Below are positions 1 to 64,000 of a stretch of 64,000 nucleotides of DNA, piece by piece. Position numbers and translations under genes: made by a program. The notes under the pieces were generated by a model that saw only the letters and a list, made by a program, of their open reading frames with translations, was not told the origin of the DNA and ran no database searches. The DNA lies in contig CP120459.1 of the NCBI GenBank assembly GCA_034226945.1, positions 806,001 to 870,000 of the forward strand, in the 5' to 3' direction. Each line of letters begins with the position of its first letter. The first letter of the stretch is position 1. This DNA comes from Picochlorum sp. SENEW3. Taxonomy: Eukaryota.

Positions 1-601
1 GCGTTGGTGCACACCATGACAAAAACCTCCCAACAGGCCTCAGATATGGATTCAGACCCTTCCTCGAGACCCTCTCCAGCGACAGCATGGGTGCTAAGAG
101 CACCATACCATTAAATAAATCTTTGCGCTTCATCACGCAGTGCAGTGCAATGCAACCTCCAAGTGATATACCAGCAATATACATGTTTTCTGTGGGATGG
201 GACGAGGCAACAGTCTCTGCATACTGAATCACATCATCCACATAATCATCAAAAGATTCTACATAAAATCGTAACCCATCTCTTCCCTGAGACAGACCAC
301 ACCCTTGAAGATCAATCCCGCATACTGTAATGCCTTTATTGTTCATAGCCTGAACCCATGAATTCTCATACCGAGGTGCCTGCCCAGGCTCATCAACAGC
401 CAACACTTCAAATTGCAAATGTGCACCATGTCCGTGAACAAATAGTAAAATAGGATCGTTTGCTGATGGATCAGAGGAAGCAGAAGGCCAATAATACGTT
501 TTCAATTCGAGGCCTTGCCTGTTGACAAGCACATCCGTCTTCCCTCCATGGGGACCCATGTTGAAAGCATCGCATGTATCATAGACAGAATCATCCATCA
601 T
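1..601 (-). CDS. Alpha/beta hydrolase, monoacylglycerol lipase/lysophospholipase-like (runs off the window start; absent from the ORF track)
   Basis: Manual translation from ATG 601 is open to base 1: MMDDSVYD...LLFVHGHG...GITVCGIDLQGCGLSQG...YVESFDDYVDDV...YIAGISLGGCIA...GMVLLAPML. HG oxyanion, DxxGxGxS and GxSxG motifs of the Hydrolase_4 family. Confidence 0.85.
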   Translation of the reverse strand, partial: MMDDSVYDTCDAFNMGPHGGKTDVLVNRQGLELKTYYWPSASSDPSANDPILLFVHGHGAHLQFEVLAVDEPGQAPRYENSWVQAMNNKGITVCGIDLQGCGLSQGRDGLRFYVESFDDYVDDVIQYAETVASSHPTENMYIAGISLGGCIALHCVMKRKDLFNGMVLLAPMLSLERVSRKGLNPYLRPVGRFLSWCAPT

Positions 602-818
602 GGCAATGTATACATCTATCTACAAATCAATGTCTACCCGTCCATGACGATGCACCAACCATGTAGAAGAGGAAATACTTTTTCTTAAATGTCTTTATTA
701 CAGACTCTTGCAGGAGCCAATTGGCTGAGATTCCCCCGACAAGAGAAATCCTTGATTGTTAGACATCATGCCGCGTCCTCTAGACGTGATTTCCAGTTGA
801 TAATATATTTTTGTAATC

Positions 819-2470
819 ATGCTGACCACGGTTGGCCGTAAATCGGTGTCTTGGCTGAGCCAACGCCGAGGGTTTGTGGCGAGTGCAGCTGCTGCGGTAG
901 ACGCTGTTGTCGACAAGGCAAACTCTCCATTTCTGAGATTTGGAAACCCTGTTCCTACAGATGTTGGTATGAACCAGTTTTTGCCCCATCTGCCAGAGAC
1001 CAAGGTGCGTGTAGATTGTGTTCGTGCTTTGATGGTCGAATTGACTCACGTCCGTGTATTGACTCGGGTTGGGATTGATGGTAAATATAGGTGACACATC
1101 TGTCGAATGGAATGCGGGTGGTGAGCGAACAGGTTCCAGGGGCAACCACATCGACTGTGGGAGTTTGGATTGATGCTGGAAGTCGATATGAGACTGATAC
1201 GACGAATGGTACTGCTCACTTCTTGGAGCATATGGCATTCAAGGGGACTGAAAAGAGAAGTGTGAAGGATTTAGAGGTTGAGATCGAGAATATTGGGGGG
1301 CATTTGAATGCGTATACATCCAGGGAGCAGACCTGTTATTTTGCCAAAGTGCAGAATGGGCATGTCGGGCAAGCTGTGGATATCCTTTCTGATATTCTTC
1401 AGAATTCAAAATTAGAAGAAAGGGCTATCGAAAGGGAACGAGAGGTGATTTTGAGAGAGATGCAGGAAATTGAGGGTATGCCTGAAGAGGTTGTGTTTGA
1501 TCACTTGCATGCCACTGCATTCCAACACAGTCCTCTGGGACGGACGATTCTTGGTCCAGCTGAGAATGTGAGGGGTATTACACGTGAGAATTTGGTGGAT
1601 TACATCTCAAAGAATTACACAGCTGACCGAATGGTGATCGCTGCTGCTGGAGGGGTGGATCATGATACTCTTGTCAAGGCAGCAGAAAAGCACTTTTCAA
1701 AATTACCAGAAAAGGGTGTATCTACAGCCGAGTTGGTGAAGAATGAGCCAGCAGTGTTCACAGGAAGTGAAGTGAGATTGAGGGATCCAGATCAGCCTCT
1801 TGTGCATCTTGCCATTGCTTTCCAAGGAGCATCATGGAGTGATCCTGACTCCATCCCGCTCATGGTGATGCAGACAATGCTGGGCACCTGGGACAAGCAT
1901 TCCGCTGCTGGGAGACACACTGGGTCCAAACTTGCTGAATTGATCGCGACAAACAATTTGGCCAATTCCATGATGGCATTCAATACAAACTATCATGACA
2001 CTGGGCTCTTTGGTGTGTATGCCACAGCTGACCCAAAGACGAGCAATTTGGAGGATTTATGCTGGGGTATTATGCGTCATACGTCTGGAATGTGCTACAA
2101 TGTTTCAGAGTCGGACGTGGCAAGGGCTAAAAACCAGCTCAAGGCATCCATTTTGTACTCCCAGGATGGAACCACAGGTGCTGCAGAAGATCTGGGCAGA
2201 AGTATGCTTGTATACAACCGTCGTATCCCTCGTGCTGAATTGTTTGCTCGTATTGATGCCGTGGATGCAACAACAATCAAGGAAATTGCACAGAGGTTTA
2301 TCCTGGACCAAGACATTGCAGTAGCAACTCTAGGAAACACACAATGTACGAGTCATTTTAAAAGTCGAATCAATGAACCCATGTGCTCACATTCATGTAT
2401 TCTTTTTGTTAATGCAGTTATGCCCGACTACACGTGGCTTCGAAGAAGAACATACTGGCTGCGATACTAG
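819..2470 (+). CDS. MPPB: Mitochondrial processing peptidase beta subunit (M16); exons 819-1004, 1091-2345, 2418-2470
   Basis: Arg/Ser-rich presequence; GTAHFLEHMAFKGT (HxxEH); LNAYTSREQT; C-terminus ..RRRTYWLRY; GT-AG introns 1005-1090 and 2346-2417 give a coherent frame. Confidence 0.95.
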
Positions 2471-2574
2471 GGTGATATATTGGTGCTCCTTTCCCATGAT
2501 GGCTCAGGAGTACACTGTGGCAGAAAATGGGGTGGACGTGTCATGAAATCTGATTTGTTTCTTTTCTAACGATG

Positions 2575-2579
2575 TGTAA
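2575..2579 (+). promoter_or_regulatory. TGTAA chlorophyte polyadenylation signal (example; also at 9269, 19313, 31465, 35240 after + strand genes)
   Basis: TGTAA recurs shortly downstream of several stop codons; UGUAA is the established green algal poly(A) signal. Confidence 0.6.
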
Positions 2580-2815
2580 TAACAATTTGTCCACTCCGTG
2601 GAATTCACATGTCGCTCTGGCCTTCCATGTCATGGAAGCAATATGTTGCAAGAGCAGAGATGTGTGCCTGCAGTGACTCGAATCCCACAAAACAAAAAGA
2701 CATTTTCAGGCTGCCCGCACATACTCTGAATTTCAAAAAGATTTTCAAATATGGATTCATCGAAGCTAGAATAATTCAAGCTTCTCGTGGTTAGAAAGAA
2801 AGGGTCGATTTCGAA

Positions 2816-5083
2816 ATGAGCGATGTTGAAGAAGAGCCCCAAGGCGGGTCTTTCGGGGTTTTAGATGAAAAGAGTTTATCATCAAGAGTGATAATAAGCC
2901 AATGGTGCACCACGATGGATATTGTGGTGCTCGTAACGGAGAATGGCCAGTTGCAGTTATTCAGACTCAACTGGGAACGGTTGTGGAGTAAACAGCCAGA
3001 GTCTCCTATTACGTGTGTTCAATGGAGACCTGATGGGAAACAACTCGCGTATGGTGACGAAAATGGTGATGTATTCATCTTGTCTGCTGAGGACGGATCG
3101 GTCGTGGAGCATCGGAAAGTGATTGGCGATGGGAGGAAGGCATCTGCTCTGTGTTGGGTTCAGTATGACGTCTCACCGCACTATTCACATGTTGGTGCCC
3201 CGCTCGGGTATCGGGCTCCGCAACTTTTACATTCAAAGAGTATTGAAGAGGAGTTTAATAAATCCTCTGAAGAACCCCGATACTCGAATCCAATTTTATT
3301 GGATGGGAATGGACAATCTATCAGATCAAGCATGCTCACCCTTGTGTGTGCTGTTGATAATGTGGGGAATGTTGTTTTGTGTGGAGAAGGACTGCTTCCG
3401 TTACTTACGTTTCACATTGATGGGTTTGATGAGAAGGCGACGCATGTGTCGATGGCCATGTCATCCAATGCAGAACAAGTTTCCGTCTCATGGAGAGATG
3501 CACATGGCAGTCTGTGTCTGTCTACGTTTGATATCTCTGCCGTGCCTCGCCAGGCAGTCACACTACACACTGTAGGACTCATATTTTCAGATACATTGAG
3601 GGATATTGAGATGCTATACAAAATTATCCAAAATATCAAGGATGATGTGGCTTCTGTTGACGAGAGTAGGGACAGTCATATGAGTGTTCTTCGGGATATG
3701 ATTGGAGGGTTTCGAGACGGTGAAAAAGATATTTATGACTTAATGATACGGGGATATTATTCTTTGGAACTTAAGAATTTTGTGGCCAAGGAGTCAGATC
3801 TGAAAGAGGCCGCGAAAGGAGTCGATGTTGCAATATCAAGAGTTTGTAATGATATTGTACGGTATCTGCAGCCTTGCCTGGAAAGGATATCGTTTCGATT
3901 AGGTGAGCTCAGAGGATATGCTTCGAGTCCAATGTCCAAGCCATATTTAGGGTTAAAAGTGTGGGAGATTGGAAAATGTGAAAAAAGAATTCTCAACCTT
4001 TTATTGCTGTCAGAGCACCTGAGAGAAGTTGCCCTGAAATCTGCCCGGTCGCATAGGAAATTGTACACATATTTCGCGATGCTGAGTGCTCGTGATTTGG
4101 GTGACAAATACCCGAGTCTATCAAAGGCTTCCATGAGTGAGATTGAAGATTTAATCACGTCTGGATATTTCAAGGAGGATTTGCAATCCATGCTCGGTGC
4201 CATGGTAGGGGAGCATGACAAGGATGACCAGGAGCTTTTGGCGTGCATTTTAAAGTCACAATGTGAAATGAAAGAAGCATCTATGAATAGCATGGGAAAT
4301 ATTCATTCTTCACTGCAAGAGAGCGATGCCAATGAGCAAGAGGAGGATGCCATGTTTGAGCGTGTGTTGCATGACCTTGAGAAATGGCTTGATGGGGATG
4401 AGTCTCTGAACTACGTGGATAGGCTTATTGAGGAGTCAACAGAGGAATCCGTGCCTTATGGGATATATGGTGTAGACTGCTTCAAAGCCATGTTTCTTCA
4501 CATCATATCCAGGCCATGTGACCAGCTCTCCTCCTTTGTGAAAATGATTCATCAGTGGGCATTGATGCCTACTATCGGCTCCAAAGATTGTCTTTCTATA
4601 TTATACGATCAAGAAGATAAGATTTTGGTGACATTCACGTGTTTCGAGTCATCATCTTTCTGCGAGATACAGATCAGGGATCCTGCTCACATGACAATCA
4701 TTGGTGGCAGTCTTCCAGGGGAATCCATCACCGAATGTTTGGACTATAAAAGCGAGTCTTTACTCATTGCGTCGGTTGTAGATGGGGGCTCATACCTCTA
4801 TATGATTCCGAAAACCCATTGTCCATATTCTCATACAGCTAGCAAATGGACGGATGAAATAGCACATGCCCTCCAGCAGGAGATTGAACAGTCCCCCATT
4901 GACCACACAGCATGCAGGACACTGCATGAACCTTCAAAACAGATGATACCACCATTTGCTTCCAGTTCCTCGAGAGGAGTTGCACTGGCAATATTCAAAC
5001 CTAATCATGCTGTGATATATGACCTGGAGGACGATGGCCTCGAAGAAGATGAGATGGAGGAGAGTTACGAAGATGACGAATGA
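2816..5083 (+). CDS. APC4: Anaphase-promoting complex subunit 4
   Basis: N-terminal WCTTMDIVVL...LFRLNWERLW...WRPDGKQLAYG matches the ANAPC4 WD40 region; helical middle with LERISFRLGELRG; 755 aa, intronless. Confidence 0.85.
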   Translation: MSDVEEEPQGGSFGVLDEKSLSSRVIISQWCTTMDIVVLVTENGQLQLFRLNWERLWSKQPESPITCVQWRPDGKQLAYGDENGDVFILSAEDGSVVEHRKVIGDGRKASALCWVQYDVSPHYSHVGAPLGYRAPQLLHSKSIEEEFNKSSEEPRYSNPILLDGNGQSIRSSMLTLVCAVDNVGNVVLCGEGLLPLLTFHIDGFDEKATHVSMAMSSNAEQVSVSWRDAHGSLCLSTFDISAVPRQAVTLHTVGLIFSDTLRDIEMLYKIIQNIKDDVASVDESRDSHMSVLRDMIGGFRDGEKDIYDLMIRGYYSLELKNFVAKESDLKEAAKGVDVAISRVCNDIVRYLQPCLERISFRLGELRGYASSPMSKPYLGLKVWEIGKCEKRILNLLLLSEHLREVALKSARSHRKLYTYFAMLSARDLGDKYPSLSKASMSEIEDLITSGYFKEDLQSMLGAMVGEHDKDDQELLACILKSQCEMKEASMNSMGNIHSSLQESDANEQEEDAMFERVLHDLEKWLDGDESLNYVDRLIEESTEESVPYGIYGVDCFKAMFLHIISRPCDQLSSFVKMIHQWALMPTIGSKDCLSILYDQEDKILVTFTCFESSSFCEIQIRDPAHMTIIGGSLPGESITECLDYKSESLLIASVVDGGSYLYMIPKTHCPYSHTASKWTDEIAHALQQEIEQSPIDHTACRTLHEPSKQMIPPFASSSSRGVALAIFKPNHAVIYDLEDDGLEEDEMEESYEDDE

Positions 5084-5124
5084 CAAGATGTACATGAGCA
5101 AATAAATAAATAATTGTGCAACCA

Positions 5125-6579
5125 TTAGCCCATCAGTGTATTTGAGTTTTTCCGTGATGACAATAAACTCACTTCCTGCTGCAGTAAATCTGACAAAGAG
5201 TTTGGCTTTGTTACCTCCCGTAATGCTGGACTATTCAACCGGTCTATTGACGATACTTTTTGAAGAGTCTCTTGTATCTCTAGATCAAGATCGCCGCTAT
5301 TCTTAGGCTGAATCGAGGACTGCTGCTGCATTCGATGTTCATTGAAATACCCAGACAGCCCCATGGCCACTGCCCCAAATATTGCTAAAACCAGCCCCAA
5401 CGTCAGAAGAACGAGCGATCGATGTGGTAAATTCTTCATTTCATCAAAATAAATCATCCCTTGCAGGACACTCATTCCCAACCAAAACGCCTGCATCAAC
5501 GGCATGATCAACGTTGCTGGATACAACTTCAATCCTTTATCACTCTGTCGAATCCAGAAACCCGCAGATATGATGAATGACATCACGATCAACCATGTAT
5601 ACCAATCATACAAAGAATATGGCATGGCTCCAGCTATATACGTCAGAGACTTGCTAAAAAGCACAGACCATGCCCCAACAAATGAAGACACAGCAGAGAA
5701 CAGCAATGCAGCAGTAAACATTCTAAGCGTGCTAGGATCACCAGGATCTTCAATCAAATCAGTCTCATTCGACCCAGGAATATCCCAAATTGCAGTACCT
5801 CCTGGGAACAACTCCTTCCCATCCACAAAGAATTGCTCTCGACTCTTCCTCCGAAGCCTCTGCACAGCACTCCTCTGCGCTGCTTCAGCAATCCGCCGTC
5901 TATGATGGATCCATCTCCAAAGAACATGAAGCATGGCCATTGTACATCCTAGTCCTAACAAAAATTTCTTCATTTCTGGCGTCGACCACTGCCCTCTCAA
6001 TTCCAGCGGGGTAAACCCAACCTCTGGCGGCCCATTCATCAATATAAATACATTTCCCACCAACACAACTCCCACCCCAATGGCAGTGGAAATCTCTGGC
6101 TGAATACCAAGCAGCTGCTTCGAAGCAACTGGAATCACCACAAACTGCAACGACCCCAACCCAGACAACACAGTCTGTGACGCAAATCTCATGCTCACAA
6201 ACCTCATCAAATTCCCAATACCAAACAACGTCCATCCTAACAGAGAATACATCTTGGCACCCATGTACTGTCTCTTCCACCTCCCATCAGGCCTCTTCCA
6301 TCGAGGCCCATTCACACTCTGACTCCCATGGAATCCATTCATCCCACCTGGTCCTCCCCCAGACACTGGCGGGGACACAAGACTACCACTCAAACTCCTT
6401 CCATGGTGATACTGACCACCACCATGCCCCTGAAGAGTCCATGAATTCCCAGCCATGGACGATTCCACAATGCAGTGAGACACTTTGACCACCGTCTGCC
6501 CATACACAATGAGCAACGACCCAGCCACGTGCATCATCGCCCCCACACCATTCATATTAATATGCATTGGCCCAACCAT
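5125..6579 (-). CDS. NIPA-family (DUF803) Mg2+ transporter-like membrane protein
   Basis: Multiple TM helices; GWTLFGIGNLMRFVSMRFASQTVLSGLGSLQFV and KGLKLYPATLIMPLMQAFW...GMIYFDE are typical of NIPA. Confidence 0.8.
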   Translation of the reverse strand: MVGPMHINMNGVGAMMHVAGSLLIVYGQTVVKVSHCIVESSMAGNSWTLQGHGGGQYHHGRSLSGSLVSPPVSGGGPGGMNGFHGSQSVNGPRWKRPDGRWKRQYMGAKMYSLLGWTLFGIGNLMRFVSMRFASQTVLSGLGSLQFVVIPVASKQLLGIQPEISTAIGVGVVLVGNVFILMNGPPEVGFTPLELRGQWSTPEMKKFLLGLGCTMAMLHVLWRWIHHRRRIAEAAQRSAVQRLRRKSREQFFVDGKELFPGGTAIWDIPGSNETDLIEDPGDPSTLRMFTAALLFSAVSSFVGAWSVLFSKSLTYIAGAMPYSLYDWYTWLIVMSFIISAGFWIRQSDKGLKLYPATLIMPLMQAFWLGMSVLQGMIYFDEMKNLPHRSLVLLTLGLVLAIFGAVAMGLSGYFNEHRMQQQSSIQPKNSGDLDLEIQETLQKVSSIDRLNSPALREVTKPNSLSDLLQQEVSLLSSRKNSNTLMG

Positions 6580-7372
6580 GATTCACATCCATCTATCGAC
6601 CTCAATCCTCACATATCAATGCAGTCAACACGCTTGGGACTTCCTAAAGCGATTTCAGGATCCTCTTGTAGCATCCCTGGAGATCTAAATCGTATACTAT
6701 GTATCCTGTGAATTTTGTATGGCGATGATTCGTGAATAGAACAGCATGAACATGTCGATGCAAAAATATTCAATTCAGGAGATACGGAATTAAAGATATG
6801 TTCTAAATCCGTATATCCCGATTTAAAGAATATTCTGTGCATGACTCCGTCGCTGTTACCGTTACTACCCACGACGCCTACGTCCCTGCATTGCGTATTA
6901 AATCAACAAAATAAACTAGAATAATTTTTGCATATTTGTGTGTTGTGAGACGGAGAGGCCTCCCCGTTGGATTTGTCTTTCGGGGTTTCAAGTTTCATCT
7001 CTCGGACGACCTCTGACTCGGGTACCTCTGCGAGTGGGACAGAAATACGGTGCACTAAAAGCTCGATATCTTGTATTCAGAAGGTATGTGTTGTGTTTGG
7101 TGGGAAGGTGTGCGTGGCGACATCTCGGGCGTCTCTGACACGTTGGCGACGGTCGAGTGTTTTGCGTCATCTTGTCACGATATTGGTTGATTTTGTTGTA
7201 TTATTGAACGTTTGTTGTTGTTTTCTGGGAAGACATGCGTGTACTAATGTTCACATATCGTCTTTACAGGATATGACCTTGGTCTTCTTGGAGGCGAGTG
7301 TTTGAAGGAGACGAGCTGGTTGCTTTTTGATCAAGTCGAGTAACGAATAAAAAAGGAAATACGGTGATAGTG

Positions 7373-9235
7373 ATGGCGACGCAGCCGCCGCTGCCCAGGA
7401 CGCAGAGCAATGCGAGTGGAGAAGCTGGGTCTTTGGGTACAAACGGGAGTGGTAGTTTTGGTGCACATGGGATGTCGTTGTCTCAAGGGGGGAGTTCGCT
7501 TCCAATATCTCAAGGACTGAGCAAATCTTTTACACGAAGAGAGAGTTCGCGAGGGAGTATGTTGATGAGGAGGCAGAATGCACGGCAGGATGCGCTCGAC
7601 AGTTTTTTGTCAACACTTCGCTCAAGGGGTACGATTGATGTCGACCAGGACGGTTTTATCGACAGCATGAGAGAGCATTTTGAACTTTTACCATCGAGAT
7701 ATGCGACGAATGTCAACACGAATTCTTTGGATGTATTGAATCACAAGAGATTGTTGGATAGTGCAAGGTCAGATCCTACTGCAGTGTCATTTCAAGTTCG
7801 TTCTGTCGATGTGATGGGCTTGCATAGTACCAAGTCGTACGGTAGTTTTGGGTCACAAGCGAATTCGTATCAGCATTTGAGGGCCATTGGTGAGATATCG
7901 CCACAAAAGTCATCACTCCCTCGCCCAGCGTTTGGGTCCTCTCCCAATCTGCAGGCTCTTGTGTTTGAAGTGGAGGATAAGCAGGATGGTGATAGTTCGT
8001 TGCTCAATTTTTATGAAGTGACAATTGCGTCTGTGGATCAGTCAAAGTTATTAAGTAGGCTGTCTGAGTGCCTTAGTGATATTGGCTTGAACATTTGCGA
8101 GGCACATGCATTTAATACAAAAGATAGGTTTGTGCTGGATGTTTTCCTGGTGAATGGTTGGCAAGATAAGGGTGGTGTGGATGCGCTGGAAGATGTGCTG
8201 AGTGCAAGATTGCAGGAACTGCCTCCGCCAGGATTGGATGGGAGGACAGATTCTGATCTTGTAAGCATGCCGACACGGGATAGGTTGGCATATCAGGAAT
8301 TGGAAATGCGTGTTCCAAAGGAGGAGTTAGAGCTCATGAAGAGGAGTACGCAAGATGATGATTGGGAAATAGATCCGGGGGATATTGCATTTCATGATAG
8401 AATTGCGAGTGGAGCATTTGGAGACTTGTTCAAGGGAACATATTGTGGCCAAGAGGTGGCCATTAAGATTTTGAGGGGAGTGCAGAATGATTCGGTTCAA
8501 TATCAGGAATTTTTACAAGAAGTTGCAATTATGCGAAAAGTTAGACATAAAAATGTGGTACAATTTATCGGTGCCTGTACTAAGAAACCACATTTGTGCA
8601 TCGTTTTTGAATTTATGAAGGGAGGGTCGGTGTATGACCATTTGAGAATATCAGGCTTGTATTCCACGACTCATGTGTTAAGGATAGGTTTGGAGGTGTG
8701 TCGTGGCATGGATTATCTGCACAGGCGAAATATTGTTCATAGGGATTTGAAAGCAGCAAATTTGCTATTGGATGAATATGGAACAGTAAAGATTGCAGAT
8801 TTTGGTGTGGCACGAGTCATGGATTCTCCAGGCATCATGACGGCAGAAACTGGAACGTATCGATGGATGGCGCCAGAAGTTATAGAGCATAAGCCATATG
8901 GGCAAAAAGCTGATGTATTCTCGTTTGGTATTGTGCTGTGGGAGCTTCTCACAGGCAAAGTCCCATACAGTGAGATGACACCATTGCAAGCAGCAGTAGG
9001 TGTTGTGCAAAGTGGACTTCGACCTGAAATACCCCCACAATGCCCAGCTCAACTTGCAGATATTATGAGGCTTTGTTGGCAGCGGGATCCGTCTGTGCGT
9101 CCTACGTTTGAGGTGCTGAAGAACAAATTCGAAGCCATGTACGAAAAGTCAAAAGAGGCGCCCAGTGATTCACACGCAACACCACTCAAGGACAAGAAGG
9201 GGTTTCTTGGGCGCCTGAGACAGCCCAGAACGTAG
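7373..9235 (+). CDS. ACT-domain Raf-like Ser/Thr/Tyr kinase (STY8/17/46-like)
   Basis: HFELLPSRYA; ACT domain (KLLSRLSECLSDIGLNICEAHAF); kinase motifs VAIK, HRDLKAANLL, DFG, GTYRWMAPE. First ATG is 7373. Confidence 0.92.
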   Translation: MATQPPLPRTQSNASGEAGSLGTNGSGSFGAHGMSLSQGGSSLPISQGLSKSFTRRESSRGSMLMRRQNARQDALDSFLSTLRSRGTIDVDQDGFIDSMREHFELLPSRYATNVNTNSLDVLNHKRLLDSARSDPTAVSFQVRSVDVMGLHSTKSYGSFGSQANSYQHLRAIGEISPQKSSLPRPAFGSSPNLQALVFEVEDKQDGDSSLLNFYEVTIASVDQSKLLSRLSECLSDIGLNICEAHAFNTKDRFVLDVFLVNGWQDKGGVDALEDVLSARLQELPPPGLDGRTDSDLVSMPTRDRLAYQELEMRVPKEELELMKRSTQDDDWEIDPGDIAFHDRIASGAFGDLFKGTYCGQEVAIKILRGVQNDSVQYQEFLQEVAIMRKVRHKNVVQFIGACTKKPHLCIVFEFMKGGSVYDHLRISGLYSTTHVLRIGLEVCRGMDYLHRRNIVHRDLKAANLLLDEYGTVKIADFGVARVMDSPGIMTAETGTYRWMAPEVIEHKPYGQKADVFSFGIVLWELLTGKVPYSEMTPLQAAVGVVQSGLRPEIPPQCPAQLADIMRLCWQRDPSVRPTFEVLKNKFEAMYEKSKEAPSDSHATPLKDKKGFLGRLRQPRT

Positions 9236-9291
9236 ATATTATATAGAAGTCTGTTTTCACATTCGTTATGTAAATAAATAAATCGCTACAT

Positions 9292-12228
9292 CTATGTGGA
9301 AGGCGAGTCCTGATCGTCTTCCTGATCAGGGAAGAGCATTTTGAGTCGCAGAGCAGCTTCTGATTGAATCCGTGTCAAGTTTCTCGGTCCTGACGGTGTG
9401 ATATGAATATCTGGTACCTTATCTAGACTCTGCTCTTTGATTTCTTCCCTGATCTCAGGGGCAGCCGTGTCCTCAGGAATCGCCATGTCCTGATCATGCA
9501 TATTGTACGCTGGTGAAATGCCTCTGTCTATAATAGATGAGTCGGAAGCCTCCCCCTCACTATTACTTCTATGATCATCATCAGGCTTCAAATCCTTGGC
9601 ATCTGATGCCTCTTTATCGTCTTTATCATCTTTCGTAATACTCGGACGAGTTGCAACAAGATTTAAGGAACCGTCATGTTGCAATTCAATTTGCTCATCA
9701 CAAGAGCTTTCGCTCCCGCCGAGATCCAAATCAAGAAGCTGGAAGTTCCCAAACAGCTGCACATCATCCTCTGGCTTGTCCTCCACATTTACAAAGTTCA
9801 TCGACTGTGATTTTTTCATCGTGGTGTTCAGGCTCGGGAAATGTGGTTCTGGGAATGCATGGGCTCGCTCCAAAGCCACCTCGTCTTCTGGCGAAGAACC
9901 ATCTGCTATGTATCTTTCTGGCATATAACGCTCAGGACTCGCTCCGGAGGGTGGCGCTTTATTTGGACTTCGACTTCCATACCAACCATGGTGACTCTTA
10001 GAATGCTGCATCCTCCTGTGCATTGAAATAGGCTTGGTATCTTCAACCGCATTTCCCAAGTTCTTTGTTGTTGTCGGATTAGATTGTACTGAATCCATAT
10101 CACTCATGTCTCTCACAGATGTGTTACCAAATACTTTTCTAGCAACAGCACGCTTACGAAGCACACTTTTCGATAGAGAACTATCATCAGCTCCGTCATC
10201 ATTTCCTTCCTTTGGAGGAGAAAACCTCTCCCTCGCCTTTTGCACAAGGACTCCAATCCATCGAGGTAGATGCAAGATAGCATACATCATAAGACCCGCA
10301 ATGACTCCATATGCGATTGAAAATGTGAATGGCATAATGATGATTGTCAGAAAGGCAGGTATGGATTCATACACATCATCCCACTGAATGTGGTCCACAT
10401 GGGCAATCAGCATAATGCCCACAAGGATCAAAGCAGCACCAGTCGCGTATGGCGGAATGGAAGAAAATATTGGACTGAAGAAGAGAGAAACAAAAAAGAA
10501 CATCGAGATGACAATGGGCACGATACCTGTGCGCCCACCCTCTTCAATCCCCGCAGCCGATTCTAGATACACATTGACTGGGCTGATTCCCATCATACTG
10601 CACACAATAATACCGAGACCATCGGATAAAAAGGCCCATTGCTGTCCTTTAAATTCCTTCTTCTCAGATACAAAATGAGGATATGGGTTTGGTTCTACTC
10701 CACCATTCATTTCAGCCAGATTAGCTTTAATGTTCTTCACCTCCTCCAAATCATGCACATCGTAATAGTCCATCTTCATGTAATCATCCAACAGGTACGC
10801 CATGGATAACAATATCCCCGTGCAATCCAAAATATCAATATATAATAGGGTGAACAGCACGAGCCAAAAGTGACCATTCCCCACAGCAGACCAATCCCAC
10901 TGAAGCCCTGTCCCTGCAAGGGTCGGGGCAGCAACAACCTGTTTGAACGTTTCCATTCGTATGGCTCCACCAGGTATGGACGATCCAGCTCCAAGATACG
11001 ATGCCGCATGTCCGGGAATCCACGATATAATCGTCACAAAAGCGACGCCGATGAACAAGGCACCTTTCACGCGCCACGCTGTCAACAAGGACATGATAAC
11101 TCCTCCTGCAATCCCCAACCACATTGTCGCTGATCGCATTTCATTCGAGGCACATGCATACACAGTCGCAGACGCTTCATCAACATCCGAAGGCGTTATA
11201 TTACTCAGTATTGAAACCGCGCTCCTCTCCAAATCGTTCAGTCCTGTGAAATTCCCTGGCAAAAAGTTGGTCGAGGCTACATAAATGTACAACCTATCCT
11301 CTGGCGGGCAGCCCCCAAGCGTCGTCAACGTCGTCCCATCAAATACAACAACACCCAGATTCCTCAATCCTGTATATGCAAGCAGCAAACCCATCCCCAC
11401 TGATCCAGCAAATGCAATATTCGCTGGCATGTATCTCATAATCCCTCCTCGTATACCCGACACAGAGAGTGCAATGAATATAAAGCCTTCTATAAACACT
11501 GCAACCAACGCTTGCTGATACGTCAACGTCTCTTGACCGACAACCTGGTACGCAAAGTAAATATTAATACCAATACCAGGGGCCAAGCCGAGAGGCAAAT
11601 TTGCAAAGAACCCAATGATGAAACACGATATTAATGATGCAGCTGCTGTCGCCGTCGTCAGACTCAATCTCAACTCTCCCATACATTCAACAGCTTTTGG
11701 ATTCGAAGTCGTAAACAAACACGCATACCCTCTCAAATCATACTCCTCTTTGTAGCACATGGTGGCTGGATCACAGGTACCAGCCGTTGTTTCCAATATC
11801 TGAGGGTTCAATGCCAACACATACGCAATCATCAAGAATGAAATCGTCCCAGCCCGAAATTCCGTCGTAAACTTGGCCTTTCGAGCCTTGAATGCAAAAA
11901 ATCGTCCAATCTACACCAACAACACAGTCACAATCACCACGGATTGTATGAAAAGACAGGCTGTACAATGCAGAACACATACCCAATTCCTTCGAGCCCA
12001 TTCGTTCATCCTATGAAACACCCTATCAAATTTCGACATTACATCTTCCACACCATCCTTCAAGAACGACACGCTCCCTCGAGCATACGACGCACTTCCA
12101 TTACTGGCCCGTCTGAGAAACCCAAAGTGCTGTCCACCGAAAAGCTTCCCCGCCGATAATCCTTCATCCGCCCCATTCATACCCCGGCTTGAATTCCCCT
12201 TTTCAACTTCTGAAAACGTATCCCCCAT
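9292..12228 (-). CDS. AzgA/AZG-family adenine/guanine permease; exons 12228-11983, 11910-9292
   Basis: Splicing the 72-nt intron 11911-11982 gives ..FTTEFRAGTISFLMIAYVLALNPQIL; ANLPLGLAPGIGIN; YLESAAGIEEGGRTG; IPAFLTIIIMPFTFSIAYG. Confidence 0.9.
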
Positions 12229-12512
12229 ACCTACCGTCGATTCAACACACAAACGCTAGTTGCTTCCGAAAGTAGCGATTGAATCCTTGGTCGTTACACA
12301 GAGACCCGTTCAGACGGCTTTCCACCCCTCACCTGTTCCTAGTGAACTAAATAAATTCGATAATTCAGTCAACAAGGCAGGATACTGGATGCACAGTCAC
12401 CATGAGAGAATTCCCCAAACGTAGGGTTGTTCTTCTACCACCGTCAAAGATAGATATACGCCTAGAGGAATACTACTTGTCGTATATATAGTAACAAATT
12501 AAAACTATGAAA

Positions 12513-13817
12513 TCAACTGTGAGAAGCTGTGCAAAAATGTCTCAATGTATCGTCCAAAACCGAATCATCACAGTCCCCAGTAATGACACAATTGCCCAGG
12601 TCACCCTTGAGCAAAATAAGTCTAATGGTTCCGTCTTGGACTTTTTTATCCACTGCCATGTATGACTTGAATTCATCCACAGTCATTTCTTCAGGTGGGG
12701 TGGTAGGGAGTCTTGCTTTGATGATGAGTTTTTTAATTCTCTCATCCAGTTCACTGCTGATCCACCCCAATCGCTTTGACATGTCAGATGCCATGATTAT
12801 ACCAGTACCGACGGCTTCTCCGTGAAGCCACGTTCCGTATCCTGCCGCTGCTTCTATCGCATGACCGAATGTATGTCCCAAATTCAAGGTCGCTCGGACA
12901 CCACCCTCTTTCTCATCCTCTGCCACCACCTCTGCCTTGTTGGCACAGCTCCTCTGGATGGCATAGGTGAATGCCTCTGGGTCTCTCGCAAGCAACCTAT
13001 CCATGTTCTCTTCCAACCATACAAACAATTCTGCATCTCGAATAAGACCATATTTGATAATTTCCGAAATACCGGATGCTAATTCACGGTCTGGAAGGGT
13101 ATCTAAAGATGCGGTATCAATCAACACACACTGAGGCTGGTAAAATGCACCAATCATGTTTTTACCCAAAGGATGATTCACACCTGTCTTTCCTCCGACA
13201 GAAGAGTCCACCTGAGCCATAACCGTCGTCGGTACTTGTATGAAATTCACCCCACGCTGATATGATGCAGCACCAAAACCAGTCATATCTCCAACAACCC
13301 CTCCCCCAAGGGCCACAAACGTCGTCCTTCTATCAAGTCGACACTCCAACGCCTTGTCCCAGATTTGTGAAAGAACATGCACTGATTTATACTCCTCTCC
13401 ATCCGGCAGGATGACCACATCAGCCTTGATCCTACCATCTTCTGTAATAGCTTTGACACACCTATCCAAGTACAGAGGCGCAATCGTCTCATTCGTCACA
13501 ATGAGCGCCGTCTTCCCAGGAATATGTTTACGAAGAAGCTCTCCTTGATCCAAAATATCCTTTCCGATGTAGATTGGATACGAACGTTCCCCAAAATCGA
13601 CATGTTCAATTTCCATGGCTGCTGAGCCTGCTGCCGATGCGTGACAGATACTCATTCCATTGATATTGCTTCTGGATGAGAATGTGGCTGTTCGTCGTTC
13701 CTCACCACCTCGTGGGTGGTGGGAATGATATCGAGCTCTCTGTGCTGTTCCAGAGTGGAAGAGTGTTCCAAGTCTCTGAACAACCCCTCCCTTCACTGGT
13801 AACGTCGCGATTGCCAT
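12513..13817 (-). CDS. aroB: 3-dehydroquinate synthase, plastid-targeted
   Basis: [61 protein letters not shown]-terminal transit peptide. Confidence 0.97.
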
Positions 13818-14026
13818 GTCTACTGTTCACGTTTCCTTGTATTCTAATGCATGGTATCCAGAAGGAGGAGGGCGTATCTATGATACAAACCTCGAACGGA
13901 CTTAATCGGGAGTGTTCTCTTCCTTGAAAGAAACAAAAAGAAAGCTTCAATTCTTAAGAATTGGTCTTTCTTTTTTAGGAGACACGGTTGACGATGCATC
14001 CCCCTTGGTTGTTGTATTTCATAATA

Positions 14027-14455
14027 ATGAAGATACAATGTCATCGGTCGTCTAGGTACCACACCGCTACGGCATTGGCATGGCGACGTCCACATGGGGA
14101 AGCACGAAGAGAGGGACTCGGTAGAAGAAGACAATGTACTCGAATCAATGCGGTGGATCCTAGTGTGACTCAAGATGTGATTATTGGTGGAGCGGTGGCT
14201 GTGTCTGTGGGGGCGACGCTGTATTTTGCCTTGTCAAAGGAGCCAGAGGTGTGTCCTTCGTGTGCTGGGTCGGGCGGTGTCGTGTGTTTTGCGTGTCAGG
14301 GGAGTGGTATAATGGATGGTACTGTGCCAGAGGAGATTGAGGCAGAAGCTCGGCGTGGGTCTCTGGGGAGGAATAGGTCCAAGAATGAATGTAGAGTGTG
14401 TCAGGGTGTGGGAAGACTGCTGTGTAAAAAATGTGGTGGAACAGGATATAGATGA
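14027..14455 (+). CDS. DnaJ-type zinc-finger (CxxCxGxG x4) protein with transit peptide and one TM helix, no J-domain
   Basis: CPSCAGSG, CFACQGSG, CRVCQGVG, CKKCGGTG; hydrophobic segment VIIGGAVAVSVGATLYFAL. Confidence 0.8.
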   Translation: MKIQCHRSSRYHTATALAWRRPHGEARREGLGRRRQCTRINAVDPSVTQDVIIGGAVAVSVGATLYFALSKEPEVCPSCAGSGGVVCFACQGSGIMDGTVPEEIEAEARRGSLGRNRSKNECRVCQGVGRLLCKKCGGTGYR

Positions 14456-14570
14456 ATCTATATATACGATGTAATATATATATCTATGCATTTGTGCTCG
14501 CAAGCTTGTTCTTTCTTCTTATGTTGTTGGTGTTCGTGTCATGATGGTCAGCAACAGTCTGTGTGTTTGT

Positions 14571-16712
14571 CTAGTATCCAGGGGGGCCATAGCCTCCAGG
14601 GGGTCCTCGTTGTCCAAAGTGGCGTCCGCGGCCTCGTTGACCACCTGGTGCGCGAGAGTCGCTTGTTCGTCTTCGTGATGGATCTGATGCGTTTCGTAGA
14701 CAACCTATCAAGTATCCCCCGGGATTACGTACCCTTTCAGGGTCGGATCCACCAAAATCAGCGAGTATACTCATTGCTTGGGAGTGTGGCATGGCTTCGA
14801 GCATACCGATCGCGCGATCATCGAACTGATCTAATACAAGTCTTCCTTGCCACTTTGGATCGCCAAGAATTTCATCGATTTTCGTTTGAAGTGCAGGAGA
14901 CAACCTCCCTGCTGGACCTGGGAGTTGGACAGTTCGTGCACTAGGGATTGGTGCAGCGGCTGGATCATATACTGTGCTTGAATACATACTTCCATATCCA
15001 TGGGACGCTGCTTGTGGCACAGGGGCGGCTAATGGCGGGGCAACATGGGTCGAAAGGGGTGGTGCATCCTCTCGCCTTGGGTACTTTGATGCAACTTCGA
15101 TAAAGACTCTGTTGATGGTTGCCAAGTCATCTGGGGCTGATTTCATTCTTTCGGAAGTTTCGTTCACTGCCTTGACACTGTTCGGTGCGTCCAAACCTGC
15201 CAGAAGAAGCCAAGAATGGTCATCCAAGACGCTCACAAGTTTGTTTTGCTCGACATCCCATAATTGTTGCAGGCGCAGAGCGGCAGCAGGGTGGACATAC
15301 TTTGCATGTGGTGAGAGAGCTTGGAATTCGTCGACGCGAACTCCCCATTGAACTTGTTCCAAAGCATAGTGTTTTGCTTGGGTGTCAGGGAGAGGACTTG
15401 GGCTTGGGCCAGCCAGAGATGACAAAACTCCTTGGGCATGGTCATATGGTGTGCCCGTTATTCCTGTGCCGACTGTCGGCTGTCTCTGAGATGTAGGGAC
15501 ATAATTGTACGATTTTTGTCGCGGCGAAGAGGGAGCAGCATGCTCTCGTCTGTCACTTGTATGCCTAGGTTTCAACTTGCCTGACCTCCATCCTTGCTCA
15601 GTTGTACCTATTTGCGCCATGAAATATGCTGCACAGACATTGTATATATATTCTGTAAATCTTTTATCTCAAAAAACGCGAGTATCATTCATGGACGTAC
15701 CAGTCATGTTGCGCACTGCCCGGAGATTACGTGTGGAAAACAACTCCATGATCAAAATCTGCAATTCCTCGGGCTTCTCAGCCAGAGTCTTCAATGCTTT
15801 TCCATCCAATTCACCTTCTCTCAGAAGATGAGAATCCTGCAAGTCTTGTAGAATAGCTCGTGCTCGCGGAGCAATATCCCGAACCGTGCCACGAGCTTTC
15901 GTAGAGGCAGCACCGTCACTGCTGCCTTTCGATAAACGCCTCAGCATACTCGACAAATAGGCCGAAAAATTCCGAATTTTCGATGTGCGCACGGAATGAT
16001 CCAACATTTTCATCGCTTCCAGCGATTCCTTCTTGGGCATCTTTGACAACTGCTGTATCACCCTGCTATCAATAACCTTGGGCTGCATCTTGGAGTACTC
16101 GAGAATCACAGCAAGCCGCTTCCTTGTACCAGGATCAATTTGACTATATCGTGGATTCGTTTCCAATTCTTTTTCAATCCGAATGAGCTCATCCTCGTCC
16201 CCCTCTCCTCCTGCAGCGCTGTTCTTCTCATACGAGGCAGGAGGAGCAACCTCACCCCTCACAACTCCCTCCTCCTCCGACGATGATGGGTGTTGAACAT
16301 CATCTCCATTTTCTTCTTTCTGGGGTTTGACGTCCTCTTCCTTCTGGGGTTTGTCGTTCGGCGTGTCGTCCGTCACAGGAAGAAGCTCTTCCTCCTGTTC
16401 TTCTTCCTTTGTCTCACCATTCGCAGCATCGTGTTCTTCCTTTTTCTTTTCTTCATCATTACCCGCATCAGGATTGGTTATTTCCACGTCTCCGTCGTCT
16501 TCCACATGAACATCATCCACTTCCTGATCGACGACAACCTCGGCTTCTTCCTTCTTCTTCCTGCCCTTTTTAGGCTGAGTTTTGGCTTTTTTACGACCCT
16601 TTGCAGCAACAGGAGCTTTCTGTTGTTGAGCATCCTCGTCTTTGACGACGTCAGGAGTCTCTTGTTTCTCCGGTTCCACCGCAGCGGCACTCCTCTTCCT
16701 CGTTGTCACCAT
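14571..16712 (-). CDS. Acidic N-terminal protein with tandem hnRNP-Q acidic-domain-like helical repeats and an RG-rich tail; exons 16712-15701, 15628-14571
   Basis: Intron 15629-15700 (GTACGT..TGCAG) joins two track ORFs in frame (..VRNMT-AYFMAQI..); repeated [LF]DxxAxxxL...[VI]RNxx[AG]Y[LF] motif. Confidence 0.75.
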
Positions 16713-17009
16713 AGAGTTGTTCTACCACACTATTAGCATATATTCACACAACGTAATACTATTACAACGATGAGAAGGCTCTGTCGATTGATGAATCCTC
16801 GTATCTCGCCGATTTCTCGGTCAATCGATGGGTGATGGAAGTAAACCATCAACGATAGTCTTTCATGGGATGATGGATATATATCGAATGTATCGAATCA
16901 AGGAATCAAGGACGCAACGCTGTCGTATGGTCTGTGGATGTCCATGACGGCGTGACAATAGGATCGCATTATACTTCATTTATAGAATCAATATACTATT
17001 ATTGATACA

Positions 17010-19248
17010 ATGTCAGCGTCAACGGCTACCCAATCCATGACTGGTGCGTTTGCATGGTTCTAGAATGTCGTCTTGTCTGAGATGCGCATTCACGCGTGTA
17101 TTCGGTGTTGATGGGGATGGGATGGGGTACATTTTGGATCTAGAGAGATATCAAGAGACATCATGGGTGGGGGGATGGGTGCGATACGAGTGTAGGCTGG
17201 GGCGACGTGCCTGGGGTAGTGGGGTTGTGCTGTGGTTGACAGCCTGCGTGTTGCGATGGGGTCATGCATTGATTGGAGAGATAGTACATTGTACATGATG
17301 TAATTTTTTGGTTGTTTTGTGGGGGAGGTTGATCGGAATGGGTGGGTTTATCGTGGTGGTAGAGTTTGGGGTCCACCGCCGGGAGGAGGAGGACGGGGTG
17401 CTTCTGGAAGCATGGTGGATGGATCGATCAAACCACCAATGTGGTGCAGTGGAAAGGCTCCGAGTGCTGTATCTGTTGTTGGAGAAAATTGTTACATATT
17501 TTTGACATCATCTGGTGTGCGTGTGTGTAGGTTTGAACAGTGTACGCAAGCTGTCACAGCAGCAGCGACGTGCTGCCTCCATGGGCAGAGGGCGCTCCAT
17601 GGTTGTGACCCGCGCCGCCAAGGAACTTCATTTCAATACCAATGGAGAAGCTTTGAAGAAGATGCAGAGTGGTGTGGACAAGTTGGCATCCGTTGTGGGT
17701 GTCACCTTGGGACCAAAGGGACGTAATGTTGTGCTCGAGTCCAAGTATGGATCTCCAAAGATTGTCAATGATGGAGTGACTGTGGCAAGGGAAGTTGAAT
17801 TGGAAGATCAGGTTGAGAATATTGGAGCCATGTTGGTGAGACAGGCTGCATCGAAGACGAATGATTTGGCTGGAGATGGAACAACAACAGCCACCATCTT
17901 GTCTGCTGCTATGATTGCCGAGGGAATGAAGATTGTCATGTCTGGAGTCAATCCAGTGCAGTTGATTAGAGGTATGGAGAAGACTGTTGAGTTCCTTGTG
18001 GGTGAGTTGCAGAAGATTTCCACGGATGTGTCTGATGAGGCTCTCAAGGATGTGGCCACTGTGTCTGCTGGAGGAAACGAAAAGGTTGGTGAGCTCATTC
18101 AGAGTGCTATGGCTCGAGTTGGACGCCAAGGAGTTGTGACAATGGAGGAGTCCAAGACTGCTGAGGATACATTGACTGTTGTGGAGGGAATGCAGTTTGA
18201 CAGGGGCTACATCTCACCATACTTTGTGACTGACCCAGAGAGGATGGTTGCCGAGTACGAGAACTGCAAGATTTTGATGGTAGACAAGAAGATTTCTACT
18301 GCCCGTGATATGATTGGAATCTTGGAAGGTGCTATTCGTTCCGGAAGCCCTCTTTTGATCATGGCAGAAGACATTGAGCAGGAGGCTTTGGCAACCCTTG
18401 TTGTCAACAAGCTTCGTGGAACTCTTAAAGTGTGCGCTGTCAAGGCTCCAGGATTCGGAGAGAGAAAGACATCCTATCTTGAAGATATTGCTATTTTGAC
18501 CGGTGGGCAGATGGTCAAGGAAGAGCTTGGCATCAACTTGGAGACCTGTGATGAGAGTGTTCTCGGAACTGCTGCCAAGGTGGTGGTGAGCAAGGAATCC
18601 ATCACTATTGTTGGTGATGGCTCCTCTCAGGCTGATGTAGAAGCTCGTGTTAAGCAGATCAAGAATATTGTAGCCAACACAGAGCAGGAGTATGAGAAGG
18701 AGAAGTTGAATGAGCGTATTGCTCGTCTCTCTGGAGGTGTTGCTGTGATTCAGGTTGGTGCTCAGACAGAGACAGAGCTGAAGGAAAAGAAACTTCGAGT
18801 GGAGGATGCCCTTAATGCCACCAAGGCTGCTGTTGAGGAGGGTATTGTCACTGGAGGAGGATGCACACTCCTTCGTTTGTCAGGAAAGGTTGACTCCTTC
18901 AAAGACACATTGGTGAATGATGAGCAGAAGATGGGTGCAGATGTGGTGAAGCGTGCTCTGCCATACTCTTTGAAGCTCATTGCTTCTAATGCAGGAGATA
19001 ACGGATCTGTAGTCATGCAGAAGATTTTGGAGAGCTCATCTGATAGCTTTGGATATAATGCTGCCAATGGTGAGTTCTGTGACCTCTTGGAAGCTGGAAT
19101 CATTGACCCAACAAAGGTCGTTAGATGTGCTTTGGAGAACTCTGCATCAGTTGCTCGTACATTCTTGATGTCTGATGTTGTGGTCACTGCTATCCCAGAG
19201 CCAGAGGCTGCTCAGCAGGCAGGAATGGATGCCATGGGAGGATACTAA
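17010..19248 (+). CDS. CPN60B: Chloroplast chaperonin 60 beta subunit; exons 17010-17043, 17531-19248
   Basis: AAKELHFN...[39 protein letters not shown]; short first exon [12 protein letters not shown] joined by a 487-nt GT-AG intron. Confidence 0.93.
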
Positions 19249-19332
19249 ACACTCTTTTTAACATATCATTTAGCTCAAATCAGAATGCAGCACCATTACA
19301 TTCGTATATCCATGTAAAACATTTTTATACAA

Positions 19333-22300
19333 CTAGTAATCAAGGTCAAGATCAAATTCAGGAAGATCATCTTGCTCAGGAGGAGCCGATGCGACAGGGA
19401 GTGGTGCAGGGGCTGGCAGACCAAGGCTCTCAATACCAGATCGCATGTAGTCGACAAGGCCAATTCCTAGTTCCACAACGATAGGAACCTTCTTCGCTCC
19501 ATGAGAATGGTAGATCGATGCATTTTCACTAATCTGCTCGATATCAGCCATGAATTCTTCGACTGATTTATATCTCCCTGCATTGGCTTTCTTTCTAATG
19601 TCCTGCAGACAAATCTCCTTTGACCTGGGTACAAAATCATTGTAGTCTTTATAATGAGACTTCAACACGGGGCTGACAAAAGTGAAATAGTATGTAGTAA
19701 GGCCTTTTTTATAAAGTGGCTCCCCTTCTTTCTTGGCTTTATCAAGAAGAGATATAATGCCCTTGTTGAGCTCATCCATGGGACCAGAGCCTCTCTTTTT
19801 GGTCTTTGCCTTCCGTGCCTCAGCCTCATCATATTCCTCATCACCATCCAAATCGAGTGATACATCGTACTCCGTGTACTTTTGCGACGTGCGGGGTGCT
19901 CTTCTGCTACTTGACCTTCTCGGTGCGATCCCAAATCCTTCATCCATGGAATCTTCATCATCCTCCAAATCACCATATTGCTCTCTTCGTTTTGTCGGTC
20001 GTGCCCGCTTCGATTTTCTCTTACTACTTCTTGATGGCTTACTGCCTTCATAGTACTCTTGATCATCGTCGAAAATATCAGCAGTAAAATCCTCATCCTG
20101 ACCCTCATTGTCCTCATACCCAGTTAAGAACTCAGTGTACTGGGCAAATTTTGCCCTTGACTTTCTGCTGCCAAGTTCGGCTGGCTCAGGCTCGAGTTCA
20201 TCCAGACTAAAATCAGGTACGTCAATTACTGGTTCAACGGGCTCTGGCTTCTTCTTTGGTTTGGGCTGGCTCTTCTTGACGGGTTTGGGTTTGGACGGCT
20301 TTGGCTTTTTTGGCTCCTTCTTCCCATGCAAGGCTTCAAGCTCTTCTGGAGCTGCTTGGAACGCTCCTTCCTTTAATTCCATCTCAGGAGCATATTCCTC
20401 CTCCTCCTCTTCTTCATTCAGTTCCTCAGAGGCCATATCACTCCATTCGTCCTCCCCAAGTTCATCATCTCCATATGCTTTTACTTTCCTTGCTCTGCGT
20501 GATGGCCGACTGGCTGATATTGTTTGCTCCATAAAGACATCATCTCGGAGTTCTTCATACTCATACGATTTTCTTCCACGACCTCTACCTCTGCCTGGCT
20601 TCTTCAGAGCTCCACCTCTGCTCCCTCTGCCACCCCGGCTGCCTCTGCCGCCTCGACTGCCTCTGCCACCTCTGCTCCCTCGTCCTCTTGAAAATCCCTT
20701 ACTTTTTGCGGCGGCATATCCAAGTTTCTTGATCCTACCTTCTATATGCGGCTTCCATTGAACACTGCGAGTGTGAAATCCGAACGCGCTCATCGACCCA
20801 TCTTCTTTGGGATACAAGGAAGCAAGCATGTGTGGGCGATCCCTCCCACCATATGTAACCTCCTTGATTTTCACAAATGATCCATCTGCCTGCAGCTCAA
20901 ATATTTCTCTACGAATCCTTCGTGTTTTACCTGGAACCAGTTTGACTCCTTCGAGCCCAGTTGTCTGGTCTGTCGCTGCTTCAGCTGCCTTATTAGGTTC
21001 AGCTTCATTTTGGGCAGGTCCATCTATCAGACCGGCTGCTCTCATTTCCTCTAGATGTTTCGCCTCATCTTGCGCCGAAGGAGAATCTTCTCTCTTACTC
21101 TTGCTCTTCTTCTTGTCAGCTTCATCCTCGCTTTCATCTTCGAGTTCAGCTTGTAATTCGGCTTCCAGATCATCCTGTGCGCCTAAATCATCCCCTACTG
21201 TATCATTCAAAAAGTTAACTTGCTTGTTAAATATTTCTTGAGCTCTCTCCCTGTAACGCTTCTGTAGCTCCAGTAAAGTCGTTTTTTGTTGTCGAACAAA
21301 TTTACCCACGCCTAAAACAGCCCCATCTGCAGCAGAGGCATTCGCAAGCTGCCTTACAAGGTCAATCCTGGTCCAGCGAGCAAGGGGATCAATCTCTGAT
21401 TCGTCAAGCCCGAATTCCATCAACTTTTTCTTTGCCTGCTGTGTTGTCATCCTACGAAGATCTGCATCTGTACCTTGGACTTTACTAGCTTTTGTTTTGC
21501 TGGTTTGTTTTGAATCGTCAAACCCAGAACTTTTGTGCCTCACGTCCCTGATATAAGAGTATCCAGTGCCTCTTCCAGTCGGATCACCTGGTCCATGAAG
21601 TCTCATTGTTGCTCTTCCTTCCCTAAAGGATGTTACAAACGCATCTGATAAAGACCAAGCCGCAGTTTGTAGAGCATGCTCCACGGCCTTGGCTGCCATC
21701 TGAATATCAGGGTCATCAGGGAGCATCTCTGCCGCCAATCTAAGTTTCTCAGGCACCACCCCGCCGAACGCATCATTGTTGTAGATTCCACGCTGTTTCA
21801 GTCGGATCTGAGCCGCAAATGTCGCTTCTGTGACACACGCATCTTCCGGAGATACCATCTTTTTCAACTCTGCCTCTGTTGGAATTCGTGCACCATGTGC
21901 AAGGGTATAAAATTCATCATGCCCATTCTTGGATACATACTTCAGATTGCACTCCTTGAAAAACATCCTGATCATATTGATTGGACGTCCTTTAAACATT
22001 TGAGAAGTTTTCAACAGGCTCACACATGGGATCTCCTCTGTGAATCCTCTGCCTTCCAATGCAGCCTTGGTCCTCTCACGCTCTATTCGTGCTTGCTCTG
22101 TCCTCAAAGTGCGCATGACATAGACGTGGATTCTCCTTTCCTGTAAATCTTTCAAAGATCTAGTATTTGGCGGTGGAATTCGATGCAAAGGAAGTTCCTG
22201 GCCACAAATGAATGTGCCTTGGACCTCTCGAACTCGTAAGGTTCCTGCCACTGATCTAGTTACCAAGAAATCTGCCGGGTTTGGATTGTAGGGGTATGCT

Positions 22301-24843
22301 GGACATGTTGCAAGGCCTGTTTCAAATGCTAGTTGATTATTTCCTGGAGAAACTTGCCCTAAAAATGGAGACTCGTCATCGTCACCCAACCCAACAACAG
22401 CTCCAGTTTTCCATTTACAACCACTCTTTTCTGCCTTGTCCTTCAAGGACAGGTGCCCCTGGTCTGCGGATGATTTCTTCCTGTAATATGTGGTCAATCT
22501 TGCACCCATACCAGGATGGTTCAGCAACATTGGGAACTCTTCCATGTACTCTACTAGGAAAATGCTTCCACACTGACCAGCTTTCAACTCTCTTCTTGTC
22601 GAAAAGACAAATGGGGGCCTAAGGAGAGTTGTGCTAGACTCCTCTGGGATTTTCTCAGCATCCTTTGTTTTGAACCAATCAACGTCCTGATATACAACCA
22701 CAATTCCAATAGCAGAAGTCGAGCTCCTCTCAAATATTGGATCCAAAAGATTTGCATCTGGCTGCACCTCAGTCGGCGGATTCCCCGGCAAGAAAAATTT
22801 TGGAGAGATTGTCTGCTGAATCTCCTTCGCATCTTCAAATGCTGAGGCCACTGTCTTCACTTGATTCCATAAATCACTGATCTTGGTTCCAGCAGGATCT
22901 TCAACGTGAAAAGTTTTTTGCGACTGCCTTGGAAATAGTGTCCATAGAGTCACCTTCACCTCCTTTGAGCTAGGCTGTCTGATGGTTTTCTTGTCCAACG
23001 GAGCAAAAACAGAGCGTGGCCTATGCCAGTGCAAGGCCTGCTGTTCTGAAAGATCCAAAGGAATTGTATGCAATAATGTAGCGAACTTTGAGTGATACAC
23101 TGTCCTGCCAACCCTTCCTGTTCCTTTCCTCCTAGGAGCAGCAAAGTATACGTCATCTTTGCTAATGTTTATTGCTTTAAGCATTTTTTTGGGATCATGT
23201 ATGTTTTGGACCTCAGGTATTTCACTATTCCTCGATTTTTTGTTCATCAAAAGGGCCTGAGCATGCCGGTACAGACGCAGTTCGGACTTTGTTCCGTCTT
23301 CCATCTCAAACACTAAGTGAGGGTCATTCAAGTCGTAGAAGAATTCCGCAGGTTTATCTCTTGACCAAGAAGTAACAGACCTCCTAATATCTGACTTTTT
23401 CTCTTCTACATCCGTGATTTTGATGCCTCGCAGCGCTCTTCTCAATAAGGGAGCAGTACCAAGGATGTCATTAGAACCAACTACAGAAAGGCCCTTGTCT
23501 GGATCATCCTTATGCTTGTTATCCAGTTCCTTTTCCCAAGATTTCACGATCGAACTTTGCAAGGCAAATGAGATCCCAAGAGGATCAAATGTATCAACTT
23601 GCTCTTTATTTCTATCAATGTCTATTTCAGAGTCAGAGTCATGTCCAGAGACCCCAGGAGCACCTTGTCTGTTGGCACTAGAAACTGCATGGCCCCAGTC
23701 TCTCTGGCAAATAGGCTCAAAGACATACTCTGGAATAACAGGGAATGAAATCGCGTCCTTTTCCTCGTGAAACTTCTCTCGATGCCGTGCTGCTCTCTCC
23801 TTCCTGACGGTCTCCCTCTCTCTCTTTTCTGCATCATCCTGCTCTACAGCTGCCTCGGTGCCAATTTCAGCAACTAATTCCATCTCCTCCTCCTGCTGCT
23901 CTTCCTCCTCCTCCTCCTCCCCATACCCCATTCTCTCGGATTCGTCGCTCTCATCCACATCTCCGGGTTGAATTATTTGGTCCGCCAATCCAAGTTTCTC
24001 TAGCGAGCGCCTATCCGCCAAAAGAAACTCTTCATCATCCACAGCTGGCCCCTCCTCTTGTTTCGGCAGCACAGTGCGTTTCTCTGAAACCTTCTCACCC
24101 CCTTTCTTCTCCTCCATTTCAAGAACCATAGACTTGAACAATACTGAAAAATCGAGAATCGAGTCTCCAGCCGCAGAGCGCCCGAGAATTGGCAATTTCA
24201 CACCAACAGCTTTCACACGCTCATCTTGAGTCTCCCGAGTAACCTTTTCAACTCGTCTCACTGGCTCCAACACACTCCTCTCTCGCTCTTTCACCGGAAT
24301 TTCTTCTTCACTCTCAGCATCATAATCTTCAAACTCAGCCTCGGCACCCGCTCCATCCTGCTCCACCTCTGCCACCTCAATAAGTTCATCCTCGTCCATA
24401 AAGTCCTCTGCATCTTTCTCCGCCTTGAACTCATTCATCTCAAATTCTTTCGCATCCTGCTCCTGCCTTGCTTTATCTTCTTCCGCAATATCATCATCCT
24501 ACGGCATACAAACCCCCAATGAGATTAAAAACTGGGTGCAACTGTGTTACATTGTAACAGTCATGACACCAAGCTCTTCCCGTACCTGGAGCTTCAGAAC
24601 AGCCTTTTGCTTATTGAAATTTGCCAATTGTCTCAATACTCCCTGGATACAATGATAATGGTCAGTCTTATATCAACCAGTGGCACATTCGAATAGAAAG
24701 AATACAGTCGTCTTCTTCATGAGGACTCTTCCCCCACCCACCTTGTCCAATTCGTATTCTTCTTCTAATTCACTGTCTTCTCCAACATTTCCAAACATAA
24801 AACCCAGCATGGGGTCTTCATTCCTCTCGTCGTCGTCAGACAT
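19333..24843 (-). CDS. TAF1: TFIID subunit 1 (TAF1); exons 24843-24742, 24642-24586, 24498-19333
   Basis: N-terminal TBP-binding LGFMFGNV; LVEYMEEFPMLLNHPGMG; GPGDPTGRGTGYSY; GTDADLRRM; LARWTRIDLVRQL; C-terminal bromodomain-like region; two in-frame GT-AG introns. Confidence 0.9.
20580..20690 (-). repeat. Coding tandem repeat encoding (RGGRGS)n plus GRGRGR inside TAF1
   Basis: SRGRGSRGGRGSRGGRGSRGGRGSRGGALKKPGRGRGRGR; ~18-bp degenerate units. Confidence 0.8.
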
Positions 24844-25156
24844 GGCAGCTTGCTGCTTTCAAGAAAAAAAACACGACGCAACCGAGCGAATTTCACATCT
24901 ATGGCGCAACAGACATGGTTATTTTACATTTACATTTACTAATAAAGTGTTTCTTGTTTGGATATGGCGCATTTGAATGATTTTTGATCTCATGGCATGT
25001 CCCATCTGTCGTCCAGCCTGCACAGGTGATGAAGACCTGCAGGTGTATCTGCGTTTCTTTCGTCGCCTCTACCAACCAAATGCAAAAGGTGATGATTCAC
25101 TCATGAAGAAGATGACACCATTGATTGACGACAAAGAAGAAGAAAAAGACTATCAA

Positions 25157-25779
25157 TTACTTTGTGCAGGAAGCAGCATAGACAAATTGATCAAAATTCA
25201 ACTCAATCTTCCCTGTGTGTTCCACATCAAACATGTTGAACACAATGCTCGCTGATTTCAGAAAAGCAATACAGGAAATGTAATCTGAGAATCTGTAATC
25301 ATGTGATTCATCAGGATCGAATATACGGCAGAGCGATTGCAAAACCTTTTCCTGAATGTTGTATCCGTGGTGGTGTGTGACCAGAAAGCATAGTTGTTCT
25401 GCATTGATTCGATTCTTTATAGTCACGGCTTTGGACTGGAACTGTTTCACGAGAGTATCGATGAGTCGCTTCAAGTGTTCAAACTGCGCATTGTTTTCAC
25501 ATACATGAGAAATTTTCATGAAAAAAGCCACTGTGTCTCTTTTCAGTGAAAAAGTGGACTTACCTCGTGGACTTCGATACGGCCGCTCTTGTCAAAATCT
25601 GCCAGCCGTAATAATTGGGCTACTTGATATTCATTTAAATCCAAAGAAGAGAAAGCAAAGACGTCGCGAAGCTCGTGAATATCAATGCTTCCGGAGTTGT
25701 CCCTGTCGAAGAGTTCGAACAAGTTGCCGGCGCTTTGGTCATCGCTCCCTGTCGATGTACGACTTCTTGTTCTCTCCAT
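25157..25779 (-). CDS. EF-hand calcium-binding protein, penta-EF-hand-like; exons 25779-25564, 25483-25157 (an upstream ATG at 25830 is possible)
   Basis: FDRDNSGSIDIHEL, ADFDKSGRIEVHE, FDPDES, FNMFDVEHTGKIELNFDQF; intron 25484-25563 (GTAAGT..GCAG) keeps the frame. Confidence 0.8.
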
Positions 25780-26014
25780 GCACGTATGAATAACAAGAAA
25801 GAAATTATCTTTCACTATTGCATTGTACATGCGGCAATGTCGAATGCAAATCGCGAGGCATTGTTCCCGTACATGCTCTTACAGCCAGGGAACAATTGGG
25901 TGACACTGCAGCCTAGGTTACACATGTATGTGACGCCGTATGCCTGGCATGAATGGAAAATATCATAGCAATAAAACAAATTCTCTACAATCTACTTATT
26001 TGTATGGTACACGT

Positions 26015-27333
26015 CTATTGAATGATTTCTTTGTCATTGTTGGCATCCTTCTCAGGCTCGCCTTTTGCTCCCTTGTCGCCATCTTCTTCTTCTTCATCCT
26101 CTTTGGGCGCTGCTTTCTCTTTCTCCAATATTTTTCGGACCTCTTCGTCAGGATTTCTAATCATATTTCTCCACTTATCTTTCAAATCTACTTGATTACG
26201 CCGACTCAGTACATTTGCATGCTCTCTCAAGATTTCTGACCAGTGCCCAACACCATGTTTCATACAGCCCTTCTTGAGTGCCCTGACTTCCCTATCCGTC
26301 CACCGACGATTCTGCACAGAAGAGAAAAAGTTGCACAATATTAGACATGGAATCAGATGCGTATCGGAAAATGCAATGGTCGTACAGGTCGACGCTTTGC
26401 CTTGGGGGACTTTCTCTCCTGACTCAACATGGCTCTCTTTGCAGCTCTTGCTTGTTTTCTCTCCGAATCATCGGATTGCTGCTGCACAAGAGTAATCAAA
26501 CTTTCAACTTTGCTCTTGAAATCATCATTCTGTTGTGGAGACATGGAATTCAAAATCTCCATGAGTGCATAATGATCCTCTGCAGGCATATTTTTCTTCT
26601 CCGGGGTAGTTTCCTCTGGCAATTGGAGTGCTTTTCCAGGGCTATCTGGCTCTCTCATCGCTAAATCAGATATACGCTCATTTGGATGAAACTTGCCTAT
26701 TGGATACCCACCAGAAGCAATATCACCGAGTACAACCCGTATTGCTGGTTTGCCTAGGACATCCAAACATGATTCTGCAAATGCCTGCACTTGCCCAACC
26801 ACAGATGTTCCAGACACAATTCTATTAATATATTCTCTACGATCCTCTTGAGTAGCTGCCATCAAGCATTCTTCAAATCGAGGTTGGTGCGCCGGTGGAA
26901 TCGCAGATCCAGCACCAAACACTTGATACACAAATTGCAAGGCATCAGACGAGGACACTGTGGGATTCTTTGTCCAGAATTCAGCAACCAATGCAGTCTT
27001 CACATTCAATACCAGGTCTGACGTAGGGCAAAGAATTCTCAGATCCTCCGAAGATACATTCTTCGGACAAAGCCCCTGGTGCTCCCATTGCTTCACCAAT
27101 GTTGTCAGAGAATCCAGCAACCCAAGCGTATCCATGTTTAATTCAACATCCCGTTTCAATCCATTCACAACCATTCGATACTTGAGCGATTCTGGATATG
27201 ATCCAGGAGGGTGTAATGCATCCTGAGGCAATCTATTCACCAAATCCAGAAAGAGTGGTCGTGGAAAATGTGGCGCATCACACAGGGCCTCCAAGCACCA
27301 GACGAGAAGCGAACTCTCCTCGTTGTCTGACAT
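26015..27333 (-). CDS. TRF-like protein with a C-terminal telobox Myb domain; exons 27333-26386, 26311-26015
   Basis: RRWTDREVRALKKGCMKHGVGHWSEIL...RRNQVDLKDKWRNM (telobox LKDKWRN); intron 26312-26385 keeps the frame. Confidence 0.85.
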
Positions 27334-28115
27334 TATACCACGCCGGTCATGCAGTGTTCTACTGCTTTTTTCTTCTTCCTCTTACAAAGTTGCTGGCGTG
27401 CTCATGCACGCAAAGGAATAAAGCTGACCCGCGACTGCTTGTGAGAACACTGCTTCTCGTCTAAACAGACTAGCACCAACCAACGAAGGCAAAATCTTCC
27501 ACGGATAAAGGATTCAACTCTCTCGTACACTCAAATTTTTTAAGCAAATGATCTTTTGAAATATAGTTGAATAGATACAGACGTGGCGAACAGAGAGGGA
27601 AAAGAATGTTTAGGTTTGGGGGTTCAATGTCAACCCTGGACCTCCCGAACAGCCGTCTCCACAAATACTGCCACTCCTACACTGTCAGCAATGTAGAAAC
27701 AGATGTATGAAAAATTTAGATCGTAATCCTATGGGTTTCAGATCATATTCATTACCCTACAGATGTAGGGTAAATGGTCATGACCAGATGCTGTTGTTAC
27801 CCTAGCCACGGACAGACTGGTAATGGTTTTGGACTCGGTCAAAGGATGTATTTGATAGGACCATACTACTAGAAACGAAGAGAGATGGTATATATTATTC
27901 TACCTTTCAAATAGACTCTTTGATAGAAGAATCATTTGCATCATCTACATCGAGAGTCAGAACATGAATATTGTCTTGCTGTTTTTTTATTTAGAGAGAG
28001 AAAGGGGGGGAGAGAATTGACAGACAAGAACTTCTTCTTCTTCTACTCACAGATCATCATCATGACAACTATCCATATAGTGGGGTTGCGATAGATTTCG
28101 AACGAATTTGACATT

Positions 28116-29018
28116 ATGAGCGCTCATGGGCAGAAAAGTCAAGCAAACGTTCCCATTACGGCGACAGGGTGTCTTGAACGGGATGGGAAATTAATTGGAT
28201 CTCTTCATCCTCAGGCTCCATTCAGTGGGGGCATTGAGAGTGTTGTGGAAGCGTTGCTTCCGTATCATGCTCTTGCGAAGGATGTTGTGTTGGACAGTGA
28301 TTATGAGTATTCAACGGCGTTGACAGGTGAGCGTGAGAAATATCAGAGGAGATCTGATAATCTTCACGAGTCAAAGGGCCATGCGTCTGTGCGTCGAATT
28401 CTGGGGAGTCGACACGATGTGTGGGAAGCTGGAGTTGCAAAGAGGATATCGAGGCTGAGGCGCCGATTGGGGAAGATGGCGTCGAGAGTGAAGGATTTAG
28501 AGAATAGAAAAGTAGAAGATAAAATGTGTGAGATGATTTTACACGTGAATGATGCTTCTGTGGCGTGTTATTCGTTGCTTGCAAGGGAACGGGAGGTTGC
28601 GGTAAGGGCAAGAGCAGCGGCCATGGCGGAGGAACAAGCACGGCGTCAGGCGTTGGAGTTGGAAAGGAAGAAGAAATTAGAGGAAGAGAAGGCTGCTTCT
28701 GTGAAGGTTGAGGAGGGAACGAAAATTTCTTTGAAACCGAAAGGGTCTATTAAATTGAAATTAGTGTCAAGCAAGCCACAGGGTGGTGTGCCTTTGCAGA
28801 GTGCCCCAGTGGCGTCGGAGGGTAAGGCGGTGTCGGGGGTGACGTCTCATTATGAGTCGATGCATTCTGGGTCAGACGCGGAGGAGGCTGATACGGTGCC
28901 TCCACATACGGACAAGAGTGATGCACCGCCACAAAATAACAATGCAAGTAATGGTGGTGCAGCAGCACAGCAGAGTGGAAAGTTTAAACTGTATGCAATG
29001 CTTAATAAAAAACTGTAA
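28116..29018 (+). CDS. GLTSCR1-domain protein (BICRA/BRIP-like SWI/SNF-associated)
   Basis: PFSGGIESVVEALLPYHAL resembles the GLTSCR1 signature PF..xxDAxxRLLPYH; followed by coiled coil and a low-complexity tail. Confidence 0.6.
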   Translation: MSAHGQKSQANVPITATGCLERDGKLIGSLHPQAPFSGGIESVVEALLPYHALAKDVVLDSDYEYSTALTGEREKYQRRSDNLHESKGHASVRRILGSRHDVWEAGVAKRISRLRRRLGKMASRVKDLENRKVEDKMCEMILHVNDASVACYSLLAREREVAVRARAAAMAEEQARRQALELERKKKLEEEKAASVKVEEGTKISLKPKGSIKLKLVSSKPQGGVPLQSAPVASEGKAVSGVTSHYESMHSGSDAEEADTVPPHTDKSDAPPQNNNASNGGAAAQQSGKFKLYAMLNKKL

Positions 29019-29039
29019 CAGTGTGCGTTACTATACACA

Positions 29040-30137
29040 TTATTGGATTTCTTCAACAACACATCTATCCACCAAATCCTGAGCAATATCCTTTTCTTCC
29101 TCTGTTGCATGGGTCTCCTCCTTCTGTTCGTCAGTAGGTTGTTGGACACCATCTTGGAGGAAGAATTCTGCAGCTCCTTCCATGGCTTCGCACACGACTG
29201 GATTTTCTTCGTCTTCGTAGCCCGTTTTTAGGAGATCAACAGCATTCATTTTCCATAATTTGGTCCGTACAATATCAGACTTTGCCAGGCAATAGACACC
29301 TTCCGCCAACAACTCCCTCACATCATTCTCTGCTTTTTTCTTTGTATATCCAGTGCCACATAATGCGGCGAGGATGACATTCAAAGCTTCTTCTTCTTCT
29401 ACAATATTCTCCTCTGTCCCGTCTTCTTCACAGCAGAAGAAGCAGTTCTTTATCGCTCCAGCGCATCCCGTACGTCTCAGAGCATTACTAGAATCTAATT
29501 GAGAAGCGAGTGCCTGCAACGCACCCCTCCCAGGCTCCAATACGACTTGCCTACCTTGCTTGAACACAGTCACATTGGGCAGTATCGAGGCAACATGCTC
29601 ATACACATCACCTTTCTCTGATTTCTCAGCCGTCTCTTTCATGAAATGACCGAGTAAGAATGCTAAGTGCAGTCCTTCTTTGGGACCTTCTCCAATCTGC
29701 AACAACTGCGCCGCGCCTCTCTCCACAGATGTCATATTTGCCAAGAGCATAATAAGCAATTGCTCATTCCCTGGACAGGTCTTCTCCCGTACATAATCCA
29801 TGCATCTATTTGGCATTTTCATATCCAACAAGGTGTCCAGCACTCGTGGCTCTTGAGACATATTCACCACGGATGTCAGCGCTGCTTTTGACAAGGTCTT
29901 TTCCTTGGGAACAAACTGAAGCAAAGAAGGAATCAATTCATCCCGTTTATTCGCTAATCTTTGGACTATTTGTTGCTCTACAGTCAATCCCTGAATAAGT
30001 TTCAAAGCATGGATCTGAATTTTAACCGTATCATGCTTTAAAAATAAAATTAAATCGTCAATGTCCTTGTCCTCAATTGGTGCAGGACATGCAGCCTCCT
30101 CAGTCATGTTTCCACCACTGCCACTATTCTCTCCCAT
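29040..30137 (-). CDS. HGH1: HGH1 (FAM203) armadillo-type eEF2 chaperone
   Basis: MLLANMT, YEHVASILPNVT..GRQ, RRTGCAGAIKNCFF, C-terminal YEDEENPVVCEAME. Confidence 0.8.
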   Translation of the reverse strand: MGENSGSGGNMTEEAACPAPIEDKDIDDLILFLKHDTVKIQIHALKLIQGLTVEQQIVQRLANKRDELIPSLLQFVPKEKTLSKAALTSVVNMSQEPRVLDTLLDMKMPNRCMDYVREKTCPGNEQLLIMLLANMTSVERGAAQLLQIGEGPKEGLHLAFLLGHFMKETAEKSEKGDVYEHVASILPNVTVFKQGRQVVLEPGRGALQALASQLDSSNALRRTGCAGAIKNCFFCCEEDGTEENIVEEEEALNVILAALCGTGYTKKKAENDVRELLAEGVYCLAKSDIVRTKLWKMNAVDLLKTGYEDEENPVVCEAMEGAAEFFLQDGVQQPTDEQKEETHATEEEKDIAQDLVDRCVVEEIQ

Positions 30138-30460
30138 CCTGCTATGTGTGTCTATAAATATGGATATATTTCTATTTCAATGTGGTATGAAACGCATGGA
30201 ATGTCATCATGATGACCAAAAAGTGCATGCATGTATGGTACTGTGAGATGGTACTGTGACAACCACCATCCCTCACCATCTTGGCCCATCGTTTTACGAT
30301 TTGATGGGAAGCGATCACAAGTCTACCATGTGTGGCCAGAGGACACAAGACCTCTCCATCCAACTACAAGATGGGGCACGATAGCCCCCTCTACCAGGTT
30401 AGAATTCTTATAGTACCATCACAGGAGCATAATCAGTCTAGCACGAGGTAAACGGCGACA

Positions 30461-31408
30461 ATGAATACTCACGTCGTGACGGCACCCACGGTAGCCTTGG
30501 CCCCTCAGCGCCTCGCTACCGGCAAGTATGGACAGCAGATGTCCCTTCCATGCTCTCATTTAGTAAAATGTGGCAAATCTATCCACCGCGAGAGCAAAAT
30601 GCTGGCAATGCGTGTGAGTGCTGCGGCTGTGGACCTGGAGGCGCTCGAGGCGGAGACTGTCGGTGCTGCCGAGCCAGTTGGAATGGTGCCAAAACGCAGG
30701 AATGTTTCGAGAAGATATAAAACTGAATTTGCAAAGGTTCCAGGAAAGACTACCGCATTGGCACCAAAAGAAGCAATCGAGCTCGTCTTGTCGACTGCCT
30801 CTGCCAAGTTCACAGAGACGGTGGAATTGCATGCAAAGCTCAACATCGATCCAAAGTATGCCGATCAGCAACTTCGTGCTACTGTATCTTTACCAAATGG
30901 AACAGGAAAGGAGTCCCGTGTGGCTGTTGTGTGCCAGGGAGATAATGAGAAGATTGCCAAGGAGGCGGGGGCTGATTATGCTGGAGGAGAGGAGTTGATT
31001 CAGCAGATTGAGGAAGGACTTATGGACTTTGATAAATTGGTGGCAACCCCAGATATGATGCCTAAGATTGCCAAGCTCGGTCGCCAATTGGGACCACGTG
31101 GGTTGATGCCAAATCCAAAGGCCGGAACTGTGACTACTGATGTGGCTGCCGCCGTCAAGGATTTCAAGGGAGGTAAAGTAGAATACAGGGCTGATAAAGC
31201 AGGAAACGTGCATGTTGGATTCGGAAAGGCGTCATTCTCAGCTGATGCTTTGGTTCAAAATCTGAAGGCAATCCAGGAGAGTATGGATGCAAACAGGCCA
31301 GCTGGTGCCAAGGGAGTGTACTGGAAAACATTGACAGTGTGCTCCACCATGGGACCAGGAATCCGCGTTAATTATGGAGCTTTAAGGGATATGGCAACTC
31401 AGGAGTAG
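30461..31408 (+). CDS. rplA: Plastid 50S ribosomal protein uL1
   Basis: [47 protein letters not shown]; transit peptide. Confidence 0.96.
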
Positions 31409-31504
31409 AAAATTTTATGCTCGTAGAATAGGATCATCATCATAGGTATCAATGTCACACGAAATGTAATGTGTTCTCACCACAGACAAAAATTGGCAGC
31501 AAAT

Positions 31505-32737
31505 CTATTCTACAGGGCCAAGCTGAATGCCTTGCCATCTCTTCTCAGCCGCACTCTGCGCCCTACTCGCCCGCTGATTACTTGGAGAATCAGTATCGTC
31601 ACTGTCCTTTCTCAAATACTTCCCCATGGCAGTTGGCTCCCGAGGAGCATCATCCCAATTGCTCATTTCAACATCATACAACAACCCATCATCATTATCA
31701 GGGGTACCCAAACCTTGTTTCATCTTCGCTGTTCCATCCGAATACAGCACATAATTTTGGTATGTTGGAGCGAATTGATGCATCGTGTCTGTCACAACAT
31801 CCCCAAGAGACATGGCATGGCCAACAGCATCTCGTCCCAATCCAACAGAGTCTGATGCAAACTCCTTCCATGGGAACGCGAACAGCATGAATATCGCTGC
31901 TGGAAGCATTTCCACGCATGTCATAAAGTTCTGCACGGCGTTCCCATCTTCAGCAGAATATATCAATCCCGCACCCACCATGATGGAAATAAGAAGCCCC
32001 TGCCAGTACGTCAGAAAAATAACAGACTTGACCAAAATGAACTTCAGCAACGGTCTAAACGGTTCTAATAACTCATGAGTTCCCACATAGAATAACAAAA
32101 GCGCATACAATGCTACTGTATACGTTATATTATAGACAATGGTGATCCACAGGTAACTTCCTGATGGCGACCAATTCCCTTCATCATAATTACCCGTGGC
32201 ATATAACACTAGGGTCAGCACAGCTAAGATTGGTTTCAAAAAAACAAATTGCAAAGCTCCTCGCTTCACATTTCTAATAAACTGCCCATTCACTTGCATA
32301 GGAGGCAGACAGCATGTACATGCTGCCCAGGATGGCATCAGCACAACCCCTTGCATTTTAATCTCAACAGCCCCAGGACCTCCCACGTACTCCAGACACA
32401 AAGACATGAAATTATAAATAATCCATGCTTCGTAGCAATCACGAGCCGTCGCAATATATATCGCTGCATCCTGTGCAACCAGGGATGCAAATGAACAAAT
32501 GGCATACACAGGCACCAAGAAGATGATTCTAATAATGTACCGCTGAAACATAGGCTCTGTATAGTTCCTTAAATGTTGCACAATCTGCATCGATAGAAAA
32601 AGTAGTAGTGCGTTATGAAAGACGACTACAGTAGTGCATGGTAGAGTTCGTACCTGGAAAATGCCAATCAGGGCTGCAATCAAAGCACACACCCCAGCAA
32701 GCACTGCTGCACCCGTGGAGGTGAAGAAAAAACCCAT
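31505..32737 (-). CDS. TMEM184/OST-alpha family transporter (LAZ1-like); probable intron 32585-32653
   Basis: HLRNYTEPMFQRYIIRIIFLVPVYA, RDCYEAWIIYNF, KFILVKSVIFLTYWQG, VEMLPAAI. Confidence 0.9.
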   Translation of the reverse strand: MGFFFTSTGAAVLAGVCALIAALIGIFQVRTLPCTTVVVFHNALLLFLSMQIVQHLRNYTEPMFQRYIIRIIFLVPVYAICSFASLVAQDAAIYIATARDCYEAWIIYNFMSLCLEYVGGPGAVEIKMQGVVLMPSWAACTCCLPPMQVNGQFIRNVKRGALQFVFLKPILAVLTLVLYATGNYDEGNWSPSGSYLWITIVYNITYTVALYALLLFYVGTHELLEPFRPLLKFILVKSVIFLTYWQGLLISIMVGAGLIYSAEDGNAVQNFMTCVEMLPAAIFMLFAFPWKEFASDSVGLGRDAVGHAMSLGDVVTDTMHQFAPTYQNYVLYSDGTAKMKQGLGTPDNDDGLLYDVEMSNWDDAPREPTAMGKYLRKDSDDTDSPSNQRASRAQSAAEKRWQGIQLGPVE

Positions 32738-33305
32738 CTTCGCTGAACAATGAGTCTCTCTCTACTCTATAAAAACAATACGCATGAATAAATCCACCTC
32801 TGATGGCTCGCCAAAGACAACCTGAGGACACACAAGGACAGTCGTTTCTCCGCGGTGTTGTCAACAGGTTGAAGCCCAACTCACAAGATCCCTTTCTTTC
32901 CTATACCAATTGAATACAATGTATCGAAAAGAATGCATGAGAAACTAAGAATAGTCACCACGGCGTGGTCCGCGTGAGTTTGCCGTTGTACTTTGACAAT
33001 TCTCACCCGCGTTTTGCCTCTATCTGACTCAATATCGAGGTAAACTGGGTGTCAGGTTCTTTACACAATTATTGGAATATCTCCTGTATCTCAGTGGGTG
33101 CGCTGAGCTCATCTATTGCCATGGAAACAGGATCAAGTCTTTTTAAGGAAACGGTTCAAACCCATGTTGAATAAAAAACACTCATATCCTATCAACGTAT
33201 CCATTTGATGGGACGTATCGCGCAGATGTGGTTTCAATATCTTTGAAAGATCTTTCGCCCCATTGATTCCATGTGATTGTTCAAATATATAGATATTTTT
33301 TCATC

Positions 33306-35109
33306 ATGATGCAACAGAGTACTATTATGAGGTCAAGCATGCCATGCGGCACCCGTGCTGCTGTGAAAGTGATGGCAAAACAACCATCTTTCGGAGTGGT
33401 GAGATGTGCAGGAATCCAGGGATCTGCTCAGAAAATGACCCTTGCTGGACGTGTTGCGAAGATCAATGAGAATGGTGATCGCAGAACGGGGGTTTGCAAT
33501 GTTGCCCGACCAACTGGTGCTGGCGGGGATATCGTGGTCGCTGCTGCTGCGCCTTCTGATGGTATGTGCGGGTTTTTCCGATTACTATATTAATTTATCA
33601 TATCCTGATATAGGGTGTATGAGGGATTGGGATCACGGTGAGGAGGGTTTCTGAGCAGTAGGGTACATTTCTTGTGTGTATGCAGGAGGTATCAAGTGGG
33701 GAGCTGATTTGAAGAAATTGGCCACGTGTGTTGGAATTGCTGCTGTGATATGGAATATTCCACCACCCGAGGGAGTGGCGTTGCAGGCGTGGCATTTGCT
33801 GTCCATCTTTTTGGGAACAATTGCTGGAATCATCACCCAGCCTCTTCCTCTCGGAGCCGTGGCTATGCTTGGTTTGGGAGCGACAATGATGACCAAGACT
33901 CTCACATTTTCTGCTGCATTTTCTGCGTTTGCCAGTGAGATTCCATGGCTTATTGCCATTGCTTTCTGGCTCTCAGGAGGTTTCATTCGCTCTGGATTGG
34001 GAGCCCGCATTGCATATAGCATTGTGTCTCTGTTCGGACAGACAACAATCGGACTCACATACTCGCTCGTGTTTGCTGAGGCATTGTTAGCACCAGCAAT
34101 TCCTTCTGTAGCAGCTCGTGCTGGAGGTTTGTTCCTTCCATTGGCCAAGGCATTGTGCTTGGCATGCGGATCTGACCCAGAGAAGGGTACAGAGAAGAAG
34201 ATGGGAGCATATTTGATGATGACATGCTTCTTGTGCACCACAGTATCATCAGGAATGTTCATTACAGCAATGGCTGCAAATCCTCTTGCCGTCAACCTGG
34301 CAACCGAGGCATTGGGATCAACCATTTCATGGGGAACATGGGCCATGTCTGGTTTTGTGCCAGGGCTGACATGCTTGCTCCTCACACCTGCCTTGATGTA
34401 CATTTTGTATCCACCAGAAGTGAAAGATACTCCAGATGCTCCAGAAAAGGCCAAGGAAGAGCTTGCAAAGCTCGGACCAATGAGCACAGATGAAAAGATT
34501 ACTGCTGGGGCATTGGGTATTACAGTCCTCCTGTGGGTGTTTGGATCTTCAGTGGGTGTGAATGCTGTTGCCGCTGCATTGACTGGTCTTTCCATTCTTT
34601 TGATTACCGGTGTCGTGTCATGGAAGCAGTGCTTGTCTGACAACCAGGCTTGGGACACCTTGACCTGGTTTGCTGCCCTGATTGCCATGGCAGCATACCT
34701 GAACAAGTATGGTTTCATCGCATGGTTCTCAGAGAAGGTTGTTGGTGTTGTTGGAGGCCTTGGATTGAGCTGGCAGGCAGCATTCGGTCTCATTACAACC
34801 TTGTACTTTTATTCTCACTACTTCTTTGCCTCTGGAGCTGCCCACATTGGCGCCATGTACACTGCCTTCTTGTCAGTGGCCATTGCCTGTGGTACACCAG
34901 GCCTGTTGGCAGCTCTTGCATTGGGACAGTTGTCCAACGTGATGGGTTGCCTGACAACATACGGTATTGGATCCGCCCCACCATTCTATGGCACAGGATA
35001 TGTACCACAGGCCAAGTGGTACCAGTGGGGATTCCTCTTCTCCGTGGTGTACCTGTCCATCTGGCTTGGCGTAGGAGGTGCTTGGTGGAAGGTACTCGGC
35101 CTCTGGTAA
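33306..35109 (+). CDS. DIT1: Plastid 2-oxoglutarate/malate translocator (DASS family); exons 33306-33561, 33686-35109
   Basis: AWHLLSIFLGTIAGIITQPLPLGAV, APAIPSVAARAGG, TAMAANPL, HYFFASGAAHIGAMY, GGAWWKVLGLW; transit-peptide exon. Confidence 0.92.
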
Positions 35110-35256
35110 AGAGCCGTCATCGGCCTTGATGAATGGAAATGAGATTCCAACTCATTGTGAATTGTCCTTTTTCAAAGAGAAGAGAAGGAAAGAGAGGTCA
35201 TGAGAGATTTTCTTTCTTCTCTGTTTTTACACAAGATAATGTAATCAACACATAAC

Positions 35257-36409
35257 TCAATTACTATGAGCAAACTCAACACCCTTGTCAATAGAAGACT
35301 TGAGCTCTGGCATCATGGCCTTCAATCCAGCCTGCTCGTACTCATTGAGCTCCCCAAGTCCATACACTTCCTCCACACCGTGACGTCCCAACTTGACTTT
35401 GCTGCTGAAGAATGGCAAATCAGTGACAGAAGAAGCAACATATGAGCATTCAATAACATCTTCATCTCCATTCAAACCTCTAAGGCACGCATCAGCGAAC
35501 AAGGCTCCAGCATAGGCCATGGACAAGGTTGCAGATCCCTTACCAGCCTTTGCCTGCACAACTTCAGTTCCTCCATCCTGAGTTCTCTTGGTGAGAGCAT
35601 CAATCACATCAGCACTCAAAGGATTTGTTGGGTTTGGCACAGCCTGGGAGAACAATGGAAGAATAGTCACTCCGGCATGCCCTCCAATCACAGGAATATC
35701 CACCCTTTCAACATCCACGCCAGCCTTTTCTGCATAAAAGGTCTTGGCACGGACAACATCAAGCGTTGTCACTCCCAAAACACGCTTTTCGTCATACACT
35801 CCCATCTTCTTCAGAGTCTCAGCGGCGATTGGAACTGTAGAATTCACAGGGTTGGAGATGATGTTCAATAATGCTTTTGGGCAATGCTTTCCACACGCCT
35901 CAACCAACGATTTGACAATACCAGCATTGATCTTGAACAAATCATCACGAGTCATTCCAGGTTTTCTTGGAACTCCTGCTGGAATAATCACCACATCAGC
36001 GCCCTCCAAAGCAGCGCCAAGCTCATCCTCCCCGGCATATCCCTTTACAGAGGCCTTGGAGTTGATGTGGGACACATCAGCAGCTACTCCAGGGGTCCCA
36101 GCAATATCATACAGAGACAGTTCAGATACATATGGAGACAGCTTCATCAAAAGAGACAGTGGCTGTCCAATTCCTCCTGCAGAAAATCAACCAGAGATGA
36201 GAATGAGAATCCAGGGCAACAGATCGATCGCGGGCCGTCTCAAATCTCGCAGAGATCTCCCATCATGCTCAAACCTAATGACTTTTATATCATAAAATCG
36301 TACCTGCAGCTCCCAAAACAGCCACCTTGCGCTCTGGAAGAGAACCAGACGCAAAACTTCGTGTGCCCAACTTCAAGGCTTCCTTTCCGGCGCGAACTAA
36401 TGCATTCAT
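35257..36409 (-). CDS. MDH: NAD malate dehydrogenase, mitochondrial; exons 36409-36304, 36176-35257
   Basis: Presequence [36 protein letters not shown] across the intron; [31 protein letters not shown]. Confidence 0.95.
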
Positions 36410-36691
36410 CGTGACTCGATGTATTAAATAAAGTATTTATAATATAGTTTTGCCCTCGATGGAGCATCAGAGTCGTTTGATTGCACACCAAGGGCTGATC
36501 CAGAAGTCAATCTTTCTCACGGTTTGATACTCCCATTAAAGGCGCCGTTGACAGGGGTTTATTGAAACAAGAATGGCCAACGCCCTGTGCCATGAATGAG
36601 GCATCTTTAGACCTTAAAGCGCACCTATATGTTCAATTGGTGCTACTAATACGTTCCATATATTCCTTAGCCTCGACCGTTGTGGCCAATC

Positions 36692-39058
36692 ATGGTTCAA
36701 AAGCGTCGGCATGCCTCTCAAACTGGAACACATGCACAGGCTCGTCGTCGCGAGGATGGTGCTGTGGATCAGAATTCTCGACTTATTGCCATGCATCGTT
36801 TAGATATGGTACCATGGAGGCCATCCTCGGTTGTTTCCATGGCAAGCAGTGAAGATGGAAGTTTGTGTACATGCTTGAGAGAAGACGGGCGCATAGATAT
36901 GTACGATACGCAGCGAGATGTGCTCTTAAAATCATATCCTGGTAATTCAAATGCGTCACCATCCTCCATTGTGACGTTGGAGGAAGATACGTCGAGAGGA
37001 AGGACAGTTCGAATGTTTGTTGGAGGCATGGATGGGACAATCACGGAGATTGATGGGCATACGAGGTCGACACGCGTGGTGTGTGATTCTCATGGAGGTG
37101 CTGTATGGAATATGAGTCTGAAGAGTATGGGTGAAGGGGAAGAAGAAACAGCATCTCATGTGATTGCTGCTGCGTGTGATGATGGATGTGTGAGATTGTA
37201 CAGTGTAGAAAAGGATGTGCCTGGTGTGAGTATTCGAACAAGCTTTCTTCCTGTTGATGGGAGGGCATTGTGTGTTGCATGGCATCCCAAAGAGAATGTA
37301 GTGGTGTCTGGGGGCACTGATGGATGTCTGCATGTATGGAATGCTGCCACAGGCAGAGAGATGACAAGGATTACTGTAGATGGGTTGAGTTCTTCTGGAG
37401 AGCCACCATGTATATGGTCGATACTTGTGCTTTCAGATGGAACAATAGTGAGTGGTGATAGTCTGGGACAGGTGTCCTTTTGGGATGGAAAGTTTGGCAC
37501 CATGCTTGCCAAGTTCAATCCAAATGGGGCAGATGTCCTGGCGCTCGCGAGCTCGCCAAAGGGCGATGTTGTATTCTCAAGTGGCGTTGACCCTCGAATA
37601 TATGTATTCAAACGGATATCCGGTGGTGACGGGAGGACAGAGTGGGCCTACTTGTCCTCAAAACAAGAGCATGCATTGGATGTGAGAGCTCTGTGTTGTT
37701 GCAGTAATCCTCAGGAAGACGCCTACGACCATCGTATCTTTAGCGCTGGAAATGACTCTATGATTATATCCCATTCAGTGGATAGGTTTTTAAAAGAGCA
37801 TCCTAGAAGAGTTGATGTGGTGCCTCAGAGACCATGCATCTCAGTATCTGGCAGTGAGGACCTTGATATCATGGCGACAGCGACAGCGAATTCGCTTGAC
37901 ATCTGGAAATTACAAAACTCAAAAGATACTGTACTATCAAACAAGAATGATGGAGATGTTTGTTCACCTGGGAAACCACCACTGCATGTTGCCCACATGT
38001 CAGTCACCTCTGGGGCACACATCACATCAGTTGCTGTCTCGAGTGATGCCCGTCTTGTAGCTTTTAGCGACAACAATGGTATCAAATGTATCAACATACG
38101 CGACATGTCATCCCAGATGGCGACAGATGGAGACATGGATGCATCTGTGGTGCCCATTCTGGATGACACGAGTGATCCATCCACACTGCTAGGTATCAAA
38201 TCAGTCACGCTTCCTGCTGGAATGAGCACCATGCATAGCGTTGTACATGTCGAATTTGTACCAAACAGCCATGCACTGATTGTATGCATGGCAGATGGCA
38301 CCATCAAAATGATAGACTCTGTCTTGGATGCAGACAGCACTGTCAACACTATTCGGGACATTCATGACATGAGATTCAAAACATGGTTCAAAAAAGACAC
38401 ACAAAAATCTTTAGCAAGAAGAGAATGTCCAATGATGGATGTGTGTCGAGTGAGCAAGGAGGGAGAGTATGTTGCCGTGGCCCTCAGGAATAGAGTCTTC
38501 ATCATCTCATTGAAAACCCGCCACATCACCACACAGATCCCCTCTTTCAATATGAAACCAGGATCAGTAATTGCAGGTATAGAATTTTTGCAGAAGGATA
38601 CGCTGATTGCTATAGTGACCTCCAAATCAGAGACTGCACTCTTTGATGTCTCCACAGGAGACGCATGTGCACTCCCAGGCCAAGACCCAACCCAGCAAGA
38701 ATTGCACAATCTAGAATTAGAAAGAACAGTTTTAGGCATCGCCGCAAGCCCTGCATCGTCCAAATCGGTGATTGTATATTCAGCAAATGCCCTGTGTCAT
38801 GTCGACTTTCACAGGCCATTGGTCAATGAAGCAGAGGCATCCACCAAGCATGGACGACGACCGCGAGATAAAAAAGCCAAGCTTGGGTTTGAAAGAGCCA
38901 CGAAACATCGCAACTGTAGGGTCCTCCCATGCGAGCATCCGCTCCTGTATGCCTGTAGTGTCCATCCTAACAACCTGTTGGTTGTTCAGAAACCATGGGA
39001 ATCCGTGTGGAGAGCGACCCAATCAGCCCCTGTCGCCACACACCGATATGGCACATAA
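36692..39058 (+). CDS. UTP4: WD40 SSU-processome protein UTP4/cirhin-like
   Basis: MHRLDMVPWRPS; DSHGGAVW; IWSILVLSDGTIVSGDSLGQVSFWDG; HALDVRAL; C-terminal LLVVQKPW...HRYGT. Confidence 0.85.
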   Translation: MVQKRRHASQTGTHAQARRREDGAVDQNSRLIAMHRLDMVPWRPSSVVSMASSEDGSLCTCLREDGRIDMYDTQRDVLLKSYPGNSNASPSSIVTLEEDTSRGRTVRMFVGGMDGTITEIDGHTRSTRVVCDSHGGAVWNMSLKSMGEGEEETASHVIAAACDDGCVRLYSVEKDVPGVSIRTSFLPVDGRALCVAWHPKENVVVSGGTDGCLHVWNAATGREMTRITVDGLSSSGEPPCIWSILVLSDGTIVSGDSLGQVSFWDGKFGTMLAKFNPNGADVLALASSPKGDVVFSSGVDPRIYVFKRISGGDGRTEWAYLSSKQEHALDVRALCCCSNPQEDAYDHRIFSAGNDSMIISHSVDRFLKEHPRRVDVVPQRPCISVSGSEDLDIMATATANSLDIWKLQNSKDTVLSNKNDGDVCSPGKPPLHVAHMSVTSGAHITSVAVSSDARLVAFSDNNGIKCINIRDMSSQMATDGDMDASVVPILDDTSDPSTLLGIKSVTLPAGMSTMHSVVHVEFVPNSHALIVCMADGTIKMIDSVLDADSTVNTIRDIHDMRFKTWFKKDTQKSLARRECPMMDVCRVSKEGEYVAVALRNRVFIISLKTRHITTQIPSFNMKPGSVIAGIEFLQKDTLIAIVTSKSETALFDVSTGDACALPGQDPTQQELHNLELERTVLGIAASPASSKSVIVYSANALCHVDFHRPLVNEAEASTKHGRRPRDKKAKLGFERATKHRNCRVLPCEHPLLYACSVHPNNLLVVQKPWESVWRATQSAPVATHRYGT

Positions 39059-39148
39059 TAAAATAGTAAAAAAAATAGCTTGTAAACCATTGCGATGCAT
39101 ACATTTTGAATATCTGCAGAATTCATTGCCAAACATTCCTCACGCGGC

Positions 39149-39432
39149 ATGGCCTGTCCCATGCGTTTTGTTCTGGCTGGAATCTCTGCACTCATTGCTC
39201 TATGTATATTCTGGAAACGTAGCTCATCAGATGCGTCAAAAGACTCATCCAGAGTCAGAACAGCCATTGCTACAAAGGTATGTCTCCTTTGTATGTATTC
39301 TTGTCCTTGTCAACACCTTGTCAAGGGATGGTATTCGGTCTGCAGATGACAACCATGCCATGGTATAGAACTGTGCTCGACATGTTCACAGGACGGTTTC
39401 TAGTAGACGTGTACAAGGCAGCTCGTGACTGA
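39149..39432 (+). CDS. Small (71 aa) single-TM protein of a plant-type 'MCPxR...DMxxGRxL' family; exons 39149-39277, 39346-39432
   Basis: Spliced product MACPMRFVLAGISALIALCIFW...ATK|MTTMPWYRTVLDMFTGRFLVDVYKAARD; canonical intron 39278-39345. Confidence 0.7.
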
Positions 39433-39535
39433 CTGATTGCTGACCAACATTACTGTGAAGAATACCACCATATACATGATACTATAATTTGTTACATTAA
39501 TCACTCTCATACATGAAAATTCATCATCATCATCG

Positions 39536-40174
39536 TCATTGGTCATTCTTCACGCCCAACTGCGTCCCACTCGGATTCTCAACCACCACTGTGGCATGCT
39601 GCTCCTGTTGCTGCTGTTGCTGTGAGCCACCGCCACTCATGGCACTACCCCCACCCACCGCAGTCTCTGAATTCACTGGAGTGACCACATTACACACCGC
39701 ACATTTCACCGATCGAGCCCCATACGCATACATGAGCGTCACCTGACATCCATCACACAAGACGTGGCCCAGCTGATTTGCTTGCTGGGCATCATTCATT
39801 GTACCACACAGAGAGCACTGAACTTGGGTCGCTCCTCGCGGGTACATGAGCTGTACTCGACAGTTGGGGCTACAACATGATAACTGTGCCATATCTGAAG
39901 ACTGAGATACCGGATTTATATGGGAACAGCGAGCGCATCGAACATTCTGAGCACCACTTGGGTACATGAGCATGGTTCTGCAACCTTGGCACATTAACTG
40001 GCTCTGTTGCACGCTTCCTGTAGATATATATATATATAGAAGAATGTTATGAAACTAATTTTCAGTCCACACTGCTACCGCATTGGTCTCGTGTAGAGAA
40101 TTCTCGAATTGTTGAACCAGGGACATGAGGCCACAGCCACGCGTACCTGAAGGTCTGCTTGGCTGAGTCGACAT
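39536..40174 (-). CDS. LSD1/LOL1-type zinc-finger protein (3 fingers); exons 40174-40147, 40017-39536
   Basis: Three CxxCxxxLMYxxGAxxVxCxxC motifs; C-terminal TVVVENP. Confidence 0.93.
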
Positions 40175-40450
40175 TGTATTGTGCTATATAATTTCCTATG
40201 AAAGTGTAATACGGTATCTATGGGAATGCGCTGCACTCGTGTCCAGTCAATTTTAAAATGTCAAGGATTCCACGCATGATGTGTTCACCAAGAGTCGTAT
40301 ACACTCCTGTATCGTCTTTCTAGCCTTTATTACTACAATATAGTTATTATTATTGTTAAATAATAGCGCAATGGATATCGAATGGTGACGAGTACTCGTG
40401 GCGCCTTTTTTCTTGGATTGGCCAAAGGATGGTTGCGCCCCTCTCTCTCT

Positions 40451-41676
40451 CTACTTCATGTAGATGGACTCTTCGTGGTGGTCTTCCGTAAGGAAGAGAG
40501 AATGGGCGACACTGGAACACATGCCTCTCGCATTCACGTCAAATTCGACGCAGTGGTATGCTCCTGTGGTGGATATTATGAATACGAGCCCATCGTATTT
40601 GGTATCAAAGGATGCAATGCATTTGTTTGCATCTGGTAGGTGGAACTGTGCCCATGATCGTTCTGATAACAGATATGAGGTTCCGACGCTTCCAGGGAGC
40701 ATTCGACGCAACACTGACAGCGGGCCTTTTTGCTGTGATACTGATGGCACGTTGTCTCTGACGAGCTGGTATCCCTCTTCTGCATCTTCCTCGTCACCAC
40801 GCAGGTCAAACACATGGAGGGTGCCCTTGTCGCTCGTGGACGCGAGCCAGTGTGGCATGGCATCTTCAAAACTAAATGCAAGGCTGTACATGATGGCTGG
40901 ATCAGTTCCTCGCCGAACTTCTCGTATCTTTGATCCATCCTGAGTGGAGAAAATGCGGATGAGCGTCCCCTTTTCTGATGCTGTCGCAACAAACTTGCCA
41001 TGATGTGTCAATGCGAGTGCTGCCAGGTTTCTATTATGCGCTTGGATCGTTTTCGATCTCTTTGCGTCTAATATATCTACTTGCAGCTCTCCTATATGCT
41101 TACCAGGGTGAACGACAACGATCGAGTCTGGTGATGAGCTCATGGCCAAGAGACCCAAGGGGTTGTGTATGGTTTCTGCTGTGTGCACCTGTCTCAGGTC
41201 TTCTAAATCATACACATGCACGCTGGTATCTAATGCGACAGCGATTCTATTTTTACGTAATTTGACATCCCGTACCGCTGTTCTATAGCTCAATTCGCCG
41301 ATCGCTCTGCCCTGGTGATCGTCCCATAGAATAACCTTGTTGGGAGGGAATTTTGGAATTTCTCCCCCACCAACCAGCGCTACAATGTTGGATTTGAACA
41401 TCATTTCGACCCGTTTGAACCCTCCAGCAATAAACTCTCTTCTATACTGCATATTCGAAAGTGTGTTTTGGAAAAGCAAGCAATTGTATTTTTTTGGGTG
41501 CAAAGACAAGACCCATACAAGTACGGTGTTATTTAATCCTCACGTACCGATTCATCGAATGGATATGTCGTATAAATTCTAAACCCATTACTTAATGCAC
41601 ATGTGAAGCATTCTCCGCTTTGGTTGAACGAGACGGAGAGAATGTCCTGACACGGCTTTCGAGGATGGAGAGCCAT
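40451..41676 (-). CDS. ATG18: Autophagy PROPPIN ATG18; exons 41676-41548, 41446-40451
   Basis: SVSFNQ...GFRIY exon; ALVGGG..PNKVILWDD; ATASEKGTLIRIF; EVRRG phosphoinositide motif; SDKGTLHVF. Confidence 0.92.
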
Positions 41677-41782
41677 GGTCACACCCTTATCTCTGTAGAA
41701 TATATCTATGTGCCCACGAGTACTTTATTATACATTTTTTAGGTACTTTATGTATTAATAATGAATGAATGCAGTAGCATTA

Positions 41783-43976
41783 TTACCAATCGTCAAAATC
41801 GTCTTGTTGGATGTCGGATGAGGACAGTTTCTTGGCTCCGAGGCGCATGGCGGTCTTCTTTGGGGCTGGGGATGTCCGCTCTTGCTTCTTCTGCGGGACG
41901 CTTTTTCGGAGGGGTTTTCGAGCCGTGGTTCCTTGAGCGGATGCTGCTGATGGCTTCAGGCTTACAGCATTTAGTTTTGCTCTTGCTTGGCGTTCTGCAG
42001 CAACCGCATCCATCATGTCTTCCAACACATCATCATCATCATCATCCCACCCGTCACCAACAGTTGACACTTCGGGAGTAGAGGATGGTGGAGGCATCGA
42101 AGAAGAATCGTTGCTGACGTCTGGGATTCTATCAGACGTGTCTCGTGCATGTTGAATCATGGTGGGAGGGCTGCTGTCGACCTGTTTTGCCCCCCATCCA
42201 AAGCTTCCCATCATGCTATTCTGTTCGTTGGGCTGTTTTGATTCTTCCAGAGAATCTTGGTGTGTTTTGACAACCTGAACAAACTCTTCCACGCACACCA
42301 TGGCCAATTTTCGCACCTCATAGACGCTGTCAATGCATAGTGGGGATATCATTGGAATCACTTTTGAGGCAACATCCTCTGCATCATGGAGCGTGGCAGT
42401 GGTCTGTAAGGATTTGAGTGCTGCGATTCGAGCAGGAGGGAATGGGTCTTTTAACGCTCGAGACATTGCATTAAGCATGACCTTTTTCCTGGTCGACTCA
42501 CTGAAACTTGTCGCCAGAGTGCCCAACAGAATGGTGGTGTTTGCACGGATTCCTGGTTCCTCATCCACCTGAAGCTTTGCCAGAAATTTGAGCAGGTTTT
42601 GGTTCAATGTCCTGGCGCTCAACTTGGGACCCAATATCACCATACTTTTAAGTGTCAATTCACGAATGTACGGGTTCACGTCGGTAAATCCACCCTGCAG
42701 CTTTGGATATATCTGTTCCTCAATGAGCTGGTTTGGCAATTCAGGTCCAAACGAGTGGATATTTTCCAACAAGCACCGTCGAATGCTTCTATCAGTCGAG
42801 CTGAACATTTTCGTGATAACAGGTACAACGACTTTTTCTTTCTCTTCGTGCGTTAATGATTTTGAAATGTTCATGAGAACTGCCAACGCGCTGGGTGGCG
42901 CACCACCAAATTCCAGCGCTGCTGCCAAGAGTGGCAAAATTTTCCTCTGTGCGATGGGTTCAGGGACATCGGCTAATTTTGTACTCAGTCTCTGGAAAAA
43001 GCTTTCCTTCTCGATACTATCCTTCATGGCCAAATTTTGCAGAAAGGTCACGACGACTAACAAATCATTCTTCAGTACACCAGATTCCAGCAACGCTGAA
43101 GGATTCAGCCTCTTTGCTGGCTGACTTGCGAGCATCTTTTGGTAATATGGCTTTAATTTCTGAGGAACACAATCGATCTTTTTTAAATCTTCCATCGCAC
43201 GCAACGCACTATTGGAAAACGTCTCCTGAATCAAGCATCCCAGGCCCCATGCATCGACAGCCCATGGTGGAGAGTCTGCAATCACATCCCACTCTGACCT
43301 TCCAAGCTCACCAGATTTATACTGTGTACTTACAAGCCATGTAGAAGCGAGCAAAGGAGGACTTGTACTCAGGTTTCCGACAACAGCATGCTCGGTTGTC
43401 AAATCAAATGCATGCAGTTTCCAATCCAGAGTCTCCGTCACTGCCACAGATAAACTACACACATTCCCATGAATAAGCCCACAATCGTTATTTAAAAATG
43501 ACACTGCAGAGACTATCTGCTCCAATCCCATCATTAGAAACTTTTCTCTGTCACGCTCGTTCAAATCAAGGCTTGTCTGAACATACTCTAGGGACGTCAC
43601 AGCTTCTGTCACCAAATATATGACAAACTCCCCACGCTCCTCAATCTCAACCGTATCGATAAATCTCAGAATATTAGGATGTTTCAGCTGCATAAAGCGA
43701 CACAGAGGTGCGCATGTGAGCTCTATCGTTCACGATCTCAACAACGGCAGAACGAACACACACCATTTTCAATCTTTTCACGCCATTCCGAGCGGCAATC
43801 AACATAGGATCCAGCTCTCCCTTTGCTGATATCCTAAAGATGGATACAGAAGAGCCATCTGCATTCAGGACACCGGAGGAGTGCGTCCAGTGTCCCCAAC
43901 CCCTACCGTACTCTTGAACAATCTGGAACGGCAGAGCGCTCGAAGAACCAACCAATGCTGATAATTTCGCAAACAT
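41783..43976 (-). CDS. SCYL1: SCY1-like pseudokinase with HEAT repeats (SCYL1/CEX1); exons 43976-43764, 43687-41783
   Basis: ARNGVKRLKM|LKHPNIL; IHGNV; VDAWGLGCLI; LQVDEEPGIRANTTILLG; RALKDPFPPAR. Confidence 0.92.
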
Positions 43977-44096
43977 ATTGTGTCAAGTATTCAGCTAACG
44001 CATACAATGGCGCTCATGGCAGTATGGTTACCAAAAACTGAAAGTCGGTACGTTTACCAACGCTCACAGGCGTATCTATTCGCCTTTGTGAGTCTC

Positions 44097-44183
44097 TGTA
44101 ATAAAATATAGATGTATCAAAATATACGAGCATCAGGGTGCGTTGAATGGGATGGGCGTGGCATCAGAGTTTGGTGCTGGATC
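44097..44183 (-). repeat. Diverged copy of the purple acid phosphatase 3' end and 3'UTR (direct repeat of 46148-46236)
   Basis: Aligns by eye with about 10 substitutions and one 2-nt indel; encodes DPAPNSDATPIPFNAP* versus DPAPNSDAKPIPLNAP* in the intact gene. Confidence 0.9.
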
Positions 44184-44362
44184 AAATAATAATAGTGACG
44201 CCATGTCCAGGGTTCTATTGTTTTGGTGTTGCAGAGCTTGCAATCTTTAGCGAGGGAATGGGCTGCCCGAGAAGACCATGTTGGCAACTCTCCAGCAGCA
44301 GCAGTAGCAGTCTCGATGGTTGAGCAGATCAATAGAATCATCAAATCTCAAGAGCCCGGGAA

Positions 44363-44991
44363 ATGCAGAGTTATGAAAGCACTGACAAGGAGGTTGTAGG
44401 CATTCATGTGGGTTAGGCGGTATGTTTTTAAGCAGTAACCCACGACGCCTGAAGGAGTCAATTCATGTCCCTGGAAAGAAGACAGAGGAACAGGATAGAT
44501 TTGAGACGTACACATTCTCATTGGTGGTCAGTGGAGCTTTGATAGTGGTATTATCAGCAAAGGTACACAAGTATAATGAAAGCCGGCAATTTCGTTCGAG
44601 ACATGGGTCCCTGCCCAACCGCAAAAAAACCACTGATGTTGGTGCTCTCACGAAGTCGTACCGATTCATGAATCAGAGATGGTCGAGTGCTTCAGATGCA
44701 CCTGAAGCTGGTGGGTTAGAGAATGTGTTTTTCATGGCACTCTTTGGTTTAAGAAGAAGCAATGGATGCAGCAATACTCCAGGCGACAGAGAGAGCAGTG
44801 AAGAGAACGCCATAGCTAAGGCATTGAGAACATTCAAACTTGAAGAGCAAAAGAATGTGATTGTAACGTATGGTGATGGCTGTCCAAGAACACCACATAT
44901 GAAGGGTGTTGTACCATTTATGAATGGTCGATTTGACCGTACGGTCATGACCGTCCACCGGTGGACGTTCAACATTTTGACCTCCATTTGA
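44363..44991 (+). pseudogene. Degenerate Fanzor/TnpB-like RuvC nuclease remnant (putative mobile-element relic)
   Basis: KEVVGIHVG* (44387-44416) resembles RuvC-I VVGIDxG with D->H and a stop. The shifted frame 44422-44991 has LPNRKKTTD..., LFGLRRSNG..NT...SEENAIAKALRTF...KNVIVTYGDG....HMKGVVP, in the order of the Fanzor segment preceding RuvC-II. Confidence 0.55.
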
Positions 44992-45211
44992 CTTCCATGA
45001 ACTTGGATGTATCCAATAATCCAATAATCTCAGTGCCTGTATTGAAAAAGTATTATCAATATTACCGGGTAAATGAAATAGTGTGACTGAAATAGGGAAA
45101 TAAGTAGCCTTTTACATTTGAAATTGAGAGACGTCGACTTTCAGTGACAACGTCCAGACTGCCGCGTTTCAATCATCCGTGTGGAAAAATAGTATTCTAA
45201 AAACGCACTAA

Positions 45212-45937
45212 ATGGCAAGAAATACCAGGGATCTGGCGATACTGCTGTTGGAAGGAGGATGTTCTCGACTTGTTTTGCCTCCAGGTACAGGTGAGGAGCT
45301 CTATACGTTTCTGGAAATGTGCCGCGAGAATAAAGCATCTCGTCAGCACGTGAGTCCGTCCAGTAAATTGGACACCTTGTGGCACTGGATGCTGCTCAAC
45401 ACGGACGTGTCGACTTGCGTGCACGAAGCTTTGGGGGGGATTGTACCACATAGCACATCAACAGAGTCAGATTCCTTGGAGAAGAAGAACAAAAGAAGGC
45501 GACTTTCCATGAAACTGATGACTTCCATGGGGTATTCTCCTAATCCAGAGCTTTGGGACGATGACTCCTCAGGAGAAGAGCAAAAAAGAAATAATGGCGA
45601 CTCTTGCTACGAGGGTGATTTATCCAATGGTCACAGATCCAGACGTCGGGGCTCTTCTATCCAGAGCCACATCTCCTTGTCGGGAAGAAAGAAGGAAAAA
45701 ACATTTCGAGTCAATGTGCGGACCCTGACAGGAAAAGACATCGTAGTGGACGGCTTGACCGCTTCTACCACTGTGGAGAGACTCGTGTCAGCATTGGAAA
45801 ACACGGAAGGGATTCCACAAGACAAGCAGGTTCTAGCTTATGAAGGAAGGCGATTAAGTCGTGACAGGACTCTTGAAGAGTCTGATGTCGTTCATGATGC
45901 AACAATTGATCTCTTTGTGGAGCAGAGCGGCTGTTAG
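45212..45937 (+). CDS. Intronless protein: GRDP-like N-terminal domain plus C-terminal ubiquitin-like domain
   Basis: SPSSKLDTLWHWMLLNT...GGIVPH...PNPELW; C-terminus VNVRTLTGKDI...EGIPQDKQVLAYEGRRLSRDRTLEESDV..DATIDL ending SGC. Confidence 0.75.
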   Translation: MARNTRDLAILLLEGGCSRLVLPPGTGEELYTFLEMCRENKASRQHVSPSSKLDTLWHWMLLNTDVSTCVHEALGGIVPHSTSTESDSLEKKNKRRRLSMKLMTSMGYSPNPELWDDDSSGEEQKRNNGDSCYEGDLSNGHRSRRRGSSIQSHISLSGRKKEKTFRVNVRTLTGKDIVVDGLTASTTVERLVSALENTEGIPQDKQVLAYEGRRLSRDRTLEESDVVHDATIDLFVEQSGC

Positions 45938-46147
45938 ATGTTGTTTAAGCAGGCACTCGTACTAAACTCAGTTCCTTGTATGATGAGGAACCGATAAAAG
46001 AACAAACCATTTTAATATGTACGAATTAACATCTCCTTGCATTTGAGATTCAATTGCATTCTATTGACGCCTTGCTTGTATTATATTTAAAATGAAAACT
46101 TTTGCATTGGAGAGGAACAATAATATGCTCCCAGTCATCATGCTGGG

Positions 46148-46236
46148 TGTAGTAAAATATACAGATGTGTCAAAATATACGAGCGTCAGGGAGCGTTCAA
46201 TGGGATGGGCTTTGCATCAGAATTTGGTGCGGGATC
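46148..46236 (-). repeat. Second copy of the direct repeat (authentic phosphatase 3' end)
   Basis: Matches 44097-44183. Confidence 0.9.
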
Positions 46237-48095
46237 CACTCCCATAATAATCTTGTCATTGCAGCCATTCTGAGGATTCTTTGCAAACACGACACGATCA
46301 GCATACGCCATGGTGCCAGAGTCCTGCAACCAATTGATCTTCCACTCGGCGTGCGTTGCATTCACTATATCAAGCATACCAAATGCGTATCCTTGTGCTC
46401 TAAAAGTAGACCATGGTGCTTGCGTCTCAAAGCAGAAGGGCGTTTCTGTGTTCAGGAATGGCTCTGGCTCGTAGTTTGGTTGGTATACTGCTGGGTCCCA
46501 GTAGCTAATGTTGGAACAGAATTTGGCGGGTTTTGGATTGTCAGGACGCAAAATATCGACGTATTCAATGTCGAGATCAACCCCACCTCCGCCAACCGTT
46601 GCATAGACTGGTCCACAACTGTTTGGCTTGAAATTGAACACGGGTGGTGAACGATCATAGCCATGCGCATGTCCATGGAATACAAAATCAACCTGATACT
46701 CGAAAAACAAAGGCTCAAAGTACTTTTGCATCAACTGAACCTCCTTGTAATGCTCTACAAACGTACTATAGTATGGGGCGTGGAACATGACGATAATCCA
46801 GTGTGTTGTTTCTCTGTCCAGTGATGTCATATCTTTGACAAACCATTTGTACATCTCACTTCCATTACCATATGGTACATACGTGTTTAAACCTACAATA
46901 TGCAAAGGACCGATGTCGACGCTGAAATACGTGTTGTTGGTGACGACACTGTTTGAGACCTCTGGGGGGACAAACGCAGTCTGGCCTGGGAACAGCGATT
47001 GGTCCCAGTACAGTGGCGCCTTGTTGGCTGCCACGTTCACGATATCAACATCCCTTGGCATTGGAAATCTGGAGTTGAATGATAAATTAGTTAGATTGTT
47101 CCTCAATGTGAGAGATTCGAGTTCATGATTTCCGGAAACAGCGAGCACAGGGATTTTAGAGAAGAGGGGTTGTAAAAAGCGCCCATATGAATCCCAGTAT
47201 GGTTGATATGAGGTAAATTGGTCGGCCTCCTTCTTATACGCTCCTTTTTTCGCAGTACCGTTTCCCAGGAATTTGTCCGCGTAACAAAAATCGCCGGCAA
47301 CAAGAATCATATCGGGCCCATAGTCGATCAAAGCATCACGCAACTGGGTTGTGTTGTACGTCATACTCGTGTCTGCCCACACCCCAACGCTGATTGGGTA
47401 CTGGTTCTTCGGCATTTTCAGCTCCAAAGTATCACTCCATCCATACGAAAGACTTCCAACTTTGTAGTAGTAGGTTTGGCCGGGGTTGAGACCATCGACA
47501 ACGACATGGTGGAGTATAGGACTCTGATACACACTGGGCTCCCCATCAATTGCGCCAGATAGGATATTGTACTCATAGCTGTACACAGTCTTGGCACAAA
47601 CAGACTTTTTCACATCCATCCGAGTCGCTTTATCATCTCCATACACGATCGTGTCGAGAAAATACTTGGACGTACCATACCTGACAATGCTGGGCACCAT
47701 TGAGGGATCATAGGCCTTTGGGGCATTTCCCACCCGCCCTTCTCCGGTGGCCCACGAGACAAGTACCGACGTCTCGGACCACGGAGTCACATGAATTTGA
47801 TCCGGTGAGAATTCAGTGCCGACATGAGGGAGGTCGCTCAATGGTATCCTCGCGTTCCGGCTTGCCTCTTCCTCTGACACAAAAATGCTGCAGTTACACG
47901 CCTACTCATGGTCACTCTGTTGTCCACGCGGGCCTTGTATGGCTGAATACCGTACGTTCGATTCAATGGTGCATTACCGACAGGATATTCAATAAGCAAT
48001 AGGTCACGGGAGGCCAGGTGACGTGCAGCCCCTACACGGCCACAGAACAGCACGAGGCACCCGATCAGGAACAAGCGCTGCTGGGTTTGATCCAT
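46186..48095 (-). CDS. Secreted purple acid phosphatase (FN3-like plus metallophosphoesterase); one intron, 47888-47955 or alternatively 47874-47950
   Basis: Signal peptide LFLIGCLVLFCGRVGAA; metal-ligand motifs WAD, GDFCYAD, GNHE, VMFHAPYY, GHAHGY. Confidence 0.92.
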
Positions 48096-48543
48096 TGCGG
48101 CGACTCTTCTGGAGTCACAATAACACGCGTGAACTCAGCCAAATGAATCGATACAAGATATGATTCATGCGCACATATAAGCAATAAAGGTAACGATTTT
48201 ACATACATCCAAAACAGCGACGCAGATTCCAGCGCCAGTCTGTGAGAAAGATTCCGAATCGAATCGGAATCAAACTCGCGTCAAAGGCGCCCCCTGGCCC
48301 AGGGGCCCTGGGTCGGATGAGAGGCTCTGACCTGTGCACTGTCGTGCACGGGCCACGCGTTGGCTTGCAAGCGATTGTCACTGTCAAAAGGCTCCATCCC
48401 ATGAGGACCTCGCGCGCGTCACAACACACATTTGTAAATGCGAATTAAAATGCGTTGAGAGGTGCCACACACGAAATCGGAAAGTACCAGCCTGGTAGGC
48501 CCAGAAACGAGGCTCTGGTCGGAGGATCCAAGTACGAGTGACA

Positions 48544-51500
48544 ATGCCACAGCTGCGTTTATACAACAGACGGTGGTATGCCTCAACCGATACCCAACCG
48601 GTACTAGCATGTATCATGTTGGTGACTCATTTGATGTTGCTGATTGCTACGGTTGTCATCTGGGCGATCCTCCGAGCCTCAGACTATTATTGCGACGTCA
48701 AAAACGAAATTCGCGCTTGTGTGATAGGAGTCTCTGTGGTCTTCATGCTGTTCATCATTGGTGAATGTGTCATCATGAAAGTCGGGCTGCGAGGCGGGCC
48801 TTTCCAAGAGAGCAAGCGAAGACTAGTTCTTGTTGGGTTGTATGTTCAAACTGGTCTAATTGTATGTCATCTGGGATTTACAATCTTTGGTACATATCTA
48901 GCATACAGCCCGTCAATTGCCGAGCTATGCTGGCGATCGAATCCATGCTACGCGTCGAATGGAGAGGTGCCATCTTTCTGTGTTCCTGAGCGATACAATC
49001 TAGTTGGAAGTGTCACTCTGGATGCAAATTGTTCATGGATCACATCACATTACAACGATGTGGCTAGGTGCTTGGACAACTGGTTTGAATTAGGGAATGG
49101 GTGGTTGAATGACGCATACAATGGCTCTATAGGGCCACCATTTTTTGAGAAGAGTAGCCCATCCAACTGCACCGTCTCCGGGTCACTGATCCCGGCATAC
49201 AATTGGTCATACCTCGGGGATGCCGGAGCCCGGGTTCTGGGCATCCCCGAGGCAAATGGGTATCTCCTAGACAATATCATGCTGGGAAGTTTGATAGATA
49301 TTGGGTTTACGGATGACTCGTATCCCTGGGTGACATCGCAGAATTACGACTCCATCACACGCCCAGCACAGCTCGTTCCATGGGCGAATTGCTCCGCATT
49401 AGATGGATGTGAGAGGGCCCTGCTCAATGATTGCGGTGAATGGAACGTCATTCAAAGCTTGCCAAATGGCAGTGATGAGAAGGGCTTGTTCAGAGCCTGT
49501 GTGTTTATATCGTGGACAAGCCTGGTTTTCACCCTGACGCTCATGATCGCAGTCTTCAATGCAAATCCAGACTACTCATCTTCAGAGAGCTGGATGAGGT
49601 CGCTGGAGCGGGTAGGAAAACTGTTTGGCGCTCGTGATGCTCTTGTCAATTCAATCACAGAGGAAGGATTCTCCGCATCAGAAGAGTTTGGTGTGCTGCT
49701 TGCGCAATTATTCGGAGGCATTGATATGGACCTGACAGATAAAATTCTAGGATTATATTTGGCAGGAGAGAGAACCCGCTGGAGGAGACTACGGCATGCA
49801 AACTCGGTGTTGGCAAAGCATGGTTATTCTCAGGTGCCTTGCAAGAAGGGATTTTGGAGTTCAATGTGTCTTGGAGTGGGTGTTGATGGAGCCCGTTCCC
49901 CAGAGGAAGAAGAGTCCTTGAGGGTTATAGATATACAGATGAGTAATAAGTCGTCAATTGCTGTCATTGAAGATCGTGTACTTTCATGGAAAGATTCCGG
50001 GGAGCCGATGGCAATTAGTCACAGCATCATTCGATTGGAAACGCCCTTGTCACTGGACGAAAGCGAGACGAGCTTGAATGAATCCGCATCATGTAATCAG
50101 CAGTCTGTTGTCAGCAATATTTTGGGAGGCAACAAGGTTGTGAAAATCATGTTGCCTGTCAACATCAACCCACTCAATCTGCAGCCTTCTCTCGATTCTA
50201 GGTCAGCAGCCGCTTTCTATATGGACTGTTGTAAAGGTTATGTAGACTCAGATATTTTACAGGAGGCATTGTATCACTCGTGGTTTGCAAAAGCGGCATA
50301 TGGCCTGCAAGAGCGTCGTTGGAAGGCTGCTGCATCTGGAAATGTGGTGGTTGACACAACTGATTACTGCTTGAGTAGGCAGTGCTGCTTGCCAATGAGC
50401 AAAACGTTGCAAATAAAAGAGAGGTTTCGAAAGAGAAATTTTGATGCAATTGTTAAACTCACAGGGATACCTCCGGAGGACTTTTTGTATGTTTCATATG
50501 CCTCCACAAGTTTTGGTCTGCTGCCATACCTTATCATGCTGGACAGAAAAAAACGCACGGTGGTGTTATCCGTGAGGGGAACAGCTGGTTTGAACGATTT
50601 GATGACCGATCTGTTAAGCCAGCCGGTGGAGATCAATGCCTTCCTGCCCCAACCTATGCTCAGTCAGGCTCCAAAGAACATTGATGGAACCCCGATCAAA
50701 ATGTTTGGGCATGCCGGAATCATATCTAGTGCCAAGGCTATTTTAGAAAGCTTAGAGAAGCTCAGTCTATTTTCATGGTCGGAAAAGAAAGAAAATATCG
50801 CGGTGAGAAAGCTGTCTGAAGAGATAAGTCTACAAAGTCAAAGATTTACAGAAAACTTGAAGGCATTATCACAAAGAAACGAGGTGCAATTTCCTCTGGA
50901 GCGTGCTCAGAGTGCACTTTTCGAAGCATTAGAAATACTCAATTATGACATTATCGTCACTGGCCATTCGTTGGGTGCAGCTGTGGCATCCATGATTTCC
51001 GTGCGCCTCAGGGAGACATATCCCAGCCTCCACTGCTTTGCATTCAACCCTCCTGGTGGCCTTGCAAGCCCTGCTATAGCTCAATTAACACAGGATTTCT
51101 GCACATCTATCATCGTTGGATGTGACGTGATATCTAGACTCAGCATCGCTACCGTAAAAAGCTTGATTGATGATGTTGCCCTGTCTCTTTGTCGGTGCAA
51201 CAGACCAAAACTGAAGATTGCCATGGACATTCTACTGGGACTGCGTAAAAATCCCCAAAGTGCTCCCGAGACATATTGTGCCATCGATGAGATTGATGAA
51301 GAAGTGAGGAAGGTATTACAAGAGTACCTATCGCATGCTCAATTGCATGCAAAAGATGTAGATGCACGAATGCTCTGCCCCATGGGTAACATTGTCTTCT
51401 TAAGGCCATACATGATGCAGGATGACAGGACTGAGGAGTGGGATGCTGTCTATGCTGACCCATCAGACATTATCAACGAAGGGATAATTGTCTCCAAACA

Positions 51501-51558
51501 CTCCATGCAACATCACAAAATCTCAGTGTTGCAGCATGCCTTAGCATCTGCCAAATGA
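48544..51558 (+). CDS. sn1-diacylglycerol lipase-like (4 TM plus lipase class 3)
   Basis: MPQLRLYNRRWYASTD start typical of DAGL; VVLSVRGT..DLMTD; GHAGI; TGHSLGA; DVISRLS. Confidence 0.88.
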   Translation: MPQLRLYNRRWYASTDTQPVLACIMLVTHLMLLIATVVIWAILRASDYYCDVKNEIRACVIGVSVVFMLFIIGECVIMKVGLRGGPFQESKRRLVLVGLYVQTGLIVCHLGFTIFGTYLAYSPSIAELCWRSNPCYASNGEVPSFCVPERYNLVGSVTLDANCSWITSHYNDVARCLDNWFELGNGWLNDAYNGSIGPPFFEKSSPSNCTVSGSLIPAYNWSYLGDAGARVLGIPEANGYLLDNIMLGSLIDIGFTDDSYPWVTSQNYDSITRPAQLVPWANCSALDGCERALLNDCGEWNVIQSLPNGSDEKGLFRACVFISWTSLVFTLTLMIAVFNANPDYSSSESWMRSLERVGKLFGARDALVNSITEEGFSASEEFGVLLAQLFGGIDMDLTDKILGLYLAGERTRWRRLRHANSVLAKHGYSQVPCKKGFWSSMCLGVGVDGARSPEEEESLRVIDIQMSNKSSIAVIEDRVLSWKDSGEPMAISHSIIRLETPLSLDESETSLNESASCNQQSVVSNILGGNKVVKIMLPVNINPLNLQPSLDSRSAAAFYMDCCKGYVDSDILQEALYHSWFAKAAYGLQERRWKAAASGNVVVDTTDYCLSRQCCLPMSKTLQIKERFRKRNFDAIVKLTGIPPEDFLYVSYASTSFGLLPYLIMLDRKKRTVVLSVRGTAGLNDLMTDLLSQPVEINAFLPQPMLSQAPKNIDGTPIKMFGHAGIISSAKAILESLEKLSLFSWSEKKENIAVRKLSEEISLQSQRFTENLKALSQRNEVQFPLERAQSALFEALEILNYDIIVTGHSLGAAVASMISVRLRETYPSLHCFAFNPPGGLASPAIAQLTQDFCTSIIVGCDVISRLSIATVKSLIDDVALSLCRCNRPKLKIAMDILLGLRKNPQSAPETYCAIDEIDEEVRKVLQEYLSHAQLHAKDVDARMLCPMGNIVFLRPYMMQDDRTEEWDAVYADPSDIINEGIIVSKHSMQHHKISVLQHALASAK

Positions 51559-52381
51559 ACCTTTGGATGACGTAATCTGATGCGATGCATTCAAGGGGAA
51601 ACAACCTATCTCCGTGGATCAGAGGGACTACACGGTACCATGGAAATGAGTTAAAACGTATGAAATGTAACACGGTTGTTGGATAAGCTCGATCAGGTGC
51701 CTCAATCGCAGCACTGTATGACAGGCTTCATTATGTCAGTCACAGCATAGCTTCCTGTGGCAGATGTCATTGCGTGCCCAGATGGGAAGCAGGCCATGCT
51801 TATTGCCGATACTGTGCTGCTTCCAAGAGCACTGACTTCAGCACACGCAATTGGTTCCGGGCCGGCTGGCTCCACCACTCCTGAGCCCACAACAGCTCCC
51901 CAACCTGTCACTGCAGACCCATCTGTTCAGACATTTTTGAATCACAGCCTGCAAGCTCTGCCGCCTCCAACAACCTATAAACCCACCACCGCAGGGCTTC
52001 TTTCACCCTTTTACATCGATGTCGAACATACATGTTGTCCAGACATTGGATGTAGAGGATCGATGTCAACATATGCCGGCAAGGCTGATTGTTGTGTTTC
52101 CATGTCTTCCGGAAGAAGGTGTCCTTTGAAGGAGAAAATTTTCACGGAACTCGGATCTCAGATCTTCGCCCTCCATTTATGAAACAGCAGGCTCTCGCTT
52201 GATCATCAAGCCGGCCTCATCAGAAAGCACAGTTGTGATTTATTTTGTATATGTAGGTACCAACCATCCGTTATCTTCCGTCCGTTGTTATTCATGTTGC
52301 TTTTTCTGAGGACGCGACGACTGACATGTTGCTGTAATTCTGGAATAAAACCCGTAAATCAAGTTTCATACATAGAAGAAT

Positions 52382-53049
52382 ATGAATAGAAAAGCAATTC
52401 AGATCCACGATGTGGTCAACTTGTGGTTGATTCCAATCGTAGGAGTTTTAACCGTTCTGGGTATGTCCGCGGGCAACGACAGTCGTTGTCTTTGTTCTCT
52501 CTTCTGACGCTTGCCTGGTGATGGTGATGTGCAGGTCTTTTGGGTCTGGTCAATCCAGTGCGCGTGACTGAAGTGTTTGTGGTCTACGTGATCATTGACG
52601 TGGTGTGGTTGCTTGTCCAACCAGACGCGGTTCCTTCGCTCCCAAATGTGATACTGCTGCACCACGCAGTGACTATTGTGTTGCTCGTGTTCCCTATTTG
52701 GTACAATGATCTCGCTATTTATACCTGTTGGGATGGGTTGTGTGAGATCAACACCTTCTTTCTCATCGCACGGAGGCAATTCAAACCATACAGGAACATT
52801 CTCGGAATCATGTATTGGGCCACGTTTATTCCAATGCGAACCATATTGTATCCAGTCATGTTGGTTGAGTTCTATTACAGAATGCAAGAGCACGAGTTTT
52901 GGAAATTATTGGTGGTATGCGGGTGTCAGGCGGTGTTGATTGTGTTCAACTTTGTCTTGCTGTGGATGGGAGCCAGCAAGTCGTTGAAACGTAAATGGAA
53001 AGAAGACGCGGACAAAAAAAAGTCTAGTGACCCAAAGAAAGGCTCCTGA
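52382..53049 (+). CDS. TLC (TRAM/LAG1/CLN8)-domain membrane protein; exons 52382-52460, 52535-53049
   Basis: YVIIDVVW, ILLHHAVT, EINTFFLIARR, TFIPMR; intron 52461-52534 keeps the frame. Confidence 0.8.
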
Positions 53050-53067
53050 TAAATGCATTTCTTAATA

Positions 53068-54063
53068 TTATGTTGCGTTGTATAGTACAGCTGGAAACTT
53101 CTCCACGCCAGGAGACGGGTGATTTTGTAGAATATGACAGAGCCATTCGAGGGCATCTACCAATCGTGGCCCAGGCCTGTTGAACATTTGGTTTCCATCC
53201 ACGCAATATACCTTGGCATGTATCTTTTCTTTCCACCATGGTTTCGAAAACAGACATGCCTGTGCCTCCTCAAGAGTCTTCTCGAGATTTAAGCCACACG
53301 GCGCAATGATGAAGATGTCTGGATTTGACTGGATCAATGCATCAACCTCGACGGTGATTGATTTACCGGCGCCCTGGCCCTCTGCTGCACACGGATTCAA
53401 AGGATGCTCAGCTCCAGCAATACGCAACAGCTGGGGCGTCCAATGACCTCCCACGAAAATTGGATCAGTCCATTCCAACAAGGCTACATTCTTCCGTGGC
53501 AAAGAACTGTTGCTTTTTGTAACGGATGCCACGGTCGCAATCCTCGTTTCCAACCTATCTCGTAGTCTCTTGGCTGCTTCTGGAACGCATAAAGCCTCTC
53601 CAATCTTTGTTATATCCTCTAGCACCTGCTCAAGGTTCTGAGGATTGGTGTCCACAAGACGAGGCTGTGGATCCATACCAGATGCAAGAGATTCAACCAC
53701 ACAGTAATCCACAGAACACACTTTACACAGCGATTGTGTCACAATCACATCTGGTCGTAATGTCTTGAGCAACTCTACATCCACAGAATACAAGCCCTCT
53801 CCAGTATCAAGATGCTTCCGTACTTGTGCATCCACATCTTTGCTGTCTGTAAATGTAATCGTTGAGGAGGTCAAGTGAGGCAAGTCAAGCACACCCATAT
53901 CCTCTGGATGATCACATTCATGAGAGACCCCGACAAGCTGAACATCAATCGATGGCAATGAAGCATCTCCTCCCTGGGCTGTGCTTCTGTGCTCTTGAAT
54001 AATGTAAGCAATAAGTTCAGTCGCCGAAGGAAGCAAAGAAACCACTCGTATTGTTCGAGTCAT
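53068..54063 (-). CDS. BtuF-like (cobalamin/iron-siderophore) periplasmic-binding-protein homologue, intronless
   Basis: RVVSLLPSATEL, LVGVSHECDHP, LRPDVIVTQSLCKVCSV, LEWTDPIFVGGHW, VDGNQMFNRPGPRLVDALE. Confidence 0.85.
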   Translation of the reverse strand: MTRTIRVVSLLPSATELIAYIIQEHRSTAQGGDASLPSIDVQLVGVSHECDHPEDMGVLDLPHLTSSTITFTDSKDVDAQVRKHLDTGEGLYSVDVELLKTLRPDVIVTQSLCKVCSVDYCVVESLASGMDPQPRLVDTNPQNLEQVLEDITKIGEALCVPEAAKRLRDRLETRIATVASVTKSNSSLPRKNVALLEWTDPIFVGGHWTPQLLRIAGAEHPLNPCAAEGQGAGKSITVEVDALIQSNPDIFIIAPCGLNLEKTLEEAQACLFSKPWWKEKIHAKVYCVDGNQMFNRPGPRLVDALEWLCHILQNHPSPGVEKFPAVLYNAT

Positions 54064-54494
54064 CGCCGATGTACAATGGGTTTGTATTTATCAAGGTATA
54101 CTATGAATTAGATTTGGTTGACGTGACCCGATGCCACGGATTCAAGTAGAGAGCCTGTCGTATTTCCTTGAATAGACTATATAAAACAAGAGTAAGAAAT
54201 TCATCCTGGAGTATCTCAAGGCAATCCGGGAATGCACCAATGATATTTTATAAATATTTACTCAAGTGGTACTGTATCTGTACCGGTTCTACCGATAACG
54301 AATAGCAAAACTGGAACGAATCTCCGAATCACTGAAGAGAATTGATTAGAATCTTCTGACAAGGTCATCATTTGCAAAGGAATACTGATCATCAAAGGTT
54401 ATATAGTATTACAGAGAGTTTTTGAGTAATTCTATGCTGCAGATAGGATAAGGCAGGGTTGTTGAGCTCGTACAAGGTGCAGAGTCTATTCAGT

Positions 54495-57400
54495 ATGGCA
54501 GCAGGTGGGGCACCACACCAAACAACGACGAGCAGTTTGGAAAGTGAATTTCGTCAGTTGGCTGTAAGTGCACGGAAATCAGAGAGTTTTGTGACACAGA
54601 TTTTTTCATCTGGGTCTGGGGCGCAGAATGAAATCAAGGAGTCTGCAGAACGAGTGTTGGTAGTGTTGAGGAATTCCTCGTCGCTGGAAGAGTTGCAGAC
54701 TCGCAAAGATGAGGTGGTCAAACCATTGCAATTGGCGTGTGAGAGTGCCTCGCCGAAATTGATTGCTTTGTCTCTGAGTATTTTACAAAAGCTGATTAGC
54801 TGTGATGTGTTTGGGAATAAAAAGGAGGACTGCCAGTTTGTCATGAGTGTTTTGGCAGGCGTTGAAAAGGTGAATGATGAAGCTGTGCAGTTGAAGATTT
54901 TGCAGACGAGCTTGATTTTGCTTCAGTCGCCGATTCATCCTACCAATGCTGATTCTATTTGCTCGTTGTTGAGTTTGTGTTTTCGATCGATGATACCGAA
55001 AGGGAGGAATACTCAGGTGATGAGCACGGCAGCAGCGACGGTGAGGCAGGCTGTGGCTATTATATTTTCCTACGTGGATGTGTCAAAAGAAGTGGAAAGG
55101 CTGAATCTTCAAGGAGAAGATACTTCTAATGATTCTGAGGTAGAGGACGAGTCTGGAGAAGCTTTAAAGGCGTGTCAGAGGCTGTTGGAAGATTTGATAG
55201 CACTTTCCAGTGGGTCTCCAGCTAGGTGGATCAAGACTCCGTCACTGCCACGAACATCAAGCTTGGAGATACTGGATTTCGCGCTTTTAAGTAGTCCAGA
55301 GCTATTCAAAGCACTTCCTGAATTTGAGAGTTCCTTGTCGCTGCGTATCATTCAGCTGCTGCAGTCTCAACTACAGGATTACTTGGATGCTGTGACAAAT
55401 TCTGGAGGGACTCAAAATTTCCACCCATTCAAGGCCGTGTTGCGGTGCATCCGCACATTGTTGCTTTTATATCATGAGCGACTGGGTGCTCGCTGCCGTG
55501 GTTTGGTGATGATTCTGCTCAAAGGTGCACAGTCCAGCATGTCCATGATCCATAGAGTCACAATATGCCAGATTATTCGGCAACTTTTGGGGGATCCTTC
55601 GCTGGTATTGTTCCTGTATGCTACATTTGACTCGTCACAAGATAAGCAAACCGATATATTGATTGCAATGGTGAACGTTGTGACGGATATTGCAGAGAGT
55701 GGCTTGGAAGGGGATGCAGAGGCATACACAAATGGGCCATCTCCAAGGATGGATGCAGTTTCTCAAGTGTACTTTTCACGCGAAGTTGCTTTCGACGTGG
55801 ACATTGAACCTTCGATGCCTGCAAGTTTGCAGAAAACCGCGTGTATTGTGATATCTATGAATGCGGTTTTACGGTGCATGCAGAGCATGTCAATGATTAC
55901 ATATCATTGCCTTGGATTACCGACAGAAGTTGAAGAGCAAGCGACGTCTCCTAGATTCCATAAACCTAGTTTGCCATTGAATAATGTCGATGTTGAGGTA
56001 TGCAAAGGGATGATGGTCGCTTTCTGGGAACCCATTCTATCACCAGTGACGAATATATTAAGATCATGTTCTCATGAAAAGTTGGAGATGGAATTGCTCC
56101 ATTCTGTTCAAATTTTCACGGAAGCAATAGGAAAGCTGCATTTGCGCGATCCAATGGCGGCTTGTCTAGATTCATTGTGCAGAATTGCGTTGTCTGGAAC
56201 TGGAGAAGAACAGGGTGAGATTGGGGAGGACAAACTTGTACTTCGATCAAAGAATGTACAAGCCATGAAGACGATATTTAGAATTGCCAAAGGTCTGGCA
56301 AATGACTTGGGCCCAGCTTGGCGCATGGTTCTTGAAGCAATGTACTCTTTAGATAATATCTTAATGGATCCAAAATTAGTGCGAAAGCCTGGGGATAAAG
56401 AAGGTTCTGTCGATGATTTGGTCATGAGTGAGTGGTCAGTTGACATGGGTGATGTGGAGGACCTCCGAACTGTTATGCAAGAGCTCTTCATAAGCACACG
56501 TGATATGAGCAGTGAAGGTGTTGTTGCTCTACTTGGTGGGCTGCAGAGTGTTAGTATGCACCATTTACCACAAGCTGAACAAGTTTCACAACCAAAGTAC
56601 GTGGATCCTTCTGTTTTGAACAGGAGTTGAAAATTTGTCCTCTGACTTGCTGTTGTACTTTTTTGTAGAATGTCAGCGTTAAATAGAATGGTGGACGTTT
56701 TACTAGCAAACTCATTCCGAGTATATGACTTATGGGGGATATTTTTGAGCCATGTGCTCGAACTTGTTGCTGATTCAAAAGCCAGTATCAGAGAAGCTGC
56801 TGTAGAAGCGCTTGGGAGGGCAATTACAGGCACTCTAACGAATCTTAATGTCTCTGTTGAAGAGGAATCCACCGGGGGCCTGGAACATATGCTTTTGGTA
56901 GCATTAGAGGCGCTTCATAATGATGACAAGGAGGTGGATGTCCAAGTTGGTGTTTTGAAAGTCTTGGCTCAAGTTCTGCAACGAAACGGAGAAAGATTGA
57001 CTGATGGATGGACTCCAGTATTTCGGTTGCTTGCTGCTGTAGCAGAAAACAATTCTCCTGACACTGTACCCCTTGGCTGTGAGTCACTGCAAATTATATA
57101 CAACAACTTTATGGACAAGATGTCTCTGAAGAAGATTCAAAAGTGCTTGGAGGTGGCAGAACTCTACGGGAAGCAACAGGCTGACATTAATGTGAGTTTG
57201 GCTGTCATAAGCCTGCTATGGAATGTTGGAGACATGTTGGGAACACGATCTGTGGAAGAGGGACAGGCTCAGGAGGATGCAGGTCCTGTCAGGTACACTG
57301 ATGAAGTTGAAGTGCTTTTTGAGGTCATCTACAATGCTCTGTTTAATATCTCGAGAGACAGTCGACCCGAAGTGCGAAATAGCGGAGCAAGAACATTGTT

Positions 57401-59909
57401 CGCAGTGGCAACAGCGCATGGAAATCGCCTGTCTGTACACCTTTGGAAGGAGGTTCTGTGGGAAAACCTCTTCCCATTGCTTCGGTATGCCTTCCATATG
57501 AGTGTCACTTCATCCAAAGAGGAGGCAGAGGCTGCCTTGCTTGGCAAATCTAAAGGCGAACAAGTGCGACTGGTTGTCCACCATTCGAGAAATACTGAAC
57601 AGAAACAGTGGGATGAGACCGTTGTTGTCTCTTTGGCTGGTATGGCTCGGCTGATTCGAAGTCATTTGGGAATCATGTCTCAACTGGAGGGTTTTGAGGA
57701 GGGCTGGTCTGAACTGATGGTTGTAGTGGAGAGCAGCCTTGCTGGAGGACGGAAGGAAGTTGCTCTCGCAGCGATGAACTTAATCAGCGGACTCATGGGA
57801 ACGACACGTGTGGACATCAACAATCTCATGTGGCAAAGAGGTATCCGGGCTTTGGATGTTGGGGTCGTGGCAGCTACAAGTTCTGGCTGTCAGGTTCCTC
57901 TCGGTGCACGAACAGAACTAGTTAATGTTATTGGAGCACTCTATGAGGGCAATCGACAGCGTTTTGATAGAACATCATCCTTGGAAGTATACAAGTGGAT
58001 TGAAAGTTTCTGTAGGAATCCGTGGAGCGAGGACGATGCAGGAAATCCAGTCCAGCCAGTAGGAATGCCCCCTGTGCAGAAAACAGCTCTCAATGTGCTA
58101 TTGAAGCTTCAGCCAACACACGACGAGACTTTGTGGCCAGACTACCTGGAGACAGTAGCAAAGCTCCTGGATCCAGAGCATGCCATTGCTCTCATGGATT
58201 CTCAGGCAGCAACTTCTGGAGTCAAGCATAGTGGTGCCGTGGAACATGATAATGCTACGAGTGAGCCTCTTCCACCTCCCTCTTCAGCACAGTATCGATT
58301 CGCCCTCAACGCTGCCTTTGTTGAAAGGGTTATGGAGCAGCTGACAATTCTCTTCGAGCAGGCGCCTCTGCCTGCCAGGGCAGCTGCATTCCCTGGCGTA
58401 GTCGATGTTCTAGGACGATGTATGGAGGTATGTTGGATTAGTTTTCATGATTTGAAAGTGTATTGACGGGGCCATGGGGAAAAAAGATGCCAAGTGGCGA
58501 GCAAAAGTGTTCTGTTCGCGCCCGGGTTTGAACCGAGGACCTTCAGCGTGTAAAGCTGACGCGCTAACCAACTGCGCCACGCGAACGGAAGACAGTATAA
58601 ATAGGAATTTCCTGTCAGCCCACTCCACCATGGAGGCGGCCGAGGCGTGTTTCCGTCACGTTTGGCCCAATTTGTGTCTTTTCGTGAGGCGGCATTGCTC
58701 TAATGACATGCGTGAATTTTTTTAATGCAGTTGAAGTTCACGGCTTATGAGCAGACATTGTGGAGAACGGCTGCTAATGTTTTCTTGAGACTCGTTCCTG
58801 TTGGAGTTACTGCAGCAGATGCGGTCAATCGGAGAAAGGAGCGTGCGGAAGATGAAGATGAGATGAAGATAAGGGATAGGGCATGGTTTTCTCTGTCCAA
58901 TGCGCTCTCAAAATTTCTCCTGGGGTTGAGTGTGGGGTCCCACACTCAACCTGCTCCTGAATTTGAGACAGACTCCAGAATTCCCACCACATCTGGGCCA
59001 TTCCTGGATCTTTCCAAGGAATCGGGAGAAGATGCGGATTCTATTCCAGTGATTCCGTATGTGTCCAGTACAAAGAGCAAAAGAAAGGGCAGGCTATTCT
59101 CACTCCGTGCACACCAGGATCCATCATCACCCCATGATGCCCAGGAGCATAATGTCTTGCCTCCAGAATCGAATGGATCTGCCGAAAAGACAGCGACTGA
59201 AGCTAGAGATAAAGAAGATTATGATTTGGATCTTAGAATGTTGGATTGTCTGACAGATGACATTTTAACGGCTTGTGGAACAGCAAGTCAGCCAGCAATT
59301 GATGGATTGATTCAGATCATTGAGCAGGGCATTAAACCACCAAAAGACAAACAAATGCAAGGATTATCAAATCAGGCAAACTTTGGCCTGATTTGCATCC
59401 GCAAAATGTATGTTTTATGTAGTAGAGGTTCGAATAACAGCAAGCAACGGGTCGGTGACGAAGATCAGATGCTGTATGAGGAAGTATCACGTGTACGAAA
59501 CCATGTTGCTACGTGTGCTTTGCCTCGTTTTCTGAAACAATGCCACGAAACGATCTTGGAATTTTCGGAAGAATCACAATATTCACATTTGGGTGATCGA
59601 CCAGTGGAGAGGCCGAAACTGGAAGAGATTATATGCATCCTGGAAGTTTTAGCAACGATGACCCTGGCCCCTGGTGTGGTGGATGCAATTCTTCCTCCGG
59701 ATGATCCCATGACAGAATACATCAAATTGATGAGAAAGAGGCCAGATGTTGTCAGTAGGGGTAAGGAGAGGACACATCTTCTCTTTCTCTATGATTCCTT
59801 GTGTTCCTTGATCACCTGCAGAGACGGTCGGGTGCGAGAGATGGTTCGCGATGTTATGGGTTTAGCTGGAGCTGACCTTGGAATATCACTGAATGCGGGC
59901 GTTTTGTGA
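54495..59909 (+). CDS. MON2: MON2 (Arf-GEF-like Golgi/endosome scaffold); exons 54495-56596, 56669-58427, 58731-59909
   Basis: LESEFRQLAVSARK; VQLKILQT; TAAATVRQ; DSRPEVRNSGARTLF; VHHSRNTEQKQWDET; C-terminal HLLFLYDSLCSLITCRDGRVRE; two in-frame introns. Confidence 0.9.
58513..58586 (-). tRNA. trnV-UAC: tRNA-Val (anticodon TAC), intronless
   Basis: Reverse complement folds to a cloverleaf: GTTCGCG/CGCGAAC acceptor stem, GCGC D-stem, TCAGC-TT TAC AC-GCTGA anticodon arm, CTCGG-TTCAAAC-CCGGG T arm; oligo-T runs downstream. Confidence 0.97.
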
Positions 59910-59980
59910 TGGCTACAGGATTTTGATTTGAACACATACGTATTTATACATATCTATATACTGTATATTAATTTTTAGAG

Positions 59981-62900
59981 TCACGCAAATTCTGCAATAA
60001 TCTCATCTATTTCTTCCAGCGTCTGGGAAACTTCAACAATCTTGCATGTTGAATCTGTATCCTCGTCGAGTGGAACGGATGAGTTTGAATCTCTTCCTTC
60101 GCAAGATGAGAACAGTTTCTGAAGTTTTGCAGGATCCACAGATTTTACTTGTAGGTCATTGCTTTCCATCGATCCGAGAATCATCAGTAAAATTTCGTTT
60201 GCCCACGCGTGGTTCCCAGCTTTGATGTTCAGCTCTGCTGCACGAGCTTGACAGACGAGTTGCATTTTCATCTCCAATACCAGACCTGCTGCATGCCTTG
60301 CCAGGCGTGCTGCAAGCTCAGTATCCGATTTAGAGGCTTTGAGCATGAATTTCGCAGCCGCATACTCACTGACACATCTTCTACGGAAATCTTCATTTTC
60401 AGGTGCGAGATTCATCTTTGAGAAGGCTCTGCCAAATTCTCTGCTGGCCTTTTGCCACGAGGATGCCAAGAAATGCTTCGAGGCATTTTCATGATATTTT
60501 TCAGACTCTGGTGGAATAGCAGCTAATGAAGCAGATGGTTGCCCTAAGTTCACATCACCTTCATCGAAATCGAGCAGACTGCTTTCACCAGTCTGGAGAA
60601 TTTCTTCATTATCTGCCTTGTCTACATGTGTTTCTGGTGATGCGAACAATGCCTCAAATTCGTTCCAACCTGAAAGTAGATCACTTTGAGGTACTTGCGC
60701 TGGCTGATTTTGGGGCTTCATTGGTGCAAAATACTCCTCTGGAAGAGCACCTGAAGGCTGTGGAGATATCCTTTGTGTTGAGGTTACTCCCAGCCCACTT
60801 AAAGAAGCAAAAGCATCACCGCCTTCTACCACTTCTTTCACTGGATTTTCAGACTCCTTTTCACTTAAAGAAGGCTCTGTTCCAAAATCTTCACTAGACT
60901 CAGCATCTTTTGATGACGAAAGCCCCTTGAAAGATGCCTTTGATACTTGGCCCAACTTCAACGACTTTGCCGCATCTAGCAAAGACTCGCTATCATTCAC
61001 TGATTCTATTTCTTCCTTTGATTTGATTTTGAATATCAATTTATTCGTTGTGGTGGAAGCAAAATTTGCCGCCGATTCGCCGCCCATAAGACTGGACTCG
61101 TCATCAGAGCTGTAGAACTCGTCATCAATGAGCTTCTTTGAAGCAAAGAAGGCAGCTCTAGCTTCTTCCTGCGCTTTCGGAGACTTCAGAGACTCTTTAA
61201 CTCCTACAGATTCACTAACACTGGTCTCTGTGGCGGTGTCTGACTCTGGACCAGCTGTTATTACTCTTTGTACAGCATTCAGGGCACTGTCCTCCTCGTC
61301 ATCAAAATCAAATTCTTCCACATGTTCAATCTCCTCCCCGGCAATTTCATCCTTAGACTCCGTGATAATAGAGCCTGGCCTAATTGTCGCACCTGAGAAA
61401 CCAAGATAAGATGCCAGTTTTGATTTATCAACCCTGCTTATTGGATCCCCCTTGTGGCCATCATCACTGTCACTGTCCATCTCAATGCCAGGAGGAATCT
61501 CACCAGAAGCAATGGCACTCTCATCAACTTGCAACGTAGCCTCCATGAAGGGGAGCCTATCAGATGGGGCCAGATCCCAGGATGGAAAGTTTTCAGCAGG
61601 AAGTACATCAGTTGGACTCTCATCTCCAGCAATCATTGGTTTGGCACTTTCTTGTAGTTCATAATCTTCCACAAACGGCCTTCCACCAAATTTGGTTGGG
61701 TTACTTGCTACACTGCGTCTAAATGCATCTTCATTCACTGCCAATAGATGGTTTGCAAGGAGTTCTGCCTTTCTTCCCCCTCTGGATGCATAGCGATGCA
61801 GTCCATCAAAGTCTCCTTGGAATATACACAATGCAAACAACTCTCGCCACGCGCCTGCTGCCTCAAATAAATCCTTTGCATATTTAAAATGACCATAAAG
61901 CTCACAAGATCTTGCAAGAATCACCATCTTCTCGTAAAGAAGAGAGGTCTCTTCAGGGTGGTCTGGGTAGAATTCACTTTCCTCATACTCGAGCATAGTA
62001 TGTGCAACAATGCCTTCCCAATCACCTGCAGCAGCTTTAAAGATCCCCCTCTTTGCATCATTTATCTCTGGCAACTCCGAACACGAAGCAGCAGCAGACA
62101 CAATGTCAGCAAATCCCAAATTAGACACTCCATCTAGAATTGATATTGGGATTTTCGTGGCACCATAACTGGACAGCAGAGATTTCAAAGATTTTTCAGC
62201 CCTCTCAAAAGATCCAGGAAGGATGCTCTTTGAGTACAGGTGCGCCCAGCCCAACAACATCATGGGAACAGGATCCCAAGCTCGATACGACGACTCAATA
62301 GCGCCAGAAGGGTTCCTGTATGCATACAGGAGCCTATCTCCAAGTGCACCAAGAATGGACACAGATGGACCCATCATCGCACTTGCCGCGTGGACGACAC
62401 TTCCATCAATACCGGCATAAAGGAACTGATCCATTGATGTTGATACTACCAGAGATGGACCGATCCAGAGACTGGACACTGGAATACCAGCATCCGCAGG
62501 AAGGAGGCATGATGAAATCAACTCTAGCTTATCAGACAGGAACAAAACCCTGTCAGACATGGTGACTGCCAGCACACATGGTATCGCCTCGTCTGCACCT
62601 TGCATATCAGAATGGTATGTTCCTGCTGGATCCATCAAATTCTGCCATGCTACTTGTATGACAGCAGATGCTGCTGGAAGTTGGTATGCAGCTTTAGATC
62701 TCAGCGATCGTGTATTGTGACTATACATTGAACTGGCTTGAGACACCTCCACCAAGCACAATTTATTTCTCATGGTCAAAGCTAAAATCGTCTTTGGAAT
62801 CTCTCGCCGCTTCACTTCGTACGCTTCCCATTCCTGCATGGCCGCTTCCTCCTCTTCATCCGTTTCATCATCATCCGCACTATGCATTTCTGGTTTGGGC

Positions 62901-64000
62901 TTGGGAGGGCCTGGAATCCGAGAGACAGGGCCTCGGAAAACAGCTGCAATTATACCATCTTCTATTCCATGTATGGTACTAATCATGCCTTTTGTGCCGT
63001 GGTTGGCAAGTTTGACTGTGTCGAAAATCATCAAAGACTTCCCAGAGTTTGTCAGGACAACAGCGAGCTCATCTCTAGACCCTGCAAACACTCCATCTCT
63101 TCCTGGGAACCACCAAGATCCTGGAGATACAGCCGCCTGACTATCCAATACAGCTGAAAACTGGAAAGATCCCGCGTGCTCACCTGTCGTAATTCTGGAG
63201 AAGAGCATCCAGACACCCCTCTTGCTACTATGCGCTGTCCTCACCAACATTCTTCCAACTTTTCCCGATTGCAACTTTGGCCTCATATATGTAGAAAGGA
63301 CGCCATGTGCAAGATCGAACATTAAAACTGAATCTGGCGTTGTCACAAACGTTGAACGCGGAAAATGCAATTCAGAGACGGTTCCATCATGAGATGCATC
63401 AGACCCTTGCAGCCAAAAGTATGGTGAGGAGTGCAACGGATGACACGGTGGCGTTCCCATCTCGTCATCACTAATAACTGATATTAAAGGTATCTTGAAC
63501 GTGGATACTGCCACTGAATTATCAGTTGCAGCACTCCAAAACGCCATCATCCCAGACTTGGGATGGATAACACTGCCAGCAACAACAGCAGTATCACTCA
63601 TACCCAGCATACTTTGCGAGCTTCCTCTGCCATTACCATCCAAAGCAGCCCAGAGAGAACTTGGTATAGCGTGACACGATGCAAATGATATCCCAGTATC
63701 TTCACTAATTGTATATTTCCACGCAAAGAATCCCACATTTCCTCTTGCTTGACACACCGCTGCAACAGCAAGGGACCCTTGCTGTACAAATCCAAACCCT
63801 CCAACTACCCCACCTGTCCCTGTCTTCAGAACATGAATCATTCTTATTGTATTCCCGATACTCTCTAGTATACTAACCCCACTACGCTCCGCCTCAACAA
63901 CAATGATAGAGCCACCCTTTTTCTTGTCAACATGAGGAAATGCATGCAATTTCACTCGTTCTTGCGTCGCCGAGAATGGAACTCCATCAATACCCACAAC
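59981..64000 (-). CDS. TPLATE/TSET complex WD40 subunit TWD40-1 (TTRAY1)-like; 5' end lies beyond the window
   Basis: QVAWQ, SSLWIGPSLVVST, ILGALGDRLL, YPDHPEETSLLYEKMVILARSCELYGHFKYAKDLFE match remembered TWD40-1 motifs; acidic linker and helical C-terminus. Confidence 0.7.
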   Translation of the reverse strand, partial: VVGIDGVPFSATQERVKLHAFPHVDKKKGGSIIVVEAERSGVSILESIGNTIRMIHVLKTGTGGVVGGFGFVQQGSLAVAAVCQARGNVGFFAWKYTISEDTGISFASCHAIPSSLWAALDGNGRGSSQSMLGMSDTAVVAGSVIHPKSGMMAFWSAATDNSVAVSTFKIPLISVISDDEMGTPPCHPLHSSPYFWLQGSDASHDGTVSELHFPRSTFVTTPDSVLMFDLAHGVLSTYMRPKLQSGKVGRMLVRTAHSSKRGVWMLFSRITTGEHAGSFQFSAVLDSQAAVSPGSWWFPGRDGVFAGSRDELAVVLTNSGKSLMIFDTVKLANHGTKGMISTIHGIEDGIIAAVFRGPVSRIPGPPKPKPEMHSADDDETDEEEEAAMQEWEAYEVKRREIPKTILALTMRNKLCLVEVSQASSMYSHNTRSLRSKAAYQLPAASAVIQVAWQNLMDPAGTYHSDMQGADEAIPCVLAVTMSDRVLFLSDKLELISSCLLPADAGIPVSSLWIGPSLVVSTSMDQFLYAGIDGSVVHAASAMMGPSVSILGALGDRLLYAYRNPSGAIESSYRAWDPVPMMLLGWAHLYSKSILPGSFERAEKSLKSLLSSYGATKIPISILDGVSNLGFADIVSAAASCSELPEINDAKRGIFKAAAGDWEGIVAHTMLEYEESEFYPDHPEETSLLYEKMVILARSCELYGHFKYAKDLFEAAGAWRELFALCIFQGDFDGLHRYASRGGRKAELLANHLLAVNEDAFRRSVASNPTKFGGRPFVEDYELQESAKPMIAGDESPTDVLPAENFPSWDLAPSDRLPFMEATLQVDESAIASGEIPPGIEMDSDSDDGHKGDPISRVDKSKLASYLGFSGATIRPGSIITESKDEIAGEEIEHVEEFDFDDEEDSALNAVQRVITAGPESDTATETSVSESVGVKESLKSPKAQEEARAAFFASKKLIDDEFYSSDDESSLMGGESAANFASTTTNKLIFKIKSKEEIESVNDSESLLDAAKSLKLGQVSKASFKGLSSSKDAESSEDFGTEPSLSEKESENPVKEVVEGGDAFASLSGLGVTSTQRISPQPSGALPEEYFAPMKPQNQPAQVPQSDLLSGWNEFEALFASPETHVDKADNEEILQTGESSLLDFDEGDVNLGQPSASLAAIPPESEKYHENASKHFLASSWQKASREFGRAFSKMNLAPENEDFRRRCVSEYAAAKFMLKASKSDTELAARLARHAAGLVLEMKMQLVCQARAAELNIKAGNHAWANEILLMILGSMESNDLQVKSVDPAKLQKLFSSCEGRDSNSSVPLDEDTDSTCKIVEVSQTLEEIDEIIAEFA

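Follow-up and report, generated by a model that had tools for sequence, protein, structure and literature searches.

Does the spacer between two host genes of the green alga Picochlorum sp. SENEW3 hold the remains of an RNA-guided nuclease, and if so, of which family, in what state, and with what intact relatives? The question was raised by an earlier note, made by eye from the raw letters of a 64,000-nucleotide stretch of DNA (termed here the window), which proposed a decayed Fanzor/TnpB-like relic in an algal housekeeping region. Fanzor1 proteins are eukaryotic, TnpB-like RuvC nucleases that are guided by omega-RNA and carried by mobile elements. The analysis described here indicates that positions 44229-44940 of the window, perhaps extending to about 45050, are very probably a fragment of a dead Fanzor1 gene that has been truncated at both ends (Table 1).

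Table 1. Features of the relic and its surroundings (positions are those of the window).
Feature	Positions	Strand	Basis or remark
Fanzor1 pseudogene fragment, core (very probable)	44229..44940	+	Frameshift-aware alignment, tblastn, and profile matches in frames +1, +2, and +3
RuvC-I motif VVGIHVG, then stop	44393..44416	+	Codon of the catalytic Asp is CAT (His); TAG at 44414 in place of the Lys of GIDMGK
VTYGDGCP, Fanzor-type "rearranged" RuvC-II strand (VAYGD in relatives)	44863..44886	+	Best preserved motif
Candidate vestige of the RuvC-II Glu region and first zinc-finger CxxC	44941..45052	+	Non-significant score; possible, unproven
Left neighbor, host SCY1-like kinase/HEAT-repeat gene	41783..43975	-	Pfam HEAT and Pkinase; N-terminal exon MFAKLSALVG... 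by eye
Right neighbor, host gene with C-terminal ubiquitin domain	45212..45937	+	Pfam ubiquitin, E 2e-13
89-nt repeat, copy A	44097..44183	-	Directly left of the 5ʹ break of the fragment; reads DPAPNSDATPIPFNAP, a stop, and 3ʹ-UTR-like sequence
89-nt repeat, copy B	46148..46236	-	True 3ʹ end of the purple acid phosphatase gene, from 16 codons before the stop to about 38 nt after it

The peptide readings on which the proposal rested, together with the CAT and TAG codons that it quoted, are all present in the sequence. The frame that opens with ATG at 44363 translates as MQSYESTDKEVVGIHVG followed by a stop, with CAT at 44405-44407 and TAG at 44414-44416, and a 201-codon stop-to-stop frame (44386-44991) contains SLPNRKKTTD, FFMALFGLRRSNGCSNT, SEENAIAKALRTF, KNVIVTYGDG, and PHMKGVVPFMNG. 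Comparison of the 189-aa frame at 44422-44988 with 87 candidate proteins returned two with E <= 10: a 133-aa protein (P0001; 82% identical and itself decayed) and a 318-aa protein (P0002), the latter at E 2.7e-22. In the reverse direction, tblastn with P0002 on the whole window found this locus only (E 1e-26 in frame 1 and 1e-8 in frame 3). Furthermore, a profile hidden Markov model of 21 relatives, scored unfiltered over the window's six frames, produced colinear matches at the locus in frames +1 (E 9e-14), +2 (E 0.002), and +3 (E 0.009), and nothing better than noise (E 6) elsewhere in the 128 kb of six-frame translation; the profile includes P0002, a fairly close relative, and its E-values in the window are therefore not independent of the E 2.7e-22. 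On these alignments, the homology of the fragment is far beyond chance. The lack of a significant match to Fanzor/TnpB RuvC regions in any frame, which the earlier note had named as grounds for giving it up, was looked for; three colinear frames matched, and the proposal was not refuted. Its assignment to Fanzor/TnpB-like proteins is borne out both by the match to P0002 and by the agreement of the family profile with solved Fanzor1 structures, described below.

Pfam gave no family at E <= 1 for the window's own frames (201, 118, 120, and 66 aa). Since Pfam is blind to these frames, a Pfam search alone would have wrongly refuted the finding. The frames of 118 and 120 aa are overlapping antisense open frames on the minus strand (44673-45111), over the 3ʹ part of the relic; they too lack a Pfam match and probably arose by chance.

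To place the lesions, a protein-to-DNA alignment that allows frameshifts was written for this analysis. Against P0002, it joined 44226-44940 to residues 1-231, with identity at 141 of 226 positions (62%). Against P0180, a longer cluster-mate of 540 aa that is cut by its contig, 141 of 224 residues were identical and the bounds were 44229-44940, corresponding to residues 224-453 of that protein. The core thus spans from the helix before RuvC-I to just short of the RuvC-II Glu. The locus given in the earlier note was correct; its start, at the ATG, was not, as homology begins upstream at 44229 in frame 3 (LQSLQSLAREW..VSMVEQINRIIK). Decay is also heavier than was described there, amounting over 712 nt to eight frameshifts (near 44349, 44450, 44515, 44553, 44627, 44734, 44793, and 44801) and two in-frame stops (TAG at 44414 and TAA at 44429). 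With this number of lesions, the 201-codon frame is a mosaic of ancestral-frame and out-of-frame stretches, and its hydrophobic segment YTFSLVVSGALIVVLSA is out-of-frame read-through.

The catalytic residues tell the same story of inactivation. The Asp of the RuvC-I motif (V/I)GID.G is invariant in the 21 relatives (D753 in the numbering of P0004, a full-length relative) and is His in the window copy, which marks the latter as a dead descendant and not a working member of the family. The description of the locus as an inactivated copy thus holds on three counts: the Asp-to-His change, the stops, and the frameshifts. At the rearranged RuvC-II strand, G910 is invariant among the relatives and A908 and D911 are nearly so. 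As a separate observation, a segment of some 45 residues occurs twice in tandem in P0180 (residues about 172-260), immediately ahead of RuvC-I (SHLESLNSLANEW..LVEQIDTMI, then SHLESLKSLASEW..MVEQINRII), and the window relic begins within the second copy.

Large parts of the gene are missing on either side. In four relatives of 913-1014 aa, the match to the window is confined to 44455-44940 and to their residues about 673-935, and because full-length relatives match only in part, about 700 N-terminal codons are missing from the fragment. The longer relative P0180 likewise finds no homology upstream of 44229, and the REC/WED part is absent. At the other end, the earlier note had the zinc finger and RuvC-III missing, and no significant match occurs after 44940. 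The C4 zinc finger that follows [TS][TS]-x-x is absent from the window copy except for a non-significant LSAC vestige, and the RuvC-III Asp (RD..NAA.N) has no match after 44940 in any frame, R981, D982, and N984 being invariant in the relatives. The tail at 44941-45211 scored at best 35 against the C-termini of five relatives, which is not significant against shuffled sequences (mean 26.2, sd 4.4, maximum 40), and relaxed alignment beyond 44940 gave noise-like matches only.

Several readings in this zone are nevertheless colinear with the family: VD at 44961, TSMN at 44991-45002, and SNNLSACIEKV at 45020-45052, which agrees at 7 of 11 positions with SMNCSCCIEKM of the relative P0003. The candidate reading of the RuvC-II Glu is VDV or VD plus a frameshift, in a tail whose alignment lies within the range of the shuffles. 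By sequence, a colinear vestige of the RuvC-II Glu and CxxC region after 44940 is possible. The specific reading VD(E)FN near 44961 found no support; GTGGAC there is half of a palindrome, and the tail aligns no better than shuffles. The palindrome itself is perfect and 14 nt long (44953-44966, GTCCACCGGTGGAC), and the 3ʹ break zone also holds tandem duplications at 44973-44995 (11-12 nt) and 45012-45027 (8 nt).

The family to which the fragment belongs is best seen in its intact relatives. P0002 carries VVGIDMG, VAYGDGCP, VDEYNTSKCCSCC, a second Cys pair, and WNRDVNAAINM, and it exceeds Pfam's own cut-off for PF07282 (27.7 versus 26.3 bits), the zinc-ribbon domain of Cas12f1-like and TnpB proteins. 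When P0002 was searched exhaustively against proteins, 881 passed E <= 0.001, of which 85 reached 1e-10 and 12 reached 1e-30; many of the proteins found are 600-1300 aa long and have the match at the C-terminus. Among 21 aligned relatives, PF07282 was detected in 20 at E <= 0.01, and residues invariant in all 21 include, in P0004 numbering, D753, E944, C951, C954, C969, C974, W979, R981, D982, and N984. The profile of these relatives matched the solved Fanzor1 proteins SpuFz1 of Spizellomyces punctatus (8gkh; E 9.8e-22), GtFz1 of Guillardia theta (9cer; E 1.9e-18), and PpFz1 of Parasitella parasitica (9cf0; E 1.1e-13), whereas Cas12f reached E 0.008 only. With SpuFz1, the N-terminal, middle (FGNSISTDG), and RuvC stretches align separately. 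Structure prediction points the same way: in a Foldseek search with an AlphaFold model of P0002 (59 sequences, mean pLDDT 89), ranks 1-7 were all Fanzor1 chains (E 1e-9 to 1e-6), followed by Cas12 variants, Fanzor2, Cas12f, and TnpB.

Motif spacing agrees with this placement. The available text of Bao & Jurka 2013 (PMC3627910) gives the Fanzor constellation as D-X(125,275)-[TS][TS]-X-X-[C4]-X(5,50)-RD, and P0004 shows it with D753, S947-S948-M-N-C951, C954, C969, C974, and R981-D982. Fanzors are additionally distinguished by a rearranged RuvC-II, in which, according to the portion consulted of Jiang et al. 2023 (PMC10530073), the canonical strand bears an inert residue and an alternative Glu lies downstream in (V/I)DE..(T/S)S. 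The relatives have a YGD strand and then the invariant E944, 34 residues past G910, an arrangement that, judged by motif and not by superposition, fits the rearranged form. By profile and predicted fold, then, the family of the fragment's relatives is Fanzor1.

The earlier note had also supposed that intact relatives exist in the lineage, and at the level of the genus they do: full-length relatives in Picochlorum are 913-1014 aa long. Clusters of the long relatives include members of 985-1014 aa on chromosome-sized contigs (982,574 and 969,068 nt) and a complete 1014-aa transcript labelled Picochlorum oklahomense. The long relatives are apparently intron-free single open reading frames, and, by eye, they have a basic N-terminus that resembles a nuclear localization signal (KKRKR).

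A metagenome scan for related copies, made with an alignment of six closer sequences, found three loci (L001-L003). Their records share one accession prefix, and in each the contig begins partway through the gene. The three are 93-94% identical to one another until the similarity breaks off abruptly, at a common point 62-65 nt past the stop codon, and are unrelated beyond it. Their shared tail (L001:266-327, L002:220-281, and L003:139-200) ends in ...TTACTTGT, and the next base is A in all three. As judged from these alignments, the element sits at no fewer than three sites and has a defined right end, and ...TTACTTGT is a candidate for the right end of the element. The alignment of copies that had been suggested for defining element ends thus delivered a common right end in three related copies, but neither a left end nor a target-site duplication, the loci being cut at the contig start. 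Within the 3ʹ tail of a related copy, folding was no better than that of shuffled sequences (z +1.29), and Rfam at gathering scores gave no match in L001-L003; three near-identical copies (93%) have no power for covariation.

These relatives raise the prospect that a Picochlorum Fanzor1 family invaded long ago, left the relic behind, and remains active to this day, as the proteins of about 1000 aa with intact catalytic and zinc residues, the several 93%-identical copies, and the complete P. oklahomense transcript might suggest. This reading is held tentatively, at somewhat less than an even chance. If it is true, Picochlorum would carry a native programmable RNA-guided nuclease, with a guide located within the final 65 nt of the element or directly past them.

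The surroundings of the relic are those of an ordinary host locus, and its placement in an algal housekeeping region was right: it is flanked by the SCY1-like kinase/HEAT gene, whose start lies about 250 nt from the fragment, and by the ubiquitin-domain gene, and it makes up most of the 1.2-kb spacer between these two divergent host genes. The ubiquitin-domain protein has 19 homologues and is 96% identical to a protein of Picochlorum sp. BPE23 and 58-79% identical to those of other Picochlorum, and on this comparison, its open reading frame is a conserved host gene that lies outside the element. All named homologues seen among the 19 matches are from Picochlorum. The protein has 241 aa and ends in ..EQSGC, not GG, and its 165-residue N-terminal part has no family. 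For the kinase-like neighbor, an ESM Atlas search returned mixed eukaryotic phyla, which gave no help with taxonomy. Further right, on the minus strand, lies a purple acid phosphatase gene.

A short direct repeat links this last gene to the edge of the relic. Its two copies, the only ones in the window, are 87.6% identical over 89 nt, and three of the five differences in the coding part are synonymous. By sequence comparison, copy A derives from the tail of the purple acid phosphatase gene, duplicated over a distance of 2 kb. A purple acid phosphatase paralogue beneath the relic was considered and rejected, as only the last 16 residues are duplicated. Copy A may be filler DNA from the repair event that deleted the 5ʹ part of the element, a suggestion drawn by inference only. 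Rfam gave no match at E <= 1 in 43500-46500.

The locus can be followed in other public data; of the 21 runs listed, none was of RNA. Contigs of four other runs (X4, X9, X12, and X10) cover it, joined to the same left flank, and carry many substitutions inside the fragment; the indels listed individually are of 6, 3, 6, 6, 2, and 5 nt, with a further 18 indels and 154 substitutions. Over the fragment, the contigs differ from the window in about 3-5% of letters and by 7-19 gaps, whereas most differ by about 1% over the ubiquitin-domain gene; a few contigs over that gene diverge further, perhaps because they belong to other species. Position 44414 is polymorphic, with A in some contigs of all four runs (AAG being the ancestral Lys codon), and the TAG stop is therefore young relative to the rest of the decay. 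P0001 stays in frame across the A-run near 44620, at which the window slips out of frame; P0001 lacks five codons (KNVIV) and begins in another frame, yet it shares the shifted C-terminal reading. P0001 is probably orthologous to the window locus. The variation fits an old insertion that drifts without selection in related lineages. In run X10, one contig of depth 2 passes from 46236, the end of the repeat, through 13 other letters to 44817 and would represent a haplotype in which about 620 nt of the relic are missing; a different X10 contig spans the relic continuously.

A history that would account for these features begins with the insertion, between the SCY1-like kinase and ubiquitin-domain genes, of an element whose protein product had about 1000 aa. 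Later deletions would have removed about 700 N-terminal codons (REC/WED) and also the last 70 or so codons, taking with them the zinc finger, RuvC-III, and the 3ʹ end, the expected position of a guide RNA. The remainder would then have drifted neutrally, replacing the RuvC-I Asp by His and accumulating at least two stops and eight frameshifts. As it stands, the relic is incapable of cutting DNA or binding a guide and is simply intergenic spacer. Both the sequence of insertion and deletion and the neutrality of the drift are inferred; as the window locus yielded neither element ends nor a target-site duplication nor a guide RNA, insertion as a transposon draws on the known biology of the family.

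Other explanations place the fragment differently. Chance resemblance, with no relationship to Fanzor/TnpB at all, could point to the lack of a Pfam match for any frame of the window, but it is refuted by the E-values of 2.7e-22 and 1e-26 and the colinear matches in three frames, and its probability is practically nil. Exaptation of the fragment as a new protein-coding gene would make use of the 189- to 201-aa frame (44386/44422-44991) with its hydrophobic stretch. Such a frame is unusually long for a pseudogene, and the 133-aa gene call P0001 shares its C-terminal reading (RFDRTVMTVHRWT.NIL.SI); however, the frame is a mosaic made partly of out-of-frame read-through, the hydrophobic stretch included, it contains 2-nt and 5-nt deletions in contigs of other runs, no Pfam family corresponds to it, and P0001 itself starts in another frame without the five codons. 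A gene of this kind is thus very unlikely, and the 201-codon frame and the relative's "hypothetical protein" gene call leave a small chance of some expressed product.

An origin as a piece of an integrated giant-virus genome, in place of a cellular transposon, is about as improbable as exaptation. The ESM-Atlas clusters nearest to full-length P0004 are mostly Nucleocytoviricota (score 0.97, a lead only), and relatives are encoded on giant-virus contigs. These viral relatives are, however, just 26-30% identical (8 loci in an alignment-based search), a scan of viral contigs for close relatives returned none, the genes on either side are conserved host genes, and nothing else in the window matches the profile. 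A role for the relic DNA as a retained spacer, promoter, or 5ʹ-UTR of the divergent kinase-like and ubiquitin-domain genes would be compatible with a dead Fanzor; it is unlikely, though less so than the preceding alternatives. The relic occupies the gap between divergent host genes in a compact genome and is found in the same place in the contigs of the four other runs, but none of the present results favors a regulatory function, and the fragment is more variable than the neighboring ubiquitin-domain gene. The preferred explanation therefore remains a decaying Fanzor1 fragment.

Taken by itself, the locus is inert debris and should be annotated as a pseudogene fragment, not as a "hypothetical protein". 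It is also an instance in which a true Fanzor relic, missed by Pfam on the window's frames, was recognized by reading motifs by eye in raw DNA. The part worth following is the undescribed, apparently intact and transcribed, multi-copy Fanzor1 family of Picochlorum. Species of this genus are fast-growing industrial algae with uses in biotechnology. For them, a native RNA-guided nuclease and its mobile element would matter in practice, as a tool for genome editing and also as something that could destabilize the genome. Picochlorum, like Auxenochlorella and Chlorella, is a trebouxiophyte.

The part consulted of Bao & Jurka 2013 (PMC3627910) places Fanzor1 and Fanzor2 in Chlorophyta (Chlamydomonas, Volvox, and Chlorella vulgaris), stramenopiles, fungi, amoebae, animals, and large DNA viruses, and RNA-guided cleavage by Fanzors was shown in 2023, as stated in the sections seen of two reports (PMC10432273, PMC10530073). 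In green algae, Fanzors are sporadic, and the most abundant repeat of Auxenochlorella encodes one, according to the text available of a 2025 study (Plant Cell 2025, PMC12636532). Fanzors and their relics have thus already been described in green algae, and the window relic is ordinary transposon debris. A literature search found no description of a Picochlorum Fanzor in the portions of the papers available, and the supplementary tables of the 2023 papers may list one.

Set beside known systems, the intact relatives of the fragment most resemble Fanzor1 (8gkh, 9cer, 9cf0). Both have a long N-terminal part, a WED-like FGNSISTDG stretch, and a C-terminal RuvC domain with a C4 zinc finger, and both show the constellation of Asp, Glu, four Cys, and Arg-Asp, with a YGD strand that, by motif, replaces the canonical RuvC-II Glu. 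Identity of the relatives' family to the solved Fanzor1 proteins is low (15-19%). Unlike Fanzor1, the window copy is reduced to about a quarter of the gene, with the His, the stops, and the frameshifts and with neither zinc finger nor RuvC-III. The Fanzors of other green algae (Chlamydomonas, Volvox, Chlorella vulgaris, and Auxenochlorella) are similar by description, being, in the passages available (PMC3627910, PMC12636532), likewise sporadic, multi-copy, and part of mobile DNA in Chlorophyta hosts. TnpB of IS200/IS605 (ISDra2 TnpB, 8h1j) and Cas12f share the RuvC and zinc-ribbon core (PF07282) with the family, and their folds match at E 1e-4 to 1e-3. These matches are much weaker than those to Fanzor1, however, and the family differs from both TnpB and Cas12f in the size of its proteins (about 1000 aa versus about 400) and in its Fanzor-type arrangement of RuvC-II.
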